Source: Venenivibrio stagnispumantis (GTDB lineage: Bacteria; Aquificota; Aquificia; Aquificales; Hydrogenothermaceae). Taken from it: DNA of 55,222 nucleotides. A program made the position numbers and the translations under genes. Location of the stretch: NCBI RefSeq assembly GCF_900182795.1, contig NZ_FXTX01000010.1, forward strand, positions 1 to 55,222, written 5' to 3'. The notes beneath the pieces were generated by a model that worked only from the letters and a program-made list of their open reading frames with translations, searched no databases and was not told the DNA's origin. Below are positions 1-55,222 of this stretch, piece after piece. Every line of letters begins with the position of its first letter. Position 1 is the stretch's first letter.

Positions 1-98
1 TTATCAGAAAACCATCTTAAGAGTTTAACTTTTTATCCTTATATTAAGGAGGCTTTTAATGTGATATAATTATCATTCCTTTTCGGTTTTGGTATTAT

Positions 99-350
99 AT
101 GAAACTTTACCCAAATGCAAGAATATTAACTATTATTCCACCGTTTATTTTCTTTGGATTTGTTCTTCCTGCTTGGTTTTTTGTAGGATATTGGTTTATT
201 ATGCAAGTTTTATTTGCTTTAATTACCCCAACTTATATGGGTGGTGTAGCTTGGTATGCCCATATAGGTGGGTTTATAGCCGGCTGGTATCTTACAGATA
301 TTTTATACCAGCCAAAAAAGGTTAAGATTTATTATAGAGAAAGATTATGA
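99..350 (+). CDS. small hydrophobic protein resembling only the last helices of a rhomboid protease (possible remnant)
   Basis: 83-aa ORF; 'WYAHIGGFIAGW' resembles the rhomboid TM6 His motif but no GxSG serine helix is present; in-frame stops upstream, so it is not truncated by the window edge. Confidence 0.3.
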   Translation: MKLYPNARILTIIPPFIFFGFVLPAWFFVGYWFIMQVLFALITPTYMGGVAWYAHIGGFIAGWYLTDILYQPKKVKIYYRERL

Positions 351-1508
351 TAATAATTTTTTTGCAAAATTTCTAAATATAAATGGATATAAAAATGCTG
401 TTAAGATAGCAGTTAAGAGAATAGCAGAAGCATTATCTTTGCTAAGTAAATTTATTTCGTATCCTATTGTTGCTATTGCAGCCAATAAAGTAAGAGGAAA
501 AGATAAAGCAAAAGGTGTTAAAATTATCTCTTTAAAAGAAAATCCGGCAAACCTTAAAATTAAAGAGGCTAAAAATCTAACTGAAAGAATTAAAATACTT
601 AAAAATAAAGCCTCAATAATTATATGAGGCTGAATAAGTTCTAAAAGATTAAATCTCAAGCCTACATCTATAAAAAATATAGGAATTAAAAATCCATATC
701 CAAAAGAAGATAATTTATGAATTATATCTTCTTTTTCTTTAAACAAAGCAGAAAAAATCATACCACCGAAAAATGCTCCTATAACAGGCTCAAGACCAAG
801 TAATACTGCAAGGGAAACAAATATGAACATATTTGATATATTCATTCTTACAGATATTTCAGAAATTCCTTCACTTTTAAGAACTGATATTATCTTTTCC
901 GGATACCACCAAACCAAAAGCTTAAACAATTTCAAAAGTAAATACACAAAAGTAAAAAAAGCATATATCTTAATCAGATGTAGCAATGTTTCCATAGAAA
1001 AACCATTTTTAGCTATTACAAAATATATAGTTATGAATATTAAGCTTAAAACCTCCCCTATTCCACCTATAACAAGTAATGCCTGTCCGAAATTAGTAGA
1101 TAATAAATTCAAATCTTTTAAAATAGGAAATAAAAGGCCTATAGCAGTAGTAAGTATAACAAGACCATATATATTAGGAAGATTAAAATATAAAACTGTG
1201 ATGAAAGAAAAAATTACTATCAGAAAATTTGTTAATAAAAATATTAATTTAGTTTTTGTTTTTAACTTTTTAATTAATTCAAAATTAATTTCCATACCGG
1301 CTAAATACATCAATATTATAAATCCAAGTTCACCTAAAAATTTAACGATTTCTGTTTGTTTAAATATTTCAGAAAAAAATAATCCTATAATAAGACCAAA
1401 GAATATTTCGGCAACTGAAGAGGGTATATTTATTTTTTTACTTATAAATGGCATAAGAAAAGCACCTAAGGACACAACAAGTATTAAAAGAGCTTCAGTC
1501 GTATGCAT
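345..1508 (-). CDS. cation:proton antiporter (CPA2 family, NapA/KefB-like)
   Basis: 387 aa polytopic membrane protein; N-terminal 'FGLIIGLFFSEIF...LGELGFIILMYLAGMEINFE' is typical of Na+/H+ exchanger family. Confidence 0.8.
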   Translation of the reverse strand: MHTTEALLILVVSLGAFLMPFISKKINIPSSVAEIFFGLIIGLFFSEIFKQTEIVKFLGELGFIILMYLAGMEINFELIKKLKTKTKLIFLLTNFLIVIFSFITVLYFNLPNIYGLVILTTAIGLLFPILKDLNLLSTNFGQALLVIGGIGEVLSLIFITIYFVIAKNGFSMETLLHLIKIYAFFTFVYLLLKLFKLLVWWYPEKIISVLKSEGISEISVRMNISNMFIFVSLAVLLGLEPVIGAFFGGMIFSALFKEKEDIIHKLSSFGYGFLIPIFFIDVGLRFNLLELIQPHIIIEALFLSILILSVRFLASLILRFAGFSFKEIILTPFALSFPLTLLAAIATIGYEINLLSKDNASAILLTAILTAFLYPFIFRNFAKKLLS

Positions 1509-1510
1509 AT

Positions 1511-2923
1511 TTAATCTCCAATTACCGGTATAACTAAGGAGGAATATTTATACTTTTTAGCAATTAAATAATGCTCCAACGGTTCTAAAAGGGATATTTT
1601 TTTATTTTTATATGACATTATCAAAAGAGAAGAAGGAAAATTTTCCATATATTTTAATGTTTCTTTTACTGAATTTCCTTCTAATATGCTAAAATTCATA
1701 CTTTTTTTATAAATTTTTTCAAAATCTTTGATTACTTTGGTTACTTCTCCTAATTCTTTTTCATCAGCCTCTTTTCTAAGAGATTTAGGTAATGCTACAT
1801 AAAACGGAATTACTTCTAACTTAAATAACCTTGATATTTCCATACCTATTTCCAAGGTATATGCCGGCTTAGGTGAATTCATTAAAACAGCTATGTATGA
1901 ATAGCTATTAGTTCCCTTAGAAACTAAAAAAGGTTTGTTGGCATTTTCAAAAATTGTTTTTAATTTTAATCTCTCAAAAAATGATAAACCATTAAATGGA
2001 AAAACATAAAAAGCAACATTTTCATTTGAAAATAAAATATCTGATAATCTAATTATGTTATATTTTATCTCAAAATTTTCAAATTTATCTTTGATAATAT
2101 TTAAAACTTCATTTTCATCACTTTCATAAGGAAATATAACAACTTTATTGGTTTTTATATATTTAATAATATAAGAAATCTCATCTATCACATACATAAA
2201 TCTTTCATTAAAAGGTATTAAAATATCTGTTCCAAATTGTAATGGGAATTGAGGCACTCCTTTGAGTAATATATTTGATATATTTTCTAATATTTTTGGT
2301 TCACCTACCAAGATAACTATATCTCCAATCTTTAATCTTTCATCATCTGATGGTAATATTATTTTATTATCCCTATAAATAGCCGCAACTTTCCATTTTG
2401 TTGAGTTTATATATTTTAACTTTCTATCCACAAGATTAGATTTAGCCGAAATTTTAACTTCTATAATATCTCCTTTTCCTAACCCAATATTTGTTGCTAT
2501 TTTATATCCTTTTTCAAGCAAGGAAATAATAGAAGTAGAAACTATCTCTGTAGGAGTTATTATATTGATATTATCAAATTCTGAAAATTTATATTTTTCT
2601 TCAGCATTAAATAAAACAACTATTATAAGCATTTTTTGATTGAAAACTGTTCTCACTAAACGACATATCTCCAAAGAAACATCTATATCTTTAACAGTTA
2701 TTATTATAGATTCAACATCGGAAAAATCCAGTTTTTTCCAAACAAGAATAGAACTTGCATCTCCATGAATTATTTCTATTCCTTCTTTAAAAATATTATT
2801 TAAATTTTTTATCTTTTCCTCTTTAAACTCTATGACAACTATATCAAAATTTTGTATAACTTTTTTTATTATTTCTATTCCAAAGCTACCTGCCCCTACA
2901 ATAATAATTTTATTTTTTTTCAT
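1511..2923 (-). CDS. TrkA/RCK-domain regulatory protein (KTN NAD-binding + TrkA-C) with C-terminal extension; likely regulator of the downstream antiporter
   Basis: Rossmann 'KIIIVGAGSFG' at N-terminus, TrkA-C-like 'GDIIEVKISAKSNLVDRKL'; start assumed at internal MKKNK (ORF-table start 2962 is upstream). Confidence 0.7.
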   Translation of the reverse strand: MKKNKIIIVGAGSFGIEIIKKVIQNFDIVVIEFKEEKIKNLNNIFKEGIEIIHGDASSILVWKKLDFSDVESIIITVKDIDVSLEICRLVRTVFNQKMLIIVVLFNAEEKYKFSEFDNINIITPTEIVSTSIISLLEKGYKIATNIGLGKGDIIEVKISAKSNLVDRKLKYINSTKWKVAAIYRDNKIILPSDDERLKIGDIVILVGEPKILENISNILLKGVPQFPLQFGTDILIPFNERFMYVIDEISYIIKYIKTNKVVIFPYESDENEVLNIIKDKFENFEIKYNIIRLSDILFSNENVAFYVFPFNGLSFFERLKLKTIFENANKPFLVSKGTNSYSYIAVLMNSPKPAYTLEIGMEISRLFKLEVIPFYVALPKSLRKEADEKELGEVTKVIKDFEKIYKKSMNFSILEGNSVKETLKYMENFPSSLLIMSYKNKKISLLEPLEHYLIAKKYKYSSLVIPVIGD

Positions 2924-2939
2924 AATGTTTACCTCATAA

Positions 2940-3470
2940 TTACAAAAATATATCCTCACCAAAGATGGATAAATCTATAAATTCATCTGCCACTTCAATT
3001 AATTCTTTTGCAGCTGTTTGTTTAAAGGCTGCAATTTCTACTTTTACTCCTTTTGTTTTCAAAAATCTAACAAGTTCACTAAAATCTCCATCTCCACTTG
3101 CCAAAATTGCCACATCTACTTTTTCAGATAATGATATTGCATCTATGGCTATTCCCATATCCCAATCTGCTTTTATAGTAGTCCATAAAACGCCGGTATC
3201 ATCTACTCTTTTAAATATTTTTGGTTCTTTTTCTCTAACATAATAACCTATATGCTTTAATGTATTTATAAAATTCTTTTGGTCTACCCCCTGTAATTTT
3301 ACAAGATAGGCTATTGCTCTTATCAAAACTCTATCTGCCACAACTTTATATAAAACAGTCTCAAAATTTACTTTTCTATTAAAAGTATCTCTTGCCGAGT
3401 AATATAAATTTTGAACATCTAAAAAAACTGCAACCCTCTGGTTTTTATAGAGTTTATTATTATACTGCAT
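2940..3470 (-). CDS. NYN/LabA-like domain protein (predicted RNase)
   Basis: 176 aa; 'RVAVFLDVQNLYY' and 'ILASGDGDF' motifs characteristic of NYN/LabA family. Confidence 0.75.
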   Translation of the reverse strand: MQYNNKLYKNQRVAVFLDVQNLYYSARDTFNRKVNFETVLYKVVADRVLIRAIAYLVKLQGVDQKNFINTLKHIGYYVREKEPKIFKRVDDTGVLWTTIKADWDMGIAIDAISLSEKVDVAILASGDGDFSELVRFLKTKGVKVEIAAFKQTAAKELIEVADEFIDLSIFGEDIFL

Positions 3471-3480
3471 AACCTCTCCT

Positions 3481-4275
3481 TTATTTTAAAATTATGACTT
3501 CTTCAAATAGATTTATATTAAGTATATCTTTGGCACTATTTTCTTTCAAGAATATTTCATAAAATCCAAAACTTCCTTTTATCAAAGATGGAATATATTT
3601 ATCTCCCTCTTGAAAATTATTACATATTTTTAGCTGATAATCTCTAAATAATATTTTGCTATTTTCCGGTATTTTATCAATATTTGTAATAGCATTTCCG
3701 AATTTATCAAATTTTATAACCTTACCTATTATTCTATCTTCTTTTTCTTCCGGATAAATATCTTTCATTATCACTAAATTATCTTTTTTTAACTTTTTGC
3801 CAAAATTTTTTAATGCTACTCCCCTTGATATGTAAGCAGATACCGGTGCAAAAATATCCCTTCCGTGAAATGTGTTCGTATCACTTTTTAACATATATTT
3901 TTTATTTTCTATTTTAACAATTTCCTTTATCTTTTCATTTTTTAAAGGTAGGGTAAGAATTCCATTGTTTGGAGATACGAATATATAATTTTCGGTTTTT
4001 ACTATGATAGCTTCTCTTTCTGTGCCTACTCCTGGGTCTACTACCGATAAAAATATGGTTCCTTTTGGAAAATATTTATAAGTAGCATTTAATATAATAG
4101 AGGCTTCAAGTATTGAAAAAGATTCTACTTCATGGGATATATCAACTATTTCTATATTTGGATTTATTGAAAGGATAACGGCTTTTAAAGACCCTACAAA
4201 ACCGTCTTTATTTCCAAAGTCGGTCAGTAGGGCTATTATTTTTTTACTTTTTTGATTTTTTATAATTTTCATCAA
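3481..4275 (-). CDS. S-adenosyl-L-methionine hydroxide adenosyltransferase (SAM hydrolase; DUF62, fluorinase/chlorinase-like family)
   Basis: 264 aa; 'IALLTDFG..DGFVGSLK' and 'VVDPGVGT' hallmark motifs; 5' end overlaps skp by 32 nt. Confidence 0.8.
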   Translation of the reverse strand: MMKIIKNQKSKKIIALLTDFGNKDGFVGSLKAVILSINPNIEIVDISHEVESFSILEASIILNATYKYFPKGTIFLSVVDPGVGTEREAIIVKTENYIFVSPNNGILTLPLKNEKIKEIVKIENKKYMLKSDTNTFHGRDIFAPVSAYISRGVALKNFGKKLKKDNLVIMKDIYPEEKEDRIIGKVIKFDKFGNAITNIDKIPENSKILFRDYQLKICNNFQEGDKYIPSLIKGSFGFYEIFLKENSAKDILNINLFEEVIILK

Positions 4276-4690
4276 AATACTTTAAAAATTCATCTGTTTT
4301 GTCAAGTTCATCTTTACCGTATAAAACAGCCTGTTTATCTATGATGAGTGTGTAATTTTTTGCTTTTGCAAAAGAACTGATATTATCCTGAACATTTTTC
4401 ATAAAAGATTGAATTAACTCTTCTCTTTTGGCAAGTATTTCTTGTTGTTTTTGAACTGCTAAAGCTTGAAGTTCTTCTTGAGCCTTTTGGTCACCTGGTT
4501 TTAATGCTTTTTCTTTTTGAGAAATCTCTTCCTGAGCCTTTTTAGCCATGTTTTCTAATATGCTTTGGGCTTCTTTTCCGGCTACTGAGTCTCTAACAAT
4601 TTTTTGGATATCAATAAAAACTATCTCTGCTGCAAATGTAAAACTTGAGATAACTAAAACTGATAACAATGAAAATAAAATTTTAAACAT
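4244..4690 (-). CDS. skp: OmpH/Skp-family periplasmic chaperone
   Basis: signal peptide 'MFKILFSLLSVLVISSFTFA', Gln/Lys-rich coiled coil, C-terminal 'TLIIDKQAVLYGKDELDKT' resembles Skp; start taken at internal Met. Confidence 0.7.
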   Translation of the reverse strand: MFKILFSLLSVLVISSFTFAAEIVFIDIQKIVRDSVAGKEAQSILENMAKKAQEEISQKEKALKPGDQKAQEELQALAVQKQQEILAKREELIQSFMKNVQDNISSFAKAKNYTLIIDKQAVLYGKDELDKTDEFLKYFDENYKKSKK

Positions 4691-4736
4691 AAAATCCTCC
4701 TTTAAAATCAAATTTTAATATATATTACCACAAATA

Positions 4737-5573
4737 TTATTCTATTGTGCAGATACTTTCAGGTCTTTTTATTCTCAGTGCCAATATCTCAAATATTCTA
4801 AAATAATGATCCATATTTTCATAATTTATATAGGCTGTTATCATATCCTGGGCTACTAAAATATCCATATTTTCTATTCCTGCAGAGAGAACTATTGCTG
4901 TGTTTGGTGGTATTACAGGAGTAGCAAATATTCCAAAATCACATAACTTTCTTATCTGTTCTATTTCTAATATTCCTGTATTTGAATAAACTCTATGAAG
5001 TTTTGCATAATCTTTTGTATTTAATATTAAAGCAAAGTTTGAGTAAAATCCGGCATCATTTAAAACCTGAATAGCTTGGAGAACATCTTCAAATGCATTT
5101 CCGGTTTTATTCCACTCCGAAATTGATATAGAATTTCTACCAACAACATTTAGAAGTCCCGGATATCCAATGGTAGCATCTCCGTGAAAAATAAGCTGGT
5201 CTTCTGCTATACAAACGGACACTGTTGCAGTTGCAACTATACTTTTATCTATACCGGCATTTATTTTTTTTGCATACTCTATATCTCTCCAATGAATTTT
5301 AAAATCTTTATACAAAATCGGTAATGGCAAAAATTTTCTATCTTTTATCTGAACTACTCCGCATTCCTGTTCTCCAAATAATCCACAAGCTCCATAATCT
5401 CCACTGTCTATAATATCATAATTAATAGATTGAATAGATGGGTCAGGTAAAGTAGAGATTTCTATAAATCTCCTACCTATCAATGTTTTTCTTGCTGTTT
5501 CTATTACAGTATTATCTATCTCTTGCCATTGGCTTTCTGTTAAAGGTGCCTCATTTCTTTTTAAAAATTCCAT
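4737..5573 (-). CDS. family-1 encapsulin nanocompartment shell protein (linocin M18-like, HK97 fold)
   Basis: 278 aa; N-terminus 'MEFLKRNEAPLTESQWQEIDN' and several internal blocks ('EDQLIFHG','ALILNTKDY') closely parallel the Thermotoga maritima encapsulin sequence as I recall it. Confidence 0.85.
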   Translation of the reverse strand: MEFLKRNEAPLTESQWQEIDNTVIETARKTLIGRRFIEISTLPDPSIQSINYDIIDSGDYGACGLFGEQECGVVQIKDRKFLPLPILYKDFKIHWRDIEYAKKINAGIDKSIVATATVSVCIAEDQLIFHGDATIGYPGLLNVVGRNSISISEWNKTGNAFEDVLQAIQVLNDAGFYSNFALILNTKDYAKLHRVYSNTGILEIEQIRKLCDFGIFATPVIPPNTAIVLSAGIENMDILVAQDMITAYINYENMDHYFRIFEILALRIKRPESICTIE

Positions 5574-5637
5574 TTCTATAACCTCCTAAATATCTTTTCC
5601 TAATCCTAAATATAAATATTAATTTTAGTTTTGCAAT

Positions 5638-6495
5638 CTATTCTATATTTTGAACCTGTTGTTTTATTTTATCTATCTCTGATTTTATCTGAACTGTAAA
5701 ACTACTTAAATCCGGAATTTTGTTTCCCATTGTTGTTGCTTCTCTAAGCATCTCTTGGGTTAAAAAATCAAGCTTACGACCGATGGCTTCATCTTTTTTA
5801 AGCATATCTTTAAAAGCAGATATATGAGCTTTTAATCTTACTATTTCTTCTGTTATATCCATTTTTTCAGCAATGATACTACTTTCAATAAAAGCCCTTT
5901 CAGAAAAATTTTCTCCAAGAAGTTGTTTTATTCTGAGAGAAATTTTTTCCTGATATCTTTTGATAATATCATCTTTTATCTTTTCTACCTCTTCCAATAA
6001 ATCAGATATATTGCTTAATCTCAAATCTATATCTTCAATCAAGAATTGTGCTTCTTTTTTTCTTTCTTCTTTTAGTTTTGTCAAAGCCTCTTCTAAAACT
6101 TCCATTATTAATGATTTTTTATCTTCCTCTATCTCTTTTTCTTCTTTATTTGTTAAAGCAAAACTAATATCATAAAGTTTATCATCTGATAGATTTAAAT
6201 TCATATTTTGAAATATATCTCTTAATGAGTTTAATGTATTTTTAAAACTTTCTACATCAAAAGCAAGATTAATAATATTGTTATCTACATAATTTATATA
6301 AATCTGAAAACTTCCTCTTTCAAAGAATTCTTGGACTTTTTTTCGGATATCAAGTTCTAAATAAAAAAGAATATCTTTATTACCTTTGATTGAAATATCT
6401 ATCCCTTTATTATTAACTGATTTAATCTTTACAGAAATTTCACAATTATCAATATTTTTCTTTATAAAAGAAAAACCGGTCATACTATACGGCAT
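5638..6495 (-). CDS. yicC: YicC-family stress-induced protein (YicC N-terminal domain + DUF1732)
   Basis: 285 aa; 'MTGF' start region, coiled-coil middle, conserved C-terminal 'LDFLTQEMLREATTMGNK'-type block. Confidence 0.8.
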   Translation of the reverse strand: MPYSMTGFSFIKKNIDNCEISVKIKSVNNKGIDISIKGNKDILFYLELDIRKKVQEFFERGSFQIYINYVDNNIINLAFDVESFKNTLNSLRDIFQNMNLNLSDDKLYDISFALTNKEEKEIEEDKKSLIMEVLEEALTKLKEERKKEAQFLIEDIDLRLSNISDLLEEVEKIKDDIIKRYQEKISLRIKQLLGENFSERAFIESSIIAEKMDITEEIVRLKAHISAFKDMLKKDEAIGRKLDFLTQEMLREATTMGNKIPDLSSFTVQIKSEIDKIKQQVQNIE

Positions 6496-6546
6496 AAAAA
6501 ACCTCCAATTTTTTCTTTATTTTATCACAGCTTTAAATTAAATTTA

Positions 6547-6555
6547 TGGTAGAAT
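6547..6555 (+). promoter_or_regulatory. candidate extended -10 element (TGGTAGAAT) for hisIE-ftsZ transcript
   Basis: TGnTAGAAT 31 nt upstream of the hisIE ATG, followed by GAGG RBS. Confidence 0.35.
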
Positions 6556-6585
6556 ATTTTTTAGTTTGAGTTAGAGGTTTTTTTT

Positions 6586-7203
6586 ATGTTTGAAAATTTG
6601 AAATTTGATGAAAATGGATTAATACCTGTTATTACCCAAAGTTATTATACAGGAAAAATATTAATGCAGGCTTATGCCAATAAAGAAGCCCTTGAAGAAA
6701 CTTTAAAATCAGGTTATGCCACTTATTATTCCCGTTCAAGAAAATCTTTATGGAAAAAGGGAGAAACATCAGGAAATCTCCAAAAAGTTATAAAAATTAA
6801 AATAGATTGTGATGAAGATAGTGTTTTATATCTTGTAGAAGAAGAAGGACCGGCATGCCATACAGGAAGAGAAAGCTGTTTTTTCAGAGATATAGATTTT
6901 AAAGAGGATGAAAAACCTGATGGTTTTGAAGTTTTTTTTAAATTATATGAAAAAATAAAAGATAGAAAAAATAATCTACCGGAAAACTCTTATGTTAGCT
7001 CATTATTTAAAAAAGGTTCCGATAAAATAATTCAAAAAGTAGGAGAGGAAGCAGTAGAAACAGTTATAGCTTTAAAAAATGGAAAAAAGGAAGAAATTAT
7101 TTATGAAGTTTCAGATTTAATATTTCATCTACTGATTGCTTTGGTAGATAAAGAGGTATCATTAAAAGAGATTGAAGAAGAGTTATTAAGAAGGTATAAA
7201 TAG
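6586..7203 (+). CDS. hisIE: bifunctional phosphoribosyl-AMP cyclohydrolase / phosphoribosyl-ATP pyrophosphatase
   Basis: N-terminal HisI motifs ('GLIPVITQ','SRSRKSLWKKGETSGN', Cys-rich metal site) and C-terminal HisE-like helical domain. Confidence 0.9.
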   Translation: MFENLKFDENGLIPVITQSYYTGKILMQAYANKEALEETLKSGYATYYSRSRKSLWKKGETSGNLQKVIKIKIDCDEDSVLYLVEEEGPACHTGRESCFFRDIDFKEDEKPDGFEVFFKLYEKIKDRKNNLPENSYVSSLFKKGSDKIIQKVGEEAVETVIALKNGKKEEIIYEVSDLIFHLLIALVDKEVSLKEIEEELLRRYK

Positions 7204-7214
7204 GAGGGTTTGAT

Positions 7215-8360
7215 ATGGAAATAAATATTGAAGCTAAAAATCCATCAAAAATTAAGGTTTTCGGGGTTGGTGGTGGTGGAAGTAATGCAGTTGCAAGAAT
7301 GTATCAAGAAGGTCTTCAAGATGTGGAGCTTTATATTGTTAATACGGATTTACAACATCTTGCATCTTTACCGGTTCCAAATAAAATACATATTGGAGAA
7401 TCAAAAACAAGAGGACTTGGTGCAGGTTCAAAACCGGAAGTAGGAAGAGAAGCAGCCCTTGAAAACCTTGATAAGATAAAAGAGGCAATGGAAGGGGCTG
7501 ATATGATATTTATAGCAGCCGGTTTAGGTGGTGGAACAGGAACAGGTGCAGCCCCTGTGATAGCTCAGGCAGCAAAAGAGATGGGAATATTAACGGTAGC
7601 AGTAGTTACAAAACCTTTTGCATTTGAAGGTAAAATAAGAGCCAATATAGCAGAACAAGGTCTTCAAGAAATAAAGGATAAAGTAGATACATACATTGTG
7701 ATTCACAATGAAAAATTATTATCAATTGCCGGAAGAAATTTAGCTTTTTCTCAGGCATTTAAATTAGTTGACAATATCCTATACAGAGCTGTAAGAGGAA
7801 TAACAGATTTAATATTAGTTCCTGCTCTTATCAATCTTGATTTTGCCGATGTAAAAACTATAATGGAAAATGCAGGTAAGGCTTTAATTGGTGTAGGTTC
7901 CGGAAAAGGAGAAAATAAAATTGAAGAAGCAGTTATATCTGCAACAACATCTCCACTTCTCGAAGGAACATCTATACAGGGAGCAAAAAGAATACTTATT
8001 AATATAGAAGTTAGTCCCGATTTATCGTTTATAGAAGTTAATGAGGCTATAAAACAAATAAGAGAACAGGCTCATGAAGAGGCTCATATCATATTTGGAG
8101 CTGCTATAAACAATGAGATAGAAGATGAAATAAAAATAACAGTTGTGGCAACTGATTTTGAAGGTGAAGAAAAAGAAGATTACATTCAAAGAAAAAAAGA
8201 GATATCAGTACAACCTACACAACAAAGAAAAGTTATAATACCACCAAAAACAGAAAAAGAACAACCAAAAGAAATTCCAAAAGTTCAACTTAATGATGAT
8301 TTCCTAAATGAAGATTTAGACATACCGGCCTATATTAGAAAAAGGGGTAAACCGTCTTGA
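7215..8360 (+). CDS. ftsZ: cell division GTPase FtsZ
   Basis: '[10 protein letters not shown]', tubulin signature '[11 protein letters not shown]', C-terminal variable linker. Confidence 0.97.
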
Positions 8361-8872
8361 TTATAAGTTTGGCTAATCTTACAACATTATCAAGATTAGC
8401 TATTATTCCTTTTTTGATATATGCTATCTTGAATGAAAAATATATTATTTCAGGAATATTAACCGGATATGCTATCTTTTCTGATTATATAGATGGCATA
8501 ATAGCAAGAGCTAATAAAGATGTAACAAAACACGGAGAGTTATTAGACCCGGCTGTAGATAAAATATTTACAATATCGGTTTTGGTTGCTTTTGTTGAAA
8601 AGCAAGTAATATCTACTTATGTGGTTTTTTTAATAGTTTTAAGGGAAATGATTATAACTTGGGTCAGGTCTGTTTTGGTAAATAAAGGTATAGTTTTGCC
8701 GGCTTCTTATCTTGGAAAGATAAAAACAACTTTTCAGATGATAGGTATTTTTCTACTTACTATAAATTTTAATTTTTATGGTGTTATATTTTTATGGATA
8801 TCTATATTTTTTGCTTATGTATCTGCTATTGATTATTTTAGAATCTTTTATAGAGAGAAAGCATGGATTTAG
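8357..8872 (+). CDS. pgsA: CDP-alcohol phosphatidyltransferase (phosphatidylglycerophosphate synthase-like)
   Basis: 'DYIDGIIAR...G...DPAVDK' D-G-x2-A-R...D-x3-D motif; TTG start overlapping ftsZ stop. Confidence 0.75.
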   Translation: MIISLANLTTLSRLAIIPFLIYAILNEKYIISGILTGYAIFSDYIDGIIARANKDVTKHGELLDPAVDKIFTISVLVAFVEKQVISTYVVFLIVLREMIITWVRSVLVNKGIVLPASYLGKIKTTFQMIGIFLLTINFNFYGVIFLWISIFFAYVSAIDYFRIFYREKAWI

Positions 8873-9447
8873 CAATTTATCTACTACTGACATATATAAT
8901 TGCCTCAATTCCTTTTGGTTTATTAATATCTAAACTATTTGGCAGGGATATAAGGAAAGAAGGAAGTGGAAATATAGGTGCCACAAATGTAACAAGGGTT
9001 CTTGGGAAAAAAGCCGGATTTTTAGTTTTAATACTTGATGCATCAAAAGGGTTTATTCCTACTTATTATGCTTATTATTATTTTCAGGATTATTTATATA
9101 TTTCCTTAGTTGCAATTATAGCAGTTATTGGTCATTGTTTTTCTATATTTATGAAATTTAAAGGTGGTAAAGGAGTAGCAACTGCTTTGGGTGTGCTTAT
9201 AGCTTTATCCGGTAAAACTGCCTTTATTATAATCTTATTCTGGCTTGGAGTTTTTCTTATATCCGGATATGTTTCCCTTGCATCTATTCTCTCCGCTTCT
9301 TTATCCTGGGTTGTTATATTTTATGTAGAAAACAATATTTATTACACAATCGCTGCATTTATAATATCTTTAATAATATTTTATAAGCATAAGGACAATA
9401 TCAACAGATTACTATCGGATACAGAACATAGATTCTTGCATAAATAA
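8863..9447 (+). CDS. plsY: glycerol-3-phosphate acyltransferase PlsY
   Basis: 'GSGNIGATNV' hallmark, polytopic membrane protein, 194 aa. Confidence 0.92.
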   Translation: MDLAIYLLLTYIIASIPFGLLISKLFGRDIRKEGSGNIGATNVTRVLGKKAGFLVLILDASKGFIPTYYAYYYFQDYLYISLVAIIAVIGHCFSIFMKFKGGKGVATALGVLIALSGKTAFIIILFWLGVFLISGYVSLASILSASLSWVVIFYVENNIYYTIAAFIISLIIFYKHKDNINRLLSDTEHRFLHK

Positions 9448-9448
9448 G

Positions 9449-10603
9449 TTATCTATGTATTTTCTCCCAAACTTTTGTAGCTTCTTTACATTCTTCTATT
9501 GTTGGAACAAGGGCTATTCTGAAATATTCTGATTGGCATATATTTTCTTTTACTTCTGTAGAACTACAGAAATTTTCTCCTATGGAAACTATAATTCCAT
9601 TTTGTATTAGATTTTTCACATAATCTTTTGAAGGTGATTTTATCCATATATAAAATGTTGCTTTTGGATATAGATACTGTAAGCCTATTTTATCTAAAAA
9701 TTCTATCATTATATCTCTTTTTGCTTTAAATATCTGATTTCTTTCTTTAACATGCTCTTCATCTGACCAAGCTTTAGCAGCTGCAAGTTGTATAAAATCC
9801 GGTGAAGCTACTCCAAAATTTGCTCTTTGTTTTTTATATTCCGATATTATTTTTTCATCTCCGGCAATAAATCCAGACCTGTATCCTGTCATTCCGCTTC
9901 TTTTAGATAAAGAATGGAAAACCACTACATTTTCTTTTTCTATTTCAAGTAAAGATAATGGTTTTTCTTCAAAATATATCTCTGTATAACATTCATCAGA
10001 ACAAAGGATTATATTATATTCTTTGCATATATGATATATATCTTCAAGATAACTTTTATCTGCTGTTGCTCCGGTTGGGTTATGTGGATAATTTATCCAG
10101 ACTATTTTTGTTTCTTCTAATATAGATTTTTCTACTTTATCTAATCTGAGTAAAAATTTATCTTCTTCTTTTAGTTTTATAGGAGTAGGTATGCCATTTG
10201 CAAATAATGTGCCTCTTTCATATACCGGATATGCCGGTGTGCCAAATATTACTCTTTTTTTTGCTTCTTCTTCATCTATAAAAACAAGTGGAAAATGAAA
10301 TATCGCTTCTTTTGAGCCGGCAGATGGTATAATCTCTTTATCCGGATTTAACTTTACTCCAAACCTTTTTTCAAACCATACTGAAATTGCATCTCTTAAC
10401 TCTTTTCTTCCGGCTACAGAAGGATATTGGGAGATTTCCGGAATAGAGTTTTTTAAAGCATCTATTATAAATTTTGGTGTTGGTTCCCTTGGGTCTCCTG
10501 TCCCAAAATCATATATCTTTATATTTTTTTCTTTAAGAGATGCTTTTATCTTATTAAGCTCTTCCATTGGATATTCTTTTAACTCTTTTATAAATCTATT
10601 CAT
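9449..10603 (-). CDS. PLP-dependent class I/II aminotransferase (LL-diaminopimelate / succinyl-DAP aminotransferase-like)
   Basis: 'YPHNPTG', '[14 protein letters not shown]' Lys-containing PLP motif; 384 aa; translationally coupled to gyrA. Confidence 0.75.
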
Positions 10604-13600
10604 TCTTTTACCTCTGGATATAAAATAGCTCCTATAACTTTATCTTTAAATAATAACTCTCCAATGGCTGTTCTTTTTGATGTTGGGAATACTTTTTCAT
10701 CTATTTTGGTTTTTAATATTCTGCCGGATTCAAGGGAAAGTATTACTGTATCGTTTATATTTACAGGTAGTATTACAGAAAGGGCATCATCTTTATTTAA
10801 TTTTACAGTCATTAAACCTTTTTGTCCTCTTTTCTTCGTAGGAAATTCTTCTACCGGAACAAGTTTTGCATATCCTTTTTCTGTAATTGTTAAAAGATAC
10901 TTTTTATCCTCTTTTAATAAAAATCCACCTACTACTTCATCTGATGGGTCAAGGTCTATTGCTGATATTCCTTTTGCTTTATCTTTTGTGATTCTTATTT
11001 CATTTCTTTCAAATATTAATAAATCTGCTTTCCTTGTGTATATTCCTAATACCGTGTTATCTTGGTCTGCAAAAGCTGTGCAAAGGGCATCATCTTCATC
11101 AAGAGGCATTATATTATGTGCCTGGGATTTATAAAATATATCTTCATCAGACATTCTTTTTATAAATCCTTTCTTAGATATTAAGAATACTCTATTTTCT
11201 TCTCCTTCTGATTGGTAAGCAGTTCCTACAATATCAGAATCAATATCTATTTTTTCCGGTAAATCTATAACAAGAGACCAATAAGCTGTGGCTTTTTCTG
11301 TAATAAAGCAAACCGGCTTAGAAGAATCTACCATCTGCAATGATATTATTTTTTCTCTTGGAACTGAGCTATTTGATACATCTTGAATAACTTTATTAAA
11401 TAGCTCTTCTTTTGTATAAGGCTCTGCAAGTTTATATTTTATTATTCTTCCACTATTTAAAACTGCAAATATATAATCTTCTTTAAATGTTAAATCTTTC
11501 TCTGCTGATATTATAGATGTTTTTCTTTCATCTGCATATTTTGAGATTATCTCATCCATTTCTTCAATAAATATATTTATCTTTTCTTCTTCGGAAGATA
11601 ATATTTTTTTGTATTTTTCTATATCTAATTTTAGCTGATTTTGTTCTTCTTTTAATTTTTCTGTTTCAAGGGCTGTAAATCTTGATAATCTCATATCAAG
11701 AATAGCATTTGCCTGTTTTTCTGATAAATTAAATTTATCAATCAATTGATTTCTTGCTTCTGATATATCTTTTGCCTTTCTTATTGTATCTATTATATTA
11801 TCAGCATTTTCCAATGCTTTTATTAATCCTTCTAATATATGGGACCTATTTTCTGCTTTTTCTAAATCAAATAAGGTTCTTCTTGTTATTACTTCTAATC
11901 TATGTTTTATAAATTCTGCAAGGATTTCCTTTAATGTCATTACTTTTGGCTGTTTATCTGCAAGGACTGTAAGGTTTATTGGAATATTTTTTTCAAGTGG
12001 TGTGCTTTTATATAATTTTTTCAATACTTTTTCAGGGTCTGCTTCTCTTTTTAGCTCTATTACTATTCTTATTCCGGTTCTGTCTGATTCATCTCTTAAA
12101 TCTGATATTCCTTTTTCTTTTCCTGTTTTTACAAGTTCTGCTATCTTTTTAATAAGTTCTACTTTATTAACCTGATAAGGTATTTCATATATAACTATTC
12201 TTTGCCTGTTTCCGGGAAGTTTTTCTATTCTGGCTTTACCTCTTACGGTTATAGAGCCTTTAGCTGATTTGTAAATATTTATTATCTCTTCTTGTGATGA
12301 TATTATTGTTCCACCTGTTGGAAAATCAGGAGCTTTTATAAATTGACATATTTCTTCTATGGTAGCATCCGGAAATTGGGCAAGATATTTTAATGCTTCT
12401 CCTACTTCCCTTAAATTGTGAGGAGGAATGTTAGTAGCCAAACCTACTGCTATACCGGATGTTCCATTACATATAAAATTAGGAAATTTAGAAGGTAAAA
12501 CCGTTGGCTCTTGTAGGGAAGCATCAAAATTAAGACTCATATCTACAGTATTTTTTTCTATATCTGCAAGCATTTCCATTGCAAGCTTTGTTAATCTTGC
12601 TTCTGTATTGTGATTAATAATTCCATTGGCGACAAAAGAGTGGCAATCACTATTTACCCTTATAGAGTAAACAACTTTTTTTCCGGTTTTTCTTATATTT
12701 TTTACTTTTGCAAAATAATATCTATTTTTTAGTAGTTCTTTTAAAAATTGAATATCATTAAAATCAAATATTTCTTTAATTTGATGCCAGATATTTTCTA
12801 TTTTGTAATATCTGTTTATGTTGAGATTTAAGTTATACTTTCTAAATATATACTCTCTTAAATAAGGTATAAATTCTGTTCTATCTGTTAACCAGTTATT
12901 ATTTTTTAATATATTTTTTAATTTTTTCTGTTTTTCTTCTGTCAAAAATCCTACGTTTTCATAAAATAGCTTTATATTTGAGTATTCTGATATAGATAAA
13001 TAATTGAGATATAAATCTTTTTCTATTTTTGATATAATGCCAAAATTAAGAAGTAAAATCTGGATTTGTTTTAATAGATTTTTGCTTTTAGAAAATAGAT
13101 AGATAGAGCTTTTTTCTTCATCTACTACTGCATCTTTTTCAAACAAAGCTTTTAAAAATGATTTTTGTATATTTTTAGAAGATTTTAAAACAATAGATGG
13201 AATTTCTTTTTCTTTGATTTTCTGGATAACTTTTTTACTTTTTATATTTGAGCTATGCCAATCTCTATCTATTTTATAGTTTAAATTTTCACCTTTTATT
13301 ATATTTCCATAAGCTATATAAGAGCCAAGTAAAACTGCTTCTTCTTCTGTGAGTAAATCTTGGATTGAGTCTATATCATTAAATCTGCTTACTACTATAT
13401 AATCTCCTTCTTTTATTTTATCAAGGGTTTTCCATACATAAACCGGTTTTCTATATTTTGTTTTACTTCTTTCAAAAACTAAAACCGGATGGTTATAACT
13501 TCCTTCTATCTCATATCCTTCTTCTGTTTCTATCTTTATTGTGTAATGTTCTCCACTATTGAAAAACATATCAGAATGATTTATTTTTCTATTTAATGAT

Positions 13601-14067
13601 TGGACTTTTATATCTATTGGATTATCTGAATTCAGCTGGCTGTTTGGAACTAAATCTTTTATTTTTATTAATCCTTTATCTGTATTTATTAATGTATCTC
13701 CGACAACGCAATATCTCATTGCTGCCGGTGGGTCTCCATCTATTGAGCCAAAGTTTCCCTGTCCTTCAATAAGTGGATATCTTAATGTGAAATCCTGTGC
13801 CATTCTAACAAGTGCATCATAAACAGCTGCATCTCCATGGGGGTGATACTTTGCTATAACGTTTCCTACCGTTCTTGCTGATTTCTTGTATGGTTTATTA
13901 GGATGCATTCCTTCTTCATACATTGCATAAAGTATTCTTCTTTGAACCGGTTTTAAACCATCTCTAACATCCGGAATAGCCCTTCCAACTATAACAGACA
14001 TTGCATAATCTATATAAGAGCTTTTAACTTCTTCTTCTATCGGAACTTTAATGATTTCTTCTGACAT
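10600..14067 (-). CDS. gyrA: DNA gyrase subunit A, intein-containing precursor (exteins ~787 aa + 368-aa intein)
   Basis: N-terminal '[11 protein letters not shown]', 'YHPHGD', 'AAMRY|...|TEARL' split by insertion; C-terminal beta-pinwheel repeats. Confidence 0.95.
12607..13710 (-). mobile_element. GyrA intein (Mxe GyrA-like Hint domain split by a LAGLIDADG-type endonuclease-like domain)
   Basis: begins with Cys after catalytic Tyr, block B 'NHP', ends 'HN' followed by Thr; boundaries derived by codon counting (codons 120-487 of the ORF). Confidence 0.9.
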
Positions 14068-14151
14068 TCTTACACCTCATTGGAATTTTTAGATTTTTAT
14101 ATTATATATTTTACCATAGAGGGTGGTGGTTTATCTAAGAGTCATTAAGAT

Positions 14152-14724
14152 TTAAAATATATCTGCCAAGTTAATTTCGCTATTGAATATAGAAATTTTT
14201 TCATCTTTTTTAAAGATATGTATTTCTTTAAAAAATTTACCGGCTGGGTTTGTGTATTTTTCAATGATATTTTCTTTTAAATTCACAATCCAGACTTCTT
14301 TTGCTTTTCCTTTTGCATATATTGGTAGTTTTATCTGTTTGTCATATTCAATAGTTGTATCTGATATTTCTATTATTAAATAAGCATCTGATATATGTGG
14401 TATATCTTCCTTTTGATATATGCTCTCAGGATAGATAGCTATATCCGGATATAAAAGTTCTTTATTTGATTTTTTTATTGGATTTTGAGACCATATTATA
14501 TATTTTTCATTTTTCAGATATATTATTTCATAAAGTTTTTTTTCTAATCTTTCTAAAACTTTTGCATGCCTAAATCCAATAGGTGTCATCATAATGGGCT
14601 TTCCATCTATAAGTTCTATTTTATTATCTGGTTTGATTAATCCAAATTCATACATTTTTTGCAGTTGTGCTATTGTAAATTTATAAATTTTAAGTTTTAT
14701 ATTTTTTTCAGATAATAATGGCAT
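14152..14724 (-). CDS. Uma2-family endonuclease (DUF820, PD-(D/E)xK fold)
   Basis: 190 aa; 'LIDGKPIMMTPIGFRH', 'PDIAIY', 'LIIEISDTT...AKGKAKEVWIVN' pattern typical of Uma2 family. Confidence 0.8.
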   Translation of the reverse strand: MPLLSEKNIKLKIYKFTIAQLQKMYEFGLIKPDNKIELIDGKPIMMTPIGFRHAKVLERLEKKLYEIIYLKNEKYIIWSQNPIKKSNKELLYPDIAIYPESIYQKEDIPHISDAYLIIEISDTTIEYDKQIKLPIYAKGKAKEVWIVNLKENIIEKYTNPAGKFFKEIHIFKKDEKISIFNSEINLADIF

Positions 14725-14850
14725 GCAATTTAACCTCTAAAATTGATATATACTAAAAAATATAATATAAAAACAAAATCTTGCCAAGATAAATAAACAA
14801 AATAATTATGATTTAGGCTATAATTTATTAAAACAATTTGAGGAATAAAT

Positions 14851-15420
14851 TTGATAGAAAATGTAGAGTTATTTTTACAGCAGTATGGGTATATTGCTGT
14901 ATTTATAGGCACTTTTATAGAGGGAGAGGTTTTTCTTATTATTACCGGTTTTTTTATTAAACATGGTTTTTTAAATCCGACTTTATCTTTTATATTTGGA
15001 ATACTTGGAGCATTAATTCACGAGCTTATATATTTTTATCTTGGAAAATGGAAAGGAAGACAGATTTTACTTGGGAATAGATATACCAGAAAAAAATATA
15101 AAAAAGCAAAACAGATAATAGAAAAATATGGATTATTGGCAATTTTCTTAGTTAGATTTATGTATGGAATGAGAGTTATTCCTATGCTTATTTTCGGAGC
15201 TACCGGTTTTAATGCCTTAAAATTTATATTTTTTGATATAATTTCATTATCTATTTGGGCTGTATTTTTTATATCTGCCGGTTATTTTTTAGGACATACT
15301 GCAGAATATATATTTGGAAAAGCTAAAGAATATTATTTAATATTTGGATTAATTATAATATTTATCGGATTGATTTGGATTTTAATACATTATGCTAAAA
15401 AAAGTGAGGAAAAAAAATGA
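14851..15420 (+). CDS. DedA-family membrane protein
   Basis: 'YGYIAVFIGTFIEGE' and 'GMRVIPMLIFGATG' DedA/SNARE-associated motifs; TTG start. Confidence 0.85.
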   Translation: MIENVELFLQQYGYIAVFIGTFIEGEVFLIITGFFIKHGFLNPTLSFIFGILGALIHELIYFYLGKWKGRQILLGNRYTRKKYKKAKQIIEKYGLLAIFLVRFMYGMRVIPMLIFGATGFNALKFIFFDIISLSIWAVFFISAGYFLGHTAEYIFGKAKEYYLIFGLIIIFIGLIWILIHYAKKSEEKK

Positions 15421-16325
15421 AAGATTTATTATCGGTTAAACAGCTAAATAAACAACAAGTTATGGATATTTTTAATATAGCAAAAGATTATAAAACAAGA
15501 TATAAAGCCGGAGAAAGAAAATTTACAGATTTGAAAGGTTATTCTATATTACTTCCATTTTTTGAAAATTCTACAAGAACAAGAACATCTTTTGAACTTG
15601 CAGGTAAAATACTTGGAGCAGATACAATAAATATCTCTGCATCTGCTTCTTCTGTTAAAAAAGGAGAAACTTTATATGATACTGCAAAAACCCTTGAAGC
15701 TTTAAATACAGATTTTATTGTTATAAGACATTATATGTCAGGGGCACCTTTTCTTATTGCAAAAGAGGTTAAATCTCATGTAATAAATGCCGGAGATGGA
15801 ACAAATGAACATCCATCTCAAGCTTTCCTTGATGCTTTTACTATTTTAGAAAAAAAAGGAAAAATAGAAGGTCTAAAAATAGCTATAATAGGAGATATTT
15901 TACATAGTAGAGTAGCCCGTTCTGACTCTATTTTATTTAAAAAATTTGGAGCTACTGTTATATTTTGTGCTCCAATCACAATGCTTCCAAGACATACAGA
16001 AGGTTTAACAGCAGATTATATTACCACAAATATAGAAGAAGCTCTTTCAGAATGTGATGTAGCAATATTTTTAAGAATACAACTTGAAAGACAAGAAAAA
16101 CCATATTTTTCCACTCTTAATGAATACTCTGCAAAATATGGATTAAATAAAGAAAGATTAAAAATAATGAAAAAGGACGCATTAATAATGCATCCGGGAC
16201 CTGTAAATAGAGGTGTAGAAATTCAAAGTGAAATTGTTTATTCAAACCAATCTATAATTTTAGACCAAGTAGAAAATGGTTTATTTGTTAGAATGGCTAT
16301 CTATAAATATCTATTAAATGTTTGA
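15417..16325 (+). CDS. pyrB: aspartate carbamoyltransferase catalytic subunit
   Basis: 'STRTRTSFE', 'HPSQA', 'HSRVARS', C-terminal 'HPGPVNRG' (ATCase-type rather than OTCase). Confidence 0.9.
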   Translation: MKDLLSVKQLNKQQVMDIFNIAKDYKTRYKAGERKFTDLKGYSILLPFFENSTRTRTSFELAGKILGADTINISASASSVKKGETLYDTAKTLEALNTDFIVIRHYMSGAPFLIAKEVKSHVINAGDGTNEHPSQAFLDAFTILEKKGKIEGLKIAIIGDILHSRVARSDSILFKKFGATVIFCAPITMLPRHTEGLTADYITTNIEEALSECDVAIFLRIQLERQEKPYFSTLNEYSAKYGLNKERLKIMKKDALIMHPGPVNRGVEIQSEIVYSNQSIILDQVENGLFVRMAIYKYLLNV

Positions 16326-16383
16326 TATACACTATCTTGATTTAAAAATAAAACAGTGTTATATTTTTTATGGAGGTTTTTAA

Positions 16384-17298
16384 ATGAAAAAAGATTTTTT
16401 ATCGGTTTCTGATTTAGAAAGAGAGGAAGTTTTAGAGATTATTGATTATGCAGAAAAATTAAAAAAAGAGCCATTTAGCGACAAATCTTTGCAGAATAAA
16501 TCTGTTGGTCTTATTTTTATGAAGCAATCAACAAGGACAAGATTATCTTTTGAGGTGGGAGTTTATCAACTTGGAGGACAACCTTTATATATATCCGGTT
16601 CCACAACCCAATTAAGCAGAGGAGAAGATATAAAAGATACGGCAAGAGTTATGTCAAGATATTTGGATATGATAGTTATAAGGACATTTTCACATAAAGA
16701 AGTAGAAGAGCTTGCAGAATATTCTTCTATCCCTGTTATAAATGCATTAACAGATTATCTTCATCCATGTCAAGTTATGGCAGATTTACAGACCATAAAA
16801 GAAAGATTTGGAAGATTAGAAGGTTTAAAGCTGGCTTATATTGGTGATGGAAATAATATGGCAAATACATTGTTAATAGCCTGTGGTTTAATGGGAATTG
16901 ATATATCTGTTGCCACACCTTCCGGATTTGAACCAAATGGAAAAGCAGTAGCAGAAAGCATAGAGCTTGCAAAAAAATCCGGAGCAAAGATAGAAATAAC
17001 GAACGACCCAAAAAAAGCAGCTTTAAATGCTAATATACTTTATACAGATGTTTGGGTAAGTATGGGTCAAGAAAATGAAAAAAGTAAAAAAGAACTTTTT
17101 AAAGGATTTAGCATAAACAAAGATTTGGTTGCAATAGCTTCACCGGATGTTATTGTAATGCATTGCCTACCTGCCCATAAAGGAGAAGAGATAACAGAAG
17201 ATGTATTTGAAGAATTTGCAGATGTTATTTTTGACCAGGCTGAAAATAGATTACATATACAAAAAGCATTAATGAGCTATCTAATTAAAAATATATAG
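16384..17298 (+). CDS. argF: ornithine carbamoyltransferase
   Basis: 'STRTRLSFE', 'DxxxSMG'-type 'TDVWVSMG', 'HCLPAHKGEE' OTCase signature. Confidence 0.9.
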   Translation: MKKDFLSVSDLEREEVLEIIDYAEKLKKEPFSDKSLQNKSVGLIFMKQSTRTRLSFEVGVYQLGGQPLYISGSTTQLSRGEDIKDTARVMSRYLDMIVIRTFSHKEVEELAEYSSIPVINALTDYLHPCQVMADLQTIKERFGRLEGLKLAYIGDGNNMANTLLIACGLMGIDISVATPSGFEPNGKAVAESIELAKKSGAKIEITNDPKKAALNANILYTDVWVSMGQENEKSKKELFKGFSINKDLVAIASPDVIVMHCLPAHKGEEITEDVFEEFADVIFDQAENRLHIQKALMSYLIKNI

Positions 17299-17308
17299 GA
17301 GGTTTCTT

Positions 17309-18739
17309 ATGGCAAAAATAACTTACAGAAGACATGACAGAAATCCTATTCCACTTTTAGACCCAAATATAAGAAAAACTACATTCAAAGAATATGCTCT
17401 TGGCTTTGGACATACAGCAGCAGAAGATGAAGCAGATAGATGTATCCTTTGTAAAAAAGCTCCATGCACTCCTTCTTGCCCGGTTAATTCAGAGATGGAG
17501 AAATGGATAGAACAAATTCAAAAAGGGAATCTGATTGAAGCTTATAAAATATTAAGAAGAAATAATCCATTTAGCTCAATATGTGGAAGGGTTTGTCCCC
17601 AAGAAAGACTTTGTGAAAGCACCTGTGTTTTAACATTTAAAGATAATGGACAGGCTGTTTCTATTGGTGGCCTTGAAAGATTTGTAGGAGATTCTATCAG
17701 AATGTCTGGAATAGATTGGATAGATGAAAAAGAACCACCAAAAGGAAAAAGTGTTGGAATAATAGGAGCAGGTCCTGCCGGACTTGGAGCAGCATATTTC
17801 TTAGCAAAAAAAGGTTATGATGTGGTTGTATATGAAGCATTACCTTTTGCAGGCGGTGTAATGAGATATGGAATACCAAAAGCAAGATTACCAAGACATG
17901 TTCTTGATTTTGAAATAGAACTTATAAAAAAACTTGGAGTAGAAATTAAAACAGGTGTAAAAGTAGGACAGGATATACCTTTTGAAGAAATAAGAAAAAA
18001 ACATGATGCTGTATTTATAGCTGTTGGTTCAGGTCGTGGTAAAAAAATGGGAATTCCGGGAGAAAATCTAAAAGGTGTATATACAGCAATTGGATTCTTA
18101 ATGAAATCAAATGTTGATTATGTAGACCCTATGCTTGCACCTGATGAAGAGATAGAGCTTCCAAGAGGTAAAAAAGTAGCTGTAATAGGTGGTGGATTTA
18201 CTGCTGTTGATTGTTTAATAACATCTATAAGACTTGGAAATGAAACACATCTTATATATAGAAGAACAAGAGATACATCTTCTGCAAGAGATGAAGAATG
18301 GGACCATGTAGCAGAAGAAGGTTGTATTCTTCATTGGTTAACCCAACCAATAGAAGTAATAGGTAATGAAAAAGGAGAAGTTGTAGGATTAAAATGTATA
18401 AAAATGGAGCTTGTCCCTGATGAAAAAGGTGGAAGACCAAAACCAGTAGAAGTACCAAATTCAGAGCATATTATAGAATGTGATGTAGTTATAATGGCAG
18501 TAGGACAGGGAGATAATCCTATTGCTTATAAAGATGTTCCCGGATTAAAAATAGATAAATGGAACAATCTTTCTACTGTAGATGAAGGATTTAGAACAAA
18601 TATAGAAGGAGTTTTTGCTGGTGGTGATGTAGTAAATGGTGGAGATACAGTTGTAAGAGCCATAGCCCATGGTAAAAAAGCTGCCGAGTCTATCCATGAA
18701 TATCTAACAACCGGAGAATGGAAATATAATAAAGAATAA
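17309..18739 (+). CDS. glutamate synthase small-subunit-family FAD/NAD(P)H oxidoreductase with N-terminal [4Fe-4S] Cys clusters (GltD/NfnB/SudA-like)
   Basis: two Cys clusters near N-terminus, 'GAGPAGLGAAYFLA' and 'VIGGGFTAVDC' dinucleotide folds. Confidence 0.75.
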   Translation: MAKITYRRHDRNPIPLLDPNIRKTTFKEYALGFGHTAAEDEADRCILCKKAPCTPSCPVNSEMEKWIEQIQKGNLIEAYKILRRNNPFSSICGRVCPQERLCESTCVLTFKDNGQAVSIGGLERFVGDSIRMSGIDWIDEKEPPKGKSVGIIGAGPAGLGAAYFLAKKGYDVVVYEALPFAGGVMRYGIPKARLPRHVLDFEIELIKKLGVEIKTGVKVGQDIPFEEIRKKHDAVFIAVGSGRGKKMGIPGENLKGVYTAIGFLMKSNVDYVDPMLAPDEEIELPRGKKVAVIGGGFTAVDCLITSIRLGNETHLIYRRTRDTSSARDEEWDHVAEEGCILHWLTQPIEVIGNEKGEVVGLKCIKMELVPDEKGGRPKPVEVPNSEHIIECDVVIMAVGQGDNPIAYKDVPGLKIDKWNNLSTVDEGFRTNIEGVFAGGDVVNGGDTVVRAIAHGKKAAESIHEYLTTGEWKYNKE

Positions 18740-18748
18740 AAATCAAAT

Positions 18749-18780
18749 CCCCCCTGATAAAAACTCAGGGGGAAATTTTT
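18749..18780. terminator. bidirectional rho-independent terminator between convergent gltD-like and pepP-like genes
   Basis: 8-bp GC stem CCCCCTGA/TCAGGGGG with 8-nt loop, T-runs on both sides. Confidence 0.6.
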
Positions 18781-18797
18781 AAAAATAATGGAAAATT

Positions 18798-19877
18798 TTA
18801 AAGAATAATTTCGTCTAAAGGTGTTTTGGTTAAGATTTCTGCTCCTGTTTTTCTTGCAACTACAATATTTTCCAGTCTAACTCCGCCAATTTCCGGAATA
18901 TATATTCCCGGCTCTATTGTAAATACTGTATTTTCCAAAAGAATATTTTCATTATCTTTATAAATTCTTGGTTCTTCGTGGATTTCTACACCTATTCCAT
19001 GTCCAGTTGAATGCTTATAATAATCTCCATATCCATATTTTGATATAATTTCCCTTGCCTTTAAATCTATCTCCTTTATAGGTATTCCGGCTTTAACTGT
19101 ATTTACAGCTTCCAAATGGGCTTCCTTTACTACTTTATAAATATCTTTTATTTTTTGAGAAACATTACCTAAGAATATAGTTCTTGTAAAATCAGAACAA
19201 TATCCTTTATATATAAGTCCCATATCAATTAAAAGAGGTTGATTATTTTCTATCTTTGAATCAGAAGTTTCCCAATGAGGAATAGCAGAATGTTTTCCTG
19301 TTGCAACTATTGATTGGAAACTTTCACCGACCCCACCTTCTTCAAATATTAAATCTATAATCTTTCTTCTAACATCAAGCTCCGTTTTGAGCCCTTTTAT
19401 CTGTCCGATTAAATTTTTAAATACATTATCAATTTTATGGACTGCTTCCCTTATAATATCTATCTCTTCTTCTGTCTTTGTTATCCTAATATCATTTAAA
19501 AATCCTTCAAATCCTACAAGTTCTCTATCTAATCCTTCTTTTAATTTTTCATAAAAAGAGATTGTAATTTTATCTTTTTCAAAACCGATGCTTTTCTTTG
19601 TTATCTGAGATATTATCTCTTTAAGATGTTGTAGTGGCTTTTTTTCAGATGTTCCAAGTTCTATTACATTCCAATCTTTCAGTTTTTCTTTTGCAGAAGT
19701 GATATATCTTGAATCTGTTAAAAAATATTTATCTTTTTCTGTAAGAATAACAAAAGCATTTGAAGAATTAAATTTAGATAAATAAAATACATTGGCTTTA
19801 CTTGAAAATAAAAAAGCATCAAGATTGTTTTCTTTTATTTTATTTTGTATTTCTTTTAATTTATCCATTAGCAGCAT
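18798..19877 (-). CDS. M24-family Xaa-Pro aminopeptidase/dipeptidase
   Basis: 'HSTGHGIGVEIHEEP', 'DMGLIYKGYCSD' metal-binding motifs. Confidence 0.85.
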   Translation of the reverse strand: MLLMDKLKEIQNKIKENNLDAFLFSSKANVFYLSKFNSSNAFVILTEKDKYFLTDSRYITSAKEKLKDWNVIELGTSEKKPLQHLKEIISQITKKSIGFEKDKITISFYEKLKEGLDRELVGFEGFLNDIRITKTEEEIDIIREAVHKIDNVFKNLIGQIKGLKTELDVRRKIIDLIFEEGGVGESFQSIVATGKHSAIPHWETSDSKIENNQPLLIDMGLIYKGYCSDFTRTIFLGNVSQKIKDIYKVVKEAHLEAVNTVKAGIPIKEIDLKAREIISKYGYGDYYKHSTGHGIGVEIHEEPRIYKDNENILLENTVFTIEPGIYIPEIGGVRLENIVVARKTGAEILTKTPLDEIIL

Positions 19878-20425
19878 TTATCAAATAATGTGGCTTTTTT
19901 TATCTCATCTGCTTTTTCTTTTCCTACTAATTTTTCCACTATTTTTAATGCAAAACATGCTGCCGTTCCCGGTCCTCTGCTTGTTAATACATTACTATCT
20001 TCTACTACCATATCTTCTAAATAATTTACATTTTTTAATTTATCTTTATATGTAGGATAAGATGTTGCTTTTTTCCCTTCTAACACACCGGCTTCTGATA
20101 ATACATAAGGTGCAGCACATATTGCACCGGTTAATTTACCTTTATTATAAAAATGTTTTATTAGATTTTTAACTCTTTCATCTGCATTTAGATTATCTGT
20201 TCCCGGTTGTCCTCCCGGAAGAACTATCATATCAAAATCATCCGGATTTATTTTATCAATAGTTGTATCCGGAATAACCTTTACTCCTCTTGTGCTTGAT
20301 ATATATCCATCATGCAAACCTGCAATAACAACATTTATACCGGCTCTTCTAAGAATATCTATAATACTCATTGCCTCAATCTCTTCAAATCCATCTGCAA
20401 GTGGAACGACTACATTAGCCATCAC
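19868..20425 (-). CDS. DJ-1/PfpI-family protein
   Basis: 'AICAAP' nucleophile elbow, 185 aa. Confidence 0.85.
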   Translation of the reverse strand: MMANVVVPLADGFEEIEAMSIIDILRRAGINVVIAGLHDGYISSTRGVKVIPDTTIDKINPDDFDMIVLPGGQPGTDNLNADERVKNLIKHFYNKGKLTGAICAAPYVLSEAGVLEGKKATSYPTYKDKLKNVNYLEDMVVEDSNVLTSRGPGTAACFALKIVEKLVGKEKADEIKKATLFDKCC

Positions 20426-20500
20426 TCAAACCCCCATCACATCAAAATATATATTATATATTTTATCCAAATTTATATTTCTCACAACTAACAAAATGAG

Positions 20501-21670
20501 CTATATCTCAAAAATCTCAGTATGTGAGTTTAGATAAGCTTTTATTTCTTCTATATTTTCAAAAGTTTTTATCTCATTTATAGTTTTTATTATTTTATTT
20601 TGTAGTTCTTTATCTGTAATTAATCTATTTATTGTTTCTTCTATTATTATATTTTCTTCTGCATTAAAAGAAAAGGCGTTTTCTTCTAACCCTAAATCTT
20701 TTTGTTTTCTTATTAAACTAAATCTTTCTGTTAAAACTTTTTCTTTTATGCCTTCTTTTTCAAGTAAAGATACTATATCTTCTTTTGATAAATCTTCTAA
20801 GGTTATTTTTATCTGTAAAAGTGGCTTTTTCTCAAAATCTTGGTCTAATAAATTTTTCAGTTCTTTCAACTGGTTTTCTAAATATTCTTCTTTTAACTCA
20901 AACCTGATTACCGGTCTATTTTTTTTAAGCTTAAATTCTTTATAATTTAAGGTTTTATCTGAATTTATATCAAAAATATAGATATATCTTTCTGTTATAT
21001 CTTCTTTTTCATTAATATCCGTAAATTCTGTTGCTCCCGGATAAAATATGGTAGCATTGATATTTTTATCAAATCTTGGTTGTTTTAAAGCATGATAATG
21101 TCCTACTCCAATGTAATTAAAAACCCTTGCCGGAATTTCATTATTTAGTGATAATTTAGAATCTGGAAACAAATCATTAAATTCTTGATGAAGTAAGATT
21201 ATATTAAAAGTATCATCTTTTAGTTTATCCGATATTCTATTTTCTATGATTTCTCTTAGAGAGTTCACTTCCCGTAAATATGCCCTTGATATATATTTTA
21301 ATCCGGTGATTTTAACACCATTAAACTCATAAATATCCATATTTTCTATAAGATTTGCTCCAAAATGTTTCAGTATCTCAACCGGCGATTTTTCTTTTGT
21401 AAGATTGCCTCTATCATGATTTCCGGCTATAAGATAAAAAGGAATATTTTTATCTTTTAAAAGTTTTAATATTTCTATTCCTTCTAATATAGCTTCATTT
21501 GAAGGTTTAGAAGAATGGAAAAAATCTCCGGAATGTATTACAAAATCTACATTTTCATCAATAGCTGTCTCTATTGCTTCTTTAAAAACATCAAAAAAAT
21601 CCTTGCCTCTTTCAGGCAAGGAGTATTGATTATATCCAAGATGTGTATCTGAGATATGTAAAAACCGCAT
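20501..21670 (-). CDS. Mre11/SbcD-family calcineurin-like metallophosphoesterase (DNA repair exonuclease-like)
   Basis: 'MRFLHISDTHLG', 'FVIHSGDFFH', 'GNHD' phosphoesterase motifs; no SbcC/Rad50 partner adjacent. Confidence 0.8.
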   Translation of the reverse strand: MRFLHISDTHLGYNQYSLPERGKDFFDVFKEAIETAIDENVDFVIHSGDFFHSSKPSNEAILEGIEILKLLKDKNIPFYLIAGNHDRGNLTKEKSPVEILKHFGANLIENMDIYEFNGVKITGLKYISRAYLREVNSLREIIENRISDKLKDDTFNIILLHQEFNDLFPDSKLSLNNEIPARVFNYIGVGHYHALKQPRFDKNINATIFYPGATEFTDINEKEDITERYIYIFDINSDKTLNYKEFKLKKNRPVIRFELKEEYLENQLKELKNLLDQDFEKKPLLQIKITLEDLSKEDIVSLLEKEGIKEKVLTERFSLIRKQKDLGLEENAFSFNAEENIIIEETINRLITDKELQNKIIKTINEIKTFENIEEIKAYLNSHTEIFEI

Positions 21671-21873
21671 TATTTCTCACACATACTTTGTTTGCCTGTT
21701 AATTTCATCAATATGACATCAGATGGACAAAATCCTGTAACTCCGGCAATAAATGCCATAACGGCAACAAACCATATTAAATATTCTCCCCATTCATGAC
21801 CACTATTCATAAGCACAAGACCTAAAACTAAAATAATTGACATCATTATTCTTTGTATTCTCATCGGTGACAT
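21670..21873 (-). CDS. DUF2892-family small membrane protein (YgaP C-terminal-like)
   Basis: 'R..RI..G..L...G......W.......G.....G.CP' spacing typical of DUF2892. Confidence 0.55.
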   Translation of the reverse strand: MSPMRIQRIMMSIILVLGLVLMNSGHEWGEYLIWFVAVMAFIAGVTGFCPSDVILMKLTGKQSMCEK

Positions 21874-21960
21874 TTTGCTTACCTCCAAAAATTTTATATA
21901 AATCTAATTATAATATAAAAAATTAATTTTACAATATTTTTAAATTAAAATTGTATAAGT

Positions 21961-23058
21961 TCAGAATGATGGTATATGCTTCAAAAATCTAAAAATATCA
22001 TAAGCTTTTAGATATATATTTTCTTCTTCTTTATGAATTAAATCTGATAGGATTTTTGCTATATATGGAGCAAGTAAAATGCCATTTCTATGGTATCCGG
22101 TTGCAAAATATAGGTTTTTAATGTGACTTTTGCCTATAATAGGAAAATGGTCAGGTGTATCCGGTCTAAAACTATACCACATATCAAAAAATCTTTTATT
22201 AAAATGAGGAAATGTATCTAATAATCCTGTTAATAATTTATATATTCCAAAAACTGTATTTCCTTCTTTAAATGCTACTTTTTCTTCAGTTGCCCCTATT
22301 AAAGTTAAATCATAATTTTTCCTTGGAATAATATAAGCTTTACTGCTATAAAATATATTTTTCAAAGATTTATCTTTTATTGATATCATCTCTCCTTTTA
22401 CAGGAATTACCGGAATATCAAAAATTGTTCTACTCCAAGCTCCTGCTGACAATACACAGATATCTGCTTCTATTTCTTCTCCATTTTTAAGTTTTACTGA
22501 TTTAAATAAATTATTTTTTTCAATTATAGCTATTACTTCTGTTTTTTCTAATATTTTTATTTTTTCACTTTTTCTTACTAAATTTATTAAAGCATTTGTA
22601 AGTAATCTATTATCTACCTGAGCATCATCAGAATAATAAGCTGCTCCAATAACTTTATCCGAAATGGCATAACCCATATTTACAATATCTTCTCTACTTA
22701 GCCATGAAGCTTTTAGATTTTGAGATTTATAAAAATTTATTCTTTTGTTTAGTATTATAGCCTCATCTTCAGAGAAAGCCGGAACAATTATTCCACATTC
22801 AGAATATCCAACATCAATACCGGATTTTTTTTCTATCTCTTTAACATAATCTTTATAATATTCTCTTGCTTTTAAACATAAATCTAAAAATAATCCATCT
22901 AATCCTTCTGCTTGTGGAGCAAGCATACCACCGGCTGCCCATGTTGCTCCTTTACCAAGAAAATCTTTTTCAATTATAACAATATCATAACCGTGTTTTT
23001 CAAGCTCTAAGGCTACCGTTAAACCAGCTATTCCACCACCAACAATTATGGCTTTCAT
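21961..23058 (-). CDS. thiO: FAD-dependent glycine oxidase (ThiO-like)
   Basis: 'IIVGGGIAGLTVALEL' FAD fold, C-terminal 'GYHRNGILLAP'. Confidence 0.8.
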   Translation of the reverse strand: MKAIIVGGGIAGLTVALELEKHGYDIVIIEKDFLGKGATWAAGGMLAPQAEGLDGLFLDLCLKAREYYKDYVKEIEKKSGIDVGYSECGIIVPAFSEDEAIILNKRINFYKSQNLKASWLSREDIVNMGYAISDKVIGAAYYSDDAQVDNRLLTNALINLVRKSEKIKILEKTEVIAIIEKNNLFKSVKLKNGEEIEADICVLSAGAWSRTIFDIPVIPVKGEMISIKDKSLKNIFYSSKAYIIPRKNYDLTLIGATEEKVAFKEGNTVFGIYKLLTGLLDTFPHFNKRFFDMWYSFRPDTPDHFPIIGKSHIKNLYFATGYHRNGILLAPYIAKILSDLIHKEEENIYLKAYDIFRFLKHIPSF

Positions 23059-23087
23059 TTACTTCTTTTTACCTCTTTTTATATTTT

Positions 23088-23840
23088 TTAAAAAAAGATT
23101 TTCATTCCATCTTTTGCAGCTATTACTTCAAGTTTTAATTTTTCTGATAATTCTTTTGCTATTTTTTCCGGATTATATTTTAACATCATAACGCTAAAAT
23201 GTGTTAATATTGCTTTTTTAGGCTTGGATTTCTCAATTATTTTTTCCACATCTTTGACTGATAAATGATTAATATCTGCTACCGGTTTTACAAATGTGGT
23301 ATTAAATATCATCAAATCAGGATTTTCCGGATAAGCATAAAGCATATCTTCATAAAATTTCCCACAAGGAACATATATAACTGTTTTATTATCTGTGAAA
23401 AATCCTAAGCTGTAATTTTCTACATTATTATGAATATGTTTTATAAGAGGTTTTATCCTTATATCTTCATAAATAATTTCTTTATTTTCTTCTATTGTTT
23501 CAACTTTTTTTATGCCTTTTAAAGAGTATTTTAAGACTACAGGGTCATCTCCATAAACTGTATCGTTTGGGGCTATAAGTAAATCTTTTTTCTTTTTATG
23601 GCTTTTTGTTGCAGATTCTATAACAGCATTTATATCGCTAACATGGTCTAAATGTCTATGGGATAATACAAATATATCTATATCTTCCGGCTCTAATTTA
23701 TTTTCAAAAATCCTGATAAGTGAACCCGGCCCTGGGTCTATTAATATATTTTTTCTATTTAAAGATAACCACATTCCACCGGAATGCCTTAGTTGTCTAA
23801 ATACTACAACTCTCCCGCCTGCTGTTCCAAGAAAATGTAT
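23088..23840 (-). CDS. MBL-fold metallo-hydrolase (start probably non-AUG; first ATG is at 23774)
   Basis: 'SHRHLDH' metal motif; conserved N-terminal 'HFLGTAGG' is encoded upstream of the first ATG in the same frame (see finding). Confidence 0.7.
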   Translation of the reverse strand: MHFLGTAGGRVVVFRQLRHSGGMWLSLNRKNILIDPGPGSLIRIFENKLEPEDIDIFVLSHRHLDHVSDINAVIESATKSHKKKKDLLIAPNDTVYGDDPVVLKYSLKGIKKVETIEENKEIIYEDIRIKPLIKHIHNNVENYSLGFFTDNKTVIYVPCGKFYEDMLYAYPENPDLMIFNTTFVKPVADINHLSVKDVEKIIEKSKPKKAILTHFSVMMLKYNPEKIAKELSEKLKLEVIAAKDGMKIFF

Positions 23841-23845
23841 AAAAT

Positions 23846-24568
23846 CTAAAATATTAATCTACCTCCTTCTACCGGTATTTCTGCTCCGGTTGTAAAATCC
23901 GATTCTATTAAATATTTTACAGCTTTATATACTTCAATTTCTCCTGCCCATCTTTTTAAAACAGTTTTTTTAAGAGGAATTTCTTTATCTTCTAAATCTT
24001 CAGGTGGTATTATTGGTCCGGGTAAAATAGCATTAACAAGCACATAAGGTGCAAACTCTTTTGCAAATGCCTTTGTCATTGTAAGCATTGCTCCTTTTGA
24101 AATAGCATAAGGCGTATAATCTTTATAAGGTATTTTAGCTGCATAATCAACAATATTTATTATCCTTCCTTCTTTCCTTTTATACATCTCAATTCCAAAC
24201 TCTTTAGAAAGCAAAAAAGGAGCCTGAACATGAATTTTATAAAAATTATCCAAATCTGATAATGAAGCTTCTTCTATTTTTACCGGATAATATATAGATG
24301 CATTATTTATTAGAATATCTACATCTACAGTATTTTTTATCTCTTTTATCATATTTTTAAGTTGAAATTCATCTCTCAAATCTGCTTGAAATGTATAGGC
24401 TTTTACACCAAGAGCATTTATAGTCCTTTTTAAATCCTGTGCTTCCTCTACAGAATTAAAATAATGGATAATAATATTTGCTCCATCTTTTGCAAGTTCT
24501 AAGCTAAGGGCTTTTCCTATTCTTTTTGCTCCACCTGTGATTAATATATTTTTTCCTTTTATCTCCAT
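23846..24568 (-). CDS. SDR-family oxidoreductase (pteridine reductase/FolM-like glycine motif)
   Basis: 'ITGGAKRIG', 'NNAS', 'YAISKGA' YxxxK catalytic motif. Confidence 0.85.
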   Translation of the reverse strand: MEIKGKNILITGGAKRIGKALSLELAKDGANIIIHYFNSVEEAQDLKRTINALGVKAYTFQADLRDEFQLKNMIKEIKNTVDVDILINNASIYYPVKIEEASLSDLDNFYKIHVQAPFLLSKEFGIEMYKRKEGRIINIVDYAAKIPYKDYTPYAISKGAMLTMTKAFAKEFAPYVLVNAILPGPIIPPEDLEDKEIPLKKTVLKRWAGEIEVYKAVKYLIESDFTTGAEIPVEGGRLIF

Positions 24569-24569
24569 T

Positions 24570-26627
24570 TTATCCTCTGTTTAATAATTTTAATGCATCT
24601 TCCGTATTTTTTACAGGCATATTACAACTAAAATCTTTGCATATATAAATATTAATATCTTTTTCGTCAGATTCCATATTTTCTGTATAAGGTGCTATCT
24701 TTCTAACATAATCTGAAAGATAAAAAAGAACTTTATTTGGTATATATTCTTTGTTTATATTTTTTGCTACTTCCAATGCTTTTTGTTTATCACCGGTTAT
24801 AACTATCTCATATCCACCATAAAAAAGATAATCAAGGGCAAAAAGGAAAAATGTATGATAAGAAGGTAATCTTTTTATATCTGAAGCAAAATATTGAACG
24901 GTTTTATAAATTTTTTCTTCTAACTCTAAATCTGCTGTTATTTTTTGAATTTTTATTAAATCATATAAAGCTACAGAATTTCCGGAAGGTATGGCACCAT
25001 CATAAACCTCTTTTGCTCTTGTGAGAAGTATCTCTCTATCTTTTGGTGTAAAGAAAAATCCTCCGTTTTCTTCATCATAAAATAGCTCTATCATTTTTTG
25101 TGTTAAATTAATTGTATTTTCCAGATACTTATCTTCTAAGGTTGCTTCATAAAGCTCAAGTAGTCCGAATATAAAATAAGAATAATCATCAAGATTTGCA
25201 TCTATTGCTGCCTCATTTTCTCTGTATCTATGCAATAATCTACCATCTTTATACATTTTATTTAAAATAAAATCTGCAGAAGATTTTGCATAATTTATAT
25301 AACTATCATTTTCAAAGGCTTTTCCGGCAATAGATAAAGCTGCTATTATAAGACCATTCCAATCTGTTAGTATTTTATCATCTTTAAGTGGATGAACTCT
25401 TTTTTCTCTTTCTTCAAATAATATTTTTCTCCATTTTTCTATCTTTTCAGAAAGTATATCTTTATCAATTTTTAGTTCTACGGATAATTCAGGTATATCT
25501 TTTTTTAAATAAATTATATTTTCTCCGGTTTTTCTTCCGGTAGCTTCTTCATAAAAATTACCTTCTTCTTCAATATTAAATATCTTAATAAATAAATCTG
25601 CATCATCTTTTAATAAATTCTTTATCTCTTCTATTGTCCATAGGTAAAATTTACCTTCTTTTCCTTCACTATCTGCATCCTCTGCACTGTAAAATCCACC
25701 ATTTTCCCTATCATACATATCTCTTGTAATATATTCTATTATCTCTTCTGCAACCTTTTTATAAAATGGATTTTTTGTTATTTGATAAGCTTGAGAATAA
25801 GCTATAATTAACATGGCTTGGTCATAAAGCATTTTTTCAAAATGTGGTAAAAGCCACATATTATCAGTTGAATATCTATGAAAGCCATATCCAATATGGT
25901 CAAATATTCCGCCAAGTCTCATTTTTTTTAATGTTTGCTCTGCCATATATAAAGCATAATCATCATTTTTTCTTTTGTAATATTTAAGTAAAAATATTAT
26001 GTTGTGAGGTGTAGGAAATTTAGGTTTAGAAGAAAAACCGCCATAATTTTTATCAAATCTATTTTTTAATTCATTATATCCTCTATCTATAACTTCCGGT
26101 GATATATTTTCTTTTGATGGTTTATTTTCATTTTGGATATATTCTACAACTTTTTTAGCTCTGTTTAATAAATCTTCCCTGTTATTTTTCCAATAATTTA
26201 TAACTCCGAGTAATATATCTTTTAATCCGGCTCTATTATATCTACTTTCTTTTGGAAAGTATGTCCCTACAAAAAATGGTTCTTTATCCGGTGTCATTAT
26301 TACCGTAAGTGGCCAGCCACCGTGTCCATTTAGCATTAAGCATATATCCATATATATTTTGTCTATATCCGGTCTTTCTTCTCTATCTACTTTTATAGAT
26401 ATAAAATTTTCATTTAATATTTTTGCTATCTCTTCATCTTCAAAAGATTCTTTTTCCATAACATGACACCAATGGCAGGTAGAATATCCAATAGATAAAA
26501 ATATTGGTTTATCTTCTTTTTTTGCTCTTTCAAAAGCTTCTTCACACCAAGGATACCAATCAACCGGATTATATGCATGTTGTAAAAGATATGGGCTTTT
26601 TTCATTTATTAATCTATTTGGTTTCAT
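24570..26627 (-). CDS. thioredoxin-domain protein of the DUF255/YyaL family (N-terminal Trx-like + six-hairpin glycosidase-like domain)
   Basis: '[17 protein letters not shown]', '[12 protein letters not shown]' motif, 685 aa. Confidence 0.85.
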
Positions 26628-26701
26628 CTTAATAACCTCTTTAATTTTTAAGGAAAATTATATAGATTTATAAGAATTACACAAAGATTTTTATCATATA
26701 A

Positions 26702-28567
26702 TCATTTTGGAAGTTTTACTATGAATAATGCACCATTTGGGATATAGACTGCATTTATTGTTCCTCTATGTCTTTCTATAATCTCTTTTGTTATAGCAAG
26801 ACCAAGACCACTTCCTTTTGGCTTGTCCGAATAATAAGGCATAAATATCTTTTCTATATTTTCTTTTTTTATTCCTTTACCGTTATCTTTAAAAGATATA
26901 ATTACATAATCATCTTTATCTTCTACATTTATATCTATCTTATCTGCACCGCTTTCTATACTATTTTGTATTAAGTTAGAAAAAGCTTGTTTTAACATCT
27001 TTTCATCAGCTTTTATGATTATATCTTTATCTATATTTATATTTATTTTAAATTTATCTGTTTGATATCCGGTTTTTAATATTTCTAAAAGTTCTTTTAG
27101 ATTTACATTAGATACAGAAAGATTTTCTAAAAATGTTCCAAATTGTGAAAACTCCCTAAGTAGATTTTCCAGATGCTCCACTTCATTTATTATAACATTT
27201 ATATTTTTTTCAATAATTTCTGAGATATTTGGATTATTTTTTTTGTATTGGATTAATATTCTTTCGGCAGATAATTTTATAGGGGTAAGAGGATTTTTTA
27301 TCTCATGGGCTATTCTTCTAACTATCTCTTTCCATGTATTTAATTTTTGTGCAGTTATTATATCTGTAATATCATCTAAAACAATTACATATACTTTATC
27401 TTTTATTTTTGTTGCTTTTATTATTAATAATTTACCTTCATATTCAAATGTTGTTTCTTTTGAAGGTATTTTTTCAATCTTTAAAAAGCCCAAAAACTGC
27501 TCTAAGGGTTTTCCTATCAAATTTCTTTTTTCTACGCTTAATATTTCTTCAACTGCTTTATTTAGATTGTTTATATTACCATTTTCATCTGTATAAATTA
27601 CACCGGTTCTTATATTTTCAAGAATTGTTTCAAGATATTTTTTATTTTCTTCTAATTTGTTGTAAAGCTGGGCAAGTTGTGATACCATTTGATTAAATTC
27701 ATCTATAAGGATACCTATCTCATCTGATGCTTTAACATTTACCCTAACTAATAAATCTCCATAAGATAATCTTTTAGAAGCCTCTGCAAGTTTTTCTATA
27801 GGTATGGTAATACTTCTGACTATATATCTTCCGAACCAAAATGCAGCAAATATAACTACCATTGTAATAGTAAGAAGTAGAGAAATATAACTTATCCTGA
27901 TAGGTGCTTTATAATATTTGAATTGAGCATATATCTCTTTTGCTTGATTTATTTTTTCTTTTGAAATCTGAGTATTGTAATATATTACTATTTTTCTGTT
28001 TTTTTCTAATTTCTCATATTTTTCTAAATTTTTATCTATTTTTCCATATTTTTCTAAAATTTTTCCATTTTTATCATAAATAACAATAGCCTGAATATTA
28101 AAATATTTTATAGCTTCTTGATAAGATAATTTTTTATCTTTTATCAAGTTATAAACATTTTCAATCCATTTTTGGTTAATATTGGAAATTTCTTCTATCT
28201 GTTTTAATCCTTCTTCTATTTTCCCACTAAACCATAAATTGGTAGCATTTGATATTAGAGAAACAGAAACTGTAAATAAAACCATAGAAGGTATAACTAT
28301 CATAAATATAAGAATAGATGTTAATTTGGTTCTTAACCTTCCTTGGGTTTTTTCTTCAAAGAATATCTTTATTAAATATTTTAATGTTAAGGCTACCAAA
28401 ATAAGAAAAAAGATAACATCTAAGTTGATTACAAATAGAAATAAATACGGATTTATTACATCTTTAATTTTTTCAAGTTTTTTAAATATATAAATATTAG
28501 AGATAATAAATAGTATGCTAACAACACCAAGAATAATAATATTTCTCTTTAATTTTTCTTTTTGCAT
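26702..28567 (-). CDS. sensor histidine kinase (NtrY-like: TM + HAMP + PAS + HisKA + HATPase)
   Basis: H-box 'HEIKNPLTPIKLSAERI', G-boxes 'DNGKGI','GSGLGLAI'; no response regulator adjacent. Confidence 0.85.
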   Translation of the reverse strand: MQKEKLKRNIIILGVVSILFIISNIYIFKKLEKIKDVINPYLFLFVINLDVIFFLILVALTLKYLIKIFFEEKTQGRLRTKLTSILIFMIVIPSMVLFTVSVSLISNATNLWFSGKIEEGLKQIEEISNINQKWIENVYNLIKDKKLSYQEAIKYFNIQAIVIYDKNGKILEKYGKIDKNLEKYEKLEKNRKIVIYYNTQISKEKINQAKEIYAQFKYYKAPIRISYISLLLTITMVVIFAAFWFGRYIVRSITIPIEKLAEASKRLSYGDLLVRVNVKASDEIGILIDEFNQMVSQLAQLYNKLEENKKYLETILENIRTGVIYTDENGNINNLNKAVEEILSVEKRNLIGKPLEQFLGFLKIEKIPSKETTFEYEGKLLIIKATKIKDKVYVIVLDDITDIITAQKLNTWKEIVRRIAHEIKNPLTPIKLSAERILIQYKKNNPNISEIIEKNINVIINEVEHLENLLREFSQFGTFLENLSVSNVNLKELLEILKTGYQTDKFKININIDKDIIIKADEKMLKQAFSNLIQNSIESGADKIDINVEDKDDYVIISFKDNGKGIKKENIEKIFMPYYSDKPKGSGLGLAITKEIIERHRGTINAVYIPNGALFIVKLPK

Positions 28568-28576
28568 AATAAAAAA

Positions 28577-29191
28577 TTATATCAAAAATTGGCACTTATT
28601 TTTTAATTGACAACTTCCACACAGAGGTAATTTTTTACAAAAATTTTTACAATGAAATACTATTAAAGCATGAAATTCTTTGTAAATTTCAACATCTTCC
28701 GGAATATTTCTTTCAATTAATATTCTTAAATCATCATATTCTATATTTTCATCATCAATTATACCAAATCTATAAAAAAATCTTTTTGTATATTTATCTA
28801 CTACAAAATAGGGTTTATCTAAGCCATATAATAGAATTGTATCAGCAGTTTCTTTTCCTATTCCTTTTATCATCAAAAGTTTTTCTCTGGTTATATCTGC
28901 TTTATCTATATTAGCTAATCTTTTCAGGACTTCAGCTTTTTGGTTATAAAATCCGGCAGGTTTTATAAGAGCTTTTAATTTTTCTATATCTATATTTTTT
29001 ATTTTCTCAAAAGAGATTAAATCTTCTTTTAAAAGATTATATAAAGCTTTTTCAACATTATTCCAAGATGTGTTTTGTGTTAAAACAGCACCAATTGCCA
29101 CCTCCTCAAATTTATTATCTGTCAAAAGTGGCCACCAATTTTGATATCCGTATATTGATAGTAAATTTTGATATAATTCATATATTTTCAT
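28577..29191 (-). CDS. endonuclease III-like HhH-GPD domain protein with C-terminal Cys cluster
   Basis: 'LIKPAGFYNQKA', 'IKGIGKETADTILLYG' HhH-GPD, 'CKNFCKKLPLCGSCQLKNKC'. Confidence 0.75.
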   Translation of the reverse strand: MKIYELYQNLLSIYGYQNWWPLLTDNKFEEVAIGAVLTQNTSWNNVEKALYNLLKEDLISFEKIKNIDIEKLKALIKPAGFYNQKAEVLKRLANIDKADITREKLLMIKGIGKETADTILLYGLDKPYFVVDKYTKRFFYRFGIIDDENIEYDDLRILIERNIPEDVEIYKEFHALIVFHCKNFCKKLPLCGSCQLKNKCQFLI

Positions 29192-29398
29192 AATTATTAT
29201 ATTTTAACTTATTTTCAAAAACCCTTTACATCTTAAAATTTTTCTTTAAATTTATAAGAAGATGTTATATTAGAATGGTTTAATATTTTAGTGTATTTTG
29301 CTAAATTTTTTTAACAAATTTAAACTAAAATCTATTGACAAATTTAAAATTAGATTTATATTATATAATGTAAAAAATTTAAAAAGGAGGTAGTGAAA

Positions 29399-29848
29399 AT
29401 GGAAAGAAGATTTTTCCCAGCAATTGTAACAAATCCTTTAAGAGAGCTTGCAAGAATTGAGAATGAAATTGACAGACTTTTCAAAGAGTTTGTTCCTACT
29501 GTAGCCAGAGAAGCAGGAGTTATAACTTGGGCTCCAAGGGTAGATGTTTATGAAAAAGATAACAATATCATCGTAGAAGCAGAAATACCGGGAGCTAAAA
29601 AAGAAGATATTGAAGTTAAAATAAGAGATAATAATGTGATTATCAAAGGAGAAGTTAAAAAAGAGGAAGAGAAAAAAGAAGAAAACTATTACAGAAGTGA
29701 AAGATTTTATGGTGTGTTTGAAAGAGTTATACCTCTTCCTGCAGAAATAAAAACAGAAGAAGCTAAAGCAGAATTTGAAAATGGAATACTTAAATTAACA
29801 TTACCAAAAGCAGTATCTGAAAAAGAAGTAAAAATAGAAGTTAAATAA
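29399..29848 (+). CDS. Hsp20/alpha-crystallin family small heat shock protein
   Basis: alpha-crystallin domain ('VDVYEKDNNIIVEAEIPG', 'GILKLTLPK'); AGGAGG RBS 7 nt upstream of ATG at 29399 (ORF-table GTG at 29393 is less likely). Confidence 0.9.
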   Translation: MERRFFPAIVTNPLRELARIENEIDRLFKEFVPTVAREAGVITWAPRVDVYEKDNNIIVEAEIPGAKKEDIEVKIRDNNVIIKGEVKKEEEKKEENYYRSERFYGVFERVIPLPAEIKTEEAKAEFENGILKLTLPKAVSEKEVKIEVK

Positions 29849-29873
29849 TAAGCCTATAAATAAACCAGATTTG

Positions 29874-29899
29874 AAGCCTGCTATAAAGCAGGCTTTTTT
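29874..29899 (+). terminator. rho-independent terminator after hsp20
   Basis: AAGCCTGCT-ATAA-AGCAGGCTT hairpin followed by TTTTTTATTTTT. Confidence 0.65.
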
Positions 29900-29968
29900 A
29901 TTTTTAAATGAAATTTTGATTTTTTTGTAATATAATAAAATTGTAATTATTGTGGAGGAGAGAGTTAT

Positions 29969-30226
29969 ATGTCAAAAAGTAAAGGAAGATTGCAAGAATT
30001 ATTCTTAAATGCTATAAGAAAACAAAAAGTTAGGGTAGATGTATATCTTGTAAATGGAGTAAAGCTTGAAGGAAAAATAAGATATTTTGATAATTTTACT
30101 ATCTTATTAAAAGAAGGGCCAAGACAGGTTTTAGTATATAAACATGCAATAACAACAGTTATGCCAAAAAGAGAGATTGAGTTTGTATATCCGGAGCAAG
30201 AAGAAGGAGAAATCTCAGAAGATTAA
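29969..30226 (+). CDS. hfq: RNA chaperone Hfq
   Basis: Sm1/Sm2 motifs '[11 protein letters not shown]','[21 protein letters not shown]','YKHAITTV'; GGAGGAG RBS. Confidence 0.95.
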
Positions 30227-30235
30227 TTTTTATTT

Positions 30236-31342
30236 TCAATAATTTTTTTCTGAAACCAATTCTTTAAATAATTTAATATATTTGTCCGTTGTGTTTTGTA
30301 TAGAGTAGTAAGATGCTGTTTGGATAGCATTTTCGGAAATTCTTTCATACTCTTCTTGTGGCAGATTTAAAACATACTCCATTTTTTTTCTTAATCCTTC
30401 AAAATATCCAACTTCTACTGCAAATCCATTATATCCATCTTTTAAATATTCACCTATTCCGCCGGCAAGAGTTGATATAACTACTTTTCCGGTAGCCATA
30501 GCCTGTAATACTGCTCCGGCAATTCCTTCAAGATAAGAAGAAAAAACAAAAAAATCAGCCATATTAAGAAGCTGTGGAACATCTTTTCTAAAACCAAGGG
30601 CTATTACTCTATTTTCAACATTAAATTTTTTAGCTATTTCCGGTGCATATTTATCTGTATCAAGTCCTACAAGCATTAAATAGCAATTTTTACAATCAAC
30701 TTTAGCAAATGTTTCTATAAGTTTATCCTGTCCTTTTACCTGAGGATTCCAATTAGCCACATTTATAAATAATACCGAATTTAAAGGAATGCCAAATTCT
30801 AATTTTCTTTCTTTTTTATTTTCAGGTTTAAATCTTGAAAAATCTATTCCACTTTCTATGGTAATTAATTTTTCCGGAAAAAAGTTGTTTTCTTCCAAAA
30901 TATTTCTTATTTCTTTTGATACACAAACTATTTTATCTGAGATTTTATATTTTAAATTTTTTGATAAATATGAAGGAATAGAAGCAGACCTTTTAACTGT
31001 TATAAGTTTTGGTTTTTTCTTCAAGAATAGATAAACTACTCTTACAAAATCAAGGGTATGTGGAGAATTTGCCAAAACTATATCAAAATCCCCTTCTTTT
31101 ATTATTTTCCAAAGTCTGTAATAATTCATTGGATTTAATCTGTTTGGTTTTTTATGGTTTTCAAAAAAATGAAATTTTACATTATAATCTTTCAATCTAT
31201 CTACCATTTCTTGATATTGAAAAGAGATAGCCATATGAATATCTATATCTTCTCTTTTTGATAACTCCCTTGCAAGAAGATAAACCTGCTCTTTTGTTCC
31301 ACCCCAGCCAAATCCATCAACAACGGATAAAACCTTTATCAT
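30236..31342 (-). CDS. glycosyltransferase family 4 (GT-B, group 1)
   Basis: N-terminal 'DGFGWGGTKEQV', C-terminal 'SSYLEGIAGAVLQAMATGKVVIST' E-x7-E region. Confidence 0.85.
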   Translation of the reverse strand: MIKVLSVVDGFGWGGTKEQVYLLARELSKREDIDIHMAISFQYQEMVDRLKDYNVKFHFFENHKKPNRLNPMNYYRLWKIIKEGDFDIVLANSPHTLDFVRVVYLFLKKKPKLITVKRSASIPSYLSKNLKYKISDKIVCVSKEIRNILEENNFFPEKLITIESGIDFSRFKPENKKERKLEFGIPLNSVLFINVANWNPQVKGQDKLIETFAKVDCKNCYLMLVGLDTDKYAPEIAKKFNVENRVIALGFRKDVPQLLNMADFFVFSSYLEGIAGAVLQAMATGKVVISTLAGGIGEYLKDGYNGFAVEVGYFEGLRKKMEYVLNLPQEEYERISENAIQTASYYSIQNTTDKYIKLFKELVSEKNY

Positions 31343-32070
31343 TCGTTTTCCTCACAAAATCTCTCATAATCTTCTTTTGTATCTATTCCGATTGTATCTT
31401 TTGAAGCAAGTAAAACTTTTATTTTATAGCCGTGATATAAAGCTCTAAGTTGTTCAAGTTTTTCAAGCTCTTCTATAAAAGGATTGGATAGTTTGAAAGC
31501 AAAATCAAGAAGAATGTTTTTTTTATATCCATATATACCAATATGTTTTAAAACCGGATTTTGATATTTATTAATCATTTCTTTAAAATCTATATCTCTG
31601 TAAAATGGTATCATTGCCCTTGAAAAGTATAAAGCATTATTGTTTTTGTCTAAAACAACTTTTACAACATTTGGATTTATATAATCATCTTCATTTTTAA
31701 TAGGATATGCAAGGGTTATTATATCTGCTTCTTCTGCTGATAGTTTTTGTATATCTTCCGGTGATATAGATGGCTCATCTCCCTGAACATTTATTATAAA
31801 ATCATAATCTAAATCTTTTGCTACATAAGCTACCCTATCTGTTCCACTTTTTAGCTCTGACGGTGTCATATATATATCTATTGGATAATCTTTTAAGGCT
31901 TCTTTAATTTCTTGGCTATCTGTTGCTACTATAACTTTATCTATATTTTTTACTTTAAGGCAGTTTTCTACCGTCCAAGCAATAATAGGTTTATCTTTTA
32001 CTTTTAATAGTAATTTATCTTTTAATCTGGTGGAGTTTTTGCGGGCAGGTATTATAATACAGCTTTTCAT
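31339..32070 (-). CDS. kdsB: 3-deoxy-manno-octulosonate cytidylyltransferase (CMP-Kdo synthetase)
   Basis: '[14 protein letters not shown]', 'INVQGDEP' motifs. Confidence 0.85.
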
Positions 32071-32867
32071 CTACCTATTATGCCTTCCATAGGTGAAGAT
32101 GCAGATGCATACATCTTCTTAGGTATTCTACCTGCAAGATATGCAAGTCTTCCGGCTATAACTGCATGTTTCATTGCTACTGCCATTTTTATCGGGTCTT
32201 TTGCCTGAGCTATTGCTGTATTCATAAGAACTCCATCTACTCCAAGCTCCATAACTATTGCTGCATCTGATGCTGTTCCTATTCCGGCATCTACAATAAC
32301 TGGTATTTTTACTGCTTCTTTTATAAATAAAATGTTGTAAGGATTTTGTAAACCAAGCCCTGAGCCTATTGGTGCGGCAAGTGGCATAACAGCGGCACAA
32401 CCTATTTCTTCAAACCTTTTAGCCATAACAGGGTCATCTGTAATATAAGGTAAAACTGTAAATCCTTCTTTTACAAGGATTTCTGCTGCTTTTAATGTTT
32501 CTATCATATCCGGATATAATGTTTTTTGGTCTCCTATAACTTCAAGTTTTACAAATCCGTGTCCAAGAGCTTCTCTTGCAAGTTTTGCCGTTAAAACAGC
32601 TTCTTCTGCAGTATAACATCCGGCAGTATTAGGAAGTATCATTATTTTCTTTGTATCTATATAATCAAGTAGATTTTCTTTTGATTTATCTGTTATATTT
32701 ACTCTTCTTACGGCTACTGTAATCATTTCTGCACCGGAAGCTTCGGTAGCCTCTTTTGTTTGTTGAAAATCCTTATACTTTCCAGAACCAACGATTAATC
32801 TTGATTTAAACTCTTTACCACCTATTATGAGCTTGTCATTTTCAAGAAGCTTTTCTAAAATATCCAT
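32067..32867 (-). CDS. thiG: thiazole synthase
   Basis: 'LIVGSGKY', 'EVIGD', '[13 protein letters not shown]', '[12 protein letters not shown]', 'VLMNTAIA'. Confidence 0.92.
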
Positions 32868-32889
32868 AAATTTACCTCCAAAATTTAAT

Positions 32890-34275
32890 TTAAATAATAT
32901 ATACAGTTTCTTTTTTTAATACAATATGAGGATTAAGTTTTAACTCCTCTTTTATTTTTTCTTTAAATGCTTCCATAACTTCTTTTTCACCATGAATAAT
33001 ATTTACTGCTTCCAATCCTTTTATATTAGATAACCATTCTAACAATGTAGGTTGGTCTGCATGAGATGAAAAACCATTTATTGTATAAATTTTTGCATTT
33101 ACGGCTATCTCCTCTCCATAAATTTTAACATATTTCGCACCATCAACTATTTGTCTGCCAAGAGTTCCTTTTGCTTGATAACCAACAAATATAACAGAAG
33201 ATTCTTTCCTCCAAAGATTATGTTTAAGATGGTGCTTTACTCTTCCTCCATTACACATACCACTTCCGGCTAATATTATGGCTCCACTTTCTATATCATT
33301 TATTTTTCTTGATTCTTCTACCGACTGGGTAAAATGCAAATAAGGAAAATTAAATAAATCTTCTTTGTTTTGCAATTCTTTTTTAAGATACTTTTTAAAT
33401 GTTAAAAATATCTTTGTTGCTGCTATTGCCAGCGGACTATCTAAAAAAACTTTACAAGGTGGCAACTCTCCTTTTTCATACATCATTTTAAGTAAATATA
33501 AAATTTCCTGAGCCCTTTCCAAAGCAAATGTAGGTATAACTATATTTCCTCCATCTTTAAAACTTTCTATAATAGCATTTTTAAATTCTTCAATACTTTC
33601 TTGGAGTGATTTATGCTTTCTATTTCCATAAGTTGATTCTATAAATACAACATCTGCTTTATCTTGATAAGTTATAGAATTTAGCAATAATTTTTCTTTT
33701 GTCCCTAAATCTCCGGAAAAAACTATTATTTTATCTTTTATTTTTATTTCTACAAAAGCAGAGCCAAGAATATGTGCTGCATCTTTAAATGTTATTCTTA
33801 TATTGTCTGTGATATAGTAAGGCTCTTCGTATTCAAGCAATATTTTAAAAAATTCCATAGCTAAAAAGACATCATCTTCATCATATAATGGTTTTTTAGC
33901 TTCTTCCGGTTTTCCTCTTCTTAATGCTTTTTTATACTGGACTTTATACTCTTCTGCCATTACATTTGCAGCATCTAAAAGCATAATTCTGCTTAAATGG
34001 TAAGTTGGTTTAGTTGTTATTATCTTTCCTTTAAATCCTTGTTTTACAAGTAAAGGAATTCTTCCTATATGGTCTATATGAGAATGGGTTAGAATAAGAT
34101 AATCTACCGAAGCCGGAATAAATCCAAAAGGTTGATAATTTTCATCTTCTTCTAATCCTTGAAACATTCCACAATCTATCAGTATATTGATATTATCAAT
34201 AGTTAAAAGATGAGCTGAGCCGGTAACACCTTCCACGCCACCAAAAGACCTAACTTTTATGCTCATATTTATCAC
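32890..34275 (-). CDS. beta-CASP family MBL-fold ribonuclease (CPSF/TTHA0252-like)
   Basis: '[10 protein letters not shown]', 'THSHIDHIG', C-terminal beta-CASP/RMMBL-like region, 461 aa. Confidence 0.8.
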
Positions 34276-34372
34276 CTCAAAAATTTATAAAAAAATTATA
34301 ACATTAGCTCAATCTTGAATAAGATGAAATTTTGCAAATATTATATATTTATGATTAAAAATAGGAGCAAAA

Positions 34373-36364
34373 ATGGGAAACAATCTATTTAAAATTGTAT
34401 CTAAATTTAAACCGGCAGGAGACCAGCCAAAAGCCATAAAACAGCTTTATGAAAATCTAAAAAAAGGCATCAATGAGCAGGTATTACTTGGAGGAACTGG
34501 AACAGGAAAAACTTTTACGATATGCAATTTAATAGAAAAATACGGAAGACCTACGCTTATTTTGTCTCACAATAAAACATTAGCTGCCCAGTTATACAGA
34601 GAGATTAAAGAGTTATTTCCGGAAAATGCAGTAGAATATTTTGTATCCTATTATGATTATTACCAGCCTGAAAGTTATCTTCCACATAAAGATTTGTATA
34701 TAGAAAAAGACAGCTCAATAAATGATTATATAGATAAATTACGACATTCTGCTACAAAAAGTTTAATAGAAAGGGAAGATACAATAGTTGTTGCTTCCGT
34801 ATCCTGTATATACGGACTTGGAACACCGGAATTTTATGAAAAATTGAGATTACAGATACATACAGGAATGATAATAGATAGAGACCAATTTTTAAGAAAA
34901 TTAGTTGAACTTCAATATCAAAGAGATGATTTTTCTTTTAAAAGGGGAACATTTAGAGTAAAAGGAGATACAGTAGAAATTTTACCGGCTTATACAGAAG
35001 ATATAATAATAAGAATAGAATTTTTCGGAGATGAAATAGAAAAAATAACAGAGATAGATATTTTCAACAGAGATATAAAAAAAGATTTAAAAAGAACCGT
35101 AATATTTCCTGCAAGCCATTATGTTATACCAAGACCTGATATGCTTGAAGCCATTAAACAGATAAAAGAAGATTTAGAAAAAGAAGTAGAGGAATTTAGA
35201 AAAGCCGGTAGAGAGCTTGAAGCAAACAGATTACTCCAAAGAACAAATTATGATATTGAGATGATGCTTGAAATAGGCACATGTAAAGGTATTGAAAATT
35301 ACTCAAGATATTTTGATGGAAGAAAACCGGGAGAGCCACCATATACATTGATAGATTATTTCCCTGAAGATTTTCTCCTTATTATAGATGAATCCCATGT
35401 AACAATTCCTCAAATAAGAGCAATGTATAACGGAGATAGGGCAAGAAAAGAAAATCTTGTAAATTACGGATGGAGATTAAAATCAGCATATGACAATAGA
35501 CCTCTCAAATTTGAAGAATTTTTACAAAAAATACAAAAAGCAATATATGTATCAGCAACCCCAGCAAAATGGGAAATAGAAAGGTCAAAAGGTGTAATTG
35601 TAGAACAGATAATCAGACCAACCGGATTATTAGACCCTATCATAGAAGTTAAAAAAACAGAAGGACAGATAGATGATTTAATTTCTGAAATCTGGAAAGT
35701 AAAAGAAAGAAATGAAAGAGCAATAGTAATAACATTAACAAAAAAAATGGCAGAACATCTATCAGAATATCTACAAGAAAGAGATATAAAAGCAGTTTAT
35801 CTTCATTCTGAAATAGACACCATAGAAAGAACAAAAATAATAAAAGAGTTAAGAGAAGGAAAATATGATGTAATTGTAGGAGTTAATTTATTAAGAGAAG
35901 GTATAGATATGCCGGAAGTTTCACTTGTAGCAGTATTAGATGCAGATAAACAAGGATTTTTAAGGTCAACCACTGCATTAATCCAGATAATAGGAAGAGC
36001 AGCAAGAAATGAAAACGGAAAAGCAATACTTTATGCAGATACAATAACACCATCAATGCAAGAAGCAATAGATGAAACAAACAGAAGAAGAAAAATTCAG
36101 GAAGAATATAATAAAAAACACGGCATAACTCCAAAAACAGTATCAAAAGAGATAAAAGAGCTTATCTCCTTAGAAGAGATGAATCTGTATGAGCTTTATC
36201 AGCAGATACCGGAAGATATAAAAACTCCGGAAGATTTAACAAAACAGATAGAAAAACTTGAAAAACAGATGTGGGAACATGCAAAAAATTGGGAATTTGA
36301 AAAAGCGGCAGAATTAAGAGACAAAATAGAAAATCTCAAAAAATTAGCCACTATTTTGATATAA
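34373..36364 (+). CDS. uvrB: excinuclease ABC subunit B
   Basis: Walker A '[10 protein letters not shown]', 'YVSATP', C-terminal UVR domain '[12 protein letters not shown]'. Confidence 0.97.
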
Positions 36365-37226
36365 AAAATCTGTCTATTCTAAATCCTCTTTTTAAAAAAG
36401 TTAATAGATTTCTTTTATCTAATAAGATTGCCGGATTTTGTTTTATTGCTTTTATAAGCATATTATAACCGGTTTTAAAATCTCCAAATTTAAAAGCTAT
36501 TTCTGAAATATGAAAATAAAAATAATGCCTGTATTCTTCTCGTATTTTATTTTTATATTCATAATAGATTTTTAAAGTCGCCTTATAAAAATTTGGATTA
36601 TTTTTACTTGTTCTGTTTTGATGTTCCCGTATATAAACAGAATTATTATCTATTAAAGCTATCTTTAACCCATTTAGATAAGCTCTTATAAATATTTCCC
36701 AATCTTCTCTCATCAAAAAATCATTTTTATATAAAAGATTAGTTTCTTTTTTTATAGCTGTTGCAGAAGGGTATCCTATATTTCCGGAAAATATAACTTT
36801 TTCAAGAGATGAAATTTTTTTTGTTGAAAATCTAATCATATTACCATTTTCATCTATAAAACTGCGTGGATATGAATATATCACATCATATTTATCAAAA
36901 ATTTTAATTGTTTTTTCAATATAATCTTTTACCCAAATATCATCATAATCTAAATAAAATATATAACTTCCTTTGGCTTCTTTTAAACCTAAATTCCTTG
37001 AATAAACTCTTTCTTTATTTTTTTCATTCTTAAAATATCTAATTTCTCCGGAATTTATTAGCTCATTAAAATTTTCAAAAATAACCTTTTCAGTATTATC
37101 GGTAGAAGCATCATTAACTATAATTATTTCAAAATCTTTAAATGTTTGGTTTAAAACTGAATTTATAGAATTTTTTATATATTTTTCACCGTTATAAACC
37201 GGTATAATAACACTAACTTCCGGCAT
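36351..37226 (-). CDS. glycosyltransferase family 2
   Basis: '[14 protein letters not shown]...VNDASTDNT', 'YLDYDD' DxD. Confidence 0.85.
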
Positions 37227-37998
37227 TTTTATCTTTCTCCTTTTGCTCCAATTCCCATAAAAAAAGATATTTTAAAAATGTAGAAAAAAGATAACTCATA
37301 GAAACAGACAAACCCCTTATACCATCTAAAAATCCAAGTTTCAAAAAATATTGTCTGAAAAATGCCCATAATGGATTAATAATAAGATTATGATATTTAA
37401 ATTTTTTTCCTCTTTTATATAGTTCTTCTGCAGAAATTTTTGCATATTTCAAAGATTTAGTATAATGCTGAAAAATATCTTTATATGTATAATGATACAA
37501 ATATCCATTTAATTTAGATTTTTTGCCATCACAAATAACTTTTTCATGTAAAAATCCTTCATACCTCACTTTTTCTTTATTAAATAATCTTATTCTGTAT
37601 TCCGGTTGCCAGATATGCTCTAAAAATTTATTTACATAAAATGTTTTCCTATTTACAGCAAAACAATCATATTTTGAAAATAAATTTTGCTCAAATACAT
37701 TTATTATGCTTTGTTTTAATTCTACAGAAATTTCCTCATCAGCATCCAAAACTAAAACATATTTATTACTTGTATTATCTATACCAAATTGCACTTGTAA
37801 AGGATAACCTTCCCATTGGTTAAAAATGACTTTTGCACCTAACTTTTCCGCAATCTCAATAGTTTTATCAGTGGAACCGGAATCTATAACTAAAATTTCA
37901 TTAGCTATATCTTTTATACTATTTATAGCCCTACTTATATTTTTTTCCTCATTTAATGTAACAATAACAACAGACAAATCAAGCAATTTATCCACCAT
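37213..37998 (-). CDS. glycosyltransferase family 2 (LPS core type)
   Basis: 'LSVVIVTLNEE', 'IDSGSTDKT', 'VLDADE'. Confidence 0.85.
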   Translation of the reverse strand: MVDKLLDLSVVIVTLNEEKNISRAINSIKDIANEILVIDSGSTDKTIEIAEKLGAKVIFNQWEGYPLQVQFGIDNTSNKYVLVLDADEEISVELKQSIINVFEQNLFSKYDCFAVNRKTFYVNKFLEHIWQPEYRIRLFNKEKVRYEGFLHEKVICDGKKSKLNGYLYHYTYKDIFQHYTKSLKYAKISAEELYKRGKKFKYHNLIINPLWAFFRQYFLKLGFLDGIRGLSVSMSYLFSTFLKYLFLWELEQKEKDKNAGS

Positions 37999-38044
37999 TA
38001 TTTATTTTTAGAAATATTATATATCGGAAGATTTAATTTAAAAA

Positions 38045-38073
38045 GGTGGTGAGGCTAATTTCGGCCTCACCAC
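38045..38073 (-). terminator. rho-independent terminator ~160 nt downstream of the O-methyltransferase/rsmI operon
   Basis: 10-bp GC-rich stem GTGGTGAGGC/GCCTCACCAC with 8-nt loop; on the minus strand followed by TTTTTAAATTAAAT. Confidence 0.5.
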
Positions 38074-38230
38074 AAATATGGAGGAGGAGGTAGGGTAGGT
38101 AGCAGTATGAACCTTTATCAACTTAATTAATATGCAAAATTTATGCCAATAGATAAAATTTTCAATAATAGTGAAAATAGTTCAGATAATATATAAAATC
38201 TGTCCCATTTGGAACAATAGCTGCTGATAA

Positions 38231-38854
38231 TCAATCCTTATAGGCTATTAAAACGCCATCTCTTATAGGTATTAAGACAGAAAGATAATTTTCAAACATA
38301 TACTGATTAAATTGTGCCACTATCTTTGATTTATTATCTTGTGGATTTACCACATTTCCATACCATAAGGTATTATCTGCTATTATTAAAGCATTTTGGT
38401 TTAGATTATTTTCAAGTTGTTTTATAGCTTCTAAGTATCTTGATTTTTCCAAATCTAAAAAAAGAATATCTATATTTTGGTATTTTTTAGCTATTTCTAC
38501 TGCATCACCTACTTCAAATATAGCTTTATCTGTTAGGTTTGTTTTTTCAAATAATTCTTTTGCTTTTTCTATATTTTTTTCTTGATAATCTATAAGCACG
38601 ACTTTTCCATCTTCCATTGCTTTTGCAAACCAGTATGCAGAATATCCAAATCCGGAGCCAAGCTCCACTACAAGCTTTGGCTTTTTTAATTTTGTTATAA
38701 GATGGATTAATAACCCTACTTCTCTATTGATTATTGGAAAATCCGTTTCATCTGCATATCTTTCAAGCTGTGATATTATTTCTTCATCTTCTATTTTTAT
38801 TTTTCTTGATAAATCTTTTATATAATTTTTTATATCCGGATTAATTATAAACAT
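38231..38854 (-). CDS. class I SAM-dependent O-methyltransferase (family 3, caffeoyl-CoA OMT-like)
   Basis: 'LVVELGSGFGYSAYWFA' motif I, 'ILFLD' motif; start at internal Met to avoid overlap. Confidence 0.8.
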   Translation of the reverse strand: MFIINPDIKNYIKDLSRKIKIEDEEIISQLERYADETDFPIINREVGLLIHLITKLKKPKLVVELGSGFGYSAYWFAKAMEDGKVVLIDYQEKNIEKAKELFEKTNLTDKAIFEVGDAVEIAKKYQNIDILFLDLEKSRYLEAIKQLENNLNQNALIIADNTLWYGNVVNPQDNKSKIVAQFNQYMFENYLSVLIPIRDGVLIAYKD

Positions 38855-38858
38855 CTTT

Positions 38859-39677
38859 TTACTCCACAATTTTATTTACCAAATCATAAGCAAAATTCCT
38901 TTTTATACCAAACTTTTCAATAATCTCTTTTACTAAATCCTTTTTTGTTTTATTTTTTAAATTTTTTTTAATATAATTTTCTACTGCTTTTATATCAATA
39001 TTTTCTTCTTTTTCCGGATAAGCTAATATAACAAACTCACCTTTTAATTTTTCTTTATTTTTTTCAAAAAAATCTATAATATCTTTCGGTTTTCCGTAAA
39101 TATATTCTTCATGAATTTTCGTAAGTTCTTTTGCCACTACCATATCGCTATTTGGCATAATTTGATTATATATATATAATGTCTTCATTATTCTTTTTGG
39201 GCTTTCATATACAATAAATGTATAGCCTATTTCTTTATATTTTTTAAGCTCTTCTTTTATTTTTTTTGGATTTAAAAATCCTACGAATAAAAATTTATCA
39301 GAAGGAAGTCCTGATGCTGATAATGCTACTGCCCCGGCAAATGCTCCGGGAATAGCAACTACTTTAATATTATTTTCTCTTGCTTTTTTTACAACTTTAT
39401 ATCCGGGGTCTGAAATACAAGGTGTGCCTGCATCTGATATTAATGCTACATCTTCATTTTGTAATATCTTTATTATTTTTTCTGCTTTTTCTTCTTCAAC
39501 CACATCATAATATGATATTAATTTTTTATTTGTTATACCATAAGCAGATAAGAGTTTTTTTGCAACTCTTGTATCTTCGCATGCTATATAATTTACAGAG
39601 TTTAAAACTTCTACTGCTCTATAACTAATATCTTTAAGATTTCCAATTGGTGTAGCAACGATATATAATGTTGGCAT
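38859..39677 (-). CDS. rsmI: 16S rRNA (cytidine1402-2'-O)-methyltransferase
   Basis: 'LYIVATPIGNLKDIS', 'IACEDTR', 'LISDAGTPCISDPG'. Confidence 0.9.
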   Translation of the reverse strand: MPTLYIVATPIGNLKDISYRAVEVLNSVNYIACEDTRVAKKLLSAYGITNKKLISYYDVVEEEKAEKIIKILQNEDVALISDAGTPCISDPGYKVVKKARENNIKVVAIPGAFAGAVALSASGLPSDKFLFVGFLNPKKIKEELKKYKEIGYTFIVYESPKRIMKTLYIYNQIMPNSDMVVAKELTKIHEEYIYGKPKDIIDFFEKNKEKLKGEFVILAYPEKEENIDIKAVENYIKKNLKNKTKKDLVKEIIEKFGIKRNFAYDLVNKIVE

Positions 39678-40489
39678 TATTTAATTATTTTATCATGTAG
39701 ATTTTTATATCCGGTAAATATACCATTTTTATAAACTGCAACTTTACCATTTGGAAGATATATGTTAGTGTTTATCTTTTTTCCTATCTCTGTATTATTA
39801 ATTTCTGCAAATTTTATATGTTTTTGGGCAAATGGTTCTAAATATGTTTTTGTATAAAGCTGAATATATCTACTTTCATCTAATATAGATAAAGTTATAT
39901 CTTTTAAAGTTATTGGTGTATCGTTCTTTATTATATAAAATCCGGTTAATTTTTTATTGTCCATATCATATATATAAGAAACATCCCAACTTATATCCGA
40001 TACCGGATATTTAATAAATATTGTTGCAGTTTTAGGTTTATCAGAGTTTAATTTTATAGTTAAATAAGGTGATGTTATTTCTTGCCATCTTAATGAAGAT
40101 GATATTCTACTTGGGAATGTAGGAAGGGTTGTTACTACTATACCTGATTTTGTATCTATTGTAATAAAGCCATCTTTTATAGATACTACCGTTCCTCTTA
40201 TTAATCTTCCATCACCTTCTATTGATACAGTTTTTCCTACTAAATTTTCTATGGTTGATTGTTTTGTAATGGATGATATATATCCTAAGATTTTTACATC
40301 ATTACTTTTTATCATTAAAGCATCTGTTTTTGCATTAGGTAATAATGAAACAGGGCCTACAACACTTTCACCTTGAGCTACCAAAAATTCTGTTTGCTGT
40401 ATGTATGTGGAATTGTTATTTTTACCTACAACTAACTCATTGGCAAAAGCAAAACTAACTAAGAATAAAAAAATAAAAATTTTCTTCAT
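39677..40489 (-). CDS. secreted protein of unknown function (possibly DUF4139-like)
   Basis: signal peptide 'MKKIFIFLFLVSFAFA', beta-rich; family assignment from memory only. Confidence 0.45.
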   Translation of the reverse strand: MKKIFIFLFLVSFAFANELVVGKNNNSTYIQQTEFLVAQGESVVGPVSLLPNAKTDALMIKSNDVKILGYISSITKQSTIENLVGKTVSIEGDGRLIRGTVVSIKDGFITIDTKSGIVVTTLPTFPSRISSSLRWQEITSPYLTIKLNSDKPKTATIFIKYPVSDISWDVSYIYDMDNKKLTGFYIIKNDTPITLKDITLSILDESRYIQLYTKTYLEPFAQKHIKFAEINNTEIGKKINTNIYLPNGKVAVYKNGIFTGYKNLHDKIIK

Positions 40490-40560
40490 CTAAAACCTCT
40501 TTGAAATTAATCAGATATTATTATAAAATTATACAATAAATTAAATTTAGAGGTGGATTT

Positions 40561-41025
40561 ATGAGTATAACACAGATTATTTTAAACATTGCCCTTATAG
40601 GTGGCGACCCTGTTTTGTATATTTTACTTTTGATGAGTATTATTACCGTAGCAGTAATTGTTGAAAGATTTATCTCTTATAAAGATATAGAAAAACATTT
40701 ATCAGAATATAAAGATGAGATATCTTTAAGGCTTGATTTGGAAAAGCGGCTTGGTATTTTAGCAACATTTGGTAATAATGCTCCTTTCATAGGTTTATTT
40801 GGAACGGTTTTAGGTATTATAAAAGCTTTTCATGATTTAGGGCATTCTTCTGAGTTTGGCGTCCGTGTTGTTATGGCAGGAATATCTGAAGCTCTTGTAG
40901 CAACTGCTATGGGTCTGTTTGTAGCTATTCCATCTGTTATTGCCTATAACTATTTTGTAAGAAAAAGCAGGAAAATTTTAATGATTTACTCTGCTATGAA
41001 GGAGAAAACAAATGAAAATAAATGA
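40561..41025 (+). CDS. exbB: MotA/TolQ/ExbB proton-channel protein
   Basis: 'APFIGLFGTVLGIIKAF', 'GISEALVATAMGLFVAIP'. Confidence 0.85.
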   Translation: MSITQIILNIALIGGDPVLYILLLMSIITVAVIVERFISYKDIEKHLSEYKDEISLRLDLEKRLGILATFGNNAPFIGLFGTVLGIIKAFHDLGHSSEFGVRVVMAGISEALVATAMGLFVAIPSVIAYNYFVRKSRKILMIYSAMKEKTNENK

Positions 41026-41407
41026 TGAAGAAAAAGAAATTTCCGAAATAAATATGACACCTTTTGTTGATATTATATTAGTTGTGCTTATTATATTTAT
41101 GGCAACTGCTACCTTTATGGTAGAAGGGAAAATTCCTCTTGATTTACCAAAAGCAAAAACCGGAGAAGCAGGAAAAAATATAGAAAGAATAGAAATATCC
41201 ATAAAGAAAGATGGCTCTATATATATTGCAGATAAAAAAGTATCTCCTGAAGAGTTAAAGCAAGAGCTGGAAAAAATAAAAAGCGAAAATAAAGTTGTAG
41301 CATTAAGGTCAGAAAAAGAAACACCATTTCAAAATGTTGTTACAGTAATTGATATTTGTAGGTCTGCAGGAATAGAAAAGTATGTTATTGAAACAAAAAA
41401 AGAGTAA
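41012..41407 (+). CDS. exbD: ExbD/TolR biopolymer transport protein
   Basis: 'INMTPFVDIILVVLIIFM' and periplasmic domain; overlaps exbB. Confidence 0.85.
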   Translation: MKINDEEKEISEINMTPFVDIILVVLIIFMATATFMVEGKIPLDLPKAKTGEAGKNIERIEISIKKDGSIYIADKKVSPEELKQELEKIKSENKVVALRSEKETPFQNVVTVIDICRSAGIEKYVIETKKE

Positions 41408-41410
41408 TAA

Positions 41411-42292
41411 ATGAAGGATTTTATCACAAAAAATCTGTTTGGGATAAGTTTTGCAATATCAATATTTATTCATATCTTGCTTTTTGTTTCTCTTTATTTT
41501 TTATCGGTAAAACCTGAGAAACCACAAGAAGAAAAGGTTATAACAGTATCAATAGAAGAAGCTTTAAAATCTGAAAAACCAAGGCTTCCTAAGATAGAAA
41601 AACCAATTCCATCACTACCACAGGAAGAAATCAAAAAGCCAAAACCACCTGAAGAACCAAAGCCTGAAAAAAAACCGGAGATTAAGCAAGAAACAAAACC
41701 GGAAGAAGAACAAAAACCTAAACCAGAACAGCCTAAACCTCAAATAAAACTGGAACAATCAATAACTACTAATAAACAAACAAAACCGGAAGAAGAACAA
41801 AAGCCTAAACCAGAACAATCCAAACCTCAAATAGAGCCGGAACAATCAATAACTACCAATCAAGAAACGAAAAAAGAAGAAAAAATAGTATCACCAAAAC
41901 AGGAAACAAAACCTACTCAACAACAGCCACAACAACCTATAGATATAACAAAAGGAAAAACAGATAAGTTTGAAACATTACCAAAAAAAGAGGAAGATAT
42001 AGATGGATATCTTAAAGAGTTAATAAGATATTTAAATGAGGTTGCAAGGGAAAGAGATTTATATCCACCTCTCGCTAAAAGATTAAAAATAGAAGGAGAA
42101 GTGGTCGTTAGAGTAACAATTAATGAAGATGGAACTATTGATGAAAACTCTATAAAGATAGTAGAAGGAAGCGGTTATAATGTATTGGATAAAGGAGCAA
42201 TAGAAATTTTGAAGAAATTATCACCATACAAAAAACCTCCTAAAAAAATAACCGTTGAAATTCCTATAGTATTCCAAATAATAAATATGTAA
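41411..42292 (+). CDS. tonB: TonB-family energy transducer (Pro/Glu/Lys-rich linker + C-terminal TonB domain)
   Basis: N-terminal TM helix, (KPEEEQKPKPEQ) linker, C-terminal 'YPPLAKRLKIEGEVVVRVTINEDG'. Confidence 0.8.
   Translation: MKDFITKNLFGISFAISIFIHILLFVSLYFLSVKPEKPQEEKVITVSIEEALKSEKPRLPKIEKPIPSLPQEEIKKPKPPEEPKPEKKPEIKQETKPEEEQKPKPEQPKPQIKLEQSITTNKQTKPEEEQKPKPEQSKPQIEPEQSITTNQETKKEEKIVSPKQETKPTQQQPQQPIDITKGKTDKFETLPKKEEDIDGYLKELIRYLNEVARERDLYPPLAKRLKIEGEVVVRVTINEDGTIDENSIKIVEGSGYNVLDKGAIEILKKLSPYKKPPKKITVEIPIVFQIINM
41694..41867 (+). repeat. two tandem copies of an 87-bp (29-codon) in-frame repeat in the tonB linker
   Basis: TKPEEEQKPKPEQ[P/S]KPQI..EQSITTN repeated with ~90% nt identity; partial third unit follows. 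Confidence 0.75.
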
Positions 42293-42354
42293 AGCAAAAA
42301 GCTCAAATTTATGATATTCTAATTATTTCAAATTTTTATATAGGAGGTATAAAA

Positions 42355-43557
42355 TTGGCAAATATCGCTATCACTACCCTTGATTTTCAAAAAGTTTCAG
42401 AACAACCGGTTGAGATTGTTGAAAGAAAAGGGACAGGACATCCGGATACAATATGTGATGCATTAGCTGAAGAGCTGTCCATAGCTTTATCAAATCTTTA
42501 CAGAGAAGAATTTGGAGCTATTATGCACCACAATGTAGATAAAGCCTTACTTATAGGTGGTATTGCTGACCCACAATTCAAAGGTGGTAAAATTATAGAG
42601 CCTATAGAGATATATTTAACAGGAAGAGCAATAGATGAAAAAGGAAATAAAAAATTACCGGTAAAAGAGCTTGCAATAGAAACAGCCCATAAATGGTTAA
42701 AGGAAAATATTCCAAATTTAGATATAGCAAATCATGTTATTATCCATCCTAAGTTAAAACCAGGAAGTAAAGATTTAGTAGAATTATTTGAAAGATTCCA
42801 GCTTAAAGGAGAAATTCCTTTGGCTAATGATACATCTTTTGGTGTTGGATTTGCTCCATTTTCAGATATAGAAACAATTGTTTATGAACTTGAAAGAGCT
42901 TTAAACAGTAAAGAATTTAAAAAGGAACATCCATATGTAGGAGAAGATATAAAAATAATGGGTGTTAGAAACAATGATAATATAAGAATAACAATAGCTA
43001 TGGCTTTTGTTGATAAATATATAAATGATATAAAGGATTATGTAGAGAAAAAAGAGATTGTTACAAATTATGCATACTCAATAGCAAAAAAATTAACAAC
43101 AAAAACTGTGGATATATTTATAAATACTGCTGACGATATAGATAATCAATCTGTATATATAACAGTAACCGGAACATCTGCAGAAGCAGGAGATGATGGA
43201 CAGGTTGGAAGAGGAAATAGGGTTAATGGTTTAATCACACCTTATAGACCTATGAGTTTGGAAGCTGCAGCGGGCAAAAACCCTGTTAGCCACATAGGAA
43301 AAATTTATAATACGGCTGCAATGGATATGGCAGAAAGAATAGTAGCAGAAATAGAAGAAGTGGAAGAAGTATATTGTTATCTTGTTAGCCAAATAGGTAA
43401 ACCAATTACAGAGCCACAAGTATGTGATGTTAAATTAAGAACATCAAAAGATATAAAAGGCATAGAAGAAAAAGTAAGAAAAATAGCCCAAGAAGAGATT
43501 GATAAACTCCCTGAAACTTGGAAAAAATTCTTAAATAGACATTTCAGATTATATTAA
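42355..43557 (+). CDS. archaeal-type S-adenosylmethionine synthetase (MJ1208/PF01941 class)
   Basis: '[15 protein letters not shown]','HHNVDK','[14 protein letters not shown]','[48 protein letters not shown]' are near-identical to archaeal MAT blocks as recalled; not bacterial MetK-like; TTG start. Confidence 0.85.
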
Positions 43558-43568
43558 TCTTTTTTACT

Positions 43569-43594
43569 ATCCTCTCCTTTCGGAGAGGATTTTT
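43569..43594 (+). terminator. rho-independent terminator after the MAT gene
   Basis: ATCCTCTCC-TTTC-GGAGAGGAT hairpin + TTTT; immediately followed by TGATATAAT extended -10. Confidence 0.6.
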
Positions 43595-43625
43595 GATATA
43601 ATATCTTTCAAAAAAGAGGATTTTT

Positions 43626-43937
43626 ATGGAGATTTTACTTTATACTCCTTTATTTTTTGTCGGTTTTATAGCCGGAATATTATATTTTAGTCATATGTGG
43701 AAATCTATACATACATTTGGAACAGACAAATCTAAGGTATTTCTTAGCATGATACTTAGAGTTCCTATTCCTATAATAGCTTCTTTTATTGGTTATTTTA
43801 TAGCCGGATTAAATGGTATACTTTCTGTTTTAGCCGGATTTACAGTATTTCAAACAATTTTTTTAATAAAAAAATGTAAAGATTTAAAAAATCAAGTAGA
43901 AAAAGAATTTAGCAATGAAAATAACAACCAAAATTAA
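43626..43937 (+). CDS. hypothetical small membrane protein
   Basis: 103 aa, 3 predicted TM helices, no recognised motif. Confidence 0.4.
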   Translation: MEILLYTPLFFVGFIAGILYFSHMWKSIHTFGTDKSKVFLSMILRVPIPIIASFIGYFIAGLNGILSVLAGFTVFQTIFLIKKCKDLKNQVEKEFSNENNNQN

Positions 43938-44409
43938 AGCAAAATTTAGCAGATTTATTGAAAATTTAAATAATAATCTTCTTTCTTTTTTTGAAGGATT
44001 TTATACTTTAACCCATCTATTTCTTGCTGTTGTATTGGTTGTAATATCTATTGGTATATTTGTTTGGTTTATTCATGATGTTATAGGATTTATAAAATCT
44101 TTATTCTCTTTTAAAGGAAATATTTCTTCTGCTGCTTTTAGATTGCTCGGTATTGCTATTTTACTTTGGCCATTATCAGGTCTTTTAAAAGCACAGATAG
44201 AACTCTTAAAAGGAAATCCTATCTCAATAACAATATGGATAGATATAGGTATATCAGGGGCTATAAGAGCAATTTTACTTACAACAGCAGAAGGTGGAGA
44301 TATAAAAGAAAATTATTATTATATAGTAATAGCATTTGGTCTTGCTATTATTAGACTTTTAGTTGTGTATATGGAGTATCTTCAAAGGAAAGGAGAAGAA
44401 ACAAAGTGA
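43915..44409 (+). CDS. hypothetical membrane protein (PsiE-like topology)
   Basis: 164 aa, 4 TM, 'IGISGAIRAILL' resembles the PsiE family; weak. Confidence 0.35.
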   Translation: MKITTKIKAKFSRFIENLNNNLLSFFEGFYTLTHLFLAVVLVVISIGIFVWFIHDVIGFIKSLFSFKGNISSAAFRLLGIAILLWPLSGLLKAQIELLKGNPISITIWIDIGISGAIRAILLTTAEGGDIKENYYYIVIAFGLAIIRLLVVYMEYLQRKGEETK

Positions 44410-45176
44410 TTTTAGAATATTTGGGGGCTTTTATTCTTGGTTTATCTGTAGGAAGTTTTTTAAATGTGGTGATATATAGAATGCCTATGGAAAAATCCAT
44501 CATATACCCACCATCTTCCTGTCCAAATTGTGGATATAGATTAAAATGGTATGATAATATACCGATTATCTCTTATTTAATATTAAAGGGAAGATGTAGG
44601 AATTGTGGAGTAGAGATTAAAATAATCTATCCTTTAGTTGAACTACTTACCGGTATTCTTTTTGTTTTTGCATTTGCAAAATGGGGATTAACAATAGATT
44701 TTGTATTTTATGCTTATTTTATAGCATCTATGATAGCTATAGCATTTATTGATTTAAAACATTTTATTATTCCGGATAAAATTAATTTTGCCGGTATATT
44801 AATGGGATTTATATTTGCATATTTAAGACAGGATTTTACAGTTTTAGATGCTTTAATCGGTGGATTGGTAGGTTCATTATTTTTACTTGCTATTTATTTT
44901 CTTTATCTTAAGGTTAGAGGGATAGAAGGGCTTGGAATGGGAGATGTTAAGATGCTTGCTTTTGTAGGCACATTTACCGGATATTTTGGAAGTTTATTTG
45001 TTATATTTATAGGTTCTTTACTTGGTGCTATAATCGGGATTTTGCTTTTAAAAATTCAAGGAGAAAAAGATTTAACTAAAACTGTTTTACCTTTTGGTCC
45101 TTTTCTTGCAATTGCTTCAATAATATATATCTTTTTTGGAGAATATATAAGATCTTGGTTTTTTGGAGGTATGTGA
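44406..45176 (+). CDS. pilD: type IV prepilin peptidase (A24 family)
   Basis: N-terminal Cys tetrad 'CPNCGYRL...CRNCG', 'FIDLKHFIIPD', 'GMGDVKML'; GTG start. Confidence 0.88.
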   Translation: MILEYLGAFILGLSVGSFLNVVIYRMPMEKSIIYPPSSCPNCGYRLKWYDNIPIISYLILKGRCRNCGVEIKIIYPLVELLTGILFVFAFAKWGLTIDFVFYAYFIASMIAIAFIDLKHFIIPDKINFAGILMGFIFAYLRQDFTVLDALIGGLVGSLFLLAIYFLYLKVRGIEGLGMGDVKMLAFVGTFTGYFGSLFVIFIGSLLGAIIGILLLKIQGEKDLTKTVLPFGPFLAIASIIYIFFGEYIRSWFFGGM

Positions 45177-45505
45177 TGAATTACAAAATAAAATACAAGA
45201 TATGGTTTGAAAAAGATGGAGAGATAGTAATGGGTCATGGTAGAGAAGAGCTTTTGAGAAAGATAGATGAGGTTGGCTCTATAAAAAAAGCAGCTGAAGA
45301 ACTTGGGATAACATATAAAAAAGCTTGGGAATATATTAATGCAATGGAAAAAAGATTAGGTGTAAAACTATTAGAGACACAAAGAGGAGGAGCAAAAGGT
45401 GGTGGTTCTAAATTAACAAAAGAAGCAAGGAAAATTTTGGAAGATTTTAAAAGAGTTGAAAATGAGTTTGAAAAATTAAAAAATAAATTAGAAAAAAATG
45501 GATAA
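45176..45505 (+). CDS. ModE-N-terminal-like winged-helix regulator (molybdate-responsive regulator N-domain/LysR-type HTH)
   Basis: 'YKIWFEKDGE...GHGREELLRKIDEVGSIKKAAEELGITYKKAWEYIN'; ATG overlaps pilD stop (TGATG). Confidence 0.7.
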   Translation: MNYKIKYKIWFEKDGEIVMGHGREELLRKIDEVGSIKKAAEELGITYKKAWEYINAMEKRLGVKLLETQRGGAKGGGSKLTKEARKILEDFKRVENEFEKLKNKLEKNG

Positions 45506-45821
45506 AAGGCAAATATATTTTGGATTTCTTTTTTCTGTTTTTATAATTATTGCAATTTTGATTTTACTTTTTAGAAAAAGCTCAAATTTAAATTTAGAAA
45601 ATAGCTATATATTTATAATATCCCTTACTTCATTTATTTTGCCATTGCTTTTATTTTATAGAAAAAAAATCTCATTTATTAAACTCTGTTTAATCGGGTA
45701 TATACCGGCAATTGTTGGTTTTATCATATCTTTAATTAATCAAAACTATTTTTATTTTTTTGTTGCTTTTCCTATTTTTGTATTATCTTATATAGTTATT
45801 ATTCCTTTTGAGGAAAATTAG
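45498..45821 (+). CDS. hypothetical membrane protein
   Basis: 107 aa, 3 TM helices. Confidence 0.4.
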   Translation: MDKRQIYFGFLFSVFIIIAILILLFRKSSNLNLENSYIFIISLTSFILPLLLFYRKKISFIKLCLIGYIPAIVGFIISLINQNYFYFFVAFPIFVLSYIVIIPFEEN

Positions 45822-46280
45822 ATGGAAGATTTTGTAAAAATTATTGAAGAAGAAAGAAAAAAAGGGAAGAAAATTGTTTTTACAAATGGCTGTTTTGATA
45901 TAATCCATGCAGGACATGTTGATTATTTAGAAAAGGCAAAAAAACTCGGAGATTTTTTGGTAGTTGGTCTTAATTCTGATAACTCTGTAAAAAGATTAAA
46001 AGGAAATACAAGACCTATAAATCCTCAGGAATACAGAAAAAAAGTTTTAGAAGGATTAAAGGCAGTTGACCTTGTGGTTATTTTTGAAGAAGATACTCCG
46101 GAAAATCTTATAAAAGCTATAAAACCGGATATTCTTGTAAAAGGTGGAGATTGGAAAATTGAGAATATAGTTGGGGCTGATTTTGTAAAATCATATGGCG
46201 GTCAGGTATTAACAATTGATTTTATATACGATATATCAACATCTAAAATAATTAAAAAAATTTTGGAAAATTCAAAATAA
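45822..46280 (+). CDS. cytidylyltransferase-like nucleotidyltransferase (RfaE domain II/HldE C-terminal-like, D-beta-D-heptose 1-phosphate adenylyltransferase family)
   Basis: '[17 protein letters not shown]', '[16 protein letters not shown]', 'KGGDW'. Confidence 0.8.
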
Positions 46281-46828
46281 TGGGACTTGCAAATAAACTA
46301 ACATTACTCAGAATTTTTCTTGTACCGGTTTTTATTATATTCATAGGATATAATGAACCTTTATATGCCTTAATTACCTTTTTGGTAGCCGGATTAACAG
46401 ATGCCTTAGATGGTTATATTGCAAGGAAAAGAAATGAAGTTAGTTACTTTGGAAAAATTATAGACCCTATTGCAGATAAAACTTTAATAATATCTGCTTT
46501 TATATTCATATATAACTCAAATTTTATTCTTAAATTTCCTTTTTGGTTTGTTGTATTAGTAATAAGTAGAGATATCTATATTTTAGCCGGAAGTTTTTTA
46601 ATTTATCTAATAAGAGGAAGCCTACAAATAAAACCATCTATTTTTGGAAAAGCAACAACATTTTTACAGATATTCATCGTTTTAATTGTTTTAACAATTA
46701 ATATTTTTCCTCAGATAAAAGAGCTTTATTTTATTTATCAGATATTTTTATATTTAACTACAAGCTTTATAATTATATCCTTGCTTCATTATAGTTATGA
46801 AGGTTTTAATCAGATAAAAAATTACTGA
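46280..46828 (+). CDS. CDP-alcohol phosphatidyltransferase family protein (second paralog in window)
   Basis: 'GLTDALDGYIARKRNEVSYFGKIIDPIADK' D-G-x2-A-R...G...D-x3-D. Confidence 0.8.
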   Translation: MGLANKLTLLRIFLVPVFIIFIGYNEPLYALITFLVAGLTDALDGYIARKRNEVSYFGKIIDPIADKTLIISAFIFIYNSNFILKFPFWFVVLVISRDIYILAGSFLIYLIRGSLQIKPSIFGKATTFLQIFIVLIVLTINIFPQIKELYFIYQIFLYLTTSFIIISLLHYSYEGFNQIKNY

Positions 46829-47852
46829 GTATTTCGTAATTTCTTTTAACTGAATCTATTGAGACATACTCATTTTTTTGATGGGCTTGTGCTGTATCTC
46901 CCGGTCCAAAATTTATTGCATCTATATTATATTGGGACAATCTTCCTACATCTGTCCATGCTTGCTTTGCTTCAATTGGAAGATTATATTTTGATATAAA
47001 ATCTTTTAATATCTGATTATCAAGAGGAACTTTTCCGGAAGGAGATATATCTGTAAATTCTACTTTTGCTTCATTATTTACTATATCCAAAAGCTCTTTT
47101 TTTGCTTGCTCTATACTTTTTCCGGGAGCGAACCTATAATTTACATTTATCTCAAATTTATCAGGGATTATATTTCTTCCACCGGAATAATTCACCATTG
47201 TTGCATTCATAACTTCATAATAGCTAAGTCCATAAAATTCAACTTTTCTATATCCAAAATTTGCCAATCTTTCTAAAAATTTATATGATTTATGAATAGC
47301 ATTTTCTCCTTCCCAAGGTCTTGCAGAATGGGCTCTTTTTCCTTCAAAAATTACCCATGCATGCATTGTTCCAAGACATCCAACCTGTATTTTATTATTA
47401 GTTGGTTCAAGGGCTATTGCTAAATCAGATTTTTGTATAATATCATAATTTTGAAGAAGAGGTTCTAAACCATTCTCAACATAAGGACCTTCTTCTTTTT
47501 CATAAAATACATAAATTAGGTTATATTTTGTATTTTTTAAGTTTTCTATCAGGGACATCATTACTGCTAAACCGGATTTCATATCACTGGCACCAAGGCC
47601 ATATATCTTTCCATCTATAATTTGACCTGTAAAATCATTTATTCCCGGAACAGTATCAAGATGTCCCAACAATGTTATTGTTTTTTTTGATTTATCTAAA
47701 TCTTTAAAAAATATGATAGAATTATTATATCTTACAATATTTCCTTCAAATTTTTTTAAAAAATTTTCTACATAATCTGCAATCTCTTTTTCATTTCCTA
47801 TAACAGAAGGTATTTTGACTAAATCAACAAGATAATTTATAAGATTTTCCAT
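46806..47852 (-). CDS. M20-family metallopeptidase (DapE/ArgE-like deacylase)
   Basis: 'LGHLDTVP', 'GLGASDMKSG', 'EEGPYVENG'; 348 aa. Confidence 0.8.
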   Translation of the reverse strand: MENLINYLVDLVKIPSVIGNEKEIADYVENFLKKFEGNIVRYNNSIIFFKDLDKSKKTITLLGHLDTVPGINDFTGQIIDGKIYGLGASDMKSGLAVMMSLIENLKNTKYNLIYVFYEKEEGPYVENGLEPLLQNYDIIQKSDLAIALEPTNNKIQVGCLGTMHAWVIFEGKRAHSARPWEGENAIHKSYKFLERLANFGYRKVEFYGLSYYEVMNATMVNYSGGRNIIPDKFEINVNYRFAPGKSIEQAKKELLDIVNNEAKVEFTDISPSGKVPLDNQILKDFISKYNLPIEAKQAWTDVGRLSQYNIDAINFGPGDTAQAHQKNEYVSIDSVKRNYEILSNFLSD

Positions 47853-47857
47853 ATCTT

Positions 47858-48652
47858 TTACTCTAAGAATAATTCTTTTGAGTATCCAAGCTTTTCCGAT
47901 AATTGATTTGCTGTATCTATAAATAAATCTTTTATTTCTGTAAGTAATTTATCAAAAGATATTCTATAAGCCGGAAAAGATAAAGTTACTGCTGCTATAA
48001 CTCTACCGGTATAATTTCTAACTGGTACAGATAAACATCTTACTTCTTTTTCCCATTCTTCATCATCTATTGCAAAGCCATTTTTTTTCACTTCTTGCAA
48101 CTGCTTAATTAATTTTTCTTTATCTGTTATTGTGTTTTCTGTATATGGAACAAATTTAACTTCTTTAAAAAATTCTTCCAATTCTTCCGGTTCCATATCT
48201 GCAAGATGAACTTTTCCTGAAGCAGAAGCATACATAGGAAGCAATCTTCCAACCCGTGATTTAACAACTACAGTTCTATTTACTTCATAAGCATCTATAT
48301 ATACTATTTCAAAACCTGAACGAATTGCTAAATAAATATTTTCATTTACTGTTTCACTTAGTTTTTGCAAATAAGGTTTCGCTATATCTCTTATTTCTGT
48401 ATGTGATAGATAAGAATGACCGATTTCAAAATTTTTTATACCAAGATAATAAACTTTTTTCCTTTTGTTAAAATCTACATATCCTCTTTCTATTAAAATT
48501 TCTATGATTTTTTCTATTTGATTTGAAGATACATTGAGTTTTTCTTCTATTTCTTTTAATTTTAATGGGGCTTTTTTGGCAAGAAGTAGCAAAATGTCAA
48601 AAGCTATATCAACATGCTGAACTATATAATCTGTTTTTTCTCTTTTTTTCAA
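47858..48652 (-). CDS. IclR-family transcriptional regulator
   Basis: N-terminal wHTH, C-terminal effector domain with 'YASASGKVHLA'. Confidence 0.85.
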   Translation of the reverse strand: MKKREKTDYIVQHVDIAFDILLLLAKKAPLKLKEIEEKLNVSSNQIEKIIEILIERGYVDFNKRKKVYYLGIKNFEIGHSYLSHTEIRDIAKPYLQKLSETVNENIYLAIRSGFEIVYIDAYEVNRTVVVKSRVGRLLPMYASASGKVHLADMEPEELEEFFKEVKFVPYTENTITDKEKLIKQLQEVKKNGFAIDDEEWEKEVRCLSVPVRNYTGRVIAAVTLSFPAYRISFDKLLTEIKDLFIDTANQLSEKLGYSKELFLE

Positions 48653-48688
48653 ATTTTTTATTTCCCCGAGGCTATTTTTTGTTAAAAG

Positions 48689-48764
48689 CGGAGCCGACGG
48701 GATTCGAACCCGCGACCTCCTGCGTGACAGGCAGGCGTTCTGGGCCGAGCTGAACTACGGCTCC
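48689..48764 (-). tRNA. tRNA-Asp (anticodon GTC)
   Basis: manual cloverleaf: acceptor GGAGCCG/CGGCTCC, anticodon loop CTGTCAC, T-loop TTCGAAT; no encoded CCA. Confidence 0.9.
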
Positions 48765-48777
48765 GTTTTATTTATAG

Positions 48778-48851
48778 TGGGCGGTAGAGGAGTCGAACCT
48801 CTGACCCCCTCCTTGTAAGGGAGGTGCTCTGGCCAGCTGAGCTAACCGCCC
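48778..48851 (-). tRNA. tRNA-Val (anticodon TAC)
   Basis: manual cloverleaf: acceptor GGGCGGT/ACCGCCC, anticodon loop CTTACAA, T-loop TTCGACT. Confidence 0.9.
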
Positions 48852-48868
48852 AAATGCGAGTAAATATA

Positions 48869-48894
48869 TTATACCAAAACTTTTATTCTGTCAA
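48869..48894 (-). promoter_or_regulatory. candidate promoter for the tRNA-Val/Asp pair (TTGACA-14nt-TGGTATAAT, extended -10)
   Basis: on minus strand TTGACA (48894-48889) and TGGTATAAT (48877-48869), ~18 nt upstream of tRNA-Val 5' end. Confidence 0.45.
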
Positions 48895-49098
48895 GTATTT
48901 TTCTTTAAGATTTATATCATACTTGATATTTCTAAACCAGATGATTGCTTCTTCTTTTGTATCAAAAGTTTTAGATTTAAAAGGATGTTCATATTTTGTA
49001 AAAAATAACCATATATATTTACCATCTTCTTCTACTAACTGGACTGCTGATAAATTCTTTGTATATATCCATAAATTCTCATTTATCTCTATAAACAT
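48883..49098 (-). CDS. hypothetical small protein (71 aa)
   Basis: ORF only; Trp/Tyr-rich, no recognised motif; lies between the UDG operon and the tRNAs. Confidence 0.3.
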   Translation of the reverse strand: MFIEINENLWIYTKNLSAVQLVEEDGKYIWLFFTKYEHPFKSKTFDTKEEAIIWFRNIKYDINLKEKYLTE

Positions 49099-49102
49099 AT
49101 TT

Positions 49103-49330
49103 TTATCCTTCTTTTTGATGAACCTCTTTATGCTTTTTTCTAAGCCAATTAAAGAATGTTAAAGCTAAAATAATAAGAGAGACAGTCGCCCCAATAGATT
49201 TAGCTATTAATAAATCTGTATTATAAATTCTATATATAGAAAACCATATAAAAATGTAAGTAAGGTATAAACCATACAATAATAATGCTATTGAAAAACC
49301 TTCCCATAAAACTTTTGTAATTATATTCAT
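49103..49330 (-). CDS. hypothetical small membrane protein (75 aa, 2 TM)
   Basis: ORF overlapping UDG stop by 4 nt; two hydrophobic helices. Confidence 0.4.
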   Translation of the reverse strand: MNIITKVLWEGFSIALLLYGLYLTYIFIWFSIYRIYNTDLLIAKSIGATVSLIILALTFFNWLRKKHKEVHQKEG

Positions 49331-49956
49331 CCATCACTCCTTGCTAATTCTACTACTTTTTTAATATCTTCAAAAAATGTTCCTTCTTCTTTTGGATTTC
49401 TAAGTACATAAGCAGGATGATATGTTAAAAAAACTTTTTTTCCTTGCCATTCTAATATTTTACCTCTTTCTTTAGTTATTTGCACTTCTCTTTTTAATAT
49501 TCCCCTACATGCAGTAGCACCAAGTAAACATAATACAGATGGATTTATAATCTCTATCTGTCTTAATAGATATGGAAGACATGCTTCCTGCTCTTCTATT
49601 GTTGGTGTTCTGTTGTTTGGAGGTCTACATTTATTTATATTTGCTATATAAACATCTTCTCTTTTTAGACCGGCATTTTGTATTGCTTTTGTTAAAAGCT
49701 GACCGGCTCTTCCTACAAATGGTCTTCCAAGCCTATCTTCATCTGCTCCCGGAGCTTCTCCTATAAACATTAATTTTGCATCCGGATTTCCTTCACCGAG
49801 TACTGCTTGGGTTCTACTTAAATGCAAATCACATTTTGTGCATTTTTGAATTTCTTCATTTAGTTGTTTTAATAGCTCTTCTTTTGTGTTTTTCACAAAT
49901 ATTTCTTCAAATCCAAGCTCTTTTAAAATTTTTAAATTATTTTCTAAATTCTCCAT
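49327..49956 (-). CDS. family-4 uracil-DNA glycosylase (thermophile-type, Fe-S)
   Basis: 'CTKCDL' Cys cluster, 'GEAPGADED', 'GRPFVGRAGQLL', 'NINKCRPP'. Confidence 0.88.
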   Translation of the reverse strand: MENLENNLKILKELGFEEIFVKNTKEELLKQLNEEIQKCTKCDLHLSRTQAVLGEGNPDAKLMFIGEAPGADEDRLGRPFVGRAGQLLTKAIQNAGLKREDVYIANINKCRPPNNRTPTIEEQEACLPYLLRQIEIINPSVLCLLGATACRGILKREVQITKERGKILEWQGKKVFLTYHPAYVLRNPKEEGTFFEDIKKVVELARSDG

Positions 49957-50173
49957 TAAGAAATTTTATCATAAGATTTATTAAATATAAACTGTCCTAT
50001 TGGTATTGCATGTAATAGATGAAAAATTATAGAAGTCGCAATACTTATCTTTTTGTAGCCCATATTTATCTCTCTTTTACCTGTATCTATATTTTATCAT
50101 CTATTGTGCTAAATACCATTTTTAATATTTAAGTTGCATAAAAGATAACAACGGATTAAAATAAAAGATATAA

Positions 50174-54048
<3,875 letters not shown>

Positions 54049-54050
54049 AA

Positions 54051-54704
54051 ATGTTTACCGGATTAATAGAAGAAGTAGGAAAAGTTGAAAATATAAATAA
54101 TAGTTATAAAGATATGAAACTTAGTGTAAAAGCAGATAAAGTTTTAGAAAATACAAATATAGGAGATAGTATAGCTGTAAATGGTGTTTGTTTAACAGTT
54201 ATTAATATTCAGAACAAAAATATAACATTTGATGTCTCAAATGAGACTTTAAACAGAAGCAATTTAAAATTTTTAAAAATAGGTGATTATATCAATCTTG
54301 AAAGGGCATTAAGATTATCTGATAGACTCGGAGGGCATATTGTTCAAGGTCATGTTGACACCATAGGAAAAATAGCTACTATGAAAAATTTCGGTAATCA
54401 TACAGAGCTTATTATAGAAATTCCGGAGGATTATAAATATTTTGTCATAGAGAAAGGTTCAATAGCAATAGATGGCATAAGCTTGACAATTAACTATATA
54501 CAAAATAACAAAATATCAATAAATATAATACCCCATACATATCAAAATACCAATTTAAAATATAAAAAAGTTGGGGATTTTGTTAATATTGAGTTTGATA
54601 TTCTCGGTAAGTATGTATTAAAATTTATATCCGGAATAGACATAATAAAATCAAAAGATGAGAAGTTAAAGGAACTACTAAATGAGCTAACAACAGCACC
54701 TTGA
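54051..54704 (+). CDS. ribE: riboflavin synthase alpha chain
   Basis: 'MFTGLIEEVG', duplicated 'NGVCLTV'/'DGISLTI' barrels. Confidence 0.92.
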   Translation: MFTGLIEEVGKVENINNSYKDMKLSVKADKVLENTNIGDSIAVNGVCLTVINIQNKNITFDVSNETLNRSNLKFLKIGDYINLERALRLSDRLGGHIVQGHVDTIGKIATMKNFGNHTELIIEIPEDYKYFVIEKGSIAIDGISLTINYIQNNKISINIIPHTYQNTNLKYKKVGDFVNIEFDILGKYVLKFISGIDIIKSKDEKLKELLNELTTAP

Positions 54705-54787
54705 TTTTTTAATCATATTTATCTATAATTACAGCATGAGAAAATTATTAAGAATTAGAAAAGCATCACCAATAAGGTTTAGTTGAA

Positions 54788-55222
54788 ATGAGTAGTATAA
54801 TCCTATCATATAGCCTAACCCTACCACAAAGCATATATCCACATTTAGATTATCTAATCTCAATAAACAAAAGAAAGATAAACAACTGGATAAATAATTT
54901 ATGGAACAATGAAATATTAAATAAATTAAAACAAGCAGGAAAAGCATTAACTATTCTAAAAAAAGATATAAAAAATGAAGAAAAATGGATACCATCAAGA
55001 GTATATAGAAACTCATTAGAATTAACCGGACAGATACTTCGCTCTCAAATAGAAAGAAAAGAAATATATGAATTTATGGTAAATCATCCCTGCACTATAT
55101 TTTGGAATGAAAATTATTTAGCAGACCATCTACAAAAATCACCATTATTTGTATTAAACATACAAAGACAGATAAAAAAACAATTTAAAAAAGGATATAT
55201 AGAAAAAGATTATCTTAAAGCA
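54788..55222 (+). CDS. partial ORF (145 codons, no stop before window end), hypothetical; faint TnpB/OrfB-like N-terminal pattern
   Basis: ATG at 54788 then open to the last base; not in the supplied ORF table, presumably because it lacks a stop. Confidence 0.4.
   Translation, partial: MSSIILSYSLTLPQSIYPHLDYLISINKRKINNWINNLWNNEILNKLKQAGKALTILKKDIKNEEKWIPSRVYRNSLELTGQILRSQIERKEIYEFMVNHPCTIFWNENYLADHLQKSPLFVLNIQRQIKKQFKKGYIEKDYLKA

Follow-up and report, generated by a model that had tools for sequence, protein, structure and literature searches.

An EncA-type encapsulin shell of Venenivibrio stagnispumantis and its probable double ferritin-like cargo encoded 261 kb away

The family-1 encapsulin shell gene of Venenivibrio stagnispumantis has no cargo gene beside it, and its product very probably forms a split iron-oxidation/storage encapsulin system with a double ferritin-like protein (DFLP, WP_265133675.1) that is encoded elsewhere on the same contig and would be loaded in trans. 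The window, i.e. the whole stretch of 55,222 nt analysed, corresponds to BAAHXM010000001.1:228,608-283,829 (0 mismatches across the 15,573 nt compared). The following features of the shell gene region are referred to below.

4737..5573, minus strand: family-1 encapsulin shell gene, EncA-type (WP_265133874.1; 278 aa, ATG start)
5582..5587, minus strand: Shine-Dalgarno sequence AGGAGG, 8 nt 5' of the shell ATG (read from the sequence)
5609..5636, minus strand: promoter-like TTGCAA-16-TATATT in the 64-nt gap between yicC and the shell gene (consensus match only)
5638..6495, minus strand: YicC-family endoribonuclease gene, upstream neighbour (PF03755 and PF08340; TIGR00255 at 176.7 bits versus a cutoff of 167.5)
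4244..4711, minus strand: ORF of the OmpH/Skp-like periplasmic chaperone gene, downstream, with ATG at 4690 (148 aa; PF03938 at 67.2 bits versus 32.4)
3481..4275, minus strand: SAM hydrolase (SAM_HAT) gene, conserved partner of ompH (PF01887 and PF20257)

Two family models matched the shell protein over nearly its full length: Pfam PF04454 (Linocin_M18; 8e-64, 215.7 bits, cutoff 24.3, residues 1-264) and the NCBIfam equivalog model NF041155, 'family 1 encapsulin nanocompartment shell protein' (7.3e-77, 258.3 bits, cutoff 100, residues 4-277). The protein is 100% identical to WP_265133874.1 from V. stagnispumantis. A preliminary description of this DNA had called the 278-aa product encapsulin-like and had proposed the PF04454 profile search, which bears the assignment out. 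The best sequence match in the PDB was M. xanthus EncA (4pt2, E 1.5e-72, 41% identity), to which the shell aligns without gaps over residues 2-278. The encapsulin from Dendrosporobacter quercicolus (9i8e, 278 aa) followed with E 5.4e-70, and other close solved shells were those of Bacillus methanolicus (9fy6) and Q. thermotolerans (6nj8). In Foldseek comparisons, the AF2 model (pLDDT 92.3, N-terminal helix at residues 13-30) superposed on EncA 8vjo with a TM of 0.94 and an rmsd of 1.4 Å, and on D. quercicolus 9i8e with a TM of 0.95, both matches spanning 271-278 columns, whereas the T=1 shells of T. maritima and Mycobacterium gave a TM of ~0.78 and an rmsd of ~7.6 Å. The likeness of the N-terminus and several internal blocks to the T. 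maritima shell protein, as put forward in the preliminary description, turned out to be weak (E 4.7e-17, ~25% identity), and the protein is a member of the large-shell, iron-storage EncA clade (T=3/T=4), not of the T. maritima type. AF2, Foldseek and alignment agreed on an HK97 fold with the N-terminal helix and without an N-terminal extension, cNMP domain or fused cargo domain. Going by the nearest solved homologs, the assembled shell is probably T=3 or T=4 (180 or 240 subunits), the model itself being that of a monomer.

The polar contacts of EncA to the targeting peptide are made by R28, R34, D38, D213 and D243 (PMC10402063), which map to R28, R34, E38, F213 (with D212 adjacent) and D243 of the window shell. 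Among 59 shell homologs, R34 was present in 59 and D243 in 58, R/K28 and E/D38 were conserved, and conservation of the docking residues was alike in orphan and cargo-adjacent shells. The interior docking site formed by the N-helix and the P-domain, one of the family-1 criteria, is retained in the window shell. One polar contact of EncA differs, with D213 being replaced by F213 next to D212.

The genes on either side of the shell gene had been named YicC-family and Skp, and both assignments stood, the second in a broader form. The upstream protein carries PF03755 and PF08340 and scored above the TIGR00255 cutoff. The downstream protein matched PF03938 and begins with a Sec signal peptide, as judged by eye (MFKILFSLLSVLVISSFTFAA, with E as the next residue); with the E. 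coli Skp equivalog NF008047 it scored 18.9, below the cutoff of 237, and it is therefore assigned to a broadly defined OmpH family. The ompH gene lies 46 nt 3' of the shell gene and has its own RBS (GGAGGA). Since no terminator-like site was found between them on the minus strand, the shell gene and ompH are probably co-transcribed. Downstream of ompH, the SAM hydrolase gene is followed by a gene for an NYN-domain protein. The number of promoter-like sites in the region equalled the shuffle expectation, so that TTGCAA-16-TATATT is at most a tentative promoter candidate; -10-like TATAAT elements were also present in the regions upstream of orthologous shell genes.

All searches of the 55 kb agreed with the earlier claim that no cargo gene lies next to the shell gene. 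Neither the YicC nor the OmpH neighbour contained a ferritin, DyP or hemerythrin domain, and their C-termini showed no likeness to a targeting peptide. The intergenic gaps of 64 nt and 46 nt are too short to hold an overlooked cargo ORF. tblastn analysis of the whole 55 kb with the cargo proteins of two relatives revealed no cargo, and two six-frame scans of the same stretch for targeting-peptide motifs, the second with the general motif [LFMIV]-x-[VIL]-G-x-[LIVM], yielded only spurious matches (an antisense ORF and a membrane-protein/transmembrane tail). Among the larger ORFs of the window (~40 further), Pfam searches identified ordinary housekeeping genes and no ferritin, DyP or hemerythrin genes. 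A same-operon cargo with a C-terminal targeting peptide, which is typical, not universal, for family 1, was accordingly not found in the 55-kb window. The preliminary description had named two outcomes that would speak against it, the lack of an encapsulin HMM match and a missed small cargo ORF adjacent to the shell gene; both were tested, and neither holds.

A candidate cargo was retrieved with the cargo protein of locus L003, a relative in which the shell and cargo genes are adjacent. The search led to the 309-aa WP_265133675.1 (P0121, UniProt A0AA45WPR6; 61% identity, E 2.4e-109), annotated as 'ferritin-like domain-containing protein [Venenivibrio stagnispumantis]'. Its gene is located at BAAHXM010000001.1:495,538-496,467 (+) on the shell's own 1,580,841-bp contig, where the shell gene occupies 233,344-234,180 (-); the two genes are 261,358 bp apart. 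DFLPs were named in a study of TmDFLP (Thermocrinis minervae) and CaDFLP, which are heme-binding homodimers, TmDFLP having ferroxidase activity (bioRxiv 10.1101/2025.09.13.676036). The NTD EEHEEH motif of TmDFLP comprises E17, E47, H50, E92, E122 and H125, with M48 and M198 as putative heme ligands, and the DFLP targeting-peptide motif reads [LF]-x-[VI]-G-x-[LI] followed by 1-14 residues (bioRxiv 10.1101/2025.09.13.676036).

The Venenivibrio protein matched PDB 9viw (306 aa, 'Bacterioferritin'), which probably is TmDFLP, with 8e-43 over residues 7-282. Its AF2 model (pLDDT 83.8) consists of two four-helix bundles with helices at 2-138 and 151-273, i.e. the two tandem four-helix ferritin-like domains by which a DFLP is recognised. 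Each half superposed on bacterioferritin subunits in Foldseek, these being half-length matches only, from a library without 9viw. In an alignment of 24 sequences (A1), no variation was seen at the NTD di-iron ligands E50, H53, E94, E124 and H127 or at the heme ligands M51 and M200, and E20 is almost invariant; the NTD EEHEEH motif and one heme-ligand Met per domain, both DFLP criteria, are therefore present. The CTD di-iron site looks degenerate (e.g. K199, and Y275 at a position expected to be His), in agreement with the poor conservation of CTD sites in DFLPs (bioRxiv 10.1101/2025.09.13.676036). It is therefore likely that only one domain is catalytic.

[quoted passage not shown] Its targeting peptide L299-T-V-G-N-L304, with 5 residues following, fits the published motif and lies in the tail 293-309, which has low confidence in the AF2 model and is presumably flexible. 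The core T300-V301-G302 is invariant in the 24 sequences, and the linker preceding it is variable. The Venenivibrio peptide has N at a position occupied by S in each of the 18 close homologs aligned ([LFM]TVGSL); this position is variable in the published motif. The conservation of both the docking residues of the shell and the targeting peptide of an unlinked cargo speaks for an interaction of shell and cargo that is still under selection. The preliminary description had left three possibilities for the shell, a cargo encoded elsewhere, no cargo or an unrecognised one. The first is strongly supported by this DFLP ortholog with its LTVGNL peptide, and the other two are rated low.

The comparison of synteny in relatives, another check proposed at the outset, was compiled from contigs encoding individual homologues; a contig synteny scan with the shell protein alone gave at least one locus, the 3.3-kb MAG locus L014. 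Shell homologs are 58-68% identical across the Hydrogenothermaceae, including Sulfurihydrogenibium azorense. In six of six Hydrogenothermaceae loci (window/L011, L001, L006, L007, L008 and L017) ompH follows the shell gene on the same strand with gaps of ~16-64 nt, and an adjacent cargo gene was found in none of them (0/6). The outer flanks vary among these loci, the upstream neighbour being different in each relative, and yicC adjoins the shell gene only in Venenivibrio among the relatives examined. In contrast, the cargo gene is located 12 nt 3' of the shell gene in L003 and L015, two somewhat more distant relatives whose shells are 56% and 54% identical, respectively. The encoded 309- and 307-aa ferritin/rubrerythrin-like proteins both end in the M. 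xanthus-type LTVGSL targeting peptide, with a tail of the form ...ALTVGSLFKKKD or ...ISALTVGSLFKKKD; the L003 cargo shares 79% identity with a protein from Hydrogenivirga. A relative with a 48% identical shell has an EncFtn-like gene upstream of the shell gene, its product having the C-terminus GLTVGQLKG.

The split was also observed in both of the two other Hydrogenothermaceae genomes checked for cargo. In MAG GCA_027049315.1, the genes for the shell (64% identical) and the DFLP are ~108.5 kb apart on one contig. The S. subterraneum DFLP gene stands alone and is convergent with PNP_UDP_1, as in Venenivibrio, with a different neighbour upstream. This arrangement, found in both organisms, points to a single relocation older than the Venenivibrio/Sulfurihydrogenibium divergence, and the shell-only loci suggest that the split extends across the whole family Hydrogenothermaceae. 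The OmpH-SAM_HAT pair also occurs in L006, L015 and L017; in L015 it forms a separate unit, 3.5 kb from the intact shell-DFLP pair (identities of the window orthologs to those of L015: OmpH 39%, SAM hydrolase 59%). As ompH-SAM_HAT is independent of the shell-DFLP pair there, the simplest account of the adjacency of shell gene and ompH is a local, lineage-specific rearrangement that placed the shell gene before ompH. Read-through may contribute to ompH expression and help to keep this adjacency.

The upstream regions of the shell and cargo genes revealed no regulatory motif common to both. The best match to a Fur box in these two upstream regions was 11/19. A shared 11-mer (AAACTAAAATT) was considered as an operator and rejected as a chance match, since 91 of 2000 shuffles reached it and it was absent from orthologous upstream regions.

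Iron oxidation and storage of the mineral in the lumen is the established function of EncA/EncBC and IMEF systems and has been proposed for DFLP systems. For the Venenivibrio pair, we infer DFLP loading from the conserved targeting-peptide motif and from homology. The 278-aa EncA-type protein would self-assemble into a large icosahedral shell with T=3 or T=4. The DFLP, presumably co-expressed and probably a heme-bridged dimer, would dock during shell assembly by its disordered C-terminal tail (...ISALTVGNLYNKRS) to the pocket formed by the shell N-terminal helix and the P-domain. Fe2+ would enter via the shell pores and be oxidised at the di-iron site of the DFLP NTD, and the ferric mineral would be kept in the shell lumen. 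An ancestral operon with the order shell-DFLP, as still present in relatives, would have been disrupted in the ancestor shared by Venenivibrio and Sulfurihydrogenibium; the rearrangement would have moved the cargo gene, with the shell gene now directly preceding the housekeeping pair of ompH and the SAM hydrolase gene.

Other readings of the orphan shell were weighed against this split system. A different protein encoded elsewhere might serve as additional or even principal cargo, e.g. a ferredoxin bearing TVGSL near its N-terminus or a flavin ferric reductase similar to EncD; the DFLP would then be 'secondary', which is the label given to TmDFLP (bioRxiv 10.1101/2025.09.13.676036). M. xanthus EncA, which loads three cargos, offers a precedent, structures of EncC and EncD being cited together with that of EncB (bioRxiv 10.1101/2025.09.13.676036), and in IMEF systems ferredoxins with N-terminal targeting peptides are added (PMC8346489); moreover, of the genome (1.58 Mb), inspection covered ~90 kb, comprising the window, L009 and L011. 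We nevertheless consider this unlikely: the DFLP gene is the sole shell-adjacent gene in the relatives that kept the operon, and the 55-kb window is free of targeting-peptide ORFs and of ferritin, DyP and hemerythrin genes. Another cargo would be compatible with the DFLP also being one. An empty shell or decaying relic, with the DFLP as a free ferroxidase carrying a vestigial tail, could be imagined given that the shell and cargo genes are unlinked and that DFLPs with neither a targeting peptide nor an encapsulin exist (bioRxiv 10.1101/2025.09.13.676036). It appears very unlikely in view of the intact ORF, the identities of 58-68% throughout the family, the conserved docking residues and a T-V-G core that is invariant in lineages whose genes appear to have been split since before the Venenivibrio/Sulfurihydrogenibium divergence. 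In addition, as DFLPs form dimers and not storage cages, the shell would be needed to retain the mineral.

The neighbours themselves were also considered. An OmpH/Skp or YicC protein acting as unconventional cargo or functional partner would explain why the shell gene and ompH have stayed adjacent in each of the six Hydrogenothermaceae loci despite varying outer flanks, and the lack of a terminator between the two genes would fit. This is extremely unlikely, however, since the classical Sec signal peptide of OmpH would direct it to export and the shell has no signal peptide, the OmpH termini show no likeness to a targeting peptide, the ompH-SAM_HAT pair of L015 lies apart from the shell-DFLP pair, and yicC is found beside the shell gene in Venenivibrio only. 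Both proteins were ruled out as cargo on the grounds of the OmpH signal peptide, the missing targeting peptide and orthologs that are not linked to the shell gene in L015. The order shell gene-ompH-SAM hydrolase may alternatively reflect control by an envelope/housekeeping promoter; the shell would then be made constitutively and independently of its iron cargo and might serve other clients with targeting peptides or have a role that needs no cargo, and the lineage-specific S-to-N exchange in the Venenivibrio targeting peptide would tune loading in trans. We assign a low probability to this scenario.

The split system resembles most that of T. minervae, whose DFLP and encapsulin genes are likewise separated in the genome and for which DFLP encapsulation rests on AlphaFold models of peptide docking (bioRxiv 10.1101/2025.09.13.676036). 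Common to both are an Aquificota host, a family-1 shell, a DFLP, separated genes, the NTD EEHEEH motif and two heme Met residues. They differ in family (Hydrogenothermaceae versus Aquificaceae), in the targeting peptide (LTVGNL in Venenivibrio versus FTIGGL in T. minervae) and in the CTD site, which is ESHEEH in TmDFLP and more degenerate in Venenivibrio (K199, Y275). Unlike in T. minervae, the shell gene of Venenivibrio has been joined into a probable ompH-SAM hydrolase transcription unit. M. xanthus EncA, the closest solved shell, shares the LTVGSL-type peptide, a ferritin-like ferroxidase cargo and iron storage. M. xanthus is a multi-cargo system whose cargos, single four-helix-bundle EncB/EncC and a flavoprotein, share the LTVGSL peptide, whereas the probable cargo in Venenivibrio resembles a heme-type bacterioferritin with two domains, and the shell gene has no adjacent cargo gene at all. 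T. maritima encapsulin has in common the family-1 HK97-fold shell and a ferritin-like cargo; it differs in being a T=1 shell, in having a decameric Flp as adjacent cargo and in the shorter length of the targeting peptide.

'Bfr' cargo operons with 'two four-helix bundles' and conserved C-terminal targeting peptides have been described in Aquificae, Firmicutes, Chloroflexi and Cyanobacteria (Andreas & Giessen 2021, PMC8346489). These operons and the shell-DFLP pairs of L003 and L015, the latter with shells 54-56% identical, have the cargo family and the C-terminal targeting peptides in common with Venenivibrio, but shell and cargo genes are adjacent in them and 261 kb apart in Venenivibrio. In the same survey, 90 of 2,383 family-1 systems had no operon type (Andreas & Giessen 2021, PMC8346489); with its cargo 261 kb away, the Venenivibrio shell would count among these. 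Among the rows listed of the supplement, Thermocrinis was the sole Aquificota genus of those queried, with T. minervae tagged 'Minor' (Andreas & Giessen supplement, PMC8346489). Literature searches for encapsulin with Sulfurihydrogenibium and for PDB 9I8E gave no results.

The split arrangement of DFLP and encapsulin is already known, having been published for T. minervae, and the present system is not of a new kind. For an orphan encapsulin shell, the whole genome should be searched for proteins with targeting peptides before the shell is called empty or its cargo unknown. The pair of a thermophilic EncA-type shell and its cargo is potentially useful for engineering. Added here are the split in three Hydrogenothermaceae genomes, its age, the transcriptional context of the shell gene with ompH and the S-to-N variant of the targeting peptide. 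The split-gene DFLP-encapsulin system is thereby extended from Thermocrinis to Venenivibrio and two genomes of the Sulfurihydrogenibium clade.

The family-1 encapsulin shell gene is followed on the same strand by an OmpH/Skp-like gene, at gaps of approximately 16–64 nt, in all six Hydrogenothermaceae loci (Venenivibrio, window 3481–5573 (−), and L001, L006, L007, L008 and L017, the shell loci of other family members). The outer flanks of this pair vary on both sides among the same six loci, and a SAM hydrolase gene (SAM_HAT) comes next after the pair in three of them. In L015, the locus of a more distant relative, the orthologs of OmpH and SAM_HAT form a pair that stands apart from the pair made by the shell gene and the gene of the double ferritin-like protein (DFLP), the likely cargo. 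Thus, the linkage of shell gene and ompH looks like a lineage-specific rearrangement, possibly preserved by read-through transcription. Directly after SAM_HAT, L017 carries a 270-aa ORF without a recorded Pfam family and then a TP_methylase gene (7075–8711). An ORF of equal length (DUF6897) and a TP_methylase gene are found approximately 34 kb from SAM_HAT in Venenivibrio (window 38859–40489 (−)). If the two pairs are orthologs, they would be a further sign of local rearrangement here in Venenivibrio.

The likely cargo gene of Venenivibrio is located as follows:

L009 (region around the DFLP gene) 10001–10930 = BAAHXM010000001.1:495,538–496,467, DFLP gene, outside the window

In the alignment, its targeting peptide reads LTVGNL, versus [LFM]TVGSL in 18 of 18 close homologs. 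A phoX gene is divergent from the DFLP gene, and phoD and a TonB-dependent receptor/ExbBD/TonB set lie 1.5–9 kb upstream. At the DFLP gene of S. subterraneum, the convergent PNP_UDP_1 gene is kept but this upstream context is not. An identical 11-mer, AAACTAAAATT, occurs upstream of the shell gene (window 5621–5631 (−)) and of the DFLP gene (L009 9969–9979). It was matched by 91 of 2000 shuffles and was not found in orthologous upstream regions; the shared 11-mer is therefore probably due to chance in DNA of 72% AT content.

Elsewhere in the window, gyrA (10600–14067 (−), 1155 aa) contains an intein whose homing-endonuclease domain is of the LAGLIDADG type; according to the annotation, PF14890 and PF14528 lie between the two DNA_topoisoIV segments. 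An 83-aa rhomboid fragment at the left edge (99–350 (+)) looks like the terminal part of a gene that an IS element (DDE_3 transposase and HTH_32/33) has split, with the other rhomboid piece just past this element; the corresponding stretch of L011, the region around the shell gene, is 15224–16974. The window holds both the SAM hydrolase gene (3481–4275) and an archaeal-type S-adenosylmethionine synthetase gene in this bacterial genome (42355–43557 (+), PF01941, E = 1.2e-167).

An ExbB-ExbD-TonB energy-transduction operon is present at window 40561–42292 (+), and a second such set near the DFLP locus adjoins the TonB-dependent receptor gene (L009 643–4543). A feoA-feoA-feoB ferrous iron transporter is encoded approximately 7.5 kb from the Venenivibrio shell gene (L011 18336–20837, approximately 2.8 kb beyond window position 1), and feoA-feoB approximately 6 kb from that of S. 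azorense (L001 14763–16837). An apparent, loose proximity of iron uptake genes to the shell gene recurs in these two organisms.

Follow-up and report, generated by a model that had tools for sequence, protein, structure and literature searches.

The stretch of DNA analysed here (the window) comprises 55,222 nucleotides of a contig of the hot-spring bacterium Venenivibrio stagnispumantis (Aquificota, Hydrogenothermaceae) and contains a gyrA open reading frame coding for 1155 amino acids, which shows Pfam matches to DNA_topoisoIV (6.9e-152) and DNA_gyraseA_C. The protein is identical to V. stagnispumantis SMP12873.1 / GAB6071889.1, and identical copies of the open reading frame were identified on five contigs, one of which has a size of 1.58 Mb. 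Within the locus, gyrA is present in a single copy. A sequence-only reading had placed a 368-codon insert directly after the catalytic Tyr, and its coordinates, its junctions and all of the peptides quoted were found to be present (Table 1). The junctions read ...GDPPAAMRY / CVVGDTLIN ... HN / TEARLTKL, and across the junction a reconstituted intein-less Venenivibrio site would read GATGGAGACCCACCGGCAGCAATGAGATAT/ACAGAAGCAAGATTAACAAAGCTTGCAATG. As expected in that reading, the flanks of the insert are contiguous with GyrA: after removal of the intein, the extein aligned without a gap over AAMRY/TEARL to the solved GyrA structure (PDB 4ddq, E 1.1e-168), and an alignment to the intein-free gyrA of Sulfurihydrogenibium was likewise contiguous. 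By Pfam, no other intein was detected in ten open reading frames of the window, including the eight longest besides gyrA.

Table 1. Features of the gyrA precursor, in positions of the window
Feature	Position	Strand	Remarks
gyrA precursor ORF	10600..14067	-	1155 aa = 788-aa gyrase A + 368-aa intein; from the ORF listing
N-extein, aa 1-119	13711..14067	-	last residue is the catalytic Tyr of AAMRY
Intein, aa 120-487 (368 aa)	12607..13710	-	Cys1 ... His-Asn, then Thr+1; Pfam, NCBIfam, phmmer, model
N-terminal splicing half (Hint domain), intein aa 1-110	13381..13710	-	block A Cys1; block B S-x-N-H, GSYNHPV; aligns to Mxe GyrA 3-108
LAGLIDADG motif 1 (block C), degenerate, intein aa 127-136	13303..13332	-	Tyr for catalytic Glu/Asp; xLGxxxSEGx in intact alleles
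First LAGLIDADG half-domain, remnant	13159..13302	-	48 residues vs 84-96; beta-strands deleted; residues 138-158 predicted disordered
LAGLIDADG motif 2 (block E), intein aa 185-196	13123..13158	-	Asp retained without its two flanking Gly; FEGDG -> FEKDA
Second LAGLIDADG half-domain	12949..13167	-	alpha-beta-beta-alpha-beta-beta-alpha fold intact in model; Pfam LAGLIDADG_3 aa 182-254, 3.9e-12
C-terminal splicing half (blocks F and G), intein aa 324-368	12607..12741	-	aligns to Mxe GyrA 155-199
C-extein, aa 488-1155	10600..12606	-	first residue is Thr+1 (TEARL...)

Intein type and splicing domain

The insert is a class-1 intein of the Mxe GyrA type, located between the catalytic Tyr of GyrA and the following Thr. 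It is inserted in frame just past the active-site Tyr of AAMRY-TE, it contains Cys1 and the block-B His, it ends with ...GIINHN followed by Thr+1, and it has a Hint profile and fold. The profile searches proposed in the sequence-only reading gave matches for both the Hint and the LAGLIDADG domain, with Pfam Intein_splicing at 3.2e-17 (PF14890, 63 bits at a cutoff of 35.8) and LAGLIDADG_3 at 3.9e-12, and NCBIfam intein_Nterm at 1.1e-11 (TIGR01445, 45.5 bits at a cutoff of 24.5). In a phmmer search of the PDB, the Mxe GyrA intein 1am2 was identified (E 2.5e-25) over two stretches which correspond to the N- and C-terminal splicing halves. The likeness to the Mxe GyrA intein claimed on first reading is thus borne out by the profile models, by the homology and by the presence of all splicing residues. 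Block B, GSYNHPV, aligns to GTANHPL of Mxe; the Thr is replaced by Ser, a feature common to all alleles of the Hydrogenothermaceae. A class-3 intein, an idea that came from the Cys in ...NSDCHSF, was rejected: in the alignment to Mxe GyrA, this Cys does not fall on F:4, a position taken in both inteins by the Ser of VYS, and the intein has a Cys1.

The AlphaFold model of the intein reached a pLDDT of 92 and a pTM of 0.90 when made with a 46-sequence alignment, while the single-sequence model, with a pLDDT of only 35, was unusable. The best fold matches of the model were PI-PfuI, the TliVMA and PhoVMA inteins and Mxe GyrA.

Splicing of the 1155-residue precursor is predicted, since gyrA is essential, no second gyrA is present in the locus, and strong purifying selection acts on the exteins and the splicing blocks. 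The automatic annotation of the gene is incomplete. NCBIfam contains an 'exception'-type model for this kind of protein, NF038098 ('intein-containing DNA gyrase subunit A'), but the Venenivibrio protein scored 867 bits, far below the curated cutoff of 1850, and the intein is therefore not flagged by automatic naming. The RefSeq PGAP model is truncated N-terminally to 1039 amino acids, so that 116 amino acids of the N-extein are dropped; this is a wrong start site in the annotation. In one database record, the product is named 'hypothetical protein'.

Inteins at the same site and in known systems

The site had been described as known in mycobacteria and some archaea. It is indeed occupied, but far more widely, jumbo phages included: among the best 150 representative matches, 59 GyrA proteins contain an intein at the catalytic-Tyr junction. 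The family was revealed by the exhaustive representative search, whereas a word-indexed protein search with the intein gave only 6 relatives. The intact inteins among the 59 have a size of 406-449 amino acids and contain SEG and FEGDG motifs that are 84-96 residues apart. Decay products of 254-272 amino acids were identified at the same site in P0042, P0080, P0109, P0116 and P0151, and P0014 is a partly decayed same-site allele like that of Venenivibrio. The P0042 intein (263 amino acids) is from a metagenome, and its extein groups near the Hydrogenothermaceae.

Within the Hydrogenothermaceae, an intact 416-residue allele occupies the site in four genomes (L008, a Hydrogenothermus MAG, and L009, L010 and L014). 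The site is empty in four other genomes of the family, including L015 and Sulfurihydrogenibium, the sister clade, and intein-free GyrA was also identified for Hydrogenothermus marinus and a Persephonella sp. Around the junction, the sequence at the empty target sites of related genera is nearly identical. No intein-free GyrA with more than 82% identity to the Venenivibrio extein was found in the search. In all three sampled Venenivibrio alleles, two of them from independent metagenomes, the intein is present and its lesions are shared, in agreement with the earlier claim that the element is fixed; the alleles are colinear and contain no stops.

The 416-residue alleles, at the same site and in the same lineage, are colinear with the Venenivibrio copy save for deletions, and the N- and C-terminal splicing halves are 71-81% and 76-84% identical, respectively. 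Unlike the Venenivibrio copy, these alleles contain LLGSLVSEGY and FLxALFEGDGSV, both half-domains and a strongly constrained nuclease. The same insertion point after the catalytic Tyr is used by the Mxe GyrA mini-intein (PDB 1am2 / 4oz6) and by the GyrA inteins of mycobacteria. Mxe GyrA shares Cys1, the block-B N-H, the C-terminal His-Asn and Thr+1 with the Venenivibrio intein, and its fold matches the model with a TM score of 0.85, normalised to 1am2. However, the Mxe intein consists of 198 amino acids with the endonuclease almost gone, while the Venenivibrio intein retains a remnant of 213 residues with one half-domain intact; further, the Mxe host is an actinobacterium and Venenivibrio is a thermophile of the Aquificota. 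Phage-encoded relatives are present in the Staphylococcus jumbo phages Machias, Madawaska and MarsHill, whose GyrA is annotated as intein-containing; these inteins align to that of Venenivibrio with 28-32% identity, over the full length in 4 of 11 records.

A structural match for the decayed state is the VMA intein of Pyrococcus horikoshii (PhoVMA, PDB 7qst), the endonuclease of which was found to be inactive by experiment (PMC8966425). Like the Venenivibrio intein, PhoVMA is large, has lost active-site acids and contains deletions, and its architecture persists. In contrast, it resides in another host protein at an unrelated insertion site, and its nuclease surface is acidic (pI 5.45), while the Venenivibrio remnant is basic (pI 9.08, with 9.2-9.5 in the intact alleles).

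The endonuclease region and its constraint

In LAGLIDADG enzymes, each motif contributes one acidic residue. In the Venenivibrio intein, only the helix of motif 2 ends with such a residue, an Asp; in motif 1, the SEG of intact same-site inteins is replaced by AYG, with a Glu to Tyr exchange. The alignment to the intact alleles thus confirmed the degenerate character of the domain, with Tyr at the acidic position of motif 1 and partial conservation of motif 2. The description of the domain as 'full-size' did not hold, since the intein has 368 amino acids with 48 residues between the motifs, compared to 406-449 amino acids and 84-96 residues in the intact alleles. Relative to the 416-residue alleles, two deletions of about 26 and about 15 residues (about 41 in total) were identified in the first half-domain, so that two complete half-domains forming a DNA-binding saddle are not present. 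Pfam LAGLIDADG_3 accordingly matched twice in the intact allele and once in the Venenivibrio intein, where the first half-domain was unmatched. Disorder in the model (pLDDT below 50) is confined to the region where the beta-sheet of the first half-domain is expected. The second half-domain was modelled with helices at residues 179-193, 210-221 and 243-252 and strands at 194-197, 202-207, 228-231 and 236-241. Judged by these residues and deletions, the nuclease has most likely lost the ability to cleave an empty gyrA site.

The dN/dS ratio among the three Venenivibrio alleles was 0.20 for the nuclease region, about 0.04 for the splicing blocks and 0.08 for the extein, estimates based on only about 40 substitutions. 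The evolutionary rate of the nuclease region is thus about five-fold that of the splicing blocks, but differs from neutrality (binomial P = 7e-7), and no frameshift was found in the three alleles. In the nuclease domains of the intact alleles, dN/dS values of 0.05-0.12 were obtained, so that the constraint in Venenivibrio is two- to three-fold weaker. The remnant is therefore relaxed, yet under purifying selection (omega about 0.2).

As proposed in the sequence-only reading, the GC content of 12607-13710 was compared to that of the host; it is low (24.0%), but the GC3 of 0.163 equals that of the host genes (0.152 +/- 0.021). The GC difference sits in codon positions 1 and 2 and is therefore due to amino-acid composition. 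A recent import, considered on account of the low GC, was rejected since the GC3 matches the host. The intein tree is roughly congruent with the extein tree (Hydrogenothermaceae, six to nine taxa), a pattern that is compatible both with vertical inheritance and losses and with homing within the family. The hint of horizontal spread given earlier thus found no support as a recent event.

Several features of the remnant speak against a loss of nuclease function, namely the retained motif-2 Asp, the intact second half-domain, the basic pI and an evolution well below the neutral rate. Some DNA binding, nicking or another function under selection is therefore conceivable.

Probable history of the element and its alternatives

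The reading favoured here, with a probability of about 0.88, is that of a spliced class-1 GyrA intein with a decayed, immobile endonuclease, which is inherited vertically in Venenivibrio. The 1155-residue precursor would be translated as a whole before splicing, and the Hint domain would excise the 368 amino acids and join the exteins to AAMRY-TEARL, yielding an active gyrase. The endonuclease would descend from the 416-residue allele still present in related Hydrogenothermaceae, and the Venenivibrio lineage would have lost the motif-1 acid, the flanking glycines of motif 2 and, in the first half-domain, the DNA-binding saddle made up of the beta-sheet. In the homing cycle, the element may then be assigned to the stage 'degenerating after fixation', as an immobile vertical resident. 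That the remnant has stayed in frame and moderately constrained is probably due to the essential role of the enzyme, which at about 70 C could not mature around a misfolded insert.

The constraint on the remnant might instead reflect an acquired host role: the remnant might bind DNA, or might tune or gate gyrase splicing in a thermophile, with selection for splicing that is efficient or that responds to temperature or redox state. For this, a dN/dS far below 1 in three frameshift-free alleles, a well-folded second half-domain and the basic pI can be named, and removal of the endonuclease domain can, according to a review, inactivate splicing in some inteins (PMC7765530). However, the constraint lies two- to three-fold below that of intact nuclease domains and five-fold below that of the splicing blocks, the same-site copies of 254-272 amino acids and the Mxe mini-intein show that the splicing domain works without the nuclease region, and the essentiality of gyrA already accounts for the in-frame upkeep. 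Such a co-option is considered unlikely; if true, the remnant would represent an intein domain heading toward domestication.

A nuclease that still nicks DNA or weakly cuts both strands, in an intein that remains mobile, is more improbable by a clear step. Motif 2 retains its Asp next to an intact second half-domain, and empty target sites with near-identical junctions are available in related genera, but the Tyr in motif 1 and the missing beta-saddle of the first half-domain speak against activity, as does PhoVMA, for which neither cleavage nor binding of its site was seen after the loss of its active-site aspartates (PMC8966425). A misassembly or a pseudogenised gyrA, to which the shortened PGAP model and the 'hypothetical protein' record might point, is hardly conceivable: the identical copies on five contigs, the colinear, stop-free alleles from two independent metagenomes and the low extein dN/dS argue against it, and the truncation is an annotation error. 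Preference is thus given to the spliced, vertically inherited intein with a decayed endonuclease.

A literature search revealed no paper linking Venenivibrio with inteins, and a search for GyrA inteins and Aquificae gave an irrelevant methods use as its sole match. GyrA inteins in Aquificae are reportedly listed in a survey from 2015. The Venenivibrio intein is an ordinary instance of a well-known element and leaves the understanding of inteins unchanged; its practical value is modest and concerns gaps in database annotation, that is, the truncated RefSeq model, the 'hypothetical' record and the NCBIfam miss. One family, however, holds a series of the homing cycle with empty sites, the intact 416-residue form and partly decayed copies (P0014 and Venenivibrio), with the 263-residue P0042 nearby, which is usable for the rate and order of endonuclease decay. 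With a host growing near 70 C, the intein is also a thermostable relative of the Mxe GyrA intein, a widely used tool in biotechnology.

Identity of the gyrA intein

In the Venenivibrio stagnispumantis window, an intein interrupting gyrA was confirmed exactly at the coordinates proposed in the sequence-only reading, whose overall interpretation was essentially right.

Positions of the gyrA intein and of neighbouring features in the window
Feature	Position	Strand	Details
gyrA precursor ORF	10600..14067	minus	1155 aa
Intein	12607..13710	minus	precursor residues 120-487, 368 codons
N-extein part lost from the RefSeq model	13719-14067	minus	first 116 residues
Class I/II aminotransferase gene	9449..10603	minus	downstream of gyrA
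Overlap of gyrA stop and aminotransferase start	10600-10603	minus	4 nt
Uma2-family ORF	14152-14724	minus	PF05685, 1.9e-21
Two carbamoyltransferase-fold genes	15417-17298	plus	302 and 304 aa

The gyrA product reads ...GDPPAAMRY, then CVVGDTLIN...[10 protein letters not shown], then TEARLTKL..., and its Pfam match to DNA_topoisoIV (6.9e-152) is interrupted by the intein. The intein and LAGLIDADG domains expected of such an insert were found: the intein alone matched Intein_splicing (3.2e-17) and, limited to intein residues 182-254, LAGLIDADG_3 (3.9e-12) in Pfam, and also intein_Nterm in NCBIfam. The NCBIfam model 'intein-containing DNA gyrase subunit A' scored 867 bits, below its cutoff of 1850. 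A phmmer search of all PDB sequences recovered the Mycobacterium xenopi GyrA intein (1am2) at 2.5e-25, aligned in two stretches (intein residues 2-109 and 324-368) that represent both splicing halves. The flanks were likewise shown to be contiguous GyrA, since the first 485 residues of the protein joined in silico without the intein align gap-free through AAMRY-TEARL to GyrA of known structure (4ddq, E 1.1e-168). DNA gyrase subunit A encoded by V. stagnispumantis (Aquificota, Hydrogenothermaceae) on a 1.58-Mb contig of GCA_054656855.1 has exactly the sequence of the precursor, and two more alleles, P0008 and P0010, ~96% identical, were identified in independent metagenomes with an unchanged gene neighbourhood.

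GyrA is among the top bacterial intein hosts, and Aquificae are one of the phyla that Novikova et al. listed in their survey of 2015 (PMC4760082, Table 1). No mention of an intein in Venenivibrio was found in the literature, and it is not flagged in public annotation. The RefSeq/PGAP protein WP_265133884.1 (1039 aa) starts at Met117 (MRYC...), a short gene model that probably reflects misannotation brought about by the intein; in another record, the full-length product is named 'hypothetical protein'.

Predicted splicing and the nuclease domain

All canonical class-1 splicing residues are in place, namely Cys1, the block-B His, the penultimate His, the terminal Asn and Thr+1, and they lie within a conserved, strongly constrained Hint domain. 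From these residues, the precursor is predicted to self-splice, which would yield active gyrase.

The nuclease domain differs from that of intact-looking inteins at the same site, where copies decayed further (254-372 aa) are known as well.

The intein of the window compared with intact-looking same-site GyrA inteins
Property	Intact-looking inteins	Window copy
Length	406-449 aa	368 aa
Motif 1	xLGxxxSEGx	[10 protein letters not shown]
Motif 2	FLxxLFEGDGSV	[12 protein letters not shown]
Residues between motifs	84-96	48

With the complete precursor as query, a scan of the GTDB species genomes revealed eight Hydrogenothermaceae loci, four of which (L008 from a Hydrogenothermus MAG, L009, L010 and L014) contain an intact, colinear intein of 416 aa at the same site. 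Compared to these alleles, the Venenivibrio intein has lost ~26 and 15 residues from the first LAGLIDADG half-domain and has smaller deletions in the linker and after motif 2. The identity to them is 71-84% in the splicing halves and only 46-50% in the nuclease region, and the LAGLIDADG_3 repeat of Pfam was detected twice in the intact allele (83-92 bits) but once in that of the window (46 bits). Contrary to the earlier description, the nuclease domain is thus not full-size, and this was the only part of that description that was wrong.

An AlphaFold model of the intein, obtained with a 46-sequence alignment (pLDDT 92, pTM 0.90), shows with confidence the Hint domain, the second half-domain (alpha-beta-beta-alpha-beta-beta-alpha) and a helical linker. 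Its sole low-confidence stretch, residues 138-158, directly follows the first LAGLIDADG helix, where the beta-strands of the first half-domain are expected. LAGLIDADG enzymes require one acidic residue from each motif. Since both the acid of motif 1 and the first DNA-binding half-saddle are lost, the nuclease is predicted to be inactive. The best Foldseek matches in the PDB were the intein endonucleases PI-PfuI, TliVMA, PhoVMA, PI-TkoII and PI-SceI, and the Mxe GyrA intein gave a TM of 0.85 relative to the target. PhoVMA, with a degenerate nuclease domain devoid of active-site aspartates that neither binds nor cuts its own site in vitro, is a published precedent for such an intein (PMC8966425).

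The lesions are common to all three Venenivibrio alleles, so that the decay is older than their divergence. Nei-Gojobori counts summed over these alleles gave 22 synonymous and 20 non-synonymous changes in nuclease and linker (dN/dS 0.20), 17 and 3 in the splicing blocks (0.04), and 69 and 20 in the exteins (0.08). Compared with the splicing blocks, the nuclease region is significantly relaxed (Fisher P = 0.023), as it is compared with the exteins (P = 0.005), but its evolution departs strongly from neutrality (binomial P = 7e-7). In the intact 416-aa alleles it is constrained like the splicing blocks (0.05-0.12, with dS saturated for some pairs). The remnant still has the Asp of motif 2 and an intact second half-domain, and its pI of 9.08 is basic; on this basis it may have kept some affinity for DNA or may act structurally in splicing, and a dN/dS below neutrality would be compatible with both.

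Distribution and descent

The remaining four Hydrogenothermaceae loci, L011 (Sulfurihydrogenibium yellowstonense), L012, L013 and L015, contain the empty site AAMRYTEARL, showing that the gyrA site is polymorphic within the family; by extein sequence, L015 falls in with L008 and L009, which both have the intein. In 5.8 billion protein clusters, no intein-free GyrA >82% identical to the Venenivibrio extein was found, which is consistent with fixation of the intein in the genus. Degeneration of the endonuclease after fixation belongs to the textbook homing cycle (PMC7765530). Venenivibrio is placed beside the intein-free Sulfurihydrogenibium clade in the extein tree and beside the intact Hydrogenothermaceae alleles in the intein tree. 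These placements would fit either long residence of the intein in the family, with losses, or old homing events between family members. The overall GC content of the intein is low (24.0%, versus 29.6-37.8% in the exteins), but this is an effect of amino-acid composition, since its GC3 of 0.163 is close to that of 30 other ORFs in the window (0.152 +/- 0.021), a comparison that does not point to recent acquisition.

When 1.84 billion representative proteins were searched exhaustively with HMMER, 3861 matches to the intein reached E<=0.001, and 71 reached E<=1e-30; among the best 150 of the 3861 matches, 59 were GyrA proteins whose intein occupies the same junction. Annotated intein-containing gyrA genes are present in Staphylococcus jumbo phages (Machias, Madawaska, MarsHill, S6, PALS_2 and others), with inteins 28-32% identical to that of Venenivibrio (e.g. 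MW349128.1 238447-239565), so that phages are possible vehicles for this family.

The closest full-length relatives from a first, word-indexed search, P0002 and P0003, are 35-37% identical with intact nuclease motifs, and their gyrA genes are located in phage-like contigs. In L005 (4001-5683), gyrB-gyrA adjoins Phage_ProQ_C_like and DUF4942 genes; in L006 (60-4391) and L007, a free-standing GIY-YIG endonuclease ORF further divides gyrA, and recA lies after gyrA. The draft gyrA of Hydrogenivirga sp. 128-5-R1-1 (P0011 / P0001) contains the same intein with motif 1 intact. On its 3.7-kb contig, this gene goes out of frame within the nuclease domain, and either a frameshift from sequencing or an artefact of the contig end could account for this. 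GyrA of Hydrogenivirga caldilitoris (P0247, 781 aa) is devoid of an intein.

Neighbouring genes

The overlap of the gyrA stop codon with the start of the aminotransferase gene suggests that the two genes are translationally coupled. Immediately upstream of gyrA, the Uma2-family ORF codes for a putative restriction endonuclease, an arrangement kept in all three Venenivibrio alleles. The two adjoining carbamoyltransferase-fold genes (OTCace_N and OTCace) presumably correspond to pyrB and argF.
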